Shown: positions 1-64,000, counted from the stretch's first letter. The stretch is DNA of 64,000 nt from Chloroflexota bacterium (GCA_965261345.1 OZ253449.1:1664001-1728000), one strand, 5' to 3'. The notes: generated by a model from the sequence alone, not told the origin. Program-made: numbers and translations.

Positions 1-625
1 TCACCACGATCGAGTAGCGCCTAAACCCCTTGAGCCGCTTGGCGCTAACAATCCGGAATTTGGCCAGTAGGAAGATCGCAAATGGCGTCTCAAAGACCAA
101 CCCCACTATCAGCAGCATGCGCGAGACAAAACTCACGTATGAATCGATGCTCAGTTCGGTGTTGATGTCGTCGGGCGCAAATCCGGTCAGGAAATTTAGG
201 GTGAAGCGCAAGATCACGAACCAGCAGAACATCACGCCGATGAAAAACATCGCCAGCATCGCCGGGATCGACGCGTAGAAGAGCCGTTTTTCGTTCGGAT
301 AAAGGCCGGGCGAGACGTAGGCCATTACCTGGTAGAGCACCACCGGCGAGGCGATCCCAATGCCGCCTAGCACGGCAACTTTAAAAAAGGAGAAGAACGC
401 CTCGGTGGGTTCGATTTGCTGCAGGCTCACATCTGGACCCAGCGGGGATTGCATCAGTTCGAAGATGAAATCCTTAAATGGCCAGAAAGCCAACGAGCAC
501 ACCAGTACCGCTACCACCGATATGGTCAGCCGCCAGCGAAATTCGAGCAGGTGTTCACGAAGGGTCATCGCCCCTTCGTCGCGGGGTTGCCCGGCGGCCG
601 GTCCAATTGGCGGAGAAGTTGCCAT
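1..625 (-). CDS. tatC: Twin-arginine translocase subunit TatC (3' end runs off the window)
   Basis: Manual translation from ATG at 625 (TGATG overlap with nusB stop): MTLREHLLEFRWRL, IEPTEAFFSFFKV, YQVMAYVSPGLYPNEKR, GLVFETP, which are TatC motifs. Absent from the ORF track because it is open at the edge. Confidence 0.93.
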   Translation of the reverse strand, partial: MATSPPIGPAAGQPRDEGAMTLREHLLEFRWRLTISVVAVLVCSLAFWPFKDFIFELMQSPLGPDVSLQQIEPTEAFFSFFKVAVLGGIGIASPVVLYQVMAYVSPGLYPNEKRLFYASIPAMLAMFFIGVMFCWFVILRFTLNFLTGFAPDDINTELSIDSYVSFVSRMLLIVGLVFETPFAIFLLAKFRIVSAKRLKGFRRYSIVV

Positions 626-1083
626 CAGGGCGACTTCTCACCGGGCGGAATCACCCCGGTTTTCTCGGCAATGGTCCGCAACATGCCGTTGATGTAGCCC
701 GCGGCCGCCGGGGCCGCGTAGATCTTGGCTAGTTCAACCGCCTCGTTGATTACCACCGCGGCGGGGGTCAGCCGGGTCCGAAATTCGGCCACCGCCAGCT
801 GGAGGATCGACAGCTCAACCGGCGACCCGTATATCAGGTCCCAGTCGGTGGAGGCCGCAATCATCGCATTGATATTGCTCTTGTGCGCCTGGCGCGTGGT
901 AAGCAACTCCTTGGCAAACGCCAGACCCTCTTCATTTAGGGAGTCCCCGCCATCAACCCCGGCCAGGATGTCAAGCGGATCGCTGCGGGCCACATTGGCC
1001 GCATACAGCGCCTGAAATGCGCAGCGCCGAGCGTCGTAGCGCTTGTGCCGGTAGCGTGGCTTGGGTTCTTCGGTATCAGTCAT
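625..1083 (-). CDS. nusB: Transcription antitermination factor NusB
   Basis: ARRCAFQALY, ILQLAVAEF, VVINEAVELAKIY, YINGML motifs. Confidence 0.93.
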   Translation of the reverse strand: MTDTEEPKPRYRHKRYDARRCAFQALYAANVARSDPLDILAGVDGGDSLNEEGLAFAKELLTTRQAHKSNINAMIAASTDWDLIYGSPVELSILQLAVAEFRTRLTPAAVVINEAVELAKIYAAPAAAGYINGMLRTIAEKTGVIPPGEKSP

Positions 1084-1093
1084 TTGCGCTTTT

Positions 1094-2437
1094 TCAAGCC
1101 GGTGCCAGTAAGCCCGGGACCGCGTCGAGGGTGTGGGTGCCCGATATAAACGTCGGATCTTCTAATACCCGCCGCAGATAGGGCAGGTTGGTGGCGATGC
1201 CCTCGACCTGGACCTCGGCCAGGGCGGTGCGGGTGGCCGAAATCGCAGAAATCCGGGTGGGACTGTGACAGATTATCTTGGCCAGTAGGGAATCGTATTC
1301 GATGGGTACCGTGTAGCCGGCGTAGATGTGTGAGTCCACCCGCACTCCCGGTCCGCCGGGGAGCGAGAGATGGGTAACGCGCCCCGCCGACGGCGCCCAG
1401 TCGTTTTCCGAATCTTCGGCGATCAGGCGACATTCGATCGCGTGGCCGGTCGGTTTGACGTCGCCCTGCTTGAAATTTATCCGCTCGCCGGCGGCGATCC
1501 GGATCTGCCACTGCACCAGATCGATCCCGGTGAGCATCTCTGAAACCGGGTGCTCGACCTGGATGCGGGCGTTGAGTTCGATGAAATAGAAGTCGTCGTT
1601 CTGGTCGACTAGGAACTCGACCGTGCCGGCGCTCTTGTACTTGAGTTCCCGCGCCAACTTGGTCGCGGCCGAGGCGATCCGATTGCGCAATTTGTCGTTT
1701 AACGACGGCGAAGGCGCCTCTTCGATCACCTTTTGGTGACGCCGTTGGACCGAGCAGTCGCGTTCCCCCAGATGCCGGATGTTGCGTCCGTCACCCAGGA
1801 TCTGGATCTCGACGTGGCGGGCCCCCTCAACTAAGCGTTCCAGGTAGAGATCGGCACTGTCAAACGATGCTCCGGCCTCCGACTGGGCCTGCGGGAACGC
1901 ATGCATGAGCTCAGAGAAATTGGAGATGCGGCGCATCCCTCGTCCGCCGCCGCCGGCCGAGGCCTTGAGCATTGCGGGAGTTCCGATCTTGGCCAACGCA
2001 TCCCCGGCCGAGCGCAGGTCGCGCAATGGTTCGGGCGAGGAATCCAGGATCGGCAGGTCAGCCTCGCGGGCCGCGGCGATCGCCCGCGACTTGTTGCCGG
2101 CGGCGGCCAATTGGTCGGGATCAGGGCCGATGTTGATCAGGCCGTATTCGCGGCAGACCTCGGCAAACATCGGGCTCTCGGCTAAGAAACCGGCCCCGGG
2201 ATGGATCGCCTGGGCCCCGACATTGCGGGCGGCGGCGATGACATTGGGAACGTGCAGGTAGCTCTCGGCGGCGGCGCCCGGCCCGATACAGACGGCTTCG
2301 TCGGCCAGTCGAACATGCAGGTTGTCGGCGTCGACTTCGGAATAGACGGCGGCGGTCTTGATCCCCAATTCGCGACAGGCCCTAATGACTCGTACGGCGA
2401 TCTCGCCTCGATTGGCAATGAGTATCTTCTCAAACAT
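1094..2437 (-). CDS. accC: Acetyl-CoA carboxylase biotin carboxylase
   Basis: KILIANRGEIA, GGGGRGM, ERDCSVQRRHQK, ELNARIQVEHPV, PGGPGVRVDS, YDSLLAK. Confidence 0.95.
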   Translation of the reverse strand: MFEKILIANRGEIAVRVIRACRELGIKTAAVYSEVDADNLHVRLADEAVCIGPGAAAESYLHVPNVIAAARNVGAQAIHPGAGFLAESPMFAEVCREYGLINIGPDPDQLAAAGNKSRAIAAAREADLPILDSSPEPLRDLRSAGDALAKIGTPAMLKASAGGGGRGMRRISNFSELMHAFPQAQSEAGASFDSADLYLERLVEGARHVEIQILGDGRNIRHLGERDCSVQRRHQKVIEEAPSPSLNDKLRNRIASAATKLARELKYKSAGTVEFLVDQNDDFYFIELNARIQVEHPVSEMLTGIDLVQWQIRIAAGERINFKQGDVKPTGHAIECRLIAEDSENDWAPSAGRVTHLSLPGGPGVRVDSHIYAGYTVPIEYDSLLAKIICHSPTRISAISATRTALAEVQVEGIATNLPYLRRVLEDPTFISGTHTLDAVPGLLAPA

Positions 2438-2442
2438 CGGTC

Positions 2443-3195
2443 CTACATCACCAGTCCACCGTCGACCACCAGGGCCTGTCCGGTAATGTAACCGGCCCGG
2501 TCCGACGCCAAATAGCCGACTAGTCCGGCCACCTCGTCGGGCTCACCCAACCGGCCGAGCGGAATCATCGCCAGTACTTTGTCTAGCATCGCGGGGCTGA
2601 TCGCCCGGGCCATCGGTGATTCGATAAACCCCGGGGCGATCGCGTTGGCGGTGATGTTGCGCGGCCCCAGCTCGCGCGCCAGCGCCCGGGTGAACCCGAT
2701 CAACCCGGCCTTGGCGGCTGAATAGTTGGCCTGGCCGGCGTTGCCGGAGATCCCGGCCACCGAGGCGATATTGATGATTCGCCCCCAACGGGCCCGAACC
2801 ATCGGGCGCAGGGCCGCCCGGCAGGTCAGATAGGCCGAGGTGAGGTTGGTGTCGATGACCGCCTGCCAGTCCTGCGGCGACATGCGCGCCAGGAGCCCGT
2901 CGCGGGTTATGCCGGCGTTGTTGACCAGGATATGGACCGACAGGCCAAGGTCGTCAATCTGGGCAAAAAGGGAATCGACACCCGCCTTGGCCGAAAGATC
3001 GGCACCGACTGGTCGGGCCTGCCCGCCGCGGTCGGAAATCGCCTGAGCCAGCTTCCCCGCCGCCTCGGCGTTGGAGTTGTAATGGACCAGCAGATTGGCG
3101 CCGGCCGCGGCCAGTTGGGAAGCGATCGCCGACCCGATCGCCCCGGAGGCGCCGGTCACCAACGCGGTGCGTCCAGCCAACGATTGCTCAGCCAT
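2443..3195 (-). CDS. fabG: 3-oxoacyl-ACP reductase
   Basis: TGASGAIG, NNAGITRD, GNAGQANYSAAKAG; adjacent to fabD. Confidence 0.93.
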   Translation of the reverse strand: MAEQSLAGRTALVTGASGAIGSAIASQLAAAGANLLVHYNSNAEAAGKLAQAISDRGGQARPVGADLSAKAGVDSLFAQIDDLGLSVHILVNNAGITRDGLLARMSPQDWQAVIDTNLTSAYLTCRAALRPMVRARWGRIINIASVAGISGNAGQANYSAAKAGLIGFTRALARELGPRNITANAIAPGFIESPMARAISPAMLDKVLAMIPLGRLGEPDEVAGLVGYLASDRAGYITGQALVVDGGLVM

Positions 3196-4192
3196 CGCAA
3201 TTACCTGCCAAGGATGCGGTCAGGACCCTGATTTCATCCGCCTCGCCGGCAGGTAGCACCTTGCCCTGCTCCAGGGTCCGGCTGACCGTTCCGGCGAGCA
3301 CATTGCCCGGCCCGACTTCAAAGAATGATCTTATCCCGTATCCAAACAGGGTCTTTAGGCTTTTAGACCACTGCACCGGCGCCAGAATTTGGGCGGCGAT
3401 TTCACGGCGGATCGACTCGGCATCGCAGAGCGGATGGGCGGAAATGTTGGAGATCACCCTGATCTGGGGATCGACGATTTCCACCCCTTGCAAATGGCAT
3501 TCCAGCTCTTGTGCTGCCGGCTCCATCGCGGCCGAATGAAAAGCGGCGCTGACCGGGAGGGCGATCGCCCGTCGGAACCCGGCCGACCGGGCCAGTTGCG
3601 ACGCCCGTCCGATCGACCGCAGGTCGCCGGCGATTACCGTCTGGCCCGGGGCGTTTATGTTGGCCACCGACAGGATTGCCGCGTCGGCCTCATCGCGCAC
3701 TTTTTGGCAGAGCTCGTGGGCGGCCGCCAGGTCGCCGCCGATTAGCGCTGACATCGAACCGGGAATCTTGGTTCCGGCACGGTCCATGGCGTCTGCCCGC
3801 AGGGCGACTACGGCCAGCGCGGCAGAAATCGAAATCGCCCCGGCCGCCGCCAGCGCCGAGATCTCACCAACCGAGTGCCCGGCGAGCGCGGTTGGTGGAT
3901 TGGGGGCGGTCGCCAACCTCACCGGATCGGCGGCGGTAGCCCCGCCAGAGGCTTCCAGCGCCGCCGCCAGGATCGCCAGTTCGCAGGCCACCAGGCAGGG
4001 TTGGAGGGTTCGGGTGCGTACCAGCATCTCGGGCGGGCCATCAAAGCAGAGCCGCGTTAGCGGGAGCCGGGTTACCTGTTCGGCCAGCTCAAATACGTCC
4101 CTGGCGCTTTTCCATCCAGCCGCGGCCGCACTCCCCATCCCGACCTTCTGTGAGGCCTGACCTGGAAATACGAGACCGTAGGGAGCCGTCAT
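3188..4192 (-). CDS. fabD: Malonyl-CoA:ACP transacylase
   Basis: FPGQASQ, GHSVGE nucleophile, VSAAFHS, EVGPG. Confidence 0.93.
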   Translation of the reverse strand: MTAPYGLVFPGQASQKVGMGSAAAAGWKSARDVFELAEQVTRLPLTRLCFDGPPEMLVRTRTLQPCLVACELAILAAALEASGGATAADPVRLATAPNPPTALAGHSVGEISALAAAGAISISAALAVVALRADAMDRAGTKIPGSMSALIGGDLAAAHELCQKVRDEADAAILSVANINAPGQTVIAGDLRSIGRASQLARSAGFRRAIALPVSAAFHSAAMEPAAQELECHLQGVEIVDPQIRVISNISAHPLCDAESIRREIAAQILAPVQWSKSLKTLFGYGIRSFFEVGPGNVLAGTVSRTLEQGKVLPAGEADEIRVLTASLAGNCDG

Positions 4193-4247
4193 CGGGTGCT
4201 GCTCCGGTTGACCGCCGGGCGGCGGCGGACGGTCCGGCGCAGGTCGG

Positions 4248-4448
4248 TTAGCGGTACTTGAGGTTGGGGCGCTCGAGCTGGGCGACGTCGGTGCGGCGGT
4301 AGTACCCGCAGGCTGAACAGACCACGTGCGAAGGAACCAGTGCGTTGCAGTTGTGGCAGTGCTGCATCTGGCGGGGCGTTAGGGCGTGGTGTGCACGGCG
4401 ATTGCCGCGACGCCGGCGCGTGATTCGTTGCTTTGGCAGTGCGCCCAT
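4248..4448 (-). CDS. rpmF: 50S ribosomal protein L32 (Zn-ribbon form)
   Basis: MGALPKQRIT..RRAH, CHNC..CSACGYY; follows yceD. Confidence 0.95.
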   Translation of the reverse strand: MGALPKQRITRRRRGNRRAHHALTPRQMQHCHNCNALVPSHVVCSACGYYRRTDVAQLERPNLKYR

Positions 4449-4449
4449 A

Positions 4450-5001
4450 TCAAGCGTCCTCGGCTTCGTCGGGTGGCGGAAACATATCGGCCATCAGTTT
4501 TCTGATTGGCTCCAGCCGGGGGTCGATGGTTGAGCCCTGGCCGGATGTGGCCGTGAATGCAGATTTTACCTGTTCGTAGCGGTCGCAGCTCCCCTGGCAA
4601 TCGGGGAAGGGATTGAGTTCGGCAAGGATCGTCTGGAGCACCTGGTCGACCAGGTCGATGCGACCGTCTTCGGAGATCGGGCCCACATCGGGATCGAATT
4701 TTTTCGAATTTGGATCCAGGTCGGGCCTCCCCCGCGGTACGAATTGGGCGGAGAGATCCAGTTCCAGATTGCGCGGCAGCGGCTCCAGGCAGAGTCGACA
4801 GTCCTCGTTGACCTCGGCCTGCACATTCCCCGCGACTACGATCTCGGTGCCTGAGCGGTAGGCTCGCGCCCGCCCGCTGACCGGGCCGGCCAGTTCCGGG
4901 ATCGCCTCGCGCAAATCGATGTTGATCAATTTTTCGACATGGTCGCCGGCGCCCGCCCCTTCAAGCGGGTTAACGTCTACGGTCAGTGCGGCGTGGGCCA
5001 T
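4450..5001 (-). CDS. yceD: DUF177/YceD family protein
   Basis: CRLCLEP, IDL, IDPRLEPI motifs; position upstream of rpmF; start moved to ATG at 5001. Confidence 0.82.
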   Translation of the reverse strand: MAHAALTVDVNPLEGAGAGDHVEKLINIDLREAIPELAGPVSGRARAYRSGTEIVVAGNVQAEVNEDCRLCLEPLPRNLELDLSAQFVPRGRPDLDPNSKKFDPDVGPISEDGRIDLVDQVLQTILAELNPFPDCQGSCDRYEQVKSAFTATSGQGSTIDPRLEPIRKLMADMFPPPDEAEDA

Positions 5002-5048
5002 GTTTTGGAACTGCAAAATTGGTACTGAGAGATCGTTAATTTTTATAT

Positions 5049-5684
5049 ATGTTCTCCGGAAATCTCTTGCCTGAAACTGAACCTGACAACGCAAACCGCC
5101 CCCGGTCCGTAGGCGCGGGCCGGCTGTTCGTCATAACCGGATCGTCGGGCTCGGGCAAGGACGCCCTAATCGAGCAGCTTTTGGTCGAGCGCCCCAATCT
5201 GCGTCGGGCGGTCACCGCGGTTACCCGATCTCCGAGAGAAAACGAGCGCGATGGGGTAAACCACTTTTTCCTCATCGATAGCGAGTTTGACCGCTGGCTC
5301 GCCGATGGGAGGTTCTTAGAGTGGGCGAATGTGTTTGGCCTCCGTTACGGGACCCCCCGAAAAGAGGTTGACAGTCTGCTGGAGCAGGGGTTTGACGTGG
5401 TCCTGCGGATCGACCCGCAGGGTGCGGCCAGCGTCCGTCGGCAGCGCCCTGGCACCCCGGTGATCTATCTGCGGACCGAGGGCCGCTCGGAGCTGGCGCG
5501 GCGCCTGCGCGCGCGCGGCGAGGACGAGCAGGTGCTGGCCCGGCGGATGGAGGAATTTGCCGCCGACGAGGAGTTTGCGGCCAGCTGCCAATACCAGGTC
5601 CTAAATTCGCGCGGCTGCCTGCGGGCGGCCTGTGCGGCGGTGGCCGCCATCGTCTCCGATCCTGCCGGTGGACCGTCAACATGA
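5049..5684 (+). CDS. gmk: Guanylate kinase
   Basis: VITGSSGSGKD, TRSPRENERDGVNHFF, FLEWANVFGLRYGTP, IDPQGA; true start may be TTG at 5067. Confidence 0.93.
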   Translation: MFSGNLLPETEPDNANRPRSVGAGRLFVITGSSGSGKDALIEQLLVERPNLRRAVTAVTRSPRENERDGVNHFFLIDSEFDRWLADGRFLEWANVFGLRYGTPRKEVDSLLEQGFDVVLRIDPQGAASVRRQRPGTPVIYLRTEGRSELARRLRARGEDEQVLARRMEEFAADEEFAASCQYQVLNSRGCLRAACAAVAAIVSDPAGGPST

Positions 5685-8140
5685 GCGGCGCCGGTCAACT
5701 GCTGCCCGAGCCTGAACCGACGGCGACCGCGCTCTACGCCGACGTGGCGGTCCTAAAGTCACCGGCCCGCGGCTCTCAGCTCTACTCGTATGCCTGCCCG
5801 GCCCGCTTGCGCGACCAGATCGCCGCCGGACAGATCGTGCTGGTCGAATTCGGCAAGCGCGAACTGCTCGGGGTGGTGCTGGGACTGGCCCCGGAAAGTC
5901 TCATTTCCAAGGTAAAGCCGGTGTTGGCGGTGCTATCTCCGGTCCCGCTTATCGGGCCACTGCAAGCCAATCTGGCAATCTGGTGCGCCGACAACTTTGC
6001 GGTCCCGATCGGTGAGGTCCTAGAGGCGATGCTCCCGCCCGGTTGGCGCAAGGGGGTACGGCACCAGTATTCGGCTGGCGGTGCCTCCGCTGGCACCGCC
6101 CACCGTCGGCGAGTCCTGGACGCTGTCACCGGGCTGCGGCTGGCCACGGCCGAGGAAATTAGCGCTCAGCTTGAGCGGGCGGTAGCTGAGAAGACGCTGG
6201 CGGCGATGGTTGCCGATGGGAGTCTTAAACGCTGGAGCCAGCTGGATCTGCCCGAGGTGGGCACCCCGGTGGTCGACCTGGCGGTCCCACCGGTCGAAGC
6301 CCTGGCGCGCATGGAGGAACTGGCCCGCGCACCTGCCCAGCGGCGCCTGCTGCTAAAAGTCATCGCGGCCGGCGGGCCGGTAGCGGTCGCTGGACTGCTC
6401 AAGTCGGCCAAGACCGTCCGGCCCTCGCTGAATCGGCTGGCCGAGGCGGGCATCGTGGAGCTGCACCGACGCTTTGACCTGCCCCCGCTGGGACACGATG
6501 ACGGGGAGGACATGGAGGACCTTGCCGCCCAGAATTCGCTGGAATCGTTCCTGGACCGCCCCGGTTTTGGATCGATGCTGCTGCAGGGCCGCCTGCGCGA
6601 GCGGTTGCCGGCCTACGTGCGCGCGATCAACCAGGCCCTGCTAAGCGATCGCCAGGTGCTGCTGCTGGCCCCTTCGATCGCCGAGGCCCGGTTGTTGGCA
6701 AGGCAGCTGCGCGACAAGCTGGCCGGCCGCACCTTCCTGTTCTCGGACGCTGCCACCCCCAACGCCCGGATCGGACTCTGGCGAGCGCTCCGGGCCGGTG
6801 AGATTGATGTCTTAATCGGGCATCCGCCGGCGGCCTGGGCGCCGCTCCACAACCTGGGGCTGGTAATCGTCGACCGGGAGGAAGACCGGCTCTATAAGGC
6901 GCTTCCGCTGCGTTCGGTAAGCGCTGCCGACTTTGCCCGCGAACTGGCCCGGCGGGCCGACTGTCCGCTGCTGGTGGGAACCGCGACCCCGTTGGTCTCG
7001 ACCTTCGATCAGGTCGAGCGCGAGGCGGTCCAGTTCCTGCTGCTGCGGTCGGCGCGCCTGCTGCGCCAGCTGCGCATGAAGGTCGGGCGCGGCTGGGGGA
7101 CGGCCGCCGGATCCGGAGTGGCCCAGATCGTCGATATGGGCCAGGCCCAACTGATGGGCCCGGGCGGGATGATTTCAGAAGAACTGTTTGACCATCTCGC
7201 GGCCGCATTTGCCAGCGGGCAACAGGCGGTCTTGCACGTCGCCACGCGCGGGTCGGCCACCGCCAGCGCCTGCCGCGAGTGCGCGTTTAAGGCAACCTGT
7301 CGTTACTGTTCGAGCAATCTTTTCTGGCACGAGGATCGCAATGCCCTCGTTTGCCACATCTGCGGGCAGCAGAGCCCGCCGCTCGAGTCCTGCCCCGAAT
7401 GCGGATCACTGGCGCTGCGGATGTACGGCTACGGCACCCAGTCGGTGGTGAGGGCCCTGCGGGCGCTCCTGCCGCGGGCGCGGATCGATCGGATCGATTC
7501 GGATCTGAAGGCCGAGGTCTGTGAGCGCAACGCCCACCGCTTCAGCCAACGGATCATCAACATCCTGGTCGGGACAACCCGGATGCTGGCCTTTGCCGAG
7601 CACCTGCGGGCCGACCTGCTGGGGGTGGTGCAGGCGGACTTCGGTCTCAACTTTCCCGACTACCAGGCCCCGGAGCGGGTCTACCAGGTCCTCTCGCGGC
7701 TGCGCGAGGTGGTATTGACCGACAACATCGAGGGCACGATGCTGCTGCAGGCCCGCGGCGGGGACAATCACGTGCTCGAGGCGGTGCGATCGGGAAGCTA
7801 TCTTAAGTTCTTCCGCAGCGAGATCGAACTGCGCCGCCGCTATCAAATGCCGCCATTTCGGCAGCTGACCCGCTTCGTGATCAGCAATCGCGAGAATTTG
7901 GTCGCCGCGCGCCAGGCCGAGCAGCTTCGCAACCAGCTAGATGACGCGTTCCGGCAGGCCAAATGCGGTACCCAACCAGCGCCCCAGATTTGGGGGCCGG
8001 CGCAGTGTCCGGTGTGGCGCCAGAGGTCCATTTTCCGCTGGCATATGATTGTTCTATCTGGACCGGGGCAATTGCTTCCGGTCTTCGGCATTCCCCACCG
8101 CGGCTGGTTGGTGGATGTTGATCCGGTTGATTTTTTCTGA
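5681..8140 (+). CDS. priA: Primosomal protein N' (PriA), helicase motifs degenerate
   Basis: N-terminal 3'-DNA-binding domain (YSY..VLVEFGKRELLG), four CxxC pairs, FPDYQAPER, C-terminal GPA..RW; gmk-priA-def-fmt context; Walker A/B not intact. Confidence 0.9.
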   Translation: MSGAGQLLPEPEPTATALYADVAVLKSPARGSQLYSYACPARLRDQIAAGQIVLVEFGKRELLGVVLGLAPESLISKVKPVLAVLSPVPLIGPLQANLAIWCADNFAVPIGEVLEAMLPPGWRKGVRHQYSAGGASAGTAHRRRVLDAVTGLRLATAEEISAQLERAVAEKTLAAMVADGSLKRWSQLDLPEVGTPVVDLAVPPVEALARMEELARAPAQRRLLLKVIAAGGPVAVAGLLKSAKTVRPSLNRLAEAGIVELHRRFDLPPLGHDDGEDMEDLAAQNSLESFLDRPGFGSMLLQGRLRERLPAYVRAINQALLSDRQVLLLAPSIAEARLLARQLRDKLAGRTFLFSDAATPNARIGLWRALRAGEIDVLIGHPPAAWAPLHNLGLVIVDREEDRLYKALPLRSVSAADFARELARRADCPLLVGTATPLVSTFDQVEREAVQFLLLRSARLLRQLRMKVGRGWGTAAGSGVAQIVDMGQAQLMGPGGMISEELFDHLAAAFASGQQAVLHVATRGSATASACRECAFKATCRYCSSNLFWHEDRNALVCHICGQQSPPLESCPECGSLALRMYGYGTQSVVRALRALLPRARIDRIDSDLKAEVCERNAHRFSQRIINILVGTTRMLAFAEHLRADLLGVVQADFGLNFPDYQAPERVYQVLSRLREVVLTDNIEGTMLLQARGGDNHVLEAVRSGSYLKFFRSEIELRRRYQMPPFRQLTRFVISNRENLVAARQAEQLRNQLDDAFRQAKCGTQPAPQIWGPAQCPVWRQRSIFRWHMIVLSGPGQLLPVFGIPHRGWLVDVDPVDFF

Positions 8141-8152
8141 CGAAATGCGCTT

Positions 8153-8659
8153 ATGGCGGTATTGCCAATACTGCCCGCCCAACACCCAATGCTCGATCGC
8201 GTCGCCGCACGCGTGCCAAAAGTCGACGACTCCATCCGGCGATTGGCCGCCGACATGGTGGAAACGATGCAGTCGGCCTCCGGTACCGGCCTGGCCGCTC
8301 CGCAGGTGGGGCGTCCCTTGCGTGTGATCATCTGTCAGGATGCCGACGAGGGAATAGGGCCGCTGACGCTAATTAACCCGCAGATCTCCAAGCTCGAGGG
8401 CTCGGTGGTCGACGACGAGGGGTGCCTCTCGCTGCCCGGTTGGGTTGGCCCGGTGGCGCGAGCCGAGCGGCTTACGCTAACCGGCCTTAACCAACACGGC
8501 GCCAGGGTCCGCTTTACCGCCGACGGGTTTCTGGCGAGGGTGATCCAACACGAAGTTGACCATCTTGATGGAATCATGTTCACGTCGAAAATAGTTGACG
8601 ACGGGGAGCTGCGCTTTACTGGAACCGTTGAAGCCGGGGAGGCTGTCGAAAAGGTATGA
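8153..8659 (+). CDS. def: Peptide deformylase
   Basis: GTGLAAPQVG, EGCLS, QHEVDHLDG. Confidence 0.97.
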   Translation: MAVLPILPAQHPMLDRVAARVPKVDDSIRRLAADMVETMQSASGTGLAAPQVGRPLRVIICQDADEGIGPLTLINPQISKLEGSVVDDEGCLSLPGWVGPVARAERLTLTGLNQHGARVRFTADGFLARVIQHEVDHLDGIMFTSKIVDDGELRFTGTVEAGEAVEKV

Positions 8660-9606
8660 AGGTAATCTTTTTCGGGACCGCTGAATTTGCGACGCCGTCG
8701 CTGCGCTTGTTGGCCAATCGCCACGATGTGCTCGTGGTGGTAACCCGGCCCTCACGCCCGGTTGGCCGGGCCCGATTGGTCAAACCTCCACCGGTCGTTT
8801 CGGTTGCCCGCTCGCTAAGGATTCCGGTCATTCAACCGGAAGACATCAATTCCGAAAAAGCATTAAACGACCTGCGCGCGCTACGGCCGGAGGTCCTGGT
8901 TGCGGTTGCCTACGGTAAGAAATTTAACAAGCCGATCCTCTCGTTGGCCCCGGCCGGAGTGCTAAATCTGCACCCCTCGCTGCTCCCGCTCTACCGCGGG
9001 GCCTCACCGATCCAGAGCGCGATTGCCGCCGGCGAACTGACCACCGGGGTAACCGTGATCCGGATGGACACCGGAATCGATTCGGGTCCGGTGCTCGATC
9101 AGTTGGAGGTGGCGATCGAGGAGGACGAAACCGCCCCGCGGCTTTCGCGCCGGCTGGCCTGCGAAGGCGCCGAACTGCTGGCTCGCACCCTGGAAAAACT
9201 GCAGGCCGGATTTGAGGATGCGCACCCGCAGGACGAGGACCGAGCGACATTTGCCCCGATTCTCAAACGCAACTTCGCCGACGTGGATTGGTCCCTGCCG
9301 GCCCGCCGGATCTTTGACCAGTGGCGCGCCTACCTGGGATGGCCGGGACTGCGTACTCGGGTTTCGGGGAAGAGCATCAAGATCTTGGAATGCCGTCTGG
9401 CCGAAGGGATCAAGTTGAAAGTCGGGCCGGGCAAGGCCAAGGTCCGCGATGGCCGAATCTTCGTAGGTACTGGTGATGGCCTGCTGGAAATCATCACCCT
9501 GCAACCGGCTGGCCGCAAACCCATGGCGGCGCAGGACTTTGTTCTTGGTTACGAGAATCTTCTCGCCCAGTCCTGGACTGGTTCGGCTCGCCAACAGACC
9601 GGCTAG
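8656..9606 (+). CDS. fmt: Methionyl-tRNA formyltransferase
   Basis: FFGTAEFA, VAYG, NLHPSLLPLYRGASPIQ, DSG. Confidence 0.97.
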   Translation: MKVIFFGTAEFATPSLRLLANRHDVLVVVTRPSRPVGRARLVKPPPVVSVARSLRIPVIQPEDINSEKALNDLRALRPEVLVAVAYGKKFNKPILSLAPAGVLNLHPSLLPLYRGASPIQSAIAAGELTTGVTVIRMDTGIDSGPVLDQLEVAIEEDETAPRLSRRLACEGAELLARTLEKLQAGFEDAHPQDEDRATFAPILKRNFADVDWSLPARRIFDQWRAYLGWPGLRTRVSGKSIKILECRLAEGIKLKVGPGKAKVRDGRIFVGTGDGLLEIITLQPAGRKPMAAQDFVLGYENLLAQSWTGSARQQTG

Positions 9607-9635
9607 CTGGCCGCAGGCCCTTCCCGTGAGGCAAC

Positions 9636-10412
9636 ATGTTCTTCTTTGACCCGACCTACATCCTCTTTATGGCCCCGGCCATGATATTGATGTTCTGGGC
9701 GCAATCGAAGGTCAAGCGCACCTACTCCAAGTACGCCAAGGTCCAGACCTCTTCGCGGCTGCCGGGCTACAGGGTGGCCGAACAGCTGCTGCGTTCGGTT
9801 GGAATGCAATCGGCGGTTTCCACCGCCCCGCCGAACCGGAAGGTCGACCCCGAACGGGCGCGCCAAATGGCGGCCAGCGGCATAGTGAGCATTGAACGGG
9901 TCGGCGGACAACTCTCCGATCATTACGATCCGGCCAAGAAGACCCTGCGGCTCTCCGAGGGCGTGTACGAATCCTCGTCGGTGGCGGCGATGGCGATCGT
10001 GGCCCACGAGACCGGGCATGCGATCCAGGATCAGGTCCATTATCCAGCCCTGGTGCTGCGTTCGGCCCTGGTGCCGGCGGTCCGGGTCGGATCAACCTTC
10101 GGTTACGTAGTCATCATCCTGGGTGTGGTGCTGATGATGACCGGCAGCGCCCTCGGTGAAAATATCGCCTGGATTGGGGTGGCGCTTTTCTCGCTCACCC
10201 TCATTTTTTCGCTGGTGACCCTGCCGGTCGAATTCGACGCGTCGAAACGGGCCCTGTTGCTGTTGCAGAACAACGGAATCACCAGCACGCAGGAGCTGGC
10301 GGCCTCCAAGAAGGTGCTCGATGCGGCCGCGTTGACCTACGTTGCAGCCATGGCCGCCTCGCTGATGCAAATTCTCTACTGGGTATTTGTCCTCCTGGGC
10401 CGGCGCGATTAG
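9636..10412 (+). CDS. YugP-family membrane zinc metallopeptidase (copy 1)
   Basis: LSDHYDP, AHETGHAIQ, TLPVEFDASKRA, AALTYVA. Confidence 0.9.
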   Translation: MFFFDPTYILFMAPAMILMFWAQSKVKRTYSKYAKVQTSSRLPGYRVAEQLLRSVGMQSAVSTAPPNRKVDPERARQMAASGIVSIERVGGQLSDHYDPAKKTLRLSEGVYESSSVAAMAIVAHETGHAIQDQVHYPALVLRSALVPAVRVGSTFGYVVIILGVVLMMTGSALGENIAWIGVALFSLTLIFSLVTLPVEFDASKRALLLLQNNGITSTQELAASKKVLDAAALTYVAAMAASLMQILYWVFVLLGRRD

Positions 10413-10468
10413 GCGGTCCGGGCCCTCGCCCGCTATGAATTTGATCAGCTAGCGCGGATGGAGGACGT

Positions 10469-11158
10469 TTGATAAGGGTATTGCTGGCGATCGGCGCGAT
10501 TGCCCCGCTGCTGCTGGCGCTGCTGGCCAAACAGTACATCAATGCGGTTTATGAAGCTGGCCGCCAGGTTGTGGTGGCCTCCAACGTAACCGGGGGCGAG
10601 GCCGCCCACCTGCTCCTGCACGCCACCGGCAACATGCATATTCGGGTGGAGACCACCACCGGCCAGCTCACAGATCACTTTGACGCTGCCGCCGGCGTGA
10701 TCAGGCTCTCACCCAACACCCGCGATGAGGCCTCGATCGCCGCACTGGCCATCGTGGGGCACGAGATGGGGCATCTGGCCCAGTTCCAAATCGGATCCTG
10801 GCTCATGTACACCCGTAATGTACTGCTGCAGGCTGCCCAGATTGCGAGCGGAGTTGGAACTTTGCTGATGGCGCTTGGTCTGGCGGCCGCCCTGCTGCGG
10901 ATCGGGCCGGGCCAGTTTGCAATCGTCGGCGGATTCATCTCGCTCTTTCTCTCGGCCGCCTTCGCCGTCGTTACCATTCCGCTCGAATACGATGCCTCGC
11001 GTCGGGCCCTGCGCCTGCTAGTGGCCTCCAATCTGTTAACCGACGATGAAGTGCCGGGCGTTCGCCGGGTGCTAAACGCCGCCGCGCTCTCCTACGCGGC
11101 GTCGGCGATCATGGCCATCTCCCGCCTGCCACTCCTCCTGGGAAGGTTTTTTCGATAG
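10469..11158 (+). CDS. YugP-family membrane zinc metallopeptidase (copy 2)
   Basis: LTDHFD, GHEMGHLAQ, PLEYDASRRA, AALSYA; GGAGG at 10460-10464. Confidence 0.85.
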   Translation: MIRVLLAIGAIAPLLLALLAKQYINAVYEAGRQVVVASNVTGGEAAHLLLHATGNMHIRVETTTGQLTDHFDAAAGVIRLSPNTRDEASIAALAIVGHEMGHLAQFQIGSWLMYTRNVLLQAAQIASGVGTLLMALGLAAALLRIGPGQFAIVGGFISLFLSAAFAVVTIPLEYDASRRALRLLVASNLLTDDEVPGVRRVLNAAALSYAASAIMAISRLPLLLGRFFR

Positions 11159-11841
11159 CTCCGCTGCGAGAGAAACTCATCGCCCCGTCCATTCTGGCGG
11201 CCGATTTTTTAAATCTCGGCCGGGACATTGAGATGTGCGCTAAAGCGGATGCCGACCTGATCCATTGCGACGTAATGGATGGCCGTTTCGTACCGGCGAT
11301 CAGTTACGGGTCCGCAATCTGTGGCCAAGTTGCTGCGGCAAGCCGGCTGCCACTCGATGTACACTTGATGGTCGAGGATGTAGACGGCCAGATCGCGCAG
11401 GCGCTGGAATTTGGGCCGCGCTATATCACCTTCCATGCCGAGGCCGCCCGCGACCCGTTGGAGTTGGCGCAGGTTATCCGTCGCGGCGGATCGTTGCCGG
11501 GCCTGGCGATAAAACCGAACACCCCGTTTGCGACTATTGCGCCGATCGCCGACCGGTTCGAACTGATCCTGATCATGACGGTCGAGCCGGGTGCCGGCGG
11601 CCAGGCGTTCATGCCCGGGTGCCTGCCCAAGGTTGCCGAAGCCACAGATCGGCGCGCGGCATCTAGGGCAAATTACCTAATCGAGGTCGATGGTGGCATC
11701 GCAATGACAACGATCGCCGCCTGCTCGCAAAGGGGGGCCGATATTTTCGTGGCCGGTTCGGCCGTATTCGGCCAACGCTTAGGGATAGCCGATGCGATTT
11801 CCCAATTGCGGGCGATGGCTACCACCTCGAATGGTGGATGA
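11155..11841 (+). CDS. rpe: Ribulose-phosphate 3-epimerase (start inferred at non-canonical ATA 11155 or CTG 11164)
   Basis: In-frame IAPSILAADF lies upstream of the first ATG (11233); HCDVMDG, DVHLMV, MTVEPG, EVDGG, VAGSAVF. Confidence 0.93.
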   Translation: MAPLREKLIAPSILAADFLNLGRDIEMCAKADADLIHCDVMDGRFVPAISYGSAICGQVAAASRLPLDVHLMVEDVDGQIAQALEFGPRYITFHAEAARDPLELAQVIRRGGSLPGLAIKPNTPFATIAPIADRFELILIMTVEPGAGGQAFMPGCLPKVAEATDRRAASRANYLIEVDGGIAMTTIAACSQRGADIFVAGSAVFGQRLGIADAISQLRAMATTSNGG

Positions 11842-11873
11842 GAGACCGGATCTCTTCCAGCGGTTCGATTCGA

Positions 11874-11890
11874 CCGCCGGCACTCGGCGG
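11874..11890 (+). terminator. GC hairpin downstream of rpe (no U-tract)
   Basis: CCGCCG-GCACT-CGGCGG. Confidence 0.3.
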
Positions 11891-12225
11891 GCAACAGAGA
11901 TGCGTGGCGTCCGGTCAACTATTTCTGAAATTCACCGCCGGGGCGGCTCCCTCCGGGCGATGACAAGCGATCTCGAATCGGTCGGCTCTGCTTGCTCCGC
12001 CCAGACATCGCGTCTCCAGCTCAAGGAGCCGGGCGACCGGAGGCCATCGACCGCGGGTATCGGCTCTTGCGGCCAACGCTTGGCCAATCCTTAGGGACCG
12101 ACCGGCCAAGTGGGCCATCACGCTCTCAGCGATCACATTGGGTCGGCGATTGCCTCCTAAAATCGGCGCGCCTGGATTCGTGATTTGAGCTTCACGTTAG
12201 CGGTCAGGTTATTCGGAGGCTCAAA

Positions 12226-13887
12226 GTAAGCACTCAAAGCCGGGCGCAAGCGGGGGGCCAATCGCGCGCCAATGCCGGCCCGGCTCCCTCAATCAAAGCG
12301 GATTTTTCTCCGGTCCCCAGGCGCCAGGTCGTCTTTACGATGGGCGGCCTGATGCTCGCCCTTTTTCTGGCGGCGCTCGACCAGACGGTCGTTGGTACCG
12401 CCATTCCGCGGATCATTGCCGACCTGGGCGGGTTTGACCGCTTTACCTGGATCACAACCGCGTATCTGGTGGCTTCGACCACCGCGGTCCCCATCGCTGG
12501 ACGGCTCTCGGACCTCTACGGTCGCAAGACTTTTTTTCTGATCGGACTGCTCGTCTTCCTTCTCGGATCGGTGCTGACCGGCCTGAGTGAGACGATGGAC
12601 CAGTTGATCGCCTTTCGGGCGCTTCAGGGCATCGGAGGAGGGAGTATGATGGCGCTCTCCTTTACCGCAATTGGCGACCTGTTCCCGCCCCGCGAGCGCG
12701 GCAAATATCAGGGGATTGTTGCCGCCGTGTTTGGCCTCGCGTCGGTAATCGGTCCCACCTTGGGGGGATTTATCACCGACAACCTGTCATGGAACTGGGT
12801 CTTTTTCGTCAACGTGCCACTCATAGTGCTTGTAATCGCTCTATTCATTCGATTTTTCCCAAACATAAAACCCGAACGGACAAAGCGTCGCCTAGATTAC
12901 GCCGGAATGGCGCTGCTCGCCCTGGCGGTAACCCCGCTGCTGGTCGGCCTCTCGCTGGGCGGCGTGCAATATGAGTGGTTTTCGCTTCAGATCGTTGGCA
13001 TCCTCGCATTCGCGGCGGTCATTACCGCCGCGTTCATATTGGTCGAACGCCGGGCCGAAGATCCGATCATGCCGCTGAGCATCTACAACAACCGGGTGGT
13101 GAGCATCACGTTGCTGTCGGTGTTCATTACTGGTTTTGCAATGTTTGGATCAATCGTCTTCATTCCGCTGTTCTTCCAGGGCGTGCTCGGCGCATCGGCC
13201 ACTAGCAGCGGTTCATTCCTAACGCCAATGATGCTAAGTATCGTGGTGACCTCGGCGTTGTCCGGACAGGCCCTCTCGCGACTGGGCGGGCACTACCGCC
13301 TGCAGGGGTTAATCGGGATCGCGGTCATGGCGGTCGGGATGGTGCTCACATCGCAGTTGACCGCCACCACATCGTTTTTACAGGCGGTGCTGAGCATTGC
13401 CACCACCGGCGCCGGCCTCGGCATCACCTTCCCAACCTTTACGATTGCCGTCCAGAACTCCGTTCCAACCTCGCTTCTGGGGGCCGCGACCTCGTCGGTC
13501 CAGTTCTACCGGTCGGTGGGCGGCGCCCTGGGCTTGGCGGTGCTCGGGTCATTTATGGCCAATCGATTCGCAACCGGATTTAACGACTCGCTGCCGGCGG
13601 CGGTGCGGGAAGCGCTGCCGGCCGATCAACTGGCCGAGATGGCCAACAATCCCCAGGCGCTGGTAAATCCAGCGGCGCTAGACCTGCTGCTGGCGAGCTT
13701 TGCCAGCGCCGGCCCCCAGGGCCCCCAGGTCGTTGCCGAATTGCTGGGAGTGCTGCGCGGAGCCTTGGCTACGGCGATCGGCGACGTATTCGCGGTGGTG
13801 GCGGCAACCCTGGCCTTGGCATTCGTGGCAATGATCTTCCTTCGAGAAGTCCCGCTGCGTGGCTACGGTCCGAGCTCCCGGACCTAA
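12226..13887 (+). CDS. DHA2 (14-TM) MFS drug-efflux permease; start inferred at GTA 12226 (first ATG 12340)
   Basis: LAALDQTVVGTAIP, GRLSDLYGRK, FRALQGIGGG, GPTLGG, WNWVFFVNVP; GGAGG at 12215-12219. Confidence 0.9.
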   Translation, partial: VSTQSRAQAGGQSRANAGPAPSIKADFSPVPRRQVVFTMGGLMLALFLAALDQTVVGTAIPRIIADLGGFDRFTWITTAYLVASTTAVPIAGRLSDLYGRKTFFLIGLLVFLLGSVLTGLSETMDQLIAFRALQGIGGGSMMALSFTAIGDLFPPRERGKYQGIVAAVFGLASVIGPTLGGFITDNLSWNWVFFVNVPLIVLVIALFIRFFPNIKPERTKRRLDYAGMALLALAVTPLLVGLSLGGVQYEWFSLQIVGILAFAAVITAAFILVERRAEDPIMPLSIYNNRVVSITLLSVFITGFAMFGSIVFIPLFFQGVLGASATSSGSFLTPMMLSIVVTSALSGQALSRLGGHYRLQGLIGIAVMAVGMVLTSQLTATTSFLQAVLSIATTGAGLGITFPTFTIAVQNSVPTSLLGAATSSVQFYRSVGGALGLAVLGSFMANRFATGFNDSLPAAVREALPADQLAEMANNPQALVNPAALDLLLASFASAGPQGPQVVAELLGVLRGALATAIGDVFAVVAATLALAFVAMIFLREVPLRGYGPSSRT

Positions 13888-14237
13888 CCGACTCCCAGCG
13901 ACCCCGGCTCGTGATTGGCAGATCTACGCCTGCCGAAATGTTGTAGATAGGCGGGACGGATTGGCGATCTCATTGCGAGGCGATGGCAAATTGGATTGGT
14001 TGATCGGCCTTAACGGGCGGGACGATTTGCGGAATCGGAAAAGTCCGCAGGTTGCTTTCGGCGCTCGCAGTTGCGGTCAAGTCGGCCTGGCGGCACCCTA
14101 GAGTTGGCCTGCCCCCGGCGGGCGCATCAGCTCAGTCTGCGGCGATCTTTTCGGGTTCTTCGAAAGCGCCGGTTTCGGCTGTGTTCCAGCATTTGCCCGG
14201 CCCGGGATCGCCGGCCGCATTGATGTGGAGGTAGACC

Positions 14238-15194
14238 ATGCGGAAATGGGAAATTGACGCAGGTCGTTCTTTGCCGCGACCACCGCCCGACCGCTACTCC
14301 ACCCTGGTTACCAAGCCCTGTGACTTCGACCGGTTCTGGGAGGACGTGCTGGCGCAGGCCTCGCTCATCCCGCTGGATGCATCAGTGGAGCTGGATCGGC
14401 TCCGCTCGACCGCGGACGTGGAGGTGTACCAGGTCCGCTACTTGAGCCTGGACCGGATCCGGATATTTGGGTGGTACTGTCTGCCCAGGCGGCGCGTGGG
14501 CCGGCTCCCGGCCATCATCCAGGTTCCTGGCTACCTGATGGACCCGCCAATTCCGAAGGCACTGGCCAAAGAGGGATACGCTGCCTTCTTTGCGGCGCCG
14601 CGCGGAAAGGTGCGCAGTCGCAATCAGTTTGATCCGGGGTATCCCGGATTGCTCACCTACAGCCTGGGCGACCGTCACACCTACTCCTACCGCGGTTTCT
14701 ACGCGGACGTCTGGCGAATCGTTGATTTCCTGCTGCAGCGCGACGAGGTCGACTCCGCGCGAATCGGCGTCTCCGGACACAGTCAGGGCGGAGGCCTGGC
14801 CGTCGTCACCGCCGCCATGCGACCCGAGATCGCGGCCGCATCGGCAGGCGCCCCCTTCCTCTGCGGCTTCATTGATTCGATCTGGCTGACCGACACCTAC
14901 CCATATCGGGAAATAACCGACTACCTGCGGCTGCACCCCGAGCAGCAAGCGGCGGCCGAGGAGTCACTGGCCTATTTCGACGGAATCAACTTTGCCGACA
15001 AGATTTCCTGCCCCATCATCGTCAACATCGGGTTACAGGACAACGTCTGCCCGCCGGAGACCGGTTACGCATTGTTTGAGCGCATCGCCTCGCCGGACAA
15101 GCGCCTCTACGCCTACGACGGCCATGGCCACGATGCCAACCAGGCCGATCACGCGGCGATGGTGGATCGTTTTTTCGAAAAGCACCTCAAGTAA
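14238..15194 (+). CDS. Acetylxylan esterase / cephalosporin-C deacetylase (CE7)
   Basis: KPCDFDRFW, GHSQGGG nucleophile, GLQDNVCPP (Asp), GHGH (His); GGAGG SD. Confidence 0.88.
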   Translation: MRKWEIDAGRSLPRPPPDRYSTLVTKPCDFDRFWEDVLAQASLIPLDASVELDRLRSTADVEVYQVRYLSLDRIRIFGWYCLPRRRVGRLPAIIQVPGYLMDPPIPKALAKEGYAAFFAAPRGKVRSRNQFDPGYPGLLTYSLGDRHTYSYRGFYADVWRIVDFLLQRDEVDSARIGVSGHSQGGGLAVVTAAMRPEIAAASAGAPFLCGFIDSIWLTDTYPYREITDYLRLHPEQQAAAEESLAYFDGINFADKISCPIIVNIGLQDNVCPPETGYALFERIASPDKRLYAYDGHGHDANQADHAAMVDRFFEKHLK

Positions 15195-15204
15195 AGGAGG
15201 GGGT

Positions 15205-16122
15205 GTGGACGGCCAAACCCAGGAAAAACCCGCCGACTTTGGAGAGTACTGGCACGCGCTGCGGTGTGAACTGGCCGACCTGCCGGCGGCCCCGGAGTTG
15301 GACCCAATTGCCCTGCGCTCCACCGACTATGCCACCCTTTACGGCGTGCGGCTAACCTCCATCGGCCCTTATCGCATATTCGCGTACCTGAGCATCCCTA
15401 AGGGCGAAGGCCCTTTTCCGGCCCGGTACTATCTTCCGCGCTATGCCAGCGTGGTCGACCCGATACCGCAAGGTGCCCCCAACCGCCTTCGGGCCCGCTA
15501 TGTGACCTTTGCCCTCGGCGCGCGCGGCTCGCGGATGGCCGAGAGACCCTACAGCGCCGATATTCCCGGCCTCTATAGCGCCGCGATTACCGACCGCCGC
15601 TCATATATGTTTCGCGGAATCGTGGCCGATTGCTGCCGCGGTCTGGAATATCTGATTGCTCGTCCCGAGGTTGACCCCAGCCGGGTGGTGGCGATCGGTA
15701 ACGACCTGGCGCTAATTGCCGCCGCGCTTGGATCGCACGTTACCCATTTGGTCTGCAGTCCCGGGCTCTTCTACCGAGCAATTGAACTGGCCCGGGCGAC
15801 CACCGCGTACCCGCTCGAGGAATTGAGCGACTTCCTGCGGCTCCACCCGGAACAGCGCGATGCGGTAACTGAGACGCTAGGTTACTTTGACCTGCGCTGG
15901 TTTGCGCCACTGGTCAAATCGACCACCCTGCTGGCTGAGGCCGCACTTGGCGGGCCGGTGACCGCCAGGGCCTTGGAGCCGCTGATTGGACTCCTCGGAG
16001 GCGGTGGCGAGCTGCGGCCTTCAGCGCACTCCGCCTATAAGGACGGACTTTTCATCGAGGAGTGGATCACCCGCAAATTGGGGTTTGACGACCCAATTCT
16101 GCCAGAGCATTGGCGGCCCTAG
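15205..16122 (+). CDS. CE7 esterase-like paralog lacking the catalytic triad
   Basis: GTG start after AAGGAGG; KPADFGEYW, RGIVADCCRG, EVDPSR, YPLEELSDFLRLHPE align with the upstream paralog, but GxSxG is replaced by GNDLA. Confidence 0.8.
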   Translation: MDGQTQEKPADFGEYWHALRCELADLPAAPELDPIALRSTDYATLYGVRLTSIGPYRIFAYLSIPKGEGPFPARYYLPRYASVVDPIPQGAPNRLRARYVTFALGARGSRMAERPYSADIPGLYSAAITDRRSYMFRGIVADCCRGLEYLIARPEVDPSRVVAIGNDLALIAAALGSHVTHLVCSPGLFYRAIELARATTAYPLEELSDFLRLHPEQRDAVTETLGYFDLRWFAPLVKSTTLLAEAALGGPVTARALEPLIGLLGGGGELRPSAHSAYKDGLFIEEWITRKLGFDDPILPEHWRP

Positions 16123-16163
16123 CGAATCGGTCGCCAGGCCAGCGGCGTTAACTTAAAGGGAGG

Positions 16164-16394
16164 CTAAAGCCCCGCGGTGCCCACCTGATCGGTGGTCTTG
16201 GTGGTGGTGCGAATGCAGCGCGTGCAAATATTTAGGCGCTTGAAAACTCCGCCGATATTCATACGCCGGCGCTGTACGTTGGCTTTCCAGTGGCGCGGTT
16301 TTTTGGGCGCGCGGAATTTCCACTGACCCGAAGACTTGTGCCGGATGTGTCGACCGAACTGGCGGCCCTTGCCGCAAACATCACACTTGGCCAA
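16164..16394 (-). CDS. rpmB: 50S ribosomal protein L28
   Basis: TTG start, AKCDVCGK..WKANVQ..ICTRCIR; divergent from fakA. Confidence 0.93.
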   Translation of the reverse strand: MAKCDVCGKGRQFGRHIRHKSSGQWKFRAPKKPRHWKANVQRRRMNIGGVFKRLNICTRCIRTTTKTTDQVGTAGL

Positions 16395-16537
16395 AAAAAG
16401 ACCGTTAATCAATTGGAATTGAGGATGACTCGACCCACCTACCCGGCGTTGGCCGGCGGCGTTCCGATTCAGGGGTTGATCGCTGATGCGAAGCCACAGA
16501 GAATAATAGGCGATCGCCTCAACCGATTGGGCTTGCC

Positions 16538-18193
16538 ATGCCTGACCATAATTTCCCCGCCGATCGATCGGGTCGCCATGACGGTCGCGCCCTGTTGGCC
16601 GCGCTGTCGATGGCCCTGGGCTGGCTTGAAGCCAACATCGAACCGATCAACCGCCTCAACGTGTTTCCGGTTCCCGACGGGGATACCGGGACCAACATGT
16701 TCCTGACCCTGCGGTCGGGAGTGGACGCGGCTGGCAAACAAAATTCGCATTCGGCCGGTACCACCGCGCGCGCGGCCTATGAAGGGGCCCTGATCGGTGC
16801 GCGTGGAAATTCGGGGGTAATCCTCTCGCAAATCGTGCGTGGATTCTCGGTAGGCCTAAGCGGCCGTGAAATCATCGGCGTCGACCACGCCGCGGCCGCC
16901 TTTGTCGAAGCGGCCAGCGCCGGCTACGACGCCGTCGCCGCGCCGGTCGAGGGCACTATGCTAACGGTCGCCCGCAAAGCCGGCGAGGCTGCCCTTGACG
17001 CGGTTGCCACGAAGGATCTTGAACTGGAGCAACTGCTGGCGATCGTCTCGGATGCTGCCCGCCAGGCGGTGATTGAAACTCCGACTCAATTGGAAGTCCT
17101 GCGCCAGGCCAACGTGGTCGACGCGGGCGGCGAGGGCGTAGCAATCATTTACGACGGCCTGCGCATGTACTTTGCCGGCGAACAGCTGCCCGAAAGCGCG
17201 GTAGACAACCGCGACGAAGCAGCTTTTGCCGAATTTGCCGCCGAACACGCCGGTGACGAACACGGGTTCTGCACCCAATTCCTGCTCGATGGCGAAGGGT
17301 TCGACCTGGGCGCGATGCGCGCCTGGATGCAGGAGCATGCTGATTCAACCGTTGTAGTCGGTGACGAAACGCGCATCCGGGTGCACGTCCATACCGAGAT
17401 GCCCGGCGAAATCCTAAATTACGCGATCCCGATGGGGTCGGTATCACATGTCTCAATCGAAAATATGGATCTGCAGCAGGAAGCCCAGTTCGCCGCGATC
17501 AAAGGTTCTACCAGCCCGGCGCGGGCCGAACTGCCGCCGCCCGCGGCCGGATTGGTCGCGGTTGCCGCCGGCCCCGGATTCGTGCGCCTTTTTAGTGATT
17601 TCGGGGCAACCGTGGTCGAAGGGGGCCAGACAATGAACCCCTCGGTGCGGGAGATTGCCGCGGCAATCGAACGCAATCCGTCCAACGAGGTGGTTGTCCT
17701 ACCCAACAACAAGAACATAATCCTGGCCGCCAACGGTGCCCGCGACATTTCGCCCAAGCAGGTCGCCGTCATCGAGACGCGTTCGATCCCGCAGGGGGTC
17801 GCCGCCGTGCTTGCCTATGTTCCAACGTTCAAATTGGAGTCCAATCTGGCCGCCATGCAAGAAGCGGTCGCCGCCGCCATTTCGATCGAGGTCACCCGCG
17901 CCGTGCGCGATGCCACGATCGATTCGATCGCCATCGGCCGGGGCGAATACATGTGCCTGGTCGACGGCAAGCTGGTTGCCGCCAATGCGAACTACGAACA
18001 GGCGCTGCGCTCCGGCCTTGACGAGATCTCCAACCTGGATCCCGAAATCGTCTCGGTCTACTGGGGCGCGGACGCCACCCAGCAGCAGGCCGAAGGGCTG
18101 GAGGACCTGTTTGCCGCTGTCTGGCCGGAGGTTGAATTCGAATGCCTGCACGGCGGACAGGACCATTACGAATTCGTAATTGGCATCGAATAA
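16538..18193 (+). CDS. fakA: DAK2-domain fatty acid kinase subunit A
   Basis: LNVFPVPDGDTGTNM, GARGNSGVILSQ, VHVHT, GGQTMNPS, LPNNKN, GGQ. Confidence 0.92.
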   Translation: MPDHNFPADRSGRHDGRALLAALSMALGWLEANIEPINRLNVFPVPDGDTGTNMFLTLRSGVDAAGKQNSHSAGTTARAAYEGALIGARGNSGVILSQIVRGFSVGLSGREIIGVDHAAAAFVEAASAGYDAVAAPVEGTMLTVARKAGEAALDAVATKDLELEQLLAIVSDAARQAVIETPTQLEVLRQANVVDAGGEGVAIIYDGLRMYFAGEQLPESAVDNRDEAAFAEFAAEHAGDEHGFCTQFLLDGEGFDLGAMRAWMQEHADSTVVVGDETRIRVHVHTEMPGEILNYAIPMGSVSHVSIENMDLQQEAQFAAIKGSTSPARAELPPPAAGLVAVAAGPGFVRLFSDFGATVVEGGQTMNPSVREIAAAIERNPSNEVVVLPNNKNIILAANGARDISPKQVAVIETRSIPQGVAAVLAYVPTFKLESNLAAMQEAVAAAISIEVTRAVRDATIDSIAIGRGEYMCLVDGKLVAANANYEQALRSGLDEISNLDPEIVSVYWGADATQQQAEGLEDLFAAVWPEVEFECLHGGQDHYEFVIGIE

Positions 18194-20513
18194 GAATCCC
18201 CTCCCGCTTAACGTTTCCGACCTGGCCCGGATCCTTGCGGCCGAACTCGAAGACGGCTGCCGCGATCGACTGGTAGTTGGCGGCCTCGGCCAGCTGATTG
18301 AGAATTTAGCCGGGCGATTTGAGACCAGGGCGCTGGGCCCGCTTGCCGGTTACGGTCAACTTTCGCCCGACCGGCGCCGGGCGGCATTGACGGCAGCGCT
18401 TGGCGACCTGCCTACCACCGGGTCCCGACCGCGGACTTCGGCTTCGACGCAGTCCCCCCGAGCAGGCCGCACCAAGATTGGCCTGGGCAATCCGGTTGCT
18501 ACCCTGCCGCGGCTCTCGTCCAAGCAGCTGGACGAGCTGGCCGCGCGCGGCATTAACACCTGTTCCGACCTGCTGCAAGCGCTTCCCCGTGAACACCAGA
18601 ACCGCACCCAATACGAGGCGATCGCGCTTCTGCCGGCCGACGGTGCGGTCCAGATCCGGGGCGATGTGGTCAAGATAACTCGCGCCCGTCCGCGACCGGG
18701 ACTCAGCGTTACCAACGCGACCCTGACCGACGGCTCCGGGCGGGTCCAGGCCACCTGGTTTAACCAGCATTACCTGGCCGACACCCTAAGGGACCGTACC
18801 GGCGTGGCTTTCTATGGGCAGATGCGCGGCGGGAAATTGAACAATCCCGAGTATGAATTGCATCCGTCCGGATCGCTCAACGCCGGCAGAATCACTCCGA
18901 TCTACTCGCAAATTCCCGGGATATCGCAGAAGCAGCGTCGCAGTTGGGTCGCCCGTATCATCGCCGACGCCCTGCCGGGTCTGCCCGAACCGCTGCCGCC
19001 GAAGCTCCTGGCCGCGACGGACATGCCCGGGCGGGCGCAGGCGTTGGAGCATATCCACTTTCCACCCGACCCGGCAGCGCTTGCCCGGGCCGAGGCCCGT
19101 CTCGCCTTCGACGAGATTTTTTATTACCACCTCGAAGCCCAAATCCGCCGCCAGCGCTGGCGGCGGCAATCGACCAGCGATCCGATCCTGGGCGGAAGCG
19201 AAAACGTGCGCCGTTTTATTGCGGCCTTGCCGTTTGAGCTGACCGGTGACCAGCAGCAGGCGATCGCGCAGATCCTTGGCGACCTCGAGCGGCCCTATGC
19301 GATGCATCGGCTACTCCAGGGCGATGTCGGATCGGGCAAGACGGTTGTGGCCGCCGCGGCCCTGCTCGCAGCGGTTTCGTCCGGCTGCCAGGCCGCGATC
19401 ATGGCCCCCACCCAGATCCTGGCCGGGCAGCACCTCACAACGCTAGGGGAGCTGCTTGGAAACTTCGGCGTGCGCCTGGCGCTGGTGACCGCGGCGCTGG
19501 GACCGGCCGAACGAAAACGTCTCTGGCAGGCGGTGCAAGACGGTCTCTTTGACGTTGTGGTGGGGACCCACGCGCTGGTTAGTGAGTCGGCCGGATTTGC
19601 GAACCTGAATCTGGTAATAGTTGACGAGCAGCATCGGTTCGGGGTTCGTCAGCGGGCCAGCCTGCGCGGCAAGGGCGGCGGTAGTCCCCACACCCTGATC
19701 ATGACCGCCACCCCGATTCCGCGGACCATGGCGGGGGCCCTCTTTGGCGATGTCGAGGTATCCCAGATCGTCGAAATGCCCGCCGGCCGGGATCCCATAA
19801 CCACGATTCTGGCCAAGCCCGACCAGCGCTCGCGTGCCTATCAAACCCTTCTTGCCGAGGTCGCCGCCGGGGCCCAGGCGTATATCGTTTGCCCCTTGAT
19901 TGAGGCCTCGCAGGCGGTCCCGGCGCGGGCGGCCGAAGATGAATTCGAACGCCTGCGGGCCGGACCGCTCCGCTCGATCGCCGGACGGATCGGGCTGCTT
20001 CACGGCCAGTTGCCGGCCGACACCAAGAGTGCTCGAATGCAGGAATTTGCGACTGGTCAAATCCTGGTGCTGGTTACCACCTCGGTCGTCGAAGTCGGTG
20101 TCGACGTTTCCAACGCGTCGGTGATGATGATCGAGGGCGCCGAACGGTTCGGGTTGGCCCAGCTGCATCAGTTGCGGGGACGAGTGGGGCGTGGACGGCG
20201 ACAGAGCTTGTGCCTGCTCCTCTCCGACAGCGCCAGCGCCCAGGAGAACGAGCGTTTGGCGGCGATGGGCAACACCGCCAGCGGTTTCGAATTGGCTGAA
20301 ATCGACCTCAAATTGCGCGGCGCCGGCGAATTGCTGGGCACCCGCCAGAGCGGGTTCGATCCGGCGGTGATTAGGATGTTGGCGCACCCGGAACTTTCCT
20401 CCCGGGCCAGGCGTTGGGCGAAGGAAATTGGCAGCGCCGACCCCAATCTTGCCGGAAAAGAGCAGGCCTACCTGCGCCGGATCATCCAGCGCCGTTTGCG
20501 CCAGCGCCATTGA
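18180..20513 (+). CDS. recG: ATP-dependent DNA helicase RecG
   Basis: QGDVGSGKT, DEQHRFG, MTATPIPRT, QLHQLRGRVGRG, DLKLRGAGE. Confidence 0.96.
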   Translation: MASNKNPLPLNVSDLARILAAELEDGCRDRLVVGGLGQLIENLAGRFETRALGPLAGYGQLSPDRRRAALTAALGDLPTTGSRPRTSASTQSPRAGRTKIGLGNPVATLPRLSSKQLDELAARGINTCSDLLQALPREHQNRTQYEAIALLPADGAVQIRGDVVKITRARPRPGLSVTNATLTDGSGRVQATWFNQHYLADTLRDRTGVAFYGQMRGGKLNNPEYELHPSGSLNAGRITPIYSQIPGISQKQRRSWVARIIADALPGLPEPLPPKLLAATDMPGRAQALEHIHFPPDPAALARAEARLAFDEIFYYHLEAQIRRQRWRRQSTSDPILGGSENVRRFIAALPFELTGDQQQAIAQILGDLERPYAMHRLLQGDVGSGKTVVAAAALLAAVSSGCQAAIMAPTQILAGQHLTTLGELLGNFGVRLALVTAALGPAERKRLWQAVQDGLFDVVVGTHALVSESAGFANLNLVIVDEQHRFGVRQRASLRGKGGGSPHTLIMTATPIPRTMAGALFGDVEVSQIVEMPAGRDPITTILAKPDQRSRAYQTLLAEVAAGAQAYIVCPLIEASQAVPARAAEDEFERLRAGPLRSIAGRIGLLHGQLPADTKSARMQEFATGQILVLVTTSVVEVGVDVSNASVMMIEGAERFGLAQLHQLRGRVGRGRRQSLCLLLSDSASAQENERLAAMGNTASGFELAEIDLKLRGAGELLGTRQSGFDPAVIRMLAHPELSSRARRWAKEIGSADPNLAGKEQAYLRRIIQRRLRQRH

Positions 20514-20539
20514 AGTTGCTGGAATCGGGCCGTTAGGGA

Positions 20540-21115
20540 ATGCCGGCGGCAAGTCTCAAAATCACCGGCGGCAGCCTGCGCGGGAGGATTCTGCGCTCGA
20601 GCAAGCGGTCAACCATCCGCTCTACCTCGGCCAAGTTGCGAGCGGCAATATTTAACGTGCTCGGGCCGGTAGCCGGAATGACCGTGGCCGATCTCTATTG
20701 CGGGTCCGGCGCCCTGGGAATCGAGGCACTCAGCCGCGGGGCCGAGCGGGTGGAGGCGGTCGACCGAGCCCGCCCCGCGCGCGAGTTGGTGTCCGTCAAT
20801 ATCACGCAGCTGGCCCCCGAGCTGCGGGCCCGACATGCGTTTTACCTTGCCAGCGTGGAGTCCTACCTGGCAAACCGCGATCCCCTGCGGCGCGTTGATC
20901 TGGTGCTGATGGATCCACCGTACGGGCAGGGGGCGGATCTGGCCGCCATGCTGCAGGCCATCGCCCAGGCCGACCTGCTGGCGCCCGGCGGACGCTTGGT
21001 CTGCGAGCATTCTTCCAGATCGGAATTTGCCGACACCGGCCTGGGCTTGGACCTGCGGCGCTGCTACCGCTACGGGGATTCGGCGTTCAGCCTGCTGGAA
21101 AAATCCGGGCGGTGA
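20540..21115 (+). CDS. rsmD: 16S rRNA m2G966 methyltransferase
   Basis: DLYCGSGALGIEALSRGA, DPPY, YRYGDS; recG-rsmD-coaD synteny. Confidence 0.9.
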   Translation: MPAASLKITGGSLRGRILRSSKRSTIRSTSAKLRAAIFNVLGPVAGMTVADLYCGSGALGIEALSRGAERVEAVDRARPARELVSVNITQLAPELRARHAFYLASVESYLANRDPLRRVDLVLMDPPYGQGADLAAMLQAIAQADLLAPGGRLVCEHSSRSEFADTGLGLDLRRCYRYGDSAFSLLEKSGR

Positions 21116-21240
21116 TGGCCGAGCAGTATCGAGTTTGCCAATCCGCGCCTTGGCAATATGCGGAAAATTGGCCAATGCGACCGGTAGGCGCATCGCCGAT
21201 CGGCATGTTCACCGGTCGACCAGGCTTGGGGATTTACTAA

Positions 21241-21726
21241 ATAAAAGCGCTTTTGCCGGGCACCTTTGACCCGATTACCAATGGCCACCTGGCGCTGATC
21301 GAGCGGGCCGCCAGGATGTTTGCCGAGATCACCGTCGGGGTCTACGCCGGCGATGACCAGAAGGTCCTTTTCTCCGCCAGCGAACGGGTGCGTCTAATTA
21401 CCGATGCGACCGCGCAACTCGGCAACGTATCGGCGACCATCTATTCAGGATTGACGGTGGATTTTGCCAAGCAGCTTGGGGTCGGAGTGCTGGTGCGCGG
21501 GATCCGCGTTCAAACCGACTTTAACTACGAGCTCTCGCTCGCCCACATGAACCAGGCGCTGAGCAATTCAATCGAGACCTGCTGCCTGATCGGTTCACAG
21601 CACAATGCGTTCATCAGTTCGTCATTGATACGGGAGGTCGCCTTGCTCGGTAAGAACGTTGCCGTTTGGGTCCCCCCCAATGTGGCCGAAGCGTTGGCGG
21701 ATAAAATTGGTAAACGCCCATGCTAA
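21241..21726 (+). CDS. coaD: Phosphopantetheine adenylyltransferase (start likely ATA 21241; TTG 21253 would cut beta-strand 1)
   Basis: KALLPGTFDPITNGH, VRGIR, DFNYE, ISSSLIREVA. Confidence 0.95.
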   Translation: MKALLPGTFDPITNGHLALIERAARMFAEITVGVYAGDDQKVLFSASERVRLITDATAQLGNVSATIYSGLTVDFAKQLGVGVLVRGIRVQTDFNYELSLAHMNQALSNSIETCCLIGSQHNAFISSSLIREVALLGKNVAVWVPPNVAEALADKIGKRPC

Positions 21727-22226
21727 ACGATTCCATCAACGTCGGATCCCGCCAAAGTGACTTGGTCGGGCTTATCCAGCGATTGGAAGAAGCCGTGGTC
21801 GCCGCCCAACGGATTCCGTTCGGCAACCGAGTGATGATGATCGAAGGTGATCTGCTGGAGATCATCGACCAGATGCGGATCAACATCCCCGAAGAGATCC
21901 GCGACGCCCGCCGGATCATGCGGGAGCGCGAGGCCATCCCGCGCGACGCCCAGCGCGAGGCGGAACAGATCTTGACCAAGGCGCGCGAGCAGGCTGACCG
22001 CATGGTTTCGGACGAGGCGATCGTGCGTGAGGCGCAATCGCGGGCCGAACAGATGATAGAAGACGCCCAGAACGCGGTGGCCCAAGCGCGGATCGAAATG
22101 GACGCCTATTCGATGAATATGCTGCGGGATATCGAGCACCGCCTCAACACCCACCTCAACAGCATCCACCGGGCGACCAACATGCTCGAGGAGACCAATC
22201 GCGATCCGGGGCCCCCACTCGAGTAA
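21720..22226 (+). CDS. SepIVA/DivIVA-like coiled-coil protein
   Basis: RIPFGNRVMM..IPEEIRDARRI..AQREAEQIL coiled coil; same position after coaD as actinobacterial sepIVA. Confidence 0.65.
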   Translation: MLNDSINVGSRQSDLVGLIQRLEEAVVAAQRIPFGNRVMMIEGDLLEIIDQMRINIPEEIRDARRIMREREAIPRDAQREAEQILTKAREQADRMVSDEAIVREAQSRAEQMIEDAQNAVAQARIEMDAYSMNMLRDIEHRLNTHLNSIHRATNMLEETNRDPGPPLE

Positions 22227-22286
22227 CGGCGCCCGCCCCGCCGGAAACAAAAGTCCCCTTGCCGGATCCACGCTGCGCATCGGCGC

Positions 22287-22295
22287 TGCTAGACT
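22287..22295 (+). promoter_or_regulatory. Candidate extended -10 promoter for tRNA-His
   Basis: TGCTAGACT (TGnTAnnnT) 35 nt upstream of the tRNA. Confidence 0.4.
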
Positions 22296-22330
22296 TTTTG
22301 GCCGCGCGGCAACGCCCGGACGGCATACAT

Positions 22331-22405
22331 GGTGGTCGTAGCTCAGTTGGTTAGAGCGCTTGGTTGTGGCCCAAGAGGTCGCGGGTTCAAATCCCGTCGG
22401 TCACC
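22331..22405 (+). tRNA. tRNA-His(GUG)
   Basis: Cloverleaf: G-1, acceptor GTGGTCG/CGGTCAC, D arm GCTC/GAGC, anticodon arm CTTGG-TTGTGGC-CCAAG, T arm GCGGG-TTCAAAT-CCCGT, C73. Confidence 0.97.
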
Positions 22406-22432
22406 CCGATTGACTTTAGAGGCAGCAGCAGG

Positions 22433-22867
22433 TTGAAAGCTGGGTCGCGGCGAGGCCCGCGCCAGGGACAGTTGGCAATCGTGCTGGTTGCGCTTGCTCT
22501 CGCCGGGGCGCTGGTCGGCTATTACGTGGCGGCGGAATGGCTGTTCGGCCCACCACCACCCGGTCGGCTGGCCGCGCCGGTAGCGATTCCGATGTCGCCG
22601 TTGCCACCGGCACCGAGTCAGACGTTGGCGGGGGAATTTGTTCCGGTGGATCTTGCGGTGGCGCCGGTCTACCTGGAGCCGCCGCCCGCCCCGCAGGTTC
22701 CAAGGTCGCAGTTGGCACCGGTTATCGAGCACGAGGTCCGTGCCGGCGAGTCGCTCTCGCTGATCGCCGAACTATATGCCGTAACGGTAGAGGCGATCGC
22801 CGAAGCCAACGATATCCTGGACGTTTCGCTTATCGCCGTCGGGCAGATTCTGACCATCCCCGGGTAG
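22433..22867 (+). CDS. Membrane-anchored LysM protein with Pro-rich linker
   Basis: N-terminal TM helix; C-terminal HEVRAGESLSLIAELYAVTVEAIAEANDI..IAVGQILTIP LysM; start moved past the tRNA to TTG 22433. Confidence 0.85.
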   Translation: MKAGSRRGPRQGQLAIVLVALALAGALVGYYVAAEWLFGPPPPGRLAAPVAIPMSPLPPAPSQTLAGEFVPVDLAVAPVYLEPPPAPQVPRSQLAPVIEHEVRAGESLSLIAELYAVTVEAIAEANDILDVSLIAVGQILTIPG

Positions 22868-22923
22868 GTCAACTACCCCGGAACGATCGTGATGGTCGGA
22901 TCGTCCTTGCCGGCGGCGGCCGG

Positions 22924-23538
22924 TCAGTCGATTACCACCACCCGGCAGGGCGCCGAGGCGGCGCCGTACAGCGCCAGCGGCAGCGCCATGATTGCCACCC
23001 TCCGACCCGATGCACGCGACAGGTTGATGACATTGTGAATGACCGGGATGCCGGCGCCCAGCAACAGGCGATGGTTGGTCAGCGAACCCTTGCGTTCGAT
23101 CGCGAACGACCGGTCGAATCCGACCATTTTCACGCCCTGGTTGATGATCCAGCGGGCCGCTTCAGCGGTGAGCGAGGGGCCGTTGGCCGGGTCGCCAAGG
23201 TTGGCTAGCAGCAGGATATCGCCGCCCTTTATGGCCTGGCCGACACCGGACTGGAGATGCTTGGCCGACAGCGCCGTACCGGCGGTGGCGAAATTGAATT
23301 TGGCGACCAGCCCCTCACCAAAGAACGTTTGAACCTCGAAATCAGAATGCGGCAACCCTTCGATATCGGCATAGGCCTGGCCGACCATGTAAGTCCCTTG
23401 TCCGGCCGGCAGCGAGAGCGCCGACAACCGCGCGGTATCGCCGCGCGAGTCACCGGTCTCAAACCTTAAAAATTCGGCTTGATCGGCCTCGCCATCGCCG
23501 CGCAGCCAGAGCGTGCAATCGATTATCTGGCGGGGCAA
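22924..23538 (-). CDS. Cyclase / kynurenine formamidase-fold protein (metal motif degenerate)
   Basis: IIDCT, GDILLL, PSLTAEAARWI, VKMVGFD, NHRLLLGAGIPVIHNV, ALPL..ASAPCRVV; TTG start with GAGGA. Confidence 0.7.
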   Translation of the reverse strand: MPRQIIDCTLWLRGDGEADQAEFLRFETGDSRGDTARLSALSLPAGQGTYMVGQAYADIEGLPHSDFEVQTFFGEGLVAKFNFATAGTALSAKHLQSGVGQAIKGGDILLLANLGDPANGPSLTAEAARWIINQGVKMVGFDRSFAIERKGSLTNHRLLLGAGIPVIHNVINLSRASGRRVAIMALPLALYGAASAPCRVVVID

Positions 23539-23542
23539 TCTG

Positions 23543-23728
23543 CTACGTATCCTCGGGACGGCGGAATTCGGCGTGCGATTCAGGGGTGACCTTAGCATCC
23601 GGAGCCGGCCGGTTTGAGCGCTGCGCTATCAGCCGTTGCCAGAGTGGGTATCCGACCCCGATGGCGATCAGAATCAGCCCAACCACAATGGCCAGGATCT
23701 GAGCGAAGCCGAATTCGAAAAAGATCAT
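23543..23728 (-). CDS. Small single-pass membrane protein (61 aa)
   Basis: ATG immediately after the stop of the upstream gene; hydrophobic AQILAIVVGLILIAIGVGYPLW followed by a basic tail. Confidence 0.55.
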   Translation of the reverse strand: MIFFEFGFAQILAIVVGLILIAIGVGYPLWQRLIAQRSNRPAPDAKVTPESHAEFRRPEDT

Positions 23729-24997
23729 CTACGGGTAGGCAATTGCGATCGTGCTCTGGGCGCCTAAAACATGAATCCAAGTATTGCCGGGCCTAAAAGC
23801 AATTTCCTGGCCGTCGGCCGATAGGAAACTGGTCCTATCCTCTCGCCCCTCGCGGCGCCAGAATCCCTCGACGGCCCGTCCACCGGAAAAAACCATCGCC
23901 CGGCCATCGCCGGTTAGTGGAATTATCCGGCTCCGCGCCCCGAGAAAATCCTCGACGATGTTTGAGAACGATATATCGGTCCACTGGACGATGACGTTGT
24001 CAACCGTAATCTGCGCGGAATTGGCGGCGTCAATGTGCGGGGCCGCCGCCAGGAAACGCAGATAGGATCGGCGCGACGGATCATAGCTGTAGAAGGATCG
24101 GAAGCCACCCGGAAAGCTGGGTTCGGACGGAAATTCGATGGTCTGGAAGGCCGATGAAGTTTCTGTTTCGGGCGGGAGGAACTGCCAGGATTTGAGGCGC
24201 ACCTCGTTGGGCAGGCCGCGGGCGCGGGCTTCAAGCGCCAGGTTTGGTCCGTCGACATAGGTGTTGTCGGGCGGAACCGCATCGGTGGTGCGGAAAAATA
24301 CCCGGCCGAGCGGATAGTAGAGGCCTTCCACGTCCAGCGCGCCGATCGTCTTGAGCTGCTCGAGCACCCCGGGACTACCTCCGACGTGGGCCAGCAAAGC
24401 CTGGTACTCCAGGGCGATGTCGATGTCGATCAACCGGGCCGAACGGGTCGGGCCGATGCGATTGGGCAGGTTCGATTGAAAAATGGCGGTGTGGCGGGTG
24501 ATGAATCCCTCGGTGAGGTGTTCGTAGACGATGTCGGCGGCCTGCAGGCCCCACTGCGGCCGCGCGCCCAGATTGTTGGCCACCTTGACCGCCAGCGGCC
24601 GCCGCCCGACGATCTCGGCGGCGATCGAGCGACCGGTCAGCGGGGCCCGCGGCCCGTTCGGGGGAGTCGGCGTCGGCGGAGGCGCGGCGGCCGGTTCCGG
24701 GGTGGCGCTCGCGGTCGGCGTTGCGGTGGCGCTGGCGATGTCATCGGGGGTGGTTGTAACCAGCACCGGGCCGCGCGTTGGGGTCGCGTTCAGCGAGGCG
24801 GCCTTGCCGGTGGATGGGAGAGTGGACGGGCGGGGCGCCTCCGACAGCTCAGCACCGGCATCGGTATCGCGCAGGACCGCGTAAAGGCCGGCTCCAACCC
24901 CCAGCAGGCCGGCCAGCGCGAGTCCGGATATGAGGATTTGGCGGCGCGTCATCGCCTCCGACGGGCGCCGATCCCCGTCCGGCGGCGGTTGCTCCAA
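23729..24997 (-). CDS. DUF3048 (YerB-like) exported protein with twin-arginine-like N-terminus
   Basis: APLTG, RPLAVKVAN, ARPQWGLQAADIVYE, EGFITR, GPTRSAR, PGNTWI; TRRQIL + hydrophobic helix + Pro/Thr linker. Confidence 0.82.
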   Translation of the reverse strand: MEQPPPDGDRRPSEAMTRRQILISGLALAGLLGVGAGLYAVLRDTDAGAELSEAPRPSTLPSTGKAASLNATPTRGPVLVTTTPDDIASATATPTASATPEPAAAPPPTPTPPNGPRAPLTGRSIAAEIVGRRPLAVKVANNLGARPQWGLQAADIVYEHLTEGFITRHTAIFQSNLPNRIGPTRSARLIDIDIALEYQALLAHVGGSPGVLEQLKTIGALDVEGLYYPLGRVFFRTTDAVPPDNTYVDGPNLALEARARGLPNEVRLKSWQFLPPETETSSAFQTIEFPSEPSFPGGFRSFYSYDPSRRSYLRFLAAAPHIDAANSAQITVDNVIVQWTDISFSNIVEDFLGARSRIIPLTGDGRAMVFSGGRAVEGFWRREGREDRTSFLSADGQEIAFRPGNTWIHVLGAQSTIAIAYP

Positions 24998-25039
24998 GGA
25001 CGCTTCCGTACGCGATCGCGGCCGCGGGCTTAGGCGGTT

Positions 25040-25894
25040 CTAATCGAGCGCGGCCGCGATGACGCGCTCGGCTTTTTCGCGGGCCTCGCGCGCGACCGCC
25101 AACGGGTCGCCCAGGCGAATCTGAGGATTAAAGAGTTCGACTTCGATCGACCCGCGATAACCAGCTGCCACCGTGTGGCGGCAGAATCCGATCAGGTCAA
25201 TTCCCCCGTCGCCGGGCATTACCCGGTCGGAATCGACCAGCACCGCGGGGTCGCCGGCCGGAAAGTCGTCAATGTGGGCGCCAAAGACCCGTCCCTTGGC
25301 CAGCCCGTCGATATCCGAATTGGACTGGCTGGCGCCGAACATATGGGCCGGATCGACCAGCACCCCGACGTTTTCGCGGCCGCTGGCGTCGGCCAGGTCC
25401 AGGCACATCTGGATCCCGGCGCGATAGGGATAAGGCTCGTCCATTAGCTGTTGCGGCCCGAGCCATTCGATCGCCAGGGTGAAGCCGTATTCGCTGACCA
25501 GCCCGCCGATGGCGGCGAGCCGCTCGATTACCTGGATTTCGAACTCAGGGCGGGGTAGATGGGCGCGGTTAGGGACGAAGATCATCAGCTTGTCGCCGCC
25601 GAGCGAACGACCCAATTCGCAGCGTTCAGGCAGGGCGGCCAATTCCTGGGCATATTCCTCGGCGCTGGCGGTTGTCGCGGGCACCCCGCTCATGCCGCCG
25701 GCGAGCAGGCCGTTTCCGGCAAGCAGATTGGCGGTTGCGCCGGCGCCCATTGCCCGGTCGTAGGCCACCGCCTGGGCCAGGCCGATCGTCGTGTAACGGT
25801 AGCCGGCCTGGCCGGCGATTTCGGCCTGCTGCTCGAACGTTAATCCCTGGCGGATAGTTGCCGGGTGAAAGGAGGGGATGAGCGCGGGGTCCAT
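25040..25894 (-). CDS. Sugar phosphate isomerase/epimerase (xylose-isomerase-like TIM barrel)
   Basis: LAIEWLG, NVGVLVDPAH, HIDD, RVMPGDGGID, GYRGSIEVELF. Confidence 0.8.
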   Translation of the reverse strand: MDPALIPSFHPATIRQGLTFEQQAEIAGQAGYRYTTIGLAQAVAYDRAMGAGATANLLAGNGLLAGGMSGVPATTASAEEYAQELAALPERCELGRSLGGDKLMIFVPNRAHLPRPEFEIQVIERLAAIGGLVSEYGFTLAIEWLGPQQLMDEPYPYRAGIQMCLDLADASGRENVGVLVDPAHMFGASQSNSDIDGLAKGRVFGAHIDDFPAGDPAVLVDSDRVMPGDGGIDLIGFCRHTVAAGYRGSIEVELFNPQIRLGDPLAVAREAREKAERVIAAALD

Positions 25895-26021
25895 ACGTTT
25901 TTGCAATCTTTTGAAGGTGGCGGGCAGGCCGGGAGGCCAAGTGAAATCATTCTAAGGACGCCGGCGGCCCGCCGATCAGGCGCCCCGACTCCTAAACTTT
26001 CTTTAACGAACATTGAGTAAC

Positions 26022-26057
26022 GAGCCGGCAGATCCAACTGACGGCTCTTTTTGTTTT
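26022..26057 (+). terminator. Intrinsic terminator-like hairpin immediately upstream of gatC
   Basis: GAGCCG-g-CAG-atccaa-CTG-a-CGGCTC followed by TTTTTGTTTT. Confidence 0.55.
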
Positions 26058-26067
26058 GCGGGGCCCC

Positions 26068-26385
26068 TTGGCAAGTTCCAAAACTCAGCCGCCAACGCTG
26101 ATTCATTCGGACGCGATCGAGCACATCGCTCATCTGGCACGGCTTGAATTGAGCGCTGACGAAAAATCGCGGATGCGGTCGCAGCTGGCCCAGATCCTGG
26201 CCCACTTTGCCGATTTGGCCGAAATCGACACCGAGCGGATCGCCCCCACCGCGATGGTGGTGAACACGAAGTTGCCGCTGCGCGAGGATGAAGTGACCGC
26301 CTCGCTGGACCAACAGCAGGCCCTGGCCAACGCGCCGGAAGAATGGCAGGGATTCTTTGCGGTCCCGCCGGTGCTCGACCAGTGA
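26068..26385 (+). CDS. gatC: Asp/Glu-tRNA amidotransferase subunit C
   Basis: IEHIAHLARLEL, LREDEV, ALANAP..FFAVP; start uncertain (TTG 26056 or 26068). Confidence 0.9.
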   Translation: MASSKTQPPTLIHSDAIEHIAHLARLELSADEKSRMRSQLAQILAHFADLAEIDTERIAPTAMVVNTKLPLREDEVTASLDQQQALANAPEEWQGFFAVPPVLDQ

Positions 26386-27842
26386 ACGACCTCTGCTCGC
26401 TCAGCCTGGCCCAGGCCCGCGCGGGGCTTGCCGCACGCGAGTTCTCGGCAACCGAGCTCACCCGGGCCTATCTGGACCGCATCGCGGCAGTAGACGGGAA
26501 AATCGGCGCCTATCTGTTGGTTACCGATGAGCTGGCCCTAAAACAGGCTGCCGCTGCCGATGATGCCTTGGCCAACGGGGCGGCCGGCCCGCTTACCGGA
26601 ATCCCGATCGCGCTCAAGGACGTGCTTGCCACCCGCGGGATTCCCACCACCTGCGCCAGCCGAATCCTGGAGAACTTCGTCCCTCCGTTTGACGCCCACG
26701 TGGTCGCGCGCCTGCGGGCGGGCGGGGCGGTTTTTCTGGGTAAGACCAACATGGATGAATTCGCGATGGGTTCATCGAATGAAAACTCGGCGTTCTTTCC
26801 GGTCAAAAACCCCTGGGATCTGGGCCGGGTTCCGGGCGGTTCGTCGGGCGGATCGGCGGCGGCGGTGGCCGCCGACCTGGCGCTTGCGGCGCTGGGGTCG
26901 GATACCGGCGGCTCGATTCGGCAACCGGCCGCCCTGTGCGGGGTTGTCGGCCTCAAGCCAACCTACGGTCGGGTCTCGCGTTACGGTCTGGTGGCATTTG
27001 CCTCATCGTTGGACCAGATCGGGCCAATCACCAAGACGGTCGGCGACGCCGCTACCCTGCTGGAGGGCATCGCCGGACATGACCGGGCCGACTCGACCAG
27101 CCTGGAATTGCCGGCCGAATCGTTTGATTCGGGCTTTGGACAGAGCATCGCCGGTCTTCGCATCGGAGTCCCCAGGGAGTACTTTGCCGACGGCATGGAG
27201 CCCCGCGTCAAGACGGCGGTGATGGACTCGATCGCCCTATTTGCCGACCTCGGAGCCGAACCGATTCCAATCTCGCTGCCCCACACCCGGTACGCGCTCT
27301 CCACCTACTACCTGCTGGCCCCGGCCGAGGCCTCCTCCAACCTGGCGCGCTTCCACGGGGTGCGCTATGGGATGCGGGCGCCAAGCGACGATGTCGACCA
27401 GATGATGGCCCGCACCCGCGGCCGGGGTTTCGGCGGCGAGGTCAAGCGACGAATCATGTTGGGAACCTACGCTCTCTCGGCCGGATACTACGACGCCTAC
27501 TACCTCAAGGCCCAAAAAGCCCGCACCTTGATCCGTGAGGACTTTGATACGGCCTTTGCCCAATGCGACCTGGTGCTCTCGGCAACCTCGCCGACTACCG
27601 CTTTTCCACTGGGGTCGCGGACCGACGACCCGCTGGCCATGTATCTCTCCGATGTCCTAACGATCCCTGCCAACATCGCCGGGCTACCGGCGCTCTCGCT
27701 GCCCTGCGGATTTGCTAAGGGGCTGCCGATCGGCCTGCAGCTCATCGGCGGCCAGCTTGAGGAGGCCAAGCTGCTGCAGGCGGCCAACGCCTTTGAACGG
27801 GCGGCCCACGTGGCGCATTCGGCTCCGGCGCGGGCGGTCTGA
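26382..27842 (+). CDS. gatA: Asp/Glu-tRNA amidotransferase subunit A
   Basis: [44 protein letters not shown]; GTG start overlapping the gatC stop. Confidence 0.97.
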
Positions 27843-29287
27843 TGGAACCCGGCTTCTACACCGTAATCGGGCTGGAAGTCCACGCCCAGCTGCTTACAAA
27901 ATCCAAGATGTTCTGCGGCTGTCGCGCCGACGTATCCGGCCTTCCTCCCAACAGCGCGGTCTGCCCGGTGTGCTTGGGCCTGCCCGGGGTCCTGCCGGTG
28001 GTCAACCGGGCCGCGGTCGAGCTGACGATCCGCACCGGCCTGGCGCTGGACTGTCAGATCGCCCAGTCGACCAAATGGGACCGCAAGAATTACTCCTATC
28101 CCGACCTGGTCAAGTGGTACCAGATCTCCCAGTACGATCTTCCGCTCTGCCTGGGCGGCCACCTCGACGTACCCACATACGACGGCAACCGACGGATTGG
28201 AATCACCAGAGTGCATCTGGAGGAAGACACCGCGCGGATGATTCACGATCGCGGTCCCGGGGGCGAGCAACTCTCGCTGGTTGACGTGAACCGGTCCGGG
28301 GTCGCGCTTATGGAAATCGTCTCCGAACCGGATATCGATTCACCGGACCTGGCCCGCAACTACCTGCGCGAGTTGCGTGACATCCTGGTCCACCAAGGGA
28401 TCTCTTCGGGGGATATGCAGGACGGCGCCTTGCGCTGCGACGCCAACATCTCGATCTGGCCGGTAGGAACACCGCGTGGCGACTCCAAGGTCGAGATCAA
28501 GAACATGAATTCCTTCCGCGCGGTTTTCCGCGCGCTCACCTACGAGGAAAAGCGCCAGCGGCGGGTCTGGCTGGAGACGTCCGCCCCGCCTCCGCAGGAG
28601 ACCCGCGGGTGGTCTGAGCCCCGCGCGGCAACGCTTTCGCAGCGGACCAAGGAAGACGCCCACGACTATCGTTACTTCCCCGACCCCGATCTGCCGCCGC
28701 TGCACGTCGACCGGGGGTGGGTTGAGGAGTTGCGGGCCCGCAACTCCAGCTTGCCGCGGCAGATCCGAGCCGACCTGGCCGAGATCGGCATTGGCGGGGC
28801 CGACGCCGATCAGTTGATCGGCGATCCTGAACTGCTGGGGTTCTTTCATTCCGCCCGCCCGCTCTATCCCGATGCGCGTCGCCTGGCCAACCGGGTACTA
28901 AACGGACTGGTGCAACATCTCCGGTCCGGCGGGCGGACAATAGCCGATGGCAGGGTCAGTCCGCAGGGCTTGGTTGAATTGCTCGAACTTGAGGACGCTG
29001 GCAAGGTCAGTGGACCGATGGCCGCCAAGATTCTGGCCGAGATGGTGGCCAGCGGACAACCGGCGGGCCGGCTGGCGGCATCAATGGGTGAGCAGATTTC
29101 CGACAACGACACCCTGCTGGAGATCGTCCGCCAGGCAATTGCTAACAACCCGCAAGCAGTCGCCGACTTTAAGGCCGGCAAACGGCAGGCGGCCGGATTT
29201 TTGGTCGGTCAGGTGATGAAGGCTTCCCGGGGCAAGGCCAATCCGGCAGTCGTAAACAAGCAGATCGCCGCCGAGCTGTCGCAATGA
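27842..29287 (+). CDS. gatB: Asp/Glu-tRNA amidotransferase subunit B
   Basis: [50 protein letters not shown]. Confidence 0.97.
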
Positions 29288-29736
29288 CGCTACCGGCCAT
29301 GGACAAGGCCCCTCCGCGCACGGTTCGCGAGGGACTGGAACGTTCGGGCGCGCGCAGGACCCCGCAGCGACTGCTGCTGGCCGACATCATCGACGCGGCA
29401 CCCGACCACCTCGAGGCTCGCGAGATCCACCTCAAAGCGGTTGCCCGCGATTCGCGGGTGAGCCTGAATACCGTTTATCGGACCCTGGCCCTGCTGCAGG
29501 ATCTAAACTTGGTGGTCGGCCATTACTTTACCGAGGAACACGCCCACTTTGAAGCGGCCACCGGGATTGATCACCACCACGTCGTCTGCCGCGGCTGCGG
29601 CAAAGTGCGCGAATTCTCGCCCGGGCTCGCGGAAGACCGCCTGCGCAAACTAGAACTGGCCACCGGCTTTCGCATCGACCGGCAGGAAATCGAGCTGGTC
29701 GGGCTCTGTCCGGCTTGTCAGGCGGCCGAGTCCTGA
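29284..29736 (+). CDS. Fur-family transcriptional regulator
   Basis: [31 protein letters not shown]. Confidence 0.9.
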
Positions 29737-29780
29737 CCTTTCGCGGGCGGACACCTCGACCCTAAGCCGGCCGGCCTGTG

Positions 29781-30404
29781 CTAAGTGGTCGCCGAGGCGA
29801 TGAATTCGGCCCGCGTGGAGGCGTTGGTGCGAAAGAGCCCGCGCGTAACCGTGGTAACCATCGAACTGCCCGGGTCCTTGATCCCACGCATCGTCATGCA
29901 CATGTGGGTGCATTCGACCCGCACCGCCACTCCGCGCGGGGACAACACCCGTTCGATCGAATCGGCAATCTGGTTGGTCAAACGTTCCTGGACCTGGGGC
30001 CGCTGCGAGAGGATCTTTACCACCCGCGCGATCTTGCTTAAGCCCACCACCCGGTCGCGGGGTATATAGGCCACGCTGGCGTTACCCACAAACGGCATCA
30101 GGTGATGCTCGCACATCGACTGAACCGAGATGTTGCGTACCAGGACCATCTCGTCGAACGGTTGTTCAAAGGTGGTTTGGAGGACCTCGTCGGGGTCCAT
30201 GGTCAGACCGGCGAAGAGTTCGCGGTACATCCGTGCAACCCGATCGGGGGTGCGGGCGAGCCCGTCGCGATCGGGGTCCTCGCCGATTCCCAGCAACAAC
30301 ACCCGGACCGCCCGGGCCATGCTTTCTTGATCTGGCATGCTTGGCGTCCCCCAAAAAGGTCGCTGACCCGTGCCTGGGTCAAGTTGGTTTAGCGCCGCCG
30401 CCAA
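29781..30404 (-). CDS. folE: GTP cyclohydrolase I
   Basis: [42 protein letters not shown]; start may be ATG 30338. Confidence 0.96.
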
Positions 30405-30440
30405 CTTCGGCGGCGATGGCCAACAATCCTAATCGAGGAT

Positions 30441-30809
30441 CTAGCGCCCGGAAGCCTGGCGGCGAATTGTGATGGTGGCCGCCGCCAAAACCGCGGCAAT
30501 CGGGGCCGACGGCTTGGTGATGGCCACCTCCACCGATTCAATCCGCGGCGAGAAATCCAATACCGCGCCGCAGATCCGCTCGCCCAGGTGCTCGAGCAGG
30601 TCTACCGACTGGCCCTCCATGACCTGCTTAACCCGGGCATATAGCGGCCCGTAATCGACCGCCTGGGAAAGATCGTCGGACCGCCCTGCGGCCGAAAAAT
30701 CACCGCTTGCGGTAAGGGTGACATAAAAGCGCTGCCCGAGTTTTTTCTCCTCCGGATGGGCACCGTGAAATGCATGGAATGCCATCTTTTCGAGGCGTAT
30801 CGAGTCCAC
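30441..30809 (-). CDS. folB: Dihydroneopterin aldolase
   Basis: FHGAHPEEKKLGQRF, DDLSQAVDY, LLEHL, KPSAP. Confidence 0.93.
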   Translation of the reverse strand: MDSIRLEKMAFHAFHGAHPEEKKLGQRFYVTLTASGDFSAAGRSDDLSQAVDYGPLYARVKQVMEGQSVDLLEHLGERICGAVLDFSPRIESVEVAITKPSAPIAAVLAAATITIRRQASGR

Positions 30810-30833
30810 CCTAGCCGTCCGTCGGGGGGGTCG

Positions 30834-32225
30834 TCACTGGCGCCGCCAGCCGGTCCCGTCGGCAAGATCTTCGATCACGTACCCCAGCTCTCCCAGCGAA
30901 TCGCGGATCTGGTCGGCCATCGCAAAATTCCTCTCGCGGCGCAGCCGGGTACGCAACTCGACCAGCAGGTCGACCAGGGCGCCGGCGCCGGCGTCGGCGT
31001 CGGTCGGCTCGGCCAGGTCGATCCCCAGGACCGAGATCAGACCCTGGTAAACCGCCAGCGCCAGGTCGCGCCCGCCAGGCGAGATCGCTCCGGCGCAACG
31101 ATTTATTTCGCGCGCCAGATTAAATATCACCGCGACCGCCCGGGTGGTGTTTAAGTCGTCGTTCATGGCCGCGGCAAATTGTGTCCGGGCCAGTTCGGAA
31201 GCGGCCGCCAACTCGGGGTCCTTGGTTTCCTGGCCGGGGGCGGCCACCGCGACCCGCAGCGGACCGCGCAGCCTGGCCAGTCCGGCCTGGGCCTGGGGAA
31301 TCGAGTCGTCCCCGAAGTCGACCAGCGAGCGGTAATGGGTCGATACCAGGTACAGGCGCAAGGCGGCCGGCTCGACCGTACCGAGCAGGTCTTCCAGGGT
31401 CGTGAAATTGCCGAGTGAATGGCCCATCTTCTCGCCACCGGTCCGCAGGATTCCAACGTGGAACCAGCAACCGGCGAACCGCTCGACCCCGAAACCGGCC
31501 TCGGCCTGGGCGCATTCGTTCTCGTGGTGCGGAAAGATCAGGTCGGAGCCACCGGCATGGATGTCGATCGTGGGGCCCAGGTGGGCCATGACCATTGAAG
31601 AGCACTCGATATGCCAACCGGGTCGGCCCGCCCCCCAGGGACTGTCCCAGAAGATCTCGCCCGGTTTGTGGCGTTTCCACAGGGCAAAATCGCGCGGATT
31701 ACGTTTTTCCTCGTCGACGGCCACCCGGGCCCCGGCCAGCTGCTCTTCCCCGCGACGGCCCGAGAGATAGCCGTAATTGGGCCAGCTATCAACCTCGAAA
31801 TAGACGCCGGTCGAGGTCGCATAAGCATGGCCGCGTTCGATTAGTACCGATACGCAATTAATGATCGCTTCGAGGTTGTCAGTTACCCGTGGATACATAT
31901 GGGCGCGCTGAACGCCCAACCGGTCCATGACTGCAAAATAGGCGTCCGAGTTGGTCCGGGCCAGCTCCAGCGGGTCGCGACCCTGATCGCGCGCGCGATC
32001 GATGATCTTGTCGTCAACATCGGTAAAGTTCTGCGCGTGGGCGACCTCGTGCCCGAGGAATTCGAGCCAGCGGCGCAAGACGTCAACCATTACAAACACC
32101 CGGGCGTGCCCAATATGAGGCTTGTCCTTCGGGGTCATCCCGCAGGCGTATAGCGATACGCTCTTGCCCTGGCCGCCGACCGTAATCAGCTTGCGGGTGG
32201 CCGTATCGCGGATCCTCAGGCCCAG
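30834..32225 (-). CDS. cysS: Cysteine--tRNA ligase (start inferred at CTG 32225 or 32219)
   Basis: In-frame RIRDT..SLYACG upstream of the first ATG; HIGH, NFTDVDDKII, DFALWK, GRPGWHIECS, FPHHENE. Confidence 0.94.
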   Translation of the reverse strand: MGLRIRDTATRKLITVGGQGKSVSLYACGMTPKDKPHIGHARVFVMVDVLRRWLEFLGHEVAHAQNFTDVDDKIIDRARDQGRDPLELARTNSDAYFAVMDRLGVQRAHMYPRVTDNLEAIINCVSVLIERGHAYATSTGVYFEVDSWPNYGYLSGRRGEEQLAGARVAVDEEKRNPRDFALWKRHKPGEIFWDSPWGAGRPGWHIECSSMVMAHLGPTIDIHAGGSDLIFPHHENECAQAEAGFGVERFAGCWFHVGILRTGGEKMGHSLGNFTTLEDLLGTVEPAALRLYLVSTHYRSLVDFGDDSIPQAQAGLARLRGPLRVAVAAPGQETKDPELAAASELARTQFAAAMNDDLNTTRAVAVIFNLAREINRCAGAISPGGRDLALAVYQGLISVLGIDLAEPTDADAGAGALVDLLVELRTRLRRERNFAMADQIRDSLGELGYVIEDLADGTGWRRQ

Positions 32226-32336
32226 TGGGTGATCCTAGTTCTCATGGCGTCAAATCCAGGATGGGGCCCAAGTCGCAGTGTCTTGGACGCCCGGAAATTT
32301 TAAATGGGATCGGCCGGCCACCCGTCCAGAACCGGC

Positions 32337-32825
32337 CTAGCGGCCCATCTTGGAGAGCAGGACCACGCAGTTGGCGGCGATCGCCTGCGAACTCCCAATC
32401 GGCCCCAATCCCTCGGCGGTCTTGGCCTTTACGCTGAACCGGACCGGGGTGACACTGGTGATTCCGCCGATTCGCGACGACATCATGTACAGACGCGGCG
32501 CGATTTTGGGGGTTTCGAGATGGATCGTCATGTCAGCGTGCTCGATCCGCCAGCCGAGTTTGCGCACGCTGTTGTGGACCTCCCAAAGCAGGTCGGCCGA
32601 ATTGGCGCCGGCCCAGGCGTCGTCGGTATCGGGAAATACCCGTCCGATGTCGCCCATCTGGGTCGCCCCCAGGAGAGCGTCGATTAGCGCGTGCAGTCCG
32701 ACGTCGGCGTCGGAATGACCGACCGCCGTAAACGGCGCGTCGATGTCGATCCCGCAGATCCGCAACGGACCGCCGGGGGCCAGGCGATGGATGTCGTATC
32801 CCTGTCCGATACGTTTTTGGGTCAC
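32337..32825 (-). CDS. ispF: MEcPP synthase
   Basis: GQGYDIH, HSDADV..HALIDALLGA, DIG..FP, KAKTAEGLG. Confidence 0.95.
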   Translation of the reverse strand: MTQKRIGQGYDIHRLAPGGPLRICGIDIDAPFTAVGHSDADVGLHALIDALLGATQMGDIGRVFPDTDDAWAGANSADLLWEVHNSVRKLGWRIEHADMTIHLETPKIAPRLYMMSSRIGGITSVTPVRFSVKAKTAEGLGPIGSSQAIAANCVVLLSKMGR

Positions 32826-32836
32826 GGTTTGGCTCC

Positions 32837-33553
32837 TTAGCCCGAGCGTTTGGCGTGTTGGTGGTCGGGGTGAATCGCCCGGGCCTGGGCAAGATCGCCC
32901 TGGCTGGTGATTTTCAGATTAGTCTCTGCGCCTTCGTATACCGCAACCGGGTGGCCGCAATGTCGCAGCAGCGAGGCCTCGTCGGTGAAGCGGTCAAGTT
33001 CGCCCCGCAGACGGCGATGGCACTGGAGCAGCAGCTGGCGTTTGGCGATCTGCGGCGTTTGCGCCAGGTAGCTGCGCGCCCGATCCGGTGATTGGACTAT
33101 CCGGCCGCCGCCATCTACGATCTGGACCGTGTCGGTGGCCCGGAGGGCGGCGATTACGGCTCCATGCCGGGACGCCGCCGCCAGGCCGTCGTCGATTAGT
33201 CGTGGGGTTAGAAATGGCCGGGCCGCGTCGTGGACGAGCGCCCACTCCCAATCGCCCGCGGCCGCCTCGAGGCCGGACAACGTCGAGATTGAGCGGCAGT
33301 CCCCGCCCTTGCAGGGAGGCAGCAGCTTGTCGCTGCCCGACCGATCAGCGATTTGGCCCAGCCAGGCAAGATTGTCCGGCGAGCCGACTATCTGGATCGC
33401 GCTAACTGCCGGGCTGGCGATCAATGCCGCCAGCGCCAGGTCGGCCACCGCGCGGCCGGCAATTTCCTCGCGCAGCTTGTCGGCCCCGAAACGCCGGGAA
33501 GCGCCGCCGGCCAACAGGACCGCCAGGCAACTTTCGGCCGATCGATTGCCCAT
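32837..33553 (-). CDS. ispD: MEP cytidylyltransferase
   Basis: LLAGGASRRFG..K, HDAARP, QTPQ, TDEASL, NLKIT; start at ATG 33553. Confidence 0.92.
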   Translation of the reverse strand: MGNRSAESCLAVLLAGGASRRFGADKLREEIAGRAVADLALAALIASPAVSAIQIVGSPDNLAWLGQIADRSGSDKLLPPCKGGDCRSISTLSGLEAAAGDWEWALVHDAARPFLTPRLIDDGLAAASRHGAVIAALRATDTVQIVDGGGRIVQSPDRARSYLAQTPQIAKRQLLLQCHRRLRGELDRFTDEASLLRHCGHPVAVYEGAETNLKITSQGDLAQARAIHPDHQHAKRSG

Positions 33554-33593
33554 CGTCAATCGGCCAGCCCGGCCGGATCGCCGCGATCGCCGG

Positions 33594-36059
33594 CTAGGCC
33601 TCGATCGGTTGCAGGACGTTGGTGGCCAATTCGTCGCCGGCGCGATCAACGACGACTTTGGCGCCGCTAACCAATTCGCCGGCCAACAGGGTTTCGGCCA
33701 ACGGGTCCTCGAGCAATTGTTGGATGATGCGCCGCAGCGGACGCGCCCCAAAATCCGGATCGTAGCCGCGTTCGGCCAATAGCCCCAGGGCCGCGACAGA
33801 GAGATCGAGCTCGACTTCGAGCTCGCGCAATCGGGCACGAAGGTGTTCGAGCTCAAGATCGACGATGCGATCGATATCAGCTCGTCCGAGCGAGCGGAAC
33901 ACGACCGAGGCATCGATCCGGTTTAGAAATTCGGGCCTGAAGGCCTTGCGCAACTCACTGGTTACCTTGGACTTCATTTCGCGATAGAAATCTTCTTCGG
34001 CCGCCGCCTCGACCGCTCCGGAAAAACCCAGTCCGCCGGCGCGCTTGATCTGCTTGGCCCCGATGTTGGAGGTCATGATCAAAACCGTGTTGCGGAAGTC
34101 GACGGTGCGGCCCTTGGAATCGGTCAGGCGACCGTCTTCCATCAACTGCAGCAGGACGTTGAAAACGTCGGGGTGGGCCTTTTCGATCTCATCGAGCAGG
34201 ATCACCGAATAGGGTCGCCGCCGGGCGGCCTCGGTCAATTGACCGGCATCTTCATAACCGATGTAGCCGGGTGGGGCCCCGACCAAGCGCGATACGGAAT
34301 GCCGCTCCATGTATTCGGACATGTCGATCCGAATTAGGGCTTCCTGGCTGCCGAACAGGAATTCGGCCAGGGCCCGCGCCAGCAGGGTCTTGCCCACGCC
34401 GGTCGGTCCCATGAATATGAAACTGCCGATCGGGCGCTTCGGGTCCTTGAGGCCCGCCCGTGCCCGTCGAACCGCCTTGGACAGGGTGGCGATAGCCTCA
34501 TCCTGGGAAATTACCGTGCGGTGCAATTCGTCTTCCATATGCAGCAGCCGCTTGGACTCCTCCTCGGCGATCCGGTGGACCGGGATTCCGGTCCAAACCG
34601 AGACGACCTGGGCCACGTCCTCTTCGAGCACCTGGGGGATCTCGCGGGCCCGGGTATCGAGCCATTGGGCTTCCATCGCCTCGGCCTTGGCCCGCATTGT
34701 CCGCTCCTGCTCGCGCAGTTCGTCGGCTTCGTCGAACTCCGATCGGGAGATTGCCGCGTCCTTGCGGCGGACCAGCTCTTCGACTTGTTTTTGCATATTG
34801 CGAAGGGCCAGCGAGGTCGATCCCGCGCGGATGTTGACCCGCGCCGCGGCCTCATCGATCACGTCGATCGCCTTGTCCGGCAGGAAGCGGTCGGTCACAT
34901 AGCGGCCGGCCATCTCCGAGGCCGAAACGACCGCCTCGTCGGTGATCTTGACGCTGTGGTGTTCCTCGTAGCGCGATCGCACGCCGAGCAGGATTGCGGT
35001 CGTCTCTTCAATCGTCGACTCGCGCACTCGGACCTGCTGAAAGCGCCGCTCCAGGGCCGCGTCGCGTTCAACGTATTTGCGAAATTCGTCGGCGGTGGTG
35101 GCCCCGATGCACTGTAGTTCGCCCCGGGAAAGCGCCGGTTTGAGAATATTGGCGGCATCGATCGCCCCCTCGGCGGCACCGGCCCCGACCAGGGTGTGCA
35201 ACTCGTCGATGAATATCACGCAGTCGTTGGAACTGCGGATCTCCTCGATAACCTTCTTGAGCCGCTCCTCGAACTCGCCGCGGTATTTGGTGCCGGCCAC
35301 CAGCAACCCGATGTCGAGGGTAAGCAGGCGGCGGTCCTTGAGGCTCTCTGGTATGTCGCCGGCCACGATCTTCTGGGCCAGGCCCTCCACGATCGCGGTC
35401 TTGCCTACTCCGGGGTCGCCGACCAGCGCCGGGTTGTTCTTGGTACGTCGCGAAAGGATGTGAATCACCCGGTCAATCTCGTTTTCGCGGCCGATGACCG
35501 GATCGAGCTCGTCGCGCCGGGCGGCGGCAGTCAGGTCGATCCCCAGTGAATCGAGGGTAGGTGTCGCCGAGGTCTTGCGGCGGGCGGCGCGTCCGCGGCG
35601 CTTGGGCTCCATCGCCCCCTGCGAGACCACTCGCACGACCTGGGCACGAACTTTTTCCAGGTTCACGCCCAAACTCTCCAGTACTCCGGCGGCAATACCC
35701 TCGCCCTCGCGCACCAATCCCAATAGCAGGTGCTCGGTACCGATGTAGTTGTGGCCCAGGCGTCTGGCTTCCTCGACCGCCAGCTCGATTACGCGTTTGG
35801 CGCGTGGAGTCAGGTTGATGTCGGCAATGACCACTTTTTCGCCACGGCCGATGATAAATTCAACCGCCGAGCGCACCTTATTTAGTTCGACTCCCAGGTT
35901 CCCCAGCGCCTTGGCGGCGATGCCGTCGCCCTCGCGCAAAAGCCCCAGCAACAGATGCTCGGTGCCGATGTAGGTGTGGTTGAAGCGGGTGGCCTCGTCT
36001 TGGGCGTAGACGAGCACCTTTTTGGCGCGTTCGGTGAACTTGTCTAATCGCTCGTTCAC
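33594..36059 (-). CDS. clpC: ATP-dependent Clp protease ATPase ClpC
   Basis: Two Clp-N repeats ([10 protein letters not shown]), [16 protein letters not shown]-type M-domain, [17 protein letters not shown] loop. Confidence 0.96.
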
Positions 36060-36190
36060 GTTACAACCCCAATCAGCTTCGGTTACCCAATTTTGACCAA
36101 TGATCGGCCAGAAATCGCCATTAAGCCAACTCTATTGCCATTGCCGGAGCTAATCCGCGCTCCGCTTGCCCTAAATTCGACTCCGGCGGT

Positions 36191-37414
36191 TTAGTCGGGA
36201 GCCGAGTATTCGGCAGTGCCAACGATCGTTCCGCCGGCGCCGTCAGCGCGCTCTGGAGGGGTGACATCGGGGGTTGCAGAGGCTTCGGACGGGAGCAGGC
36301 GAATCCGCCGCCGCCGGGTTTCGATATTTAATATCTTGAATTTTCGAACGTCGGCCTCACGGAAACCCACCATCGCCCCGTCGTCAACGTCGGCAACATG
36401 GGCCAGTCCCTCGATGCCGTCGGCCAACCGTACGAACACGCCGAAGGTGGCTAGGTTGGTCACCGTGCCGTCGACGACCTGCTCGACCGCAAAGCGGGTT
36501 TCGATATCTTTCCAGGGATCGGACTTGGTGCGGCGGATGCTGAGCGCGATTTTCTTGTCGACGCGGTCTAACGCCAGGATGTAGACATCTATTTCCTCGC
36601 CCGGCTTTAGCACCTCGGCGGGATCATTGACTCGACTCCAGGCCAACTCCGATATGTGGGCCAGACCGTCGGCGCCGCCGAGGTCTATGAATGCGCCAAA
36701 GGTCGCCAGATTGGACACCCGGCCCTTGACCACCTGTCCGACCTTGAAGCGATCCAGCAGGGCGTCACGTCGCTTGGCCCGGGCCTCGCGTTCGGCCGCA
36801 CGCTCGGAGAGGATCAAGCGGTTACGGCGCTTATCCATTTCGATGATCTTGACGCGAATCGTGCGACCCACCAGCGAGGAGAGCAACTCGATGAGCTCAT
36901 CGCGCTGATCGCGCGGGATCGAGGGGCCAAGCGAGGTCAGCTGTGACATCGGCACGAATCCGCGTGGGCCGATATCTACCAGCACTCCACCCTTGTTGAA
37001 TTCGGTCACCTTGGTTTCAACCACGGTGCCTTCCTCGTAGATTTTCTCAGTCTGCCGCCAGAGTTTTTCCTGGAAGGCCCGGCGGATCGATAGCATCGCC
37101 GCGGCATCGCCCTCGGGCTGCAGCACGAAGACGTCGATCTCATCGCCGATTGACAGATCGAGGCGATCGTCCATGTAGTGGGGGTCGAACAGCTCACGAC
37201 CGACCACCACGCCTTCGGATTTGAGGCCGACATCGATCATTACTTCTTCGCCGGAGATTCGCATAACCCGGCCAGTGACCAATTCGCCGCGCGAAACCAG
37301 CTTTACTTCATGGACCCCGTGGTCGAGCAGATCGCCCATGCCGGAGAGTGTTTCGTAGTCGGTGTCCGGCGCAATCTCGCGTATGTGACGCCTGATTGCA
37401 GTTGGCGTCGCCAA
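36191..37414 (-). CDS. rpsA: 30S ribosomal protein S1 (4 S1 domains)
   Basis: DVGLKSEG, NKGGVLV..GFVPMSQ, FGAFIDLGGADGLAHISEL, FGVFV..GIEGLAH. Confidence 0.9.
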   Translation of the reverse strand: MATPTAIRRHIREIAPDTDYETLSGMGDLLDHGVHEVKLVSRGELVTGRVMRISGEEVMIDVGLKSEGVVVGRELFDPHYMDDRLDLSIGDEIDVFVLQPEGDAAAMLSIRRAFQEKLWRQTEKIYEEGTVVETKVTEFNKGGVLVDIGPRGFVPMSQLTSLGPSIPRDQRDELIELLSSLVGRTIRVKIIEMDKRRNRLILSERAAEREARAKRRDALLDRFKVGQVVKGRVSNLATFGAFIDLGGADGLAHISELAWSRVNDPAEVLKPGEEIDVYILALDRVDKKIALSIRRTKSDPWKDIETRFAVEQVVDGTVTNLATFGVFVRLADGIEGLAHVADVDDGAMVGFREADVRKFKILNIETRRRRIRLLPSEASATPDVTPPERADGAGGTIVGTAEYSAPD

Positions 37415-37510
37415 GTGTGGGTAGTCCTATGGGTCGGTCGGTTTTTGCTAATTCGATCCAGAATCAAAGACCGCCCCCAAAAACCTGTAAAGAGGCGGCG
37501 TTCGAACCGG

Positions 37511-37516
37511 ATTATA
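37511..37516 (-). promoter_or_regulatory. Candidate -10 box (TATAAT) for rpsA
   Basis: Perfect TATAAT on the minus strand about 97 nt upstream of rpsA; no clear -35. Confidence 0.45.
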
Positions 37517-37558
37517 GGTGAGCCTGCCGGCAATTTCCGGACCGTCCGGTCCGGCGGC

Positions 37559-39490
37559 CTAGAGGTGCCGAATGCGTTCTTCGACCGCGGTCCTTATGAT
37601 GTTGGGCAACGCCGCAACATCTTCGATCACCGCCCCGGCGCAGGATGCCAGCGGCTTGTCGTTGTAGGTGGGCTGGTAGGCCAACTGGAATTCCGACTTG
37701 ACCACTCCGACACCGAAGGCCAGGACCTTGTAGCGCTGGTCGGGCCGGCCGGCCCGGTTGTTGCGGTGCATGTCGATGAGGGCGCGCCGGAGGAGTGCCG
37801 GGTCGGAGCTGATTCCGTCGGTTACCACGAAGATGCTCTTTAGGCCCGGTTGCGAGCGCGAGCGCTCCAGGGCGGCCGCTAGGGCGCCGGAATCGTCGGT
37901 GTCCTTGTGATCTAGGTCGTAGAGGCGTTTGAATATTTCCGAGTGATCGCGGGGTTCGTAGGGTGCTGCCCGCCCCGAGAGCTGCCGCGGCCATTTGCAG
38001 TCCGCAAAGGCCCAAAGCGGTGTTATCTGCGAGGAGAAGGCGATCACCTCGAACGGGATCCGCAGGCGTTCATGGATTTCGATGAAAAGGATCGCCGAAT
38101 CGGCTAGGCGGTCGAATTTGCGGGTGGGGTAACCCTTCTGCACCATCGAACCCGAGATGTCGAGCAGGATCAAGCTGGCAAAGTCGCGCTGGCGGTCATT
38201 GCGCGGTACTCGCAGGCCCTTGAGGAATGCGTTCAACGGGTCGGTCAACAGGCGCTCGGGCCGCTGCAGGTCGATATTGCCGGTCTCGCCCGACCGGCGC
38301 TTGCGAGGACGACGTTGGGCGTCGGTGTCGCCCTGCCGACGACGGTCCATGATCTGTTCCAACCCCGGCCGGCGACCGTCGCCTTTGATGGTGGTCTCGA
38401 TCCCTGGGCGCAGGCGCTCGACCGCCGCCAGGTAGTCGAAATTCTCGTAATCGACGCGGTCGTTTTCCTCGCCGCGGCGCAGCGCATCAACCATATCGCT
38501 GGCCCAGCGCGGGTTGCTTCTGGCGTTGCGGTCGAGCATCCGGCGCCGGACCGAGCGGGCCGAGATCGCCCGGCGCTGCTGGACCCGCTGCTGGGCGCGT
38601 TTGACCGCCTGCGACCCGCCGGCGCCCTCGCGCAACTGAATGGTCTCTTCGCCGATCTCACCCTCGCCGACCTCGGCGTTGGCCCGGGCGGCCTGGGCGT
38701 CGGCCTCGTTGGCGGCCGCGTTGGGTTGACCGGCGTCCTCGCCGGCCGGCCGGTCGGTCTGTTGCGAGAGCGCCTCCCATTCCCCGATCAGGCCGGCATA
38801 CACTGCCGCGGTGCGTCCGGAGAGGCGTTTTAGCAAACCCTCCAGGTCGTCGGCGCCGGCCGCCCGCTCGAGATCACGGCGGGTCTGGTCCAGCGCATCC
38901 TGGACCAGTTGCGGAGTAAACGGGGTCTGGGTGTTGCCGGGCCAACGCCGGTTGGCCCAGTTCGCCGTCAATGCGTCGAGGAAGAGGTGGTGGGCTGGAC
39001 GCAGGAACCCGCTGCTGTCGGTGGGGGCGGCGACATCGGAACGCGGATCCAGGTCGGGCAGCAGGCGGTATAGCTCGACAAAGTAGGGTTCGGCTCCCGG
39101 ACGGTTTTGGAGGTAGCGGTCGTTGACGCGCAAATCGTTGACCGCGCTAACTAGCAGGCGCATCGAGTCGGCCGAATAGCCGTGGCGACGCTGGCCCCGC
39201 AGCCATTGTTCGATCCTCCGCCGCCCGGCCGCGCCGGTGTGGAATGCCTCGGCCACAAGGTGGCACATCCCGCCGATCAATCGCCGATCCGGCCAGATCC
39301 GGGTCAGCTGTTCGGGGTAGGTGATCAGCTGATGATCGGGGAGATAGCCCCACCATTGCCCGGGCAGGACGGCAATTCGCCGATCGCCGATGATTAGCCG
39401 GGTTGCCAGTTCCAGTTCACCCGGATCGAGGCCGGCCGACTTGGCCGGCTGCGATCCGGTTACGGCCGCGAGATGTTCAGGCGATACCAT
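37559..39490 (-). CDS. CobT/NorD/CbbO-like VWA (MIDAS) domain protein, 643 aa
   Basis: C-terminal LILLDISGSM..FEVIAFS..T..FVVTDG..LAFGVG; N-terminal VNDLRVN (cf. the EDxRxx motif of CobT-like proteins) and an acidic linker; ATG overlaps the AAA gene by 14 nt. Confidence 0.8.
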   Translation of the reverse strand: MVSPEHLAAVTGSQPAKSAGLDPGELELATRLIIGDRRIAVLPGQWWGYLPDHQLITYPEQLTRIWPDRRLIGGMCHLVAEAFHTGAAGRRRIEQWLRGQRRHGYSADSMRLLVSAVNDLRVNDRYLQNRPGAEPYFVELYRLLPDLDPRSDVAAPTDSSGFLRPAHHLFLDALTANWANRRWPGNTQTPFTPQLVQDALDQTRRDLERAAGADDLEGLLKRLSGRTAAVYAGLIGEWEALSQQTDRPAGEDAGQPNAAANEADAQAARANAEVGEGEIGEETIQLREGAGGSQAVKRAQQRVQQRRAISARSVRRRMLDRNARSNPRWASDMVDALRRGEENDRVDYENFDYLAAVERLRPGIETTIKGDGRRPGLEQIMDRRRQGDTDAQRRPRKRRSGETGNIDLQRPERLLTDPLNAFLKGLRVPRNDRQRDFASLILLDISGSMVQKGYPTRKFDRLADSAILFIEIHERLRIPFEVIAFSSQITPLWAFADCKWPRQLSGRAAPYEPRDHSEIFKRLYDLDHKDTDDSGALAAALERSRSQPGLKSIFVVTDGISSDPALLRRALIDMHRNNRAGRPDQRYKVLAFGVGVVKSEFQLAYQPTYNDKPLASCAGAVIEDVAALPNIIRTAVEERIRHL

Positions 39491-41801
39491 AGTTGGCCAG
39501 CACCGGCTCGAGCACCCGCAGCATCTCCGGCGAGGCGCCCTCGAGGACCCCGCGCCGGTACCAGCCGCAGAGTTGTTCGCGGTCATCGGACCCCTGGGCC
39601 AGCATGACCAGCTCGGCGGTCGTTAGCGCGGTGCGCTCGGCCACCGCCGAGGCCAGGTCGGGCGGGATATTTCCAAAACCCTCGCCTCCGGCTTCGTCCA
39701 GCTCGCCGGCCAGCAGGCGGCGCGCGACGCCAACCAACTGGCAGATTCCGGTCAGCAAGTCCCGGTCGGCGGTCGGCCCGGATACTTCGCCAAGGATCGC
39801 CAGCTCCTCGTCGGGTGGAGGGTACTCCATGGCGATGACCGCCCCGAAGCGGTTTTCGACCCCCTCGTTGAGCGGTTTTACGCCCGGCCCGTCGGGGGCC
39901 GCGGTGGCGACCAGGCGAAAGTGCGGATGGGCGCGAAACTGCGACCCATCGGGCAGCGTGACCAGCCCGGCCTTGTCAAACAGCCCATTAATGATCGAGT
40001 GCACGTCGGGATAGGCCAGGTTGTATTCATTGATGATTACGAAATATCCGGCCTGTACCGCCTCCATGAACGCCTGAACGTTCCAGCGGGTTTGGCCGCC
40101 GCGCATCTGCCGAACCGCGGTCAGGTCGCTCTTGTCGGTCTCGCCGGTAAACGAAAACTCGACCACCGGCAGCTCCCACTGCAACGCCAGGGTCCGCGCA
40201 AGTGCCGATTTGCCGCAGCCCGATGGACCGCGCAGCATGACCGGCCAGCCCAGCAGCACCGCGCTCTGGGCGAGCTGCACGGCGCGATGGGTGGACGCGG
40301 TCAGGCAGGGCAGCGTACTCAAGGAGGTTGGCAGGCTGCCCAAGGCCTGCGGTAGATTGATGTCGAACTGGGCCCGGAGCTGGCTGCGAACCAGATCCAG
40401 CTGGGTGCGCTGGGTAAGTCGCCGGCCGTTGTGATCGAAGGCCGTCAGCGCCGGGGCCCTGCCCGGGCTGGCCGATATGAGCGCCCTGGTCCCGTCGGAG
40501 AGCAGGAGCTCTTCGCCACCTGACGGATCGGCGGCAACCGATTCAGCGGGCAATGGATAGTCCAGCGCGGGCACTGGCCGCGCGGTACCGGGCGGCGGCG
40601 GATCGTCGACTAACAGGGTCCCCGCCAGCCTGGCCGGCGGTTGCTCGGCGGCCTTGAGATTGCCCAGCAGTTTGCTGGCGATCGTTACCACTTCCCCGGC
40701 AATGTCGGGCGGGGCGATCGTTAGCACCGCTAGGCCGCCGATCTGCGCCAGCGGCAAACCGGTCAGATGCCCGATCGCCAGCCAATGCAGCAGCGCCCGG
40801 GTGGAGATTCGATCGCGCATCCGCCCACCGTGTTCACGGTGATGGCGCAGTCGATCGGCCACCGCCACCAATCGCTCGGCGGCAATCCGATTGGCGCTGA
40901 CGCCGGCCGCGCCCAGCAACCCGATCCGGTCAAATTCAACCAGCAGCGAGTCGATTTCCTGGTCCGGCGGCAGAAAACCCATCGTCATATCGCCCAGTCC
41001 GACCCCGAAGCGTCGCCGCAGCGGGCGACCCAGTTCGGAAGTGCCGATGTAATTGGGGTTGGCGGTGGCGATGATCCCAAAATCCTGGTGCAGGGCGATT
41101 TCGACGTTGCCCATGCGGGTGGAAGAGAGCAGTAGGCGACCGGTGTCCATTGCCGAGGTGATCGCACTCATCAGGTCGGCCGGGAGCATGTTCAGTTCGT
41201 TGATCAGCAGCTTCTTGCCGTAAAGCATGGCCTCGGCGGCCGGTCCCAGCTGAGCCTGGGTTGACTGCCGCCCCTGCGCATCGATCCTCACCTCGGTGCG
41301 GTGGAAGAAATCGGTCAGGGTCGAATCGCCGGAAAAATTCAATTCGGTAATCGGGAGGTTGGCGGCAAAACAATAGGTCTTGGCCAGGGTCGTTTTGCCG
41401 CAGCCGGTAGGCCCGGAGATGAGGATCATTGAACCCAGCCGCGGATTGTTGTCAATTTGCGCGATCCGCTCCAGCATGTCTGCCATGCCGGCGGTCAGGT
41501 GGGCGAAGATTTCATGTCGGCGCGGCACGCTTTGCGCGAAATCGTCGGCTTCGGCCGGCCGGAAATGGTTGGCGTCGATATTCATGTTGGCGCGGGCGAT
41601 TTGGCTGGCGCGCGGGTAGCGACGGCCCTTAATTTCGTAGCAGTCGTGGGTAACAATCAGCTCCGGTCCCAGTTTGATGGTTTCGCCGGCGGGGATTTGG
41701 GCGGAGTCGTCCGCGGGGGCTGAACCCGGATGGGTACCGGCCGGGGCGGATGGTTCGGGTATGAGCCGGCGGATCAGGTCTAACAAGTTCGCATTTGCCA
41801 C
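39477..41801 (-). CDS. Tandem double AAA+ ATPase (MoxR/CbbQ/dynein-midasin type)
   Basis: D1: GPTGCGKT, LLINELN, HQDFGIIATANP, LRRRF. D2: GPSGCGKS, VIINEYN, AHPHFRLVATAAP, VENRF. Confidence 0.85.
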   Translation of the reverse strand: MANANLLDLIRRLIPEPSAPAGTHPGSAPADDSAQIPAGETIKLGPELIVTHDCYEIKGRRYPRASQIARANMNIDANHFRPAEADDFAQSVPRRHEIFAHLTAGMADMLERIAQIDNNPRLGSMILISGPTGCGKTTLAKTYCFAANLPITELNFSGDSTLTDFFHRTEVRIDAQGRQSTQAQLGPAAEAMLYGKKLLINELNMLPADLMSAITSAMDTGRLLLSSTRMGNVEIALHQDFGIIATANPNYIGTSELGRPLRRRFGVGLGDMTMGFLPPDQEIDSLLVEFDRIGLLGAAGVSANRIAAERLVAVADRLRHHREHGGRMRDRISTRALLHWLAIGHLTGLPLAQIGGLAVLTIAPPDIAGEVVTIASKLLGNLKAAEQPPARLAGTLLVDDPPPPGTARPVPALDYPLPAESVAADPSGGEELLLSDGTRALISASPGRAPALTAFDHNGRRLTQRTQLDLVRSQLRAQFDINLPQALGSLPTSLSTLPCLTASTHRAVQLAQSAVLLGWPVMLRGPSGCGKSALARTLALQWELPVVEFSFTGETDKSDLTAVRQMRGGQTRWNVQAFMEAVQAGYFVIINEYNLAYPDVHSIINGLFDKAGLVTLPDGSQFRAHPHFRLVATAAPDGPGVKPLNEGVENRFGAVIAMEYPPPDEELAILGEVSGPTADRDLLTGICQLVGVARRLLAGELDEAGGEGFGNIPPDLASAVAERTALTTAELVMLAQGSDDREQLCGWYRRGVLEGASPEMLRVLEPVLANYGIA

Positions 41802-41966
41802 TTGGCCGATGTGTCAATGCCTAGGTTATTTGAATCGGTCTCCCATGCATCCGCAATTGGGAGTCCATATCGCCCTGAGTTTGAATAGCGTTATATACCT
41901 TGGTTTACATTGTGTCTAAGTAACGTAATATATTTGTAAAGCTTATTCATTCGAATTCGTTAATAC

Positions 41967-41982
41967 TTTGAACTATTTCAAA
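41967..41982. promoter_or_regulatory. Candidate operator, inverted repeat TTTGAA-N4-TTCAAA
   Basis: Perfect 6-bp inverted repeat 20 nt upstream of the lexA ATG, inside an AT-rich divergent spacer. Confidence 0.5.
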
Positions 41983-42002
41983 CACGGATTGAGCAGGTAG
42001 AT

Positions 42003-42635
42003 ATGGCGCGATCGCTCACCGCCAAGCAGCGTCAGGTATTGGACGTGATCAGAACGTTCCAGGTCGAAAAGGGCTACAGTCCCAGCGTTCGGCAAATCGG
42101 GGAGAGCATCGGACTCTCGGCCGCCTCGGTTCAAGCCCATCTGGTGGCCCTGGACCGCAAGGGTTACCTGAATCGCACCGGTGAGGCGCACGGCCTAACC
42201 ACGCTTGAAAACCCGGACGAGCGGCTCCCGGTACGAGTTGCCCAGATCATCGGTTCGATTGCCGCCGGATCCCCGATCGAGGCGGTCACCGATTACGAGG
42301 GGTATTTGCCGCTGCCAGAAGAGATCACCCCCGACGACCCCGGCAATTTCTACGCCCTAAAGGTCCGCGGCGATTCGATGGTTGAGGATCACATCCTCGA
42401 TGGCGACTATGTGATCGTGCGCGCCCAGACCACTGCCAACGACGGCGACGTGGTGGTCGCGATTCTCGATGACGAGGCCGCGACCCTGAAACGCTTCTAC
42501 CGATTCGGGCCGTCCGGCTACCGCCTACAGCCGGCCAATTCGCAGATGGAGCCCATTTACACCAACCGGCTCGAAATCCGCGGCCTGGTGTTGGGGGTCT
42601 ACCGCGGGCACCTCAAGCGCGTGCCCCCGTCCTAG
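42003..42635 (+). CDS. lexA: SOS repressor LexA
   Basis: LTAKQ..GYSPSVRQI wHTH, IAAG cleavage site, GDSM (Ser), ATLKRF (Lys), LQPAN. Confidence 0.92.
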   Translation: MARSLTAKQRQVLDVIRTFQVEKGYSPSVRQIGESIGLSAASVQAHLVALDRKGYLNRTGEAHGLTTLENPDERLPVRVAQIIGSIAAGSPIEAVTDYEGYLPLPEEITPDDPGNFYALKVRGDSMVEDHILDGDYVIVRAQTTANDGDVVVAILDDEAATLKRFYRFGPSGYRLQPANSQMEPIYTNRLEIRGLVLGVYRGHLKRVPPS

Positions 42636-42660
42636 CGCCCCGGCCGCCGGCGGGCGGCGG

Positions 42661-43023
42661 TCAGATGCGCTCGTAGCGATCCAGGTCCATTACGAAAACG
42701 GTGGCGCCGCCGACCTGGACCTCAACCGGGTATGGGATGTAGAACTCTCCCGGTTCCATGATCGGGGGGATCGGGTTGACGTGCTGGGTGCGGGTCTGGC
42801 AGTTGGCGCGCACGATCCGCAACAGTTCACTGAGGCGGTGTTCGGGAGCCCCGATCAGAAATGACACGTTGCCCTGGCGCAGAAATCCGCCGGCGGTGTT
42901 GATCCGGGTAAGACCGAACTGATGTTCGAGCAGATCGTCGGCCAGCGAATTTGCGTCCTCGTCCTGGACGATCGCAATTACCAGCTTGTGTTGCTCCGGA
43001 GCGCCAGATTGGCTAGCGGTCAC
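42661..43023 (-). CDS. darA: Cyclic-di-AMP receptor (PII-like DarA/PstA)
   Basis: KLVIAIVQDED, TAGGFLRQGN, VEVQVGGATVFV; downstream of tmk as in Bacillus. Confidence 0.88.
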   Translation of the reverse strand: MTASQSGAPEQHKLVIAIVQDEDANSLADDLLEHQFGLTRINTAGGFLRQGNVSFLIGAPEHRLSELLRIVRANCQTRTQHVNPIPPIMEPGEFYIPYPVEVQVGGATVFVMDLDRYERI

Positions 43024-43069
43024 TTATCCCCCTAAATTCGCCCACCGGGCGGCGGAGTCGGTCAGCGGG

Positions 43070-43771
43070 TTAGAGAAGCTGGGATTGGCTGCGCCCGGCC
43101 GAAGCGGTTTGTCGCCGTTCCAGCAGGGCCTTAACCCGCGCCCAGATTCTAGGCAAGAGCTCGGATGCCTCTGATCCTCCGTCGAGCACTTCCCAGCGGT
43201 TTGGGGCGCCGGCGGCCAGCGCTAGGTACAGCCCGCGCACGCGATCCAGGAAGGCCGCCCCGCGCATTTCCATGCTCGAGAGGTGGCCGTTGCCCGGCTG
43301 CATGCCGGCCTTGCGCGAAAGGCCGACGGACGCGGGCACGTCGAGCAAGATCACAAGGTCGGGCACCAGGCCGGCGGTGGCAAAGTGATTGAGGCGAATC
43401 AGTTCGTCCATGTCAACTCCGGTTCCAGAACCCTGGTAGGCCACGGTGGAATCGGCGAAACGGTCGCAGACCACCACCGTCCCAGCATCCAGCGCCGGGC
43501 GGATTCGTTTTTCGACCAGGTGCGCCCGGGCGGCGTTGAATAGCAGGGCCTCAACCCGCGACGAGGTGGCATCGTGCAGATTGGCCTTTTCCCAGGTATC
43601 GCGCAGCCCTTCGGCAAATTCAGTTCCGCCGGGCTCCCGCACCCACAGGTTGGCCACTCCCTCCGCTTCAAGCATCCTGCAGAGGGTCTGCGAGAGCAGG
43701 GTCTTGCCGGATCCGTCGATCCCCTCGAAGGCGACCAGCAGACCCAGTTGGCGGGTGTGGCGTGGCGGCAT
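43070..43771 (-). CDS. tmk: Thymidylate kinase
   Basis: FEGIDGSGKT, REPGGT, CDRFADSTVAYQG, PDLVILLD. Confidence 0.95.
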   Translation of the reverse strand: MPPRHTRQLGLLVAFEGIDGSGKTLLSQTLCRMLEAEGVANLWVREPGGTEFAEGLRDTWEKANLHDATSSRVEALLFNAARAHLVEKRIRPALDAGTVVVCDRFADSTVAYQGSGTGVDMDELIRLNHFATAGLVPDLVILLDVPASVGLSRKAGMQPGNGHLSSMEMRGAAFLDRVRGLYLALAAGAPNRWEVLDGGSEASELLPRIWARVKALLERRQTASAGRSQSQLL

Positions 43772-43816
43772 CAGCAGGACCGCCGGGCCGGCCGCATTCG
43801 GTTCACACCTGCCCCG

Positions 43817-45319
43817 TTAAGCGGTATTCGAGCCGGTGGCCGGGTCGGCCGATCCGTGCTCGGGGGTTGGAAAACGCAGCGCCTCGAAGGCATGCGCCAG
43901 CCCCTGGCGCACCCGCTCAAGGGCGGTTCCCTCAAGGACAAATACCGGCAGATCCAGATCGATCGCTCGGTCCAGGGCGGCGTCACGGTGGAAGTAGCTA
44001 GAGCGCGTGGCAATCAACAGCTCGGCCCGGTCCAGGTCACGCACCGGAGTCACGTCGATCCCCAGAGCGCGCGCGGCTTTGCGGATTTTGCCGGCCGAAA
44101 TCCCGTGCAGGTAGGGGCGCAAAGGGTCCGGATCCAGGGTGGCCTGCGCGATTGCGCGATCGGGCGGCTGGGCCAGGCGGGCCTGGTCAGAGCGGGATGG
44201 GCGCAGGGTGCGGCGATCAATTTGGACCTGGCCGCCGGCGAGGGTGCGCAATTCGGCGGCCACCGGTTCGCCGGCCAGGATGGCGTCGGCGGCGATCGCC
44301 AAATGGGTGTGCACCAGCAGTTGATTGCGCTGGGCGATTTCAATTAGGACATCAAAAGTGGGGGCCGCACGGCGCTCCAGCACCGCTTTCCGCGATCTCC
44401 GGCGCCGGGCCTCGCGATCGCCCAGGATCACATTTTCAATCCCGCCGACGAGCCCGTTCAGGGTCGGGTTGGTAATCAGGTTGTGCAGGCTGTTCCCATG
44501 CGCGGTGGCGATCAGTTGGATCCCTCGCTCGGCGATCGTACGGGCTGCCCGGGCCTCCTCGATCGTGCCGATCTCGTCGATGATGAGGACCTCCGGGGTG
44601 TGGTTCTCGACCGCTTCGATCATCACCTGGTGCTGCAACTCGGGCGAGGCGACCTGCATCCGGCGAGCCCGACCAATCCCCGGATGCGGGATGTCGCCGT
44701 CGCCGGCGATTTCGTTGGATGTATCCACCACCAGGACCCGGCGCCCCAAACCGGACGAGAGTTCGCGTGCGATCTCGCGCAACAAGGTTGTTTTGCCGAC
44801 CCCGGGGCGGCCGACCAAAAGCACCGAACTGCGTGCATCGATTACGTCGCGCACCAGGGCGACCTGCCCGTATATTGCCCGCCCGCGGCGCAGGGTCAGG
44901 CCCACGACCTCTCCGGCGCGGTTGCGGATCGCCGAAATCCGATGCAGGGTGCCCAGCAGCCCGGCGCGATTGTCGGCGTCGAATTGCCCGATTCGACGCA
45001 CTGCCGATTGCAGGGTTGCCGCGTCTACCTGCCAGCTGCCCAATTCGATGTCGCCCCAGGGAAAGCGGGCCAGCGGGCGGCGGCCGATATCGAGAACGAT
45101 CTCAACTAGGGCGTCGGCCTCGCGTTGGGCCCGCACCGGTTTGGCAATGGCTTCCGGGAGCACCGCCAGCAACGCTTCAAATTCGGCGCGGTCGGTCTCA
45201 GCGTAGTGCAAACTCGCGCCGCTTGGCGTGCCCAATTCATCAGCGCGGCCTGCGCGCTCGGCCTGGGGAGCTGGTTCGGTGCCGATCGAAATTAGCGACC
45301 CTGGGTGGTTAGCGTTCAA
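43817..45319 (-). CDS. Ycf45/SpoIIIAA-like AAA ATPase
   Basis: DNRAGL.GTLHRISAIRNR, GRPGVGKTT, VDTSNEIAGDGDIPH, EAVENHTPE, IDEIG, TAHG. Confidence 0.85.
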   Translation of the reverse strand: MNANHPGSLISIGTEPAPQAERAGRADELGTPSGASLHYAETDRAEFEALLAVLPEAIAKPVRAQREADALVEIVLDIGRRPLARFPWGDIELGSWQVDAATLQSAVRRIGQFDADNRAGLLGTLHRISAIRNRAGEVVGLTLRRGRAIYGQVALVRDVIDARSSVLLVGRPGVGKTTLLREIARELSSGLGRRVLVVDTSNEIAGDGDIPHPGIGRARRMQVASPELQHQVMIEAVENHTPEVLIIDEIGTIEEARAARTIAERGIQLIATAHGNSLHNLITNPTLNGLVGGIENVILGDREARRRRSRKAVLERRAAPTFDVLIEIAQRNQLLVHTHLAIAADAILAGEPVAAELRTLAGGQVQIDRRTLRPSRSDQARLAQPPDRAIAQATLDPDPLRPYLHGISAGKIRKAARALGIDVTPVRDLDRAELLIATRSSYFHRDAALDRAIDLDLPVFVLEGTALERVRQGLAHAFEALRFPTPEHGSADPATGSNTA

Positions 45320-45905
45320 TGGCGATTTTATTTAGGAAGTGACGGTGAATCCGCAGATCCGCGGTCAGCTCGGGGTGAAAGCAGGTCCCCAGCAGGTTCC
45401 CCTGTTCGACCGCAACGACCCCGGCCGGAATTTGCGAGAGCACTGCTACGCGGTCGCTGTGCCCGGTAATCAGCGGCGCCCGGATGAACACGCCGGGGAA
45501 CGGCTCATCACCAATTGCAGGGATGGTCAGATCCTGCTCGAAGCTGTCGATCTGGGAGCCGAAGGCGTTCCGGGCGACGGTAATTTCCAGCAGCGAGAGG
45601 ATCGGCTGGCAGCGGCCGCAATCCGAACTGAGGAAGATCAACCCGGCACAGGTTCCCCATATCGACCGCCCGGCGGCGGCAAAGTCAGCGATGGCATCGA
45701 TGAACCCGTAGCGGCGGGCCAGCTTTCCAAGGGTCGTGCTCTCCCCGCCGGGGATTATGAGGCCGTCCAGCCCGGCAAGCTGCTCGGGCAGGCGAACCGC
45801 CTGGGAACAGATGTCCAGACGCCTTAGCGCGGCCAAGTGCTCGGCGAAATCACCCTGGATCGCCAGCACGCCAACCAGCGGCCGGGGCCGGCCCGATTCA
45901 GCCAA
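45309..45905 (-). CDS. pdxT: PLP synthase glutaminase subunit
   Basis: GVLAIQG, PGGEST, GTCAG, RNAFG, FIRAP, FHPE. Confidence 0.96.
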   Translation of the reverse strand: MAESGRPRPLVGVLAIQGDFAEHLAALRRLDICSQAVRLPEQLAGLDGLIIPGGESTTLGKLARRYGFIDAIADFAAAGRSIWGTCAGLIFLSSDCGRCQPILSLLEITVARNAFGSQIDSFEQDLTIPAIGDEPFPGVFIRAPLITGHSDRVAVLSQIPAGVVAVEQGNLLGTCFHPELTADLRIHRHFLNKIAIER

Positions 45906-45910
45906 GCCGC

Positions 45911-46897
45911 TTAGTGTCCGCGGTCGGCCAATCGCTCGGCGGCGGCTAACGAATCGGCCGCGATTCCAGACATCGCAATGTCAATCCCGCGCGCGGCCTC
46001 GGCCACTAGGTCGAATCGTTCATAGTGCAGGGTGGCCTCCACGATCGAACGGGCCAGTTTGCGCGCAAACGGCGCCCAGGCCTCAAAATTTGCCGGGTCG
46101 GCGATATCCAAACCGGCACCGCGGATGGCGATCGCCTTCTCCTTAGCGGCCTTAAAAATCCCCGAGCCGACGAATATTCCCTCGGCTCCCAGGTGCATCA
46201 TCAGGGCCGCATCGGCCGGGCTGGCGATCCCGCCGGCGGCAAAGTTGACGACCGGCAACCGGCCGGAACGGCTAACTTCCACGACCAATTCGTAGGGGGC
46301 TTCCAGTTTTTTGGATGCCGCCATCAATTCGTCGCCGCCGAGGGTGGAAAGCCAGCGGATCTGGCCCTGCACGGTGCGCATGTGACGGACCGCCTCGACC
46401 ACGTCGCCGGTGCCGGCCTCGCCCTTGGTGCGAATCATCGCCGCACCCTCGCCGATCCGCCTAAGCGCCTGGCCCAGGTCCAGGGCCCCGCAGACGAACG
46501 GGATTTTGAAATCATGTTTGTCAACATGGTTGGCGCTGTCGGCGACCGAGAGGACCTCGGACTCGTCGATGTAGTCAAGCCCCAGCGCCTCGATGATCCG
46601 GGCTTCGACAAAATGACCGATCCGACACTTGGCCATGACCGGGATGGATACCGAATTTTTGATGTCGACGAGTACGTCGACCGGCGACATCCGGGCCACT
46701 CCGCCCTGCGCCCGGATATCGGCCGGGACCCGTTCTAAGGCCATCACCGAGACCGCCCCGGCCTCCTCGGCGATTTCCGCCTCGGCTGCCGTGGTCACAT
46801 CCATGATCACACCACCCTTGAGCATCCGCGCCAGGCCGGTCTTGGCGTTCCAGGTCCCGGTCTGTCCGTTTGCCTTAACGCTCAAAGCTGTGTCCAA
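45911..46897 (-). CDS. pdxS: PLP synthase lyase subunit
   Basis: [42 protein letters not shown]. Confidence 0.97.
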
Positions 46898-46964
46898 TTG
46901 ATCCTTGACCTGATCAGGTCTAAGGGAGATTTATTGCCGATTGGCGATTTTAGGACCGCCGCGG

Positions 46965-47483
46965 TCAGTCGTCACCGAGGTCGTCCAGATCGAGTTGGCC
47001 GATGAAGTCGGCAAACGGTTTGAGGCTCTCCTCGGTAACCGGCTCCTCCTGGGGGTCGGCCGATTCGGCTTCGGGTTCCAGCCCGGCCTGGTCGAGCACC
47101 GTCTGGGCGCAGTAGATCGGGACATCGGCCCGCACCGCCAGGGCGATTGCATCCGAGGGTCGCCCGTCGATGATCTTGTGCTCTTCCTCGCGGGCCAGCA
47201 CGATGTCGGCGTAGAAGACCTGATCACTCAATTCGCGGATGACGACTTTCTCCACATGCCAGCCGAGATCCTCGATCGTCTGCCACAGCAGGTCGTGGGT
47301 AAGCGGACGCATCGGAGCATCCTCTTTCAGGTTTACCAGCTTGATGGCGATGGCGTCGGCTTCGTGCCCGCCGATGGTAATGGGCAGGTAGCGGCGGCGG
47401 TCCTTTTGGCGCAACCAGATCGTCCGGGACGGGTTTACGAGGTTTAGCCGAACGCTGTCGACAACCATTTCAACTTCATTCAT
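46965..47483 (-). CDS. Bifunctional nuclease domain protein (DUF151)
   Basis: LPITIG..EA, RPLTHDL, FYA, DGRPSDAIALA. Confidence 0.9.
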   Translation of the reverse strand: MNEVEMVVDSVRLNLVNPSRTIWLRQKDRRRYLPITIGGHEADAIAIKLVNLKEDAPMRPLTHDLLWQTIEDLGWHVEKVVIRELSDQVFYADIVLAREEEHKIIDGRPSDAIALAVRADVPIYCAQTVLDQAGLEPEAESADPQEEPVTEESLKPFADFIGQLDLDDLGDD

Positions 47484-48696
47484 CCAAACCGAAGGCCGTG
47501 TGCAGGACCCTGGCTCCTTCCACTAAATACTCCTCCCCAATCAGACAGGTTACCCGAATTTCACTGGTTGTAATTCCGCAAATGTTAATCCCGGCCGCGG
47601 CCAGCGCGCCAAACATCCGGGCGGCCACTCCTGGGGTGGAAACCATCCCGGTGCCCACCACCGACAGCTTGCCAATTGCCGGGTCGGCGGTGACTGTGCT
47701 GGCATCGATCGTCCGCGCCGCTTTTTCGGTTGCGGCGTGAGCCGCGTCAAGGTCGGCGCGCTGGACCGTAAACGATATGTCGGTTAGTCCGCGATGCGAA
47801 ACGTTCTGGACGATTACATCGACACTGATGCCGGCCTCGGCCAGCGGGGCAAATATCGAGTGGGCTAACCCCGGGCGGTCGGGCACGCCGGCGACCGTAA
47901 TCTGGGCCACGCCGGCGTCATCGACGACCGCACGGGCGCCGGCCCCGGTCTCGATGTCGATCTGATCGGCGTTCATGATCCACGTTCCCGGATTGGAATT
48001 AAAACTCGAACGTACCTCTATTTGGACCCCGTTGCGGCCGGCCACCTCGATCGAACGCGGGTGCATGACCCCGGCCCCGAGTACCGCCATCTCCAGAATT
48101 TCTTCATAGCTGATTCGATCGATCTTAGATGCCCTGGGAACAACCCGCGGATTGGCCGAATAGATGCCGTCGACATCGGTGTAGATGCGGCAGTGATCGG
48201 CTCCCAGCGCGGTTGCCAGCGCGACCGCGGTGGTGTCGGAGGCCCCGCGGCCCAGGGTGGTGACCTGACCGTCGGCCGACGCCCCTTGAAAACCGGCCAC
48301 GATCGGGGTTCGTCCGTCATCCAGGGCGGTACGCAATCTGGCCGGGGCGATGTGCTGGATCCGGGCCCGCCCGTGGAGATGGTCGGTTACGATCCCGGCC
48401 GCCTGTCCGGTCAGAGCCACCGCGGGGTGGCCGCGGGCGTTGAGCGCGGCCGAGAGCAGCGCACAGGACACGACCTCGCCGGTGGAGAGCAGCAGGTCGA
48501 GGTCGCGCCCCGCCACATCGGCTCCCAGTTGACGGGCCAGCGAAAGCAGGGCATCGGTTGTTTTACCCATCGCCGAGGCCGCAATTACCGGCCGCCACCG
48601 CTCGGCGGCGGCGTGGATGATCTCAATGACGGCGGCGATCCGGCCGGGATCGGCCAGGGAGCTGCCGCCAAATTTCATTACCAGGATTGGGGTCAT
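47476..48696 (-). CDS. lysC: Aspartate kinase
   Basis: MKFGGSS, SAMGKTTD, TTLGRGASDTTA, YTDVDG, two ACT domains, TSEI; start at ATG 48696. Confidence 0.95.
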   Translation of the reverse strand: MTPILVMKFGGSSLADPGRIAAVIEIIHAAAERWRPVIAASAMGKTTDALLSLARQLGADVAGRDLDLLLSTGEVVSCALLSAALNARGHPAVALTGQAAGIVTDHLHGRARIQHIAPARLRTALDDGRTPIVAGFQGASADGQVTTLGRGASDTTAVALATALGADHCRIYTDVDGIYSANPRVVPRASKIDRISYEEILEMAVLGAGVMHPRSIEVAGRNGVQIEVRSSFNSNPGTWIMNADQIDIETGAGARAVVDDAGVAQITVAGVPDRPGLAHSIFAPLAEAGISVDVIVQNVSHRGLTDISFTVQRADLDAAHAATEKAARTIDASTVTADPAIGKLSVVGTGMVSTPGVAARMFGALAAAGINICGITTSEIRVTCLIGEEYLVEGARVLHTAFGLDE

Positions 48697-48789
48697 TGCC
48701 GTTCGGTCGCGTAACTTTGATGGTGCCAGAAACAATTGCTCGCCGATTATCCTGGCGCATTCGGCTGGGATTGTTGGCACAATGGATTT

Positions 48790-49485
48790 ATGAACGCATC
48801 AACTAGATCACGCGGCCCGAGCTCGACGCCGACGGTTGAGGACTACCTCCTGGCGATCGCCAGCTTTGACTACGAACACATGCCGGTCATCGCCGCCCGC
48901 CTGGCCGAACGACTCAAGGTCTCGGCCCCGACCGTATCGGCGACCATCAAGCGGATGGTTCGCGACGGTTGGGTAAGCATCGCCGACGGCCACCGGATCG
49001 AGCTGACCGACCGCGGACGCGTTCGCTCGGAGCGGATCGTGCGCCGGCACCGCCTCATCGAACGTTGGTTGGAAGACCAGCTCGGGCTCGAATGGTCGGC
49101 CCTGCACGAGGAGGCAGACCGGCTAGAACATTCAGTCTCAGATCGGCTCGAGCAGCGAATTTCCGAAGCCCTCGGACACCCCGAGACCTGTCCGCACGGC
49201 AATCCGATCCCGGGCAATGTGCGCACCTGGACCCGCGAAGGCCTATCCCAGCTCAGCCAGGTCGCCGTGGGCGGCACCGTCGTGGTCCGCCGCATCTCGG
49301 AGTTGATCGAGGAGGAGACTCAACTACTCTCCTTCATCCAGACCTCGGGCTTAACTCCGGGCAGCACGGTCCGGGTGGCCGGTCGCTTTGCCAGCGGTGT
49401 AATGGACGTAAACGTCGGCGGCCGTTACGTCCAAGTCGACCGGCGGGTCGGCGACAGTGTTTGGGTCTTGCCGAACCGCAAATAA
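48790..49485 (+). CDS. DtxR/MntR-family metal-dependent regulator with FeoA domain
   Basis: VEDYL, VSAPTVS, RRHRLIE, HEEADRLEH, CPHGNPIP. Confidence 0.92.
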   Translation: MNASTRSRGPSSTPTVEDYLLAIASFDYEHMPVIAARLAERLKVSAPTVSATIKRMVRDGWVSIADGHRIELTDRGRVRSERIVRRHRLIERWLEDQLGLEWSALHEEADRLEHSVSDRLEQRISEALGHPETCPHGNPIPGNVRTWTREGLSQLSQVAVGGTVVVRRISELIEEETQLLSFIQTSGLTPGSTVRVAGRFASGVMDVNVGGRYVQVDRRVGDSVWVLPNRK

Positions 49486-49528
49486 TCGGACCCGGCCGCC
49501 AAATCTTTAGTCGGCCGCTGGTGATTCG

Positions 49529-50617
49529 GTGAATCCGATCGGCCTGCTGGGTTTAACTCGCGGTTTTCTCCTCGAATTTTTGCGCGACCGGACCGCGCTT
49601 TACTTCAGTTTGATATTCCCGCCGATCTTTACGTTGGTAATCGCGGTAATCATCAGCGCCTTTGCCGGTTCGAGCACCTTTTCGCTGGGCCTGGTGCGCC
49701 AGGACGATTCGGCCTCGGCCCGGGCGGTGAGCCAGGCCCTGCAGATCTCGCCGTCATTCGTGGTTTCCGAGGGCGATCTGGATGCCGAAATGGCGGCCCT
49801 GCGGCTGGGCAAACGCCAGCTGGTGCTAGACATTGCGCCCGGCTACGGGTCTAAATTGAGCGAGCGTGGGCAGGTGGCAATTGAGGTGTACTTTGATGAC
49901 GGCGACCCGGCGACGCGTCAGGTCGCGGTGCCCGCCCTGGCCCAGATCCTTAACTCGGTCGACCGTAGGCTGGCTGGCAGCCTGCCGCGGGTTGAGCTTT
50001 CGGCCATTCCGCTCTCAACTCGCAAGCTGGAAACCATCGATTTCGTTGGGCCCGGGATCATCGCCTTCTCGATCATGCAGCTCGGGGTTTTTTCGGCGGT
50101 CGCCATGGTTGCCCGCCGTGAGAAGCAGATCCTCAAAAGGGTGGCCGCTACCCCGGCCACCAAGGCCATGGTGCTGGCTTCCAACATCGCCGTGCGAGTG
50201 GTCATCAGCGCGGTCCAGACCACCAGCCAGATATTGATTCTGGTCTTGGGCTTTGGCCTCGATTTTGCCAACCCGCTGCCGATTGCCGCAGTTCTGCTGC
50301 TGGGCACGCTGGTTTTTGTGGGGCTGGGCTTTTCGATTGCCTCGTTTGCTCCCACCGCCGAAGCAATGCTGCCGATCGTGCAGCTGATCTCGTTACCGAT
50401 GTTCGTCCTGGCCGGTGTGTTCTTTCCGCTTGACGAATTTCCGCGCCCGCTGCAGTGGCTAGCGACCCTGCTCCCGCTTACCTACCTGGCGGATGCGGTT
50501 CGGCAATTGATGATCGACACCGCCGGCCGGTACCCAATGGGGCTAAACCTGGGCATGCTCCTCGCCTGGATCGGCGCCGGGTATGCGATCGCGGTGTGGC
50601 GCTTCCGCTGGGAATAG
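49529..50617 (+). CDS. ABC-2 exporter permease (copy 1)
   Basis: FLRDRTA..FP, PGIIA, RREKQILKR, LAGVFFP, LPLTY, FRWE. Confidence 0.88.
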   Translation: MNPIGLLGLTRGFLLEFLRDRTALYFSLIFPPIFTLVIAVIISAFAGSSTFSLGLVRQDDSASARAVSQALQISPSFVVSEGDLDAEMAALRLGKRQLVLDIAPGYGSKLSERGQVAIEVYFDDGDPATRQVAVPALAQILNSVDRRLAGSLPRVELSAIPLSTRKLETIDFVGPGIIAFSIMQLGVFSAVAMVARREKQILKRVAATPATKAMVLASNIAVRVVISAVQTTSQILILVLGFGLDFANPLPIAAVLLLGTLVFVGLGFSIASFAPTAEAMLPIVQLISLPMFVLAGVFFPLDEFPRPLQWLATLLPLTYLADAVRQLMIDTAGRYPMGLNLGMLLAWIGAGYAIAVWRFRWE

Positions 50618-50774
50618 TCGCGGGCCTGCGGGCCCCTTAACCACCCTTGTCAAAACGCCGCTGCGGCGTTGCCCGAACGCTGCCACCGGCCGACTAATTC
50701 GGATAATGGATTCGTCCGCAAAGACAAGATCGACCGTCCTTACGTAAGGTCGGGGATTTCTAAGGCACACGAAT

Positions 50775-51692
50775 ATGGCACCAATTGTTCAGGTCGAGGA
50801 TCTGCGCAAGCATTACGGTGACATAAAAGCAGTCGACGGCGTCTCGTTTGAGGTTGCCGCCGGTGAGGTTTTCGGAATGCTCGGGCCCAACGGGGCCGGC
50901 AAGAGCACGACCGTGGAAATCCTGGAGGGACTGCGCGAACGCGATTCCGGTTCGGTCTCGGTAATGGGCATGGACCCGTCAACTGAAAAGTCGGCGCTTA
51001 GTCAGCAGATTGGTATTCAGCTGCAGTCCTCGGCGCTTTTCCCCAAGCTCTCGGCCCGCGAACATCTGAAGATGTTCGGGTCGCTATACAAGCGGTCGCG
51101 CGATGTTGACGAGCTGCTCGAATTGGTCGGCCTAACCGAGCGCCAGAAGGCCTACAGCGAGAACCTCTCGGGCGGCCAGCAACAGCGGTTGGCGGTGGCG
51201 CTGGCTCTGCTGTCGGACCCCAAGCTGGTGTTTCTAGATGAACCCACCACCGGTCTTGACCCGCAGGCCCGGCGGCGTCTCTGGGACGTCGTGGTGGAGA
51301 TGAAATCGCGCGGCACGACCGTGATCCTTACCTCCCACTACATGGATGAGGCCGAAATCCTAGCCGATCGGCTGGTGATCGTCGACAACGGCAAAATCAT
51401 TGCCTCCGACTCCCCGGAAGGCCTGATCCGCGCCAATTTCGCCGGCGCGACGCTCACTTTTACCACCTCGCCCCACCTGGATGATTCCGACCTCGGGCAA
51501 TTGCCCTCGGTTGACGAGGTGATCGCGCTCAACGGTGAATATGAGTTGGCGGTGGCCGATGCGTCGACGGCGATCCCGGAGCTGTTTGCCCTGGCCGGGC
51601 AGAAGGGCGTCGTGCTAGATGACCTTCAAGTTCGCCGACCCAATCTCGAGGACGTGTTCCTAAAACTGACCGGCCGAAGGATCCGCGATTGA
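50775..51692 (+). CDS. ABC-2 exporter ATP-binding protein
   Basis: GPNGAGKST, LSGGQ, LDEPTTGLD, TSH. Confidence 0.93.
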   Translation: MAPIVQVEDLRKHYGDIKAVDGVSFEVAAGEVFGMLGPNGAGKSTTVEILEGLRERDSGSVSVMGMDPSTEKSALSQQIGIQLQSSALFPKLSAREHLKMFGSLYKRSRDVDELLELVGLTERQKAYSENLSGGQQQRLAVALALLSDPKLVFLDEPTTGLDPQARRRLWDVVVEMKSRGTTVILTSHYMDEAEILADRLVIVDNGKIIASDSPEGLIRANFAGATLTFTTSPHLDDSDLGQLPSVDEVIALNGEYELAVADASTAIPELFALAGQKGVVLDDLQVRRPNLEDVFLKLTGRRIRD

Positions 51693-52777
51693 ATTTCGCC
51701 GGAATGGGCGGCCTGCTCTGGGGCGTCTCGCTGGAATTCTTGCGCGACCGCACGGCCTTGTTTTTCACGTTCATATTTCCGCCAATATTTACGGTCGTGA
51801 TCGCATTTATCATCGGGGCCTTTTCGGGACCGACCGAATACGATATCGGGCTGGTACTAGCCGACGACTCACCCGCTGCGCAGGCGATCTCGGGAGCGCT
51901 CGAGGGCTACGAGGCCTTCAATCTCACCCGGGGCGACTTTGAGTCGGAACGGCAGGCGCTCGAGGACGGGGACCGCAGCGCGGTACTGGTAATTCCTAGA
52001 GGCTACGGTCAGGCTCTGGCCGAATCGCAATCGGCCCAGGTAGAAGTTATCTACGACAACCTCGATCAGAACGCCGCGCTGTTTGTCATCCCGACCCTGA
52101 CCGCGATCGTCGACGGTGTCGATCGGGCCATGACCGGCGCGCTGCCGCGTGTGACGGTCGCAACCACCGGGGTCTCTTTGCGGGATCTGGACACGATCGA
52201 CTTCGTCGGCCCGGGCATCCTGGCTTTTTCGATCATGCAGCTGGGAGTGTTCTCGGCCATCACCCTGGTTGCCCGCCGCGAAAAAAAGGTCCTAAAGCGG
52301 GTGGGCGCAACCCCGGCCACAAGGTCCATGGTGCTCCTGGCCAACATCGGCATGCGGGTGGTCATCGCCTTGATCCAGTCGGCGTTGCAGATTGCGATCC
52401 TGGTGTTCGGCTTCGGCCTGGACTTCTTCAATCCATTGGCGGTCATCGGCGTGCTATTGCTGGGGACGTTGGTGTTTGTGGGCCTGGGCTTTACCGCCTC
52501 CTCGTTTGCCCGCACCGAAGAAGCGATGCTCCCGATCGTGCAGTTGATTTCACTTCCGATGTTTGTTCTGGCCGGGGTTTTCTTTCCCCTCGACATCTTT
52601 CCCGAGGTCCTCCAGTGGGTGGCCCACGCCCTTCCGCTGACCTACCTGGCGGACGCGGTTCGCCAGCTAATGATCGATACTGGCGGGCGTTTCCCGCTGT
52701 GGATGGACTTGACCGTGATGGTCGCCTGGGTCGTCGTCGGCTTCACCATTGCGGTCTGGCGATTCCGCTGGGAGTAA
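51689..52777 (+). CDS. ABC-2 exporter permease (copy 2)
   Basis: Close paralog of 49529-50617. Confidence 0.88.
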   Translation: MNFAGMGGLLWGVSLEFLRDRTALFFTFIFPPIFTVVIAFIIGAFSGPTEYDIGLVLADDSPAAQAISGALEGYEAFNLTRGDFESERQALEDGDRSAVLVIPRGYGQALAESQSAQVEVIYDNLDQNAALFVIPTLTAIVDGVDRAMTGALPRVTVATTGVSLRDLDTIDFVGPGILAFSIMQLGVFSAITLVARREKKVLKRVGATPATRSMVLLANIGMRVVIALIQSALQIAILVFGFGLDFFNPLAVIGVLLLGTLVFVGLGFTASSFARTEEAMLPIVQLISLPMFVLAGVFFPLDIFPEVLQWVAHALPLTYLADAVRQLMIDTGGRFPLWMDLTVMVAWVVVGFTIAVWRFRWE

Positions 52778-52899
52778 GCACCGTTTCGGGCAGCCCCAGT
52801 CGTCCCGGCGCGCGTGGCTTCCTTAGTGCTGATGTGCCCAAGTACGGATTGCCACCGGCTCGCCGGTTGGTCGGCGTGGTAAACGGGCCTGGCTAACCA

Positions 52900-54459
52900 A
52901 TGACTGCCCCGCCACGACTAAAACGCAGTTTTTCCGACCGCTGGCTCATGCTCTTGGTCTTTTGCGGCGGAATGTCGACCCTGGGGATCGAGCTGACCGC
53001 CTCACGCTTGCTGGCGCCGTTTTTTGGGAACAGCCTTTTCATCTGGGCGAATGTAATCGGATTGACCCTGCTCTATCTTTCGGCTGGGTATTTCCTGGGT
53101 GGCCGCCTGGCCGACCGGCGTCCCGACGATCGACTGCTGATCAAAATCGTGGCGGTGGCGGCGGTCTTTGTCGCGATCGTGCCGTTTATTGCCCGGCCGA
53201 TCCTGAGTCTTTCGGCTGCCGGACTGGCCGGTCTTTCGGCTGGAGTCTTCCTGGGATCGCTATTTGGGGTGCTGGTGTTGTTGGCGGTACCAATCACCCT
53301 GCTCGGATTCGTTTCGCCCTTTGCCATTCGCTTGGCGTCGCGGAGGGTTGAATCGGCCGGGCAAGTCGCCGGCCGGGTGTACGCCATCGGAACCGTCGGA
53401 TCGATCATCGGGGCCTTCCTGCCGGTACTGCTGCTGGTCCCCAACATCGGTACCCGCAATACATTTCTTTTCTTTGCCATCCTGCTCCTGGTGCTGGCGC
53501 TTTTATCGCTGCGATCATGGGCAGTTGCCGGGTTGCTGGCGTTGGCGATTGCACTGACCGTGTGGGGCAATCTTGACGTTGACCCGATCAAGCCGGCCGA
53601 AACCGGTGAGCTGCTATTTGAGGATGAATCACTCTTTAACTACATTCAGGTGGTCGAAGCTCCGGGCGGGCCGCGGCGGCTGGTGCTCAACAACGAAGAA
53701 CGGTTGGCCACCCATTCGGTCTACTGGCCCGACCGGACTCCGCAACCGCTCTCGGGTGGACCCTGGGATTACTTTCTGCTGGCACCCTATTTCCGAAGCG
53801 CCAACGCCGGGCAGGTCGAGGAGGTCTTGGTGGTGGGACTTGGGGCCGGAACCGCCCCCAAGCTCTACGTCGAGAACTTTGACGCGGAGCTGGCAATCGA
53901 CGGGGTCGAGATCGATCCGGGAGTAATCGCCGCCGGCGAGGAATTTTTCGCAATGAACGAAAGTGCGCTCAACGCGGTGGCCGAGGATGGACGTGTTTTT
54001 CTAAATCAATCAGACCGCATCTACGACGTGGTAATGCTGGACGCCTATCGTCCGCCCTATATTCCCTTCCATCTGACCACGCGTGAGTTCTATCAGGAAA
54101 TATCCGAAAAACTCGCCGACGATGGCGTGGTCGTGTCCAACGTTGGGCGCGGGCCGGGCCGCGATACCGAACTGCTCGACCTGATGGCCAGGACCCTGCG
54201 CTCGGTCTTTCCGACCGTGATCGCAACCTTGCCTTCGACGACTTCGAATGCGATTGTCTACGCGCTAAAACAACCGATCCCGATCGAGGCGATCAGGGCC
54301 AATCTGGCGGCGGCAAGCAATCCGTTGATCGTAGAGATTGCCGGCCGCGAGAGCCATTGGTATTTGGTCGAGAGTGTCGAGGGCGCCTTCACCGACGACC
54401 TGGCTCCGGTCGAGCAGGTCGTCAACCAGCTAATAATCGATTACGCAACCGGCAGCTAG
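52900..54459 (+). CDS. Membrane-fused spermidine-synthase-like methyltransferase
   Basis: About 7 N-terminal TMs (RLLAPFFG, GRVYAIGTVGSI), VGLGAG, VEIDP, EDGR, DAY. Confidence 0.85.
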   Translation: MTAPPRLKRSFSDRWLMLLVFCGGMSTLGIELTASRLLAPFFGNSLFIWANVIGLTLLYLSAGYFLGGRLADRRPDDRLLIKIVAVAAVFVAIVPFIARPILSLSAAGLAGLSAGVFLGSLFGVLVLLAVPITLLGFVSPFAIRLASRRVESAGQVAGRVYAIGTVGSIIGAFLPVLLLVPNIGTRNTFLFFAILLLVLALLSLRSWAVAGLLALAIALTVWGNLDVDPIKPAETGELLFEDESLFNYIQVVEAPGGPRRLVLNNEERLATHSVYWPDRTPQPLSGGPWDYFLLAPYFRSANAGQVEEVLVVGLGAGTAPKLYVENFDAELAIDGVEIDPGVIAAGEEFFAMNESALNAVAEDGRVFLNQSDRIYDVVMLDAYRPPYIPFHLTTREFYQEISEKLADDGVVVSNVGRGPGRDTELLDLMARTLRSVFPTVIATLPSTTSNAIVYALKQPIPIEAIRANLAAASNPLIVEIAGRESHWYLVESVEGAFTDDLAPVEQVVNQLIIDYATGS

Positions 54460-54500
54460 CCGCGGTTAAACCGGTCTGCGGCCAGATCGCGGGCGCCCGC

Positions 54501-56099
54501 TTAAAGGCCGATCGCGATTCCGTGCCAACGTGGATCGCTGGCTCCGCCCAATGTTCCGGTGGCGGGGTCACGGCCGATCGCCAGCCCGCGAGATCCGGCC
54601 CCGAAGAGGCCTGCCGAAGTGGCCGCGTGACCCAGCTGGGCCAATTGCGGTGCCAGCGGCCGGCCGAAACGTTCCTCAACAAAAACTTGCCCGGAGATCT
54701 CGTCGTGCCCAAATCGCGGGGCCTCCAGGCTCGTTTGCAGCGACATCCCGTAGCGCAGATGGTTCTCAATCAACTGGGCGTTGGTCTGAACCTGGTAGTG
54801 CCCGCCGGCGGTTGATCCGAACGCGATCGGCGCATCCTCGTCGGTGACCATCCAGGTCATTAGGGTATGAGCCGGACGAGCGCCGCCGCGCAGGTGGTTG
54901 GGGCTGGTGCGATCCAGTGAGAACCCGGTCATGCGGTTGTTCATTAGCACCCCGGTGCCCGGGATCATCTCGCGGCAGCCAAACGCCGCAAAGATGCTCT
55001 GGATGTAGGCAACGCAGTTGCCGTCACGGTCGGCCGCCGCCAGGCAGGTCGTGTCGGTGCCGCTGGGGGAGCCCGGCGGGCCCTGCTGCCAGGCGCGCCC
55101 GCGATCGATCGCCGCCGCCGCCGCCCGCAGCCGGTCCGGGCGCAGGAATTCGGTTGGCTCCAGGCCGCGATGGTCAGGATCGCCCAGGAACTTATGACGC
55201 AGCGCAAATGCTCGTTTCTTGGCTTCGATGGCCAGGTGAATCCGCGCCGGATCGGCAAAATCGAGCTCTCCGGCGCCGGCGTATTCGGCGATCTTGAGCG
55301 CCGCCAGGGTCACATAGCCCTGACTAACCGGTGGCTGCGCCAGCACCCGACGACCCAGATAGTCGACCTGCAACGGGATGTGGCGCTCGCACGCGATCTG
55401 GTCCAGATCGCTGGCCCGATGCGGCCGCCCACTGCTTCTTGCGTGGCGATCCAAGGCTGCCGCGAATGAACCGGAATAGAGTCCGGTCGAGTCACCGGCG
55501 GCGGCGATTTCTTCCAGGGTGCGGGCCAGGTCCGCCTGCCGGAGAATCTGCCCGTTCCCGATCGGCCCTCCGCCCGGCAGAAACACCTCGGCGCTGGCTT
55601 CAAATCGCGCCAGTTCGGCGCGCTGCTCGCGGGCGTGCGTGGCCAGGAAACTCGATGCCGGGACACCCTCGCGGGCATAGTCGATCGCCGGCTGGAGCAG
55701 CGAACGCCAGGACAATCGGCAGTACTGACGATGCAGGCTCTCCCAGGCCTTCACCGCCCCGGGAAGGGTCGCCGCGGCCAACCCGTTGGGATCGATCCGG
55801 GCGCCAAAATCCTCGGGCCGGGCCGCCAACGGCGCCGGTCCCGACGCGTTCAGGGCGAATGGTTTGTGATCGCGCGGAACAACAATCGCGAACGAATCGC
55901 CGCCGATCGAGTTCATCGCCGGTTCGACCACCGCGATCGCCGCGGCCATGGCCACCACCGCGTCGAAGGCGTTGCCACCGCCGGCCAGGATCCGCAGGCC
56001 GGTGGCCGCCGCCAGCGGATGGCCGGCGGCCACCATCCCGGCAGCCGATACCGCGTCCCCCCGCGATGAGCAGTCGAATGCGGGTGTTGATATATTCAT
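54501..56099 (-). CDS. Gamma-glutamyltransferase family Ntn hydrolase (YwrD/HpxW-like)
   Basis: GGNAFDA, IGGDSF, DTT nucleophile, MNNRM..F, HTL, GASDPR. Confidence 0.88.
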   Translation of the reverse strand: MNISTPAFDCSSRGDAVSAAGMVAAGHPLAAATGLRILAGGGNAFDAVVAMAAAIAVVEPAMNSIGGDSFAIVVPRDHKPFALNASGPAPLAARPEDFGARIDPNGLAAATLPGAVKAWESLHRQYCRLSWRSLLQPAIDYAREGVPASSFLATHAREQRAELARFEASAEVFLPGGGPIGNGQILRQADLARTLEEIAAAGDSTGLYSGSFAAALDRHARSSGRPHRASDLDQIACERHIPLQVDYLGRRVLAQPPVSQGYVTLAALKIAEYAGAGELDFADPARIHLAIEAKKRAFALRHKFLGDPDHRGLEPTEFLRPDRLRAAAAAIDRGRAWQQGPPGSPSGTDTTCLAAADRDGNCVAYIQSIFAAFGCREMIPGTGVLMNNRMTGFSLDRTSPNHLRGGARPAHTLMTWMVTDEDAPIAFGSTAGGHYQVQTNAQLIENHLRYGMSLQTSLEAPRFGHDEISGQVFVEERFGRPLAPQLAQLGHAATSAGLFGAGSRGLAIGRDPATGTLGGASDPRWHGIAIGL

Positions 56100-56139
56100 G
56101 GACGAATTATTGCCCTGCAAAAAATCTGGCGGTGCAGGT

Positions 56140-57033
56140 TTGCTCGAACGCTTAGGCGCCCTGCCCGGTCCGCCCTACCCGCTGGTTTTAGATACCGACC
56201 TGGGTGATGATGTCGATGACGTATTCGCCATTGCGCTGGCGGCTAAATCGCCCGCAATCGATTTGCAGGCGGTCATTACCGCCCACGGTGATACGGCCTG
56301 GCGGGCACGCCTGGCGCGGCGGGTGCTCGACGAATGCGGTCGCGCCGATGTCCCTGTCTATGCCGGAGCGCGACCAAATTGTTCCAGACTCCATTTAGCC
56401 ACCTCGCAGGAATCGGCGCACGGTTACGCTCCCGCGGTTGCCCGAATAGAGAGCGGCGACGGGGAATCCGTGCTAAGCGAAATTACCGCCCGCCAGCCGG
56501 GCCGGATCACGGTGTGCGCGGTGGGGCCGTTGACCAATCTGGCGCACGCGCTCGCCGACGACCCGGGATTTGCTCAAAATGCCGCCGCCATGTTGGTCAT
56601 GGGTGGCCAGTTCCCGGCCGAACCCAAAGGGGAATACAACTTCAACTGCGATCCGGAAGCGGCCCGTACAGTGCTCGAATCGGGGGCCGACATATTCCTG
56701 GGATTGGTTGGCCCGACCGCTACGGCGCGGATCGGTACGGTCGAACGCGACGCGCTGTTGGCCGCCGGGTCGCCGCTTGGCAAGAGTCTGGCCGGGATGC
56801 TCGACCTCTATCTAAATAGCCGCGGCCGCACGCTTACGCCGATGTATGACGGTGCCACCCTGGGGGCCTTGATCTGGCCCGAGTTGTACGACTGGCAGCG
56901 GTCGGCCATCGCAGCGGATGTTAGCGGCGGCCGGATTCAGCTTGAAGCGGGGGCTTTGCCGCTGCAGCTGCTTTGCGGTCTCCGGGCGCCGGAGTTTTGC
57001 GAGCGCATGATGGCAACGATACTCTCAAATTGA
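56140..57033 (+). CDS. Nucleoside hydrolase (IU-NH family)
   Basis: LDTDLGDDVDD, VGPLTN, MGG, EYNFNCDPEAA; start TTG 56140 or ATG 56098. Confidence 0.87.
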   Translation: MLERLGALPGPPYPLVLDTDLGDDVDDVFAIALAAKSPAIDLQAVITAHGDTAWRARLARRVLDECGRADVPVYAGARPNCSRLHLATSQESAHGYAPAVARIESGDGESVLSEITARQPGRITVCAVGPLTNLAHALADDPGFAQNAAAMLVMGGQFPAEPKGEYNFNCDPEAARTVLESGADIFLGLVGPTATARIGTVERDALLAAGSPLGKSLAGMLDLYLNSRGRTLTPMYDGATLGALIWPELYDWQRSAIAADVSGGRIQLEAGALPLQLLCGLRAPEFCERMMATILSN

Positions 57034-57091
57034 CCGGAATCTGGAGTCAGCCGACCCGATCTTCTATACGGTCAGACCATAGGACCGCTTG

Positions 57092-57997
57092 ATGAACGAA
57101 TCCGCCCCGGCGATTGAGATCGCCTCGCTGACTAAGTACTACGGGTCGGTTAAGGCGCTTGATTCAATCAACCTGGACGTTGCGCGCGGCGAAATCTTTG
57201 GATTTTTGGGGCCGAACGGGGCCGGAAAGTCCACGGCGATCCGGGTGCTGTTGGACCTGATTCGGCCGTCTGCCGGATCGGCGCGGGTCTTTGGCTACGA
57301 TTCGCGCGCCAACTCGATCCAGATCCGGGCGCTGACCGGGTACGTTCCCGGCGAGGTGAGCCTTTACGAACAGCTGACCGGCACCGGCATGCTCTCCCTA
57401 CTCGAGTCGCTTTCGGGATCCAATGCCAGCTGCCGGGGTGAGCTGCTAGATCGCCTTGAGTTAGATCCCCGGACCAGGATCGCCAAGTTTTCGCGCGGCA
57501 TGAAACAGAAACTGGCCCTGATCGGGGCGCTGCAGACCGACCCTCCGCTTTTGGTGCTCGATGAACCGTCAACCGGTCTAGATCCGCTTATCCAGCAGGC
57601 CCTGCACGATTACCTCGGCGAGGCCGCCGCCCGCGGGGTCACGATATTTTTCTCCTCACACGTTCTCTCCGAAGTGGAAGAACTCTGCGATCGGGTGGCC
57701 TTCATTCGCGAAGGCCAAATCGTGACAACCGACCGGGTTGCGGAATTACGGAAGCGCCTGGTCAAACCGGTAAGCGTACAGTTTGCTGATCCGGTTGGTC
57801 CCGACCAGTTTGCCGGCCTGCCCGGCGTTCAGGCCAGTTTGGTCGGTGACCGGCAGTTGAGCTTTGCAGTTACCACCGGGATGGATGGACTGATCAAGGC
57901 CCTGGCCGGCCACGCGGTGGTCGACCTGGTGTCGGTGCCACCATCGCTGGAAGATACTTTTTTGAACCTATATGAAGCCGATCGGACGGAGGGTTAA
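57092..57997 (+). CDS. ABC transporter ATP-binding protein
   Basis: GPNGAGKST, FSRGM, LDEPSTGLD, SSH. Confidence 0.92.
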   Translation: MNESAPAIEIASLTKYYGSVKALDSINLDVARGEIFGFLGPNGAGKSTAIRVLLDLIRPSAGSARVFGYDSRANSIQIRALTGYVPGEVSLYEQLTGTGMLSLLESLSGSNASCRGELLDRLELDPRTRIAKFSRGMKQKLALIGALQTDPPLLVLDEPSTGLDPLIQQALHDYLGEAAARGVTIFFSSHVLSEVEELCDRVAFIREGQIVTTDRVAELRKRLVKPVSVQFADPVGPDQFAGLPGVQASLVGDRQLSFAVTTGMDGLIKALAGHAVVDLVSVPPSLEDTFLNLYEADRTEG

Positions 57998-58000
57998 AGG

Positions 58001-58876
58001 GTGAGCAGTGCGCCAATGGTGATTCCCGTCGCCGGTCAACCGAAGGCGGCTCCCGGGTGGTCTGCCGCCCGCGGCATCCTCTTGTCCTCGATGCGATCCC
58101 GCCGCACCGGAACCTTCTGGTTTGCCCTGGCCGGCGGGCTGATCGCACTGGGAATCGGCCTGATCTACGAAACGATCATCGAGGCCATCGACTTGGCTTC
58201 CTACCTAAATGAATTTCCGCCGGAAATGCTCGCCGCGTTCGGGATGTCATCAAACATCCTGGGGTCCACGGAAATTTCCTATGCCGGGTTCATGTCGTTT
58301 GAGTTCTATCCCTGGTTCGGGCTCGCCCTGGTCGTGTACGCGCTGGTTGCTTCGGGTTCGCAAGTGGCCGGTGAGGTGGAGAGCGGGACCATGGACATGG
58401 TCATGTGCAATCCCGTACCGCGCTGGGTTTACGCGCTGGCCAAATACCTGGGGCTGCTGGTCCCGCTGTTGCTAATCGGACTCACCTGCGCGGTGTTTTC
58501 GGTAGTTGGCGGCCTGATCCAGGGTCTGGAACTCTCGGTCGCCCGGTTCCTCTATCTCGGAGTGATCATGGGCTTGCTCGGCGGTGCGGTTGCCAGCCTG
58601 GGAATCATGTTCTCGGTAATAACTCTCTCATCACAGCGCTCCCAACTGATCCTGGCGGTTATCGTGATCGCCCAGTACCTGATGGACATCGTCTCCAAGA
58701 TTTCAGCCGACTGGGAATTCCTGGGGCCCTATTCACTTTTCTACCACTACGACTCCGCCAACATCCTGGAGAGCTTCGGGTGGAGCTGGTCGCCGCTGGT
58801 GATCTTCGCCCTGGTTGCGATTGCCGGCCTGGTGGCTGCAATAGCGCTATTTGAACGGCGCGATCTGGCGGCCTAG
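58001..58876 (+). CDS. ABC-2 permease
   Basis: Six TMs, AGEVESGT..PVPR..K, FERRDL. Confidence 0.85.
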   Translation: MSSAPMVIPVAGQPKAAPGWSAARGILLSSMRSRRTGTFWFALAGGLIALGIGLIYETIIEAIDLASYLNEFPPEMLAAFGMSSNILGSTEISYAGFMSFEFYPWFGLALVVYALVASGSQVAGEVESGTMDMVMCNPVPRWVYALAKYLGLLVPLLLIGLTCAVFSVVGGLIQGLELSVARFLYLGVIMGLLGGAVASLGIMFSVITLSSQRSQLILAVIVIAQYLMDIVSKISADWEFLGPYSLFYHYDSANILESFGWSWSPLVIFALVAIAGLVAAIALFERRDLAA

Positions 58877-58894
58877 GTCCGGTCCGCCGGGGTC

Positions 58895-60010
58895 CTAGCG
58901 GGCCACGTGCATCGGCATGATCACCTGGCAGTAGCTTGCATCGCCTTCTGACCCAAACAGCCCGGGATTGGTCGATCCAGCCAACTTGATCTCGATCGCG
59001 TCGGAATCGACCAGGGCGACTATCTCGGTGAGGAATTTTGAGTTGAAGGCGATGGTGGAGCTTTCGCCCTCGATGCTGGCGGCGATGCGCTCCTCGTGGT
59101 TTCCTACGTCGGCCGAATTGGCCGAAATCAGCAGTGCTTCAGCCTCTTCGGTTTCCAGCTCGATTACCCGAGTGCCGGTTCGGGCAAATATCGCCGCCAG
59201 CCGGGTCGCCGTTTCCAGGGTGTTCCGGCCCACCACTACCCGGGTGGTATGTTCCTGCGGAATTAACGATTCGAAATTGGGGAATTGTTCCTCGATCAGG
59301 TTGGAGATCAGGCAGACGCTGCCAACTAGGAACTGAATGTGCGAGCGCTCCTCGGCAATCGCGATCGCAACCTCGCCCTGGTGGGCGCCGAGCACCCGTG
59401 ACAGCTCCTGCAGCGAGCCTTGCGGGACTACGACCTCGACCGCTTCGCTCACCCCGGTATCGCAGGCCAGCCGCTTGACCGCCAGGCGGTACCCGTCGGC
59501 GGCGGCAAGGACGAGTTCGTCGGGCCGGATGGCGATGCAGACTCCGGCCAGCACCGGGCGCGAATTGTCACCGCAGCAGCTCACCGTCAGGTCGATCATT
59601 CGTTTGAGCAAGGCCGGATCCACGGTCAGGATCGGCGCGTTGGCAACCGTTGGCAGCGGTGGAAAGTCGGCGGCGTCGATTCCCTTGAATGCGGACTCGG
59701 AACGTTCGGCGGTAATTTTCAGCTCCAACCGCTCGGCATCGGTGGCCAGGTCAACCGGGCCAGCCGGAAGCGAACTCACGTATTCGACCAACAGCCGCGC
59801 CGGCACGGTGATCGAACCCGGCGAGTCGACCTGGCAGGGGATCGATTGGGTTACCGCCATCTCGGTGTTGGTCCCAGACAGTTGCAGCGAACCCTCGGTG
59901 GCGGTCAGCAACACGTTGGCCAGCACCGGCAGCGCGGGTCGCCCGGCGACCGCGCGCGAGACCGTGCTCAGCGCCCCGGCTAGCAAGTCCTGCGCGCAAT
60001 TTATTTTCAA
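58895..60010 (-). CDS. dnaN: DNA polymerase III beta clamp
   Basis: LPVLANVL, DFP, RPVLAG, ADGYRL, FPNF, IAFN, VIMPM. Confidence 0.94.
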   Translation of the reverse strand: MKINCAQDLLAGALSTVSRAVAGRPALPVLANVLLTATEGSLQLSGTNTEMAVTQSIPCQVDSPGSITVPARLLVEYVSSLPAGPVDLATDAERLELKITAERSESAFKGIDAADFPPLPTVANAPILTVDPALLKRMIDLTVSCCGDNSRPVLAGVCIAIRPDELVLAAADGYRLAVKRLACDTGVSEAVEVVVPQGSLQELSRVLGAHQGEVAIAIAEERSHIQFLVGSVCLISNLIEEQFPNFESLIPQEHTTRVVVGRNTLETATRLAAIFARTGTRVIELETEEAEALLISANSADVGNHEERIAASIEGESSTIAFNSKFLTEIVALVDSDAIEIKLAGSTNPGLFGSEGDASYCQVIMPMHVAR

Positions 60011-60149
60011 AACCTGCCCCTAATTACTTTTTTAGCGATTGCAATTATTACCTCGGGGCCAACCGGCAGCCGTGGCGGCGCTTTGCGCGCGCTGCAAAAA
60101 TCGCAAGCGCCCATACAATCTCATTCGCCCCTTAAAGCAGCACGGAATA

Positions 60150-60755
60150 ATGTCTAGAACCGCTTTAAGCTCCAACCCGCTATCAGCGTTGCGGATCCTG
60201 CTGGCCGAAGATGAAACCATCATTCGGCTCGATCTGCGCGAGCGATTAGAGAACTTCGGTCATCGGATAGTCGCCGATGTCGCCGATGGTCAGACCGCGG
60301 TCAATCTTGCCCGCGAGATGCGCCCTGATGTCGTGGTCATGGACATAAAAATGCCCTTTCTGGACGGGATCTCGGCCGCCGCCCAACTGACCCGCGACGC
60401 GGTGGCCCCGGTGGTGCTGGTGACCGCCTTCTCCGACCGTGAGTTGGTTGACCAGGCGATCGGAGCCGGGGTGATGGCCTACGTGCTAAAACCGATCCGC
60501 GATAGCGACCTGATGCCGGCGATCGGCGTCGCGGTATCCCGCTTCCGGGAGTATCGACTGCTCACCAAGGAAGTTGACGATCTAAACGAACGGTTGGAAA
60601 CGCGCAAGCTGATCGAGCGCGCCAAGGGGTTGCTGATGAGCAAACACTCAATCGCCGAGCAGGACGCCTTTCAGCGCATACAGCGGCTGAGCATGGACCG
60701 GCGCATCCCGATGAAACAGGTGGCCAAGGCGTTACTTTTGGCTGAAAACCTCTAG
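60150..60755 (+). CDS. ANTAR-domain response regulator (PdtaR/EutV-like)
   Basis: AEDE, MDIKMP, VTAFS, LKP receiver + RKLIERAKGLLM..EQDAF..SMDRR ANTAR; start at ATG 60150. Confidence 0.92.
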   Translation: MSRTALSSNPLSALRILLAEDETIIRLDLRERLENFGHRIVADVADGQTAVNLAREMRPDVVVMDIKMPFLDGISAAAQLTRDAVAPVVLVTAFSDRELVDQAIGAGVMAYVLKPIRDSDLMPAIGVAVSRFREYRLLTKEVDDLNERLETRKLIERAKGLLMSKHSIAEQDAFQRIQRLSMDRRIPMKQVAKALLLAENL

Positions 60756-60800
60756 CCCGCCGCCAACCGCGTTACCTTCGGTGCAGATCGGGTTGAGCGC

Positions 60801-63461
60801 TTGCGCGGGATAAGGCGCGCCGTTTACCTGGCCGAACGGCGACCGGGCTACCTGGCACTGGTGGCCGTCGTACTTGCCACCGCCCTCTTTTATCGCCGTT
60901 TCCTGTTTGAGGGGCTGGTACCTGGAAGCTACGACTTCCAAAATTACGCCTTCGCCCATCTCGCCCACCTTTTTGCCGCCCTCGGCGAGGGACGTCTGCC
61001 CCTTTGGGATCCCTATCGGCTACTCGGGGTCCCTTTTCTGGCCAATCCACAGACGGCGGTCTTTTATCCAGTGAACCTGGCCCTTGCCTGGGCCCAGCCG
61101 ATCTACGCGCTCACCGCCGGCGTTGTCATCTCCAGCCTGGTCGCCGGGTTGGGGATGCTCGTTTTCGTTCGGATCGGACTGCGCACCGGCTGGATCGGCG
61201 CACTGGTGGCGGCATTGGCATTTACCTTCGGCGGATATATGGCCGCCCGCGTCGGCCTGCCAAATCAGTTGGCGGTAATTTGCTGGTTGCCCTGGATCAT
61301 GCTGTGCGTTGATCGGTTGCTGGCTCGTCCAAACCTCATGCTGGGAGCGATTATGGCTGTCCTGCTGGCGCTGCAATACCTGGCCGGGCATTTCCAAGTC
61401 CAGTACATCGCGCTGGCAACGGTCGGTCTGTATCTGCTGGCGCGGTTATTTAGGATCACTGTGGTCTCGGGTTCCGAGGCGTTGCCGGGGCTGTTGCGGT
61501 CGCTGCTCACCCTGGCCGTTGCGGTGGCTTTGAGCGTCGGCCTGGCCGCGGTGCAGCTGCTGCCTACCCTGACCCTGCACTCGCTCTCGCTCCGTCAGGA
61601 GGGTTTGCCCATCTGGCATCAGAATGCCTTTGCCCTACCCAAAGAGGCGATCGGCTCGGCCTTGCTGCCAAGTTTTACCGAGCGTGGACCGAGCGAGGAA
61701 TACCTGGCCTACGTGGGGATCGCGGCGATCTGGCTGGCGGGCCTGGCCCTGCTATCTAAGGACCGTCGATTCGCGGCGTTTGCCTTTTTGGGTCTGGCGA
61801 TCCTTGGAATCTGGATTTCGCTGGGATTGGCCGCACCATTGTTTTCGGTGTTATCGGACTACCTCCCTGGATTCAACCAGTTTCGGGTTCCCTCCCGTTG
61901 GCTACTGCTGACAACGTTTGCCCTGGCCGCTCTGGCCGGATTGGGGGCCGATCATGTCAGCCGGCTGACCCGGGCCAACTGGTTTGCGACCGCCGGTCGC
62001 TCATTGGCGCTCACCGGTGCCGCTGGGGTGGTGCTGGCGCTTACCAGTTGGGGATTGGGCTGGGTCTCAGCCCTGCAACTGACGGCCTGGCTTACCGCCG
62101 CCGCCGCGGCGTTCCTGCTGCTCTCCTATGTCGCGCCGGGCCGCACCCGCTGGCGGGTACTGCTCCCGGGGTTCCTGTTCATTGAACTGCTCTTGGCCCA
62201 GCACGCCCTCGACATGAACGTTCTGGCCAGTCCCGCGCAGGCTTATCTGGAACCCGGTCCGGTCGTTGCCCGGTTGGCCAGCGGCCCCGCCGCACCGCGG
62301 GTCCTCTCCGTCGCCGACACTTTTTATGACATCCACCGGGAGCGCATTTATTCGGAGGTCCAGCAACCCTTCGGGCACTACGGCCGATCGGTGCTGGACG
62401 CCTATCAGTCGGCGATCAAATATCGCGATTCGCTCTCACCCAATCAATCCAGTGCGCTAAGAATTTCCAGTCCCGACGGTTACGATGGCGGCCTGCTGCC
62501 GCTCAAGGGTTATGTGGCTTTCCGGGATCGACTGTTGCCGGCCCGGCCCGGCAGCGAGGATTCCCGCCTCCAGCACGAATTCGTCATCCGCGAGCAGTTT
62601 CCGAGCGTCGACCTGCTGCGCGCTTTCGGGGCCTCGATCGTAATTGCCGACGACTGGTCGGACCTGCAATCAGCTAGCGGCCTGCGCCTAAATAATGACA
62701 CCACCACCCATCTGCCAACTGGAGGGCGCCTGGTCTTGACCCTCGATCCGCCGGTTGCCACCGATGCCGTCGCGCTGGCCTTGACCTCAAAGTCGCCGGG
62801 TCCGGTGGTCAACCTAACGGCCACCCTGCCGGATGGGACGGCCATTGCGCTCGGCCACCGCCCGGCAGGCGACGGGAAGATCCAGGAAATCCGGCTGAGC
62901 GCGCCGGTAACGATGGGAGTCCTGCGCATCGATGCGCATGCGCCGATCGAACTGTTGGGGGTGACGCTGATTTCCGGCGATCGCCGCCGGGCTATCCCGT
63001 TGGCCGGAATCACAGCCGACCCATCCGGCCGAGCCTTGGGGCCAGCCTTCGATCTGGAAGAGATCGGATCGGTGAGGATCTACCGGATGCGTGATCCGGC
63101 CAATCTGGTGGAGTTGCGCCAAGCGTCCGACGGAACGGTTCGAACCAACAACATCGCAATCACCTCGGCCAGGCCAGAGCGGGTCGAGATCGCAGTTGAT
63201 CCCGCCGCCGCCGGGCTACTGGTCCTGCGCCAGAGTTACTACCCCAACTGGGAGGCCAGAATCGATGGTGTTGCGACCAGTGTTCAAATGGCCGATGGAC
63301 TCTACCTGGCAGTGCCCGTGTCGGCGGGATCAAACACGATCGTGTTTGAGTATTTCGAACCGGGACTGTTAACTGGGGCCCTCATCAGTGCCCTGGCGGC
63401 CGCCGCGGTAGTGGCAATGGCGGTCACCGCCTGGGTCCGATCCGGGTCGGGACCGAAGTAG
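60801..63461 (+). CDS. YfhO-family (GT-C) membrane glycosyltransferase
   Basis: LPLWDPY..GVPFLANPQ..FYP, AGHFQ, QLLP, FRVPSRW, C-terminal YYPNWEARIDG. Confidence 0.85.
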   Translation: MRGIRRAVYLAERRPGYLALVAVVLATALFYRRFLFEGLVPGSYDFQNYAFAHLAHLFAALGEGRLPLWDPYRLLGVPFLANPQTAVFYPVNLALAWAQPIYALTAGVVISSLVAGLGMLVFVRIGLRTGWIGALVAALAFTFGGYMAARVGLPNQLAVICWLPWIMLCVDRLLARPNLMLGAIMAVLLALQYLAGHFQVQYIALATVGLYLLARLFRITVVSGSEALPGLLRSLLTLAVAVALSVGLAAVQLLPTLTLHSLSLRQEGLPIWHQNAFALPKEAIGSALLPSFTERGPSEEYLAYVGIAAIWLAGLALLSKDRRFAAFAFLGLAILGIWISLGLAAPLFSVLSDYLPGFNQFRVPSRWLLLTTFALAALAGLGADHVSRLTRANWFATAGRSLALTGAAGVVLALTSWGLGWVSALQLTAWLTAAAAAFLLLSYVAPGRTRWRVLLPGFLFIELLLAQHALDMNVLASPAQAYLEPGPVVARLASGPAAPRVLSVADTFYDIHRERIYSEVQQPFGHYGRSVLDAYQSAIKYRDSLSPNQSSALRISSPDGYDGGLLPLKGYVAFRDRLLPARPGSEDSRLQHEFVIREQFPSVDLLRAFGASIVIADDWSDLQSASGLRLNNDTTTHLPTGGRLVLTLDPPVATDAVALALTSKSPGPVVNLTATLPDGTAIALGHRPAGDGKIQEIRLSAPVTMGVLRIDAHAPIELLGVTLISGDRRRAIPLAGITADPSGRALGPAFDLEEIGSVRIYRMRDPANLVELRQASDGTVRTNNIAITSARPERVEIAVDPAAAGLLVLRQSYYPNWEARIDGVATSVQMADGLYLAVPVSAGSNTIVFEYFEPGLLTGALISALAAAAVVAMAVTAWVRSGSGPK

Positions 63462-63467
63462 GCTGCG

Positions 63468-64000
63468 ATGCGCGTCGGGTTGCTGGCCCCGGGCCCGATC
63501 AGGCCCGGCGGAACCACCACCGCCCGGGTGCTCCCGATGGCCCGCGCCCTGGCGGTGGCCGGGCATTCGGTTGACGTGCATCTTCCCGGCCCAAGCGTCG
63601 AATCGGGCGGCGACCCTAATGTCAATCCCAGGCTGCTGGGTTTCGCCGCGCCGTGGATATTTGGCTGGCCGCTTATCGGCGCCCTGGTGCTGGCGATCGG
63701 TGGCGGTTGGCGACTTTGGCGAGGCCATTACGACGCGGTCCACGTGTTTAAGCCGACCGGGGGCACCGGGATGGCGGCGGCCCTGTTATGGCTGTTGCGA
63801 TCCGACCCGGTGGTCGTGCTAGACACCGATGCCTGTGAAGGGTCGTCGGCCCTGTCACCGCTGGAATTTCATTCCGCGCTTTGGCGTTACTGGGCCGATT
63901 TTCAGGAGCGGGTTTTCCTGCGCACCAACGATGCGGTAACCACCGCCAGCGCCTATCTGTTAGATCGCCTCGCGGCCGGCCGTCCCAAGGTCCGGATTCC
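63468..64000 (+). CDS. GT4 glycosyltransferase (3' end runs off the window)
   Basis: Manual translation MRVGLLAPG..RVLPMARALAVAGHSVDV..YDAVHVFKP..VVLDTD..DAVTTASAYL. Confidence 0.75.
   Translation, partial: MRVGLLAPGPIRPGGTTTARVLPMARALAVAGHSVDVHLPGPSVESGGDPNVNPRLLGFAAPWIFGWPLIGALVLAIGGGWRLWRGHYDAVHVFKPTGGTGMAAALLWLLRSDPVVVLDTDACEGSSALSPLEFHSALWRYWADFQERVFLRTNDAVTTASAYLLDRLAAGRPKVRI

Follow-up and report, generated by a model that had tools for sequence, protein, structure and literature searches.

A pair of coupled genes on the minus strand of the window (the whole 64,000-nucleotide stretch OZ253449.1:1664001-1728000 of the Chloroflexota genome GCA_965261345.1) encodes an ATPase with two MoxR-class modules (AAA_5, CbbQ/NorQ-like) and an adaptor with a VWA domain and MIDAS; together they probably form an ATP-driven chaperone resembling NorQ-NorD and CbbQ-CbbO, one that remodels proteins or inserts cofactors and whose motor has been internally duplicated. 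The evidence comes from the architecture, motifs and conservation of the two proteins, the paralogy of the two modules, D1 and D2, and a controlled docking in silico. The pair is real and conserved in Chloroflexota, and it represents a known kind of chaperone in an unusual form. The new elements are the Asn-Glu Walker B in both modules, the asymmetry between D1 and D2, their sister paralogy and the predicted docking of the adaptor N-terminal domain on the D2 lid.

Two divergent AAA_5 modules in one chain

The ATPase gene has the following features.

39477-41801, minus strand: tandem AAA_5 ATPase gene, 774 aa (ORF, two Pfam AAA_5 stretches, homologs)
40662-41492, minus strand: module D1 (residues ~104-380), AAA core and lid (motifs, reference-module comparison)
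41391-41414, minus strand: D1 Walker A GPTGCGKT, residues 130-137 (motif and alignment)
41196-41201, minus strand: D1 Walker B, N201 E202, Asn-Glu replacing Asp-Glu (alignment including the midasin Asp-Glu)
40365-40514, minus strand: small beta/helix domain between the modules, residues 430-479 (AF2 secondary structure)
39480-40304, minus strand: module D2 (residues ~500-774) (motifs, alignment, reference-module comparison)
40206-40229, minus strand: D2 Walker A GPSGCGKS, residues 525-532 (motif and alignment)
39480-39740, minus strand: lid of D2 with the C-terminal helices (residues 688-774), where the partner N-terminal domain is predicted to dock (complex prediction)

The reading frame starts with GTG, and an alternative TTG at 41786 aligns with the methionine of the congeners. 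The earlier note had described two complete AAA modules in this protein, and Pfam AAA_5 (PF07728) indeed matches it in two stretches (E 8.6e-35, 120.2 bits, cut-off 22); both Walker A motifs lie exactly where they had been placed, and the module tails, HQDFGIIATANP..RRRF and HPHFRLVATAAP..ENRF, are present. CbbQ_C (PF08406) matches the D1 lid weakly in a six-frame search of the genome, at 20.7 bits (cut-off 20.6), and fell outside the best 25 Pfam families in the Pfam search of the window proteins. Homologs of the ATPase numbered 82, and two modules per chain, in place of the one of homohexameric MoxR-class ATPases, are present in all 21 loci compared, window included. The AF2 model of the protein has a pLDDT of 81.2 and a pTM of 0.82.

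The motif set of D1 is complete (sensor-1, Arg finger, sensor-2) except for its Walker B; all 41 aligned homologs share K136, N201-E202, sensor-1 N248, R263/R264 and sensor-2 R335 without change. D2 keeps an intact Walker A, a Walker B of N591-E592 and the arginine R651, and has lost both the sensor-1 Asn (A, F, Y, Q or R at that site) and the sensor-2 Arg (Ala). The Walker A pattern GxxGxGK[ST] is conserved in both modules across the same 41 homologs, and the asymmetry between D1 and D2 is seen in all ten family members tabulated and again in the 41-sequence alignment. All 12 tandem proteins tabulated depart from the Walker B pattern hhhhDE, having Asn-Glu (or Asn-Asp) there in D1 and D2 alike; Asp-Glu is found in seven of eight single-module references, the exception being an Altiarchaeota protein with Asn-Glu, and in most of the midasin and archaeal modules tabulated. 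Judged from the sequence, the Asn in the Walker B of D1 and D2 could make hydrolysis very slow or absent, even in D1.

The two modules are clearly related to each other (80.5 bits, 31% identity, hhalign probability 99.8%). A phylogeny of the kind that the earlier note had suggested recovers a D1 clade (support 98/96) and a D2 clade (97/92) as sisters (94/88), in a clade of their own apart from midasin and from Chloroflexota CbbQ-like proteins. D1 and D2 are sister paralogs and the doubling is therefore, on sequence grounds, an internal tandem duplication of the motor gene. The nearest solved single-module relatives of D1 and D2 are CbbQ and NorQ: D2 scores 66 bits with CbbQ, 65.5 with NorQ and 50.7 with the best midasin module, and D1 scores 41.7 bits with CbbQ. 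The description of the pair as a 'mini-midasin' is thus useful as an analogy but fails module by module; midasin tops the whole-protein ranking because the scores of its six modules add up.

The VWA/MIDAS partner and its predicted contact with the ATPase

The partner gene has the following features.

37559-39490, minus strand: VWA/MIDAS partner gene, 643 aa (ORF, alignment, directly downstream of the ATPase gene in 20 of 20 loci)
38756-39433, minus strand: N-terminal helical domain, residues 20-245 (AF2 pLDDT >90)
38462-38752, minus strand: acidic, variable, disordered linker, residues 247-343 (pLDDT <50, variable alignment columns)
38195-38341, minus strand: residues 384-432 (RR.G..D..RRPRK...), a basic, conserved segment and candidate finger for insertion into the pore (alignment)
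37562-38182, minus strand: VWA domain with complete MIDAS (DxSxS at 38147-38161; T531; D558) (alignment, fold model, Pfam)

The mechanical reading frame, 37559-39586 on the minus strand, is 675 aa long; the ATG at 39490 gives the 643-residue protein, and from there 14 nt are shared with the end of the ATPase gene. This overlap agrees with the one noted earlier, as do the acidic linker and the MIDAS. None of the 44 partner homologs has a substitution at the MIDAS residues D444-I-S-G-S448, T531 and T557-D558-G559. VWA_2 is matched by all 44 family members at E≤0.1, and the window partner scores 25.4 bits, under the gathering cut-off of 27; its fold model is that of a VWA domain, with the Rea1/MDN1 MIDAS as top match (E 5e-7) and the NorD VWA also matched (E 2.7e-6). 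In the basic segment R384, R385, G387, R393, R394, P395 and R396 are invariant in the partner alignment, and the segment is predicted to be disordered when the partner is modelled alone; by analogy with the NorD finger, it is a candidate for insertion into the pore. The N-terminal domain matched no Pfam family in a search of the window protein and 44 family members, and the CobT-like N-terminus attributed to it was not upheld, as PF06213 (the CobT N-domain) matches neither the window partner nor the 44 homologs. The leads towards CobT are weak: it is the top PDB profile match of the partner at a non-significant E of 0.044, and CobT_C is weakly matched by 12 of the 44 partners.

Complex prediction with the partner N-terminal domain and ATPase residues 95-774 gave a score of 0.82, the best of three controls scoring 0.00; 58 of 80 solved complexes, against 2 of 110 mismatched pairs, attain the mark used for such predictions. 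Contact agreement between the runs was at least 84% and the partner pLDDT at least 83. The predicted interface on the ATPase (residues 663, 688-724 and 759-774) is formed by the C-terminal helices of the D2 lid, in which L764 and L768 are invariant and E765 and Y771 nearly so in the 41-sequence alignment. This contact mirrors that of the NorD N-terminal domain on the small helical subdomain of NorQ, and the high score may stem from resemblance to solved NorQD complexes rather than constitute independent support.

Proposed machine, genome context and alternative readings

We infer a working model covering ring stoichiometry, site activity, the role of the finger and client binding. Three D1-D2 chains would assemble into a single-layer pseudo-hexameric ring with D1 and D2 alternating. 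With catalytic Glu, sensor-1, Arg finger and sensor-2 all retained, the D1 sites would hydrolyse ATP; the D2 sites, with the P-loop kept and sensor-1 and sensor-2 lost, would bind nucleotide in a mainly structural or regulatory role, and the D2 lid would have become the docking site for the adaptor N-terminal domain. The adaptor VWA and the basic segment before it would sit on the ring or inside its pore, where the MIDAS metal could hold an acidic residue of the client. ATP-driven motion would then pull the long acidic linker taut between its two anchor points and so remodel the client, which would be encoded elsewhere than at this locus.

Closure of the trimer as a pseudo-hexamer is plausible. 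Over 760-840 columns the whole-chain ATPase model can be aligned with successive modules of dynein/Rea1 rings, albeit as a loose fit (TMq 0.41-0.48, Foldseek rmsd 12.5-17 Å). Alternatively, D1 and D2 could be stacked as in the type II AAA proteins ClpB and p97, with six chains forming a double-ring hexamer. Many tandem AAA proteins are double rings, and the segment joining D1 and D2, about 100 residues long with a small domain of its own, would permit either geometry; but the best alignments of the full-length model are to modules that lie side by side, and the archaeal six-module AAA_5 proteins discussed below are (A-B)x3, the covalent equivalent of a tandem trimer. To our knowledge, wherever AAA_5-type modules are concatenated, as in dynein and midasin, they are lateral neighbours within a single ring. 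A double ring is therefore unlikely.

The gene pair is found in 38 of 301 Chloroflexota genomes. The two genes lie next to each other in all 20 related loci, with the partner start between -13 and +58 nt from the ATPase stop, and chance is therefore excluded. The ATPase gene is single-copy, and its identity drops from 72-75% within the genus to 54% in the family and about 52% in the order, a pattern as in vertical descent. No neighbour gene is conserved across families beside the pair in the window and the 20 loci, and no client gene lies nearby, as had been remarked from the window; a nor cluster (norCB) is likewise absent from the window neighbourhood and the 20 loci.

It is quite improbable that the pair is simply an ortholog of CobS-CobT, CbbQ-CbbO, NorQ-NorD or GvpN with its client encoded elsewhere. 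Its weak similarity extends to all of these alike, the CobT leads given above among them; one homolog carries the database name 'Nitric-oxide reductase protein', and the genome has one heme-copper oxidase subunit I (COX1-family) gene. That gene, however, is about 716 kb from the pair, and such oxidases occur in 9 of 14 control genomes, that is, commonly in bacteria generally. Further, neither CobN nor the RuBisCO large subunit (PF00016) has a match in the pair's own 2.39-Mb genome (one contig, 95% complete). All NCBIfam scores are far under their cut-offs (GvpN 70.6 against 266.8 bits; CobS, TIGR01650, 34.7 against 558.55), so that the ATPase can be assigned to no equivalog, and its modules form a clade of their own.

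The neighbours named in the earlier note were confirmed, with LexA divergent upstream and S1 and ClpC downstream.

41802-42002, no strand assigned: AT-rich intergenic stretch of 201 bp between the ATPase gene and the divergent lexA, context rather than a demonstrated part of the module (sequence)

These neighbours had been taken to hint at a stress-linked remodeller of ribosomes or proteostasis tied to rpsA, clpC and lexA (SOS), and midasin's MIDAS does act on pre-ribosomes. The pair of the window, like that of its congeners, is flanked by divergent lexA on one side and same-strand rpsA-clpC on the other; nothing resembling a terminator was detected from the partner gene to rpsA, and lexA lies 0.2-5.4 kb away in 6 of 10 same-order loci. 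The linkage does not, however, extend beyond family and order: S1-ClpC comes after the pair at four of the 20 loci, each of them from the window's own family, and lexA is present in 6 of 20 (20 kb each), all of the same order and in varying position and orientation among genera, with 0 of 10 outside it. Other lineages carry glycosyltransferase, MutL, molybdoenzyme, NrdJ or sugar-binding proteins beside the pair, and the intergenic region shared with lexA has no GAAC-N4-GTTC box. The pattern fits residual synteny of housekeeping genes, and this role is very improbable.

MoxR-vWA cores are reused in biological-conflict (anti-phage) systems, as described by Kaur et al. 2020, but that the pair is such a system can be given hardly any credence: its flanking genes include no conserved third component or effector, PADLOC matched the ATPase at the P-loop level only and the partner not at all, and the gene is single-copy, with the identity pattern of vertical descent and a housekeeping context.

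Comparison with known systems

The preferred reading, a chaperone with a duplicated motor, places the pair beside NorQ-NorD, which inserts FeB into cNOR, and the rubisco activase CbbQ-CbbO (both MoxR 'CGN'-type), with which it shares an AAA_5 module with a helix-2 insert and the coupling of two genes. The partner (N-terminal domain 20-245, unresolved linker, VWA 437-643, DxSxS-T-D MIDAS) has the proportions of NorD, in which the N-terminal domain runs to about residue 241 and is followed by a linker (242-393) and then the VWA domain. Unlike NorQ and CbbQ, the ATPase here has two divergent modules per chain instead of one, an Asn-Glu Walker B, a D2 without sensor-1 and sensor-2, and a separate clade; further, no nor or cbb client genes lie nearby and the genome lacks RuBisCO. 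CobS-CobT, of the aerobic cobaltochelatase, also combines an AAA_5-type motor with an adaptor bearing an acidic linker and VWA domain, and differs by the TIGR01650 score, PF06213 and CobN results given above. In the literature searched, no account of a bacterial tandem MoxR + VWA pair came up, in line with the suggestion that the architecture may be undescribed.

VWA8, an animal mitochondrial protein, has likewise been described as combining two dynein-like AAA+ domains and a VWA domain; it differs in that AAA and VWA are fused in a single protein of ~1,900 aa. Midasin/Rea1, the eukaryotic remodeller of pre-60S particles, shares concatenated AAA_5 modules, a mixture of active and degenerate ones, and a MIDAS behind an acidic linker, but it joins six modules, linker and MIDAS in one chain of ~4,900 aa, where the pair has two modules and a MIDAS on a separate protein; midasin modules 2-5 have an Asp-Glu Walker B, and in the tree the D1/D2 duplication is independent of the midasin modules. 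Membership of the midasin family was rejected on the separate clade, module number and separate MIDAS protein.

Two archaeal six-module giants, of Methanosalsum zhilinae (WP_013897510.1, 3261 aa) and a Thermoproteota MAG (4005 aa), are built from the same AAA_5 type of module. In the tree the odd-numbered and the even-numbered modules fall into a clade each (support 100/100 and 100/99), so that each giant is a two-module unit repeated three times, (A-B)x3, the arrangement expected of a D1-D2 trimer. They differ from D1-D2 in being one chain, in falling in other clades and in having an Asp-Glu Walker B in most modules. It is possible, though doubtful, that the D1-D2 tandem is a living example of the two-module stage behind single-chain six-module AAA_5 rings: a trimer on an A-B-A-B-A-B plan, with hydrolytic D1 modules at three positions and degenerate D2 modules that dock the adaptor at the other three, in which the invariant Asn-Glu would make a slow, switch-like motor for one housekeeping Chloroflexota client. 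If so, the plan of the D1-D2 trimer would be covalently fixed in the archaeal giants and echoed by the active and degenerate modules of midasin.

The gene pair and its carriers

The tandem ATPase and its VWA partner are encoded by overlapping genes, and the ATPase gene is divided from the divergent lexA by a short AT-rich region:

37559-39490, minus strand: partner gene, 643-codon frame, ATG at 39490
39477-41801, minus strand: ATPase gene, 774-codon frame, GTG start
41802-42002: divergent ATPase/lexA intergenic region, 201 bp, AT-rich

The partner ATG and the ATPase frame overlap by 14 nt, confirming the stop/start overlap described in the earlier note. An alternative ATPase start, a TTG at 41786, is in register with the Met of congeners. 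Pfam AAA_5 matched the ATPase twice (E 8.6e-35); the two complete AAA modules that had been read from the sequence are thus genuine, and their Walker A motifs lie exactly where they had been placed. In the partner the predicted MIDAS is complete (D444-x-S-x-S448, T531, D558) and unchanged in 44/44 homologs. With 25.4 bits the partner is slightly short of the Pfam gathering score for VWA_2 (27), yet VWA_2 is matched at E<=0.1 by 44/44 members of the partner family.

The ATPase is present in one copy in the host genome (a single contig of 2.39 Mb, 95% complete), and its homologs bear database names that are all Chloroflexota or generic. Full-length matches (E<=1e-30) were found in 38/301 sampled genomes of the phylum, a tally that counts one unpublished genome (G227) on which none of the other results depends, and in 30/245 of the high-quality genomes in the sample; every match is a single open frame with both modules. 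The protein was found in 5/5 genomes of the window's own family, 12/18 of a second family and 9/9 of a third, and within one family it is carried by 11/12 genomes of one genus (g5) and 0/5 of its sister genus (g4). Identity to the window protein is 72-75% within the genus, drops to 54% at family level and is about 45% for members of other classes. A profile search of genome contigs with the family alignment confirmed 4 loci, 2 from Chloroflexota and 2 unrelated single AAA_5 genes, in a scan saturated by the generic P-loop pattern. The carriers are uncultured and apparently marine Chloroflexota, widespread as a group, in which the client of the pair is a testable question.

Anatomy and descent of the tandem motor

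An AF2 model of the ATPase (pLDDT 81.2, pTM 0.82) has four units:

Residues 42-63: small beta unit
Residues about 104-380: D1
Residues 430-479: small beta/helix unit
Residues about 500-774: D2

The two modules are homologous to each other (hhalign probability 99.8%; BLASTP 80.5 bits, 31% identity over 162 residues). Their catalytic columns were read in an alignment of 57 AAA modules, all of which have the Walker A Lys. The Walker B motif, which is Asp-Glu in MoxR proper, CbbQ-like proteins and most midasin and archaeal modules, is Asn-Glu in both modules of 12/12 tandem proteins, with Asn-Asp instead in three D2. D1 retains the sensor-1 Asn (N248), R263/R264 and the sensor-2 Arg (R335). D2 retains an Arg (R651), and in 10/10 Chloroflexota members its sensor-1 position is A/F/Y/Q/R and its sensor-2 position Ala. 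With the sensor-1 Asn and sensor-2 Arg missing from D2, every second site of any ring made of these chains would be degenerate. The Asn-Glu motif may be older than the tandem family, because it is also found in a single-module AAA_5 protein of an Altiarchaeota MAG (L056:1176-2456), whose gene adjoins an ArsA-type ATPase.

The earlier note had likened the protein to midasin, and midasin is indeed the top match of the whole chain in a PDB search (E about 5e-42). This rank arises because the score adds up over midasin's six modules (up to nine stretches are summed); module by module, the best midasin module scores 50.7 bits against D2, compared with 66 for CbbQ and 65.5 for NorQ, so that midasin was rejected as the closest relative. 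D1 scores 41.7 bits against CbbQ. Scores against the NCBIfam equivalogs GvpN and CobS are far under the cut-offs. Among 1.84 billion representatives, searched exhaustively, 345 proteins matched at E<=1e-30: the tandem family itself and, after it, midasins, archaeal six-module proteins and the metagenomic tandem proteins P0095 and P0134. In both of the latter the first module is D1-type and the second D2-type; P0095 has one close relative, and beyond it only the Chloroflexota family.

A careful maximum-likelihood tree covers 54 module rows and 288 columns, with three long-branch rows excluded; a quick tree of all 57 rows agrees with it. D1 (98/96) and D2 (97/92) each form a clade, and the two clades are sisters (94/88); the duplication was therefore internal to the tandem lineage and preceded its split from P0095 and P0134. 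In this phylogeny, of the kind proposed earlier, D1 and D2 are sister paralogs and neither is a midasin member; their placement relative to midasin and CbbQ-like modules has low support (67/45). The tandem ATPase is no midasin fragment. A further correspondence, between D1 and the even midasin modules and D2 and the odd ones, was suggested by HMM scoring, in which the D1 profile fits even modules 2 and 4 better by +2 to +20 bits and the D2 profile fits the odd modules better by 8 to 59 bits. It was dropped because the trees make D1 and D2 sisters and place the midasin modules with one another.

Two archaeal proteins with six AAA_5 modules, P0099 (Methanosalsum zhilinae WP_013897510.1, 3261 aa) and P0096 (from a Thermoproteota MAG, 4005 aa), have their odd modules in one clade of the tree and their even modules in another (100/100 and 100/99), and their rings are therefore triplicated two-module units. 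The modules of P0096 group with those of eukaryotic midasin. A metagenome protein of 2600 aa, P0093, has four near-identical AAA_5 modules with WD40 beta-propellers after each.

The adaptor and its predicted docking

The AF2 model of the partner (pLDDT 75) has the following parts, with a short helical piece between the linker and the basic segment:

Residues 20-245: N-domain, helical, confident
Residues 247-343: linker, acidic, variable, disordered
Residues 384-432: basic segment, conserved, with invariant RR.G and RRPR, disordered
Residues 437-643: VWA

Its proportions match those that the NorQD cryo-EM paper gives for NorD. In fold it comes closest to the Rea1/MDN1 MIDAS domains (E 5e-7) and the NorD VWA (E 2.7e-6), in a whole-protein search dominated by the VWA. 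The N-domain has no Pfam family in the window protein or in the 44 partners, and the CobT-like label once given to it is backed by weak leads only: a PDB profile match (E 0.044) that falls in the linker region, an Atlas cluster with CobT in 15% of its members, and CobT_C in 12/44 partners at E>=0.012.

A controlled complex prediction with ATPase residues 95-774 and partner residues 1-250 scored 0.82 against 0.00 for the best control, a score that may partly mirror likeness to NorQD, since NorQD structures exist. In calibration this mark was attained by 58/80 solved complexes and 2/110 mismatched pairs. Three runs share at least 84% of contacts, with a partner pLDDT of at least 83. In the predicted interface, residues 20-36, 41-43, 68-76 and 130-136 of the partner contact the D2 lid (663, 688-724 and 759-774), including the conserved C-terminal LExxLxxY helix of D2. 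The arrangement parallels NorQD, where the NorD N-domain is bound by the small helical subdomain of NorQ. The prediction supports binding of the partner N-domain to the D2 lid.

When the whole-chain ATPase model was superposed on consecutive ring modules of dynein and Rea1 (TMq 0.41-0.48, 760-840 columns, rmsd 12.5-17 A), a side-by-side arrangement of D1 and D2 was compatible with the fit. Three chains would form one ring in which D1 and D2 alternate. A double ring with D1 and D2 stacked is the less probable alternative. In the single alternating ring, ATP would be hydrolysed at the D1 sites, and the D2 sites would bind nucleotide while their lids hold the adaptor N-domain. By analogy with the NorD finger, the VWA and basic segment would lie on the pore face. 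The MIDAS would grip the client by an acidic residue, and movement of the ring would stretch the linker between the two adaptor anchors.

Neighbours, client candidates and known machines

In a survey of 20 kb around 20 ATPase matches the partner directly follows the ATPase at 20/20 loci, its start lying between -13 and +58 nt of the ATPase stop, and no other gene is conserved next to it. In the window, genes for S1, ClpC, IspD and CysS are found downstream of the pair; upstream come the divergent LexA, then a c-di-AMP receptor, Tmk, a SpoIIIAA-like ATPase, PdxT and PdxS. The earlier note had taken S1, ClpC and LexA as a speculative hint of ribosome or proteostasis remodelling under stress. S1-ClpC follows the pair at 4/20 loci, all from the window's family, and lexA lies within 6/20 loci, all from the same order, either divergent 0.2 kb upstream or co-oriented 2.7-5.4 kb downstream. 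The supposed conserved link is thus confined to a family or an order, and a link of the pair to ribosomes, Clp or SOS is not demonstrable. Other lineages have a GT4 glycosyltransferase, MutL, a small molybdopterin oxidoreductase, a sugar-binding protein, a BNR-repeat protein, a 2-hydroxyacid dehydrogenase, NrdJ and unrelated membrane proteins.

The LexA box motif, GAAC-N4-GTTC, is absent from 41802-42002; the rest of the window has 3 matches against 0.81 expected, and a search for promoter- and terminator-like sites gave nothing informative. The region holds a perfect palindrome, TTTGAA-CTAT-TTCAAA (TTTGAA-N4-TTCAAA), at 41968-41983, which leaves 20 nt to the ATG of lexA, and a block, ATATTTGTAAAGCT..CATTCGAAT, that one congener shares; this may be an unusual LexA operator. 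Three nearby genes were also noted:

42661-43023, minus strand: c-di-AMP receptor (PF06153), adjoining tmk
43817-45319, minus strand: SpoIIIAA-like AAA protein, 500 aa, with a C-terminal PTPase-type domain
32837-33913, minus strand: mechanical IspD ORF

The last of these begins 320 nt inside clpC and has its IspD domain from residue 131 onward; the gene probably has an internal start.

Neither CobN nor the RuBisCO large subunit was found in the host genome, which extends to the genome the earlier remark that no cobN or rubisco gene is nearby. Its single heme-copper oxidase gene lies far from the pair, and its three molybdoenzyme genes (Oxidored_molyb) are also elsewhere. At three loci from two other Chloroflexota families (L049, L050 and L051) a molybdopterin oxidoreductase of 199-217 aa (PF00174) is encoded immediately upstream of the ATPase on the same strand, with a gap of 27 nt at L051; it could be a lineage-specific client or a mere neighbour. 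An Oxidored_molyb gene was rejected as a constant third gene, being immediately upstream at only 3/20 loci, as were the genes for proteins of ~300 aa directly downstream in two lineages, which encode unrelated hydrophobic proteins without a family. PADLOC gave no family for either protein, P-loop matches aside, and the pair is not a recognisable defence system.

Important enzymes, among them rubisco, NO reductase and cobaltochelatase, receive metals from MoxR-VWA machines or are reactivated by them, and how these machines work is being solved only now. Of interest here are the Asn-Glu Walker B, the likely division of labour between the two modules and the predicted docking on the D2 lid. Together they would make a natural asymmetric ring: a covalent A-B motor with the full catalytic set at alternate sites and a predicted adaptor dock on the degenerate lid, in which the number of active sites needed and the use of the adaptor's two anchor points could be tested. 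The pair also offers a concrete prokaryotic model for the passage from single-module to concatenated rings (the archaeal six-module proteins, midasin and dynein).

The literature consulted describes MoxR ATPases as single-module and regards the six-module ring as having developed in eukaryotes. The suggestion that the pair was possibly undescribed agrees with full-text searches outside subscription journals, which found no account of a tandem MoxR/AAA_5 ATPase paired with a VWA protein in bacteria. By curated scores or client presence the pair is no ortholog of CobST, CbbQO or NorQD, and whereas midasin has six modules and its MIDAS in the same chain, the window pair has two modules and carries the MIDAS on a separate protein.
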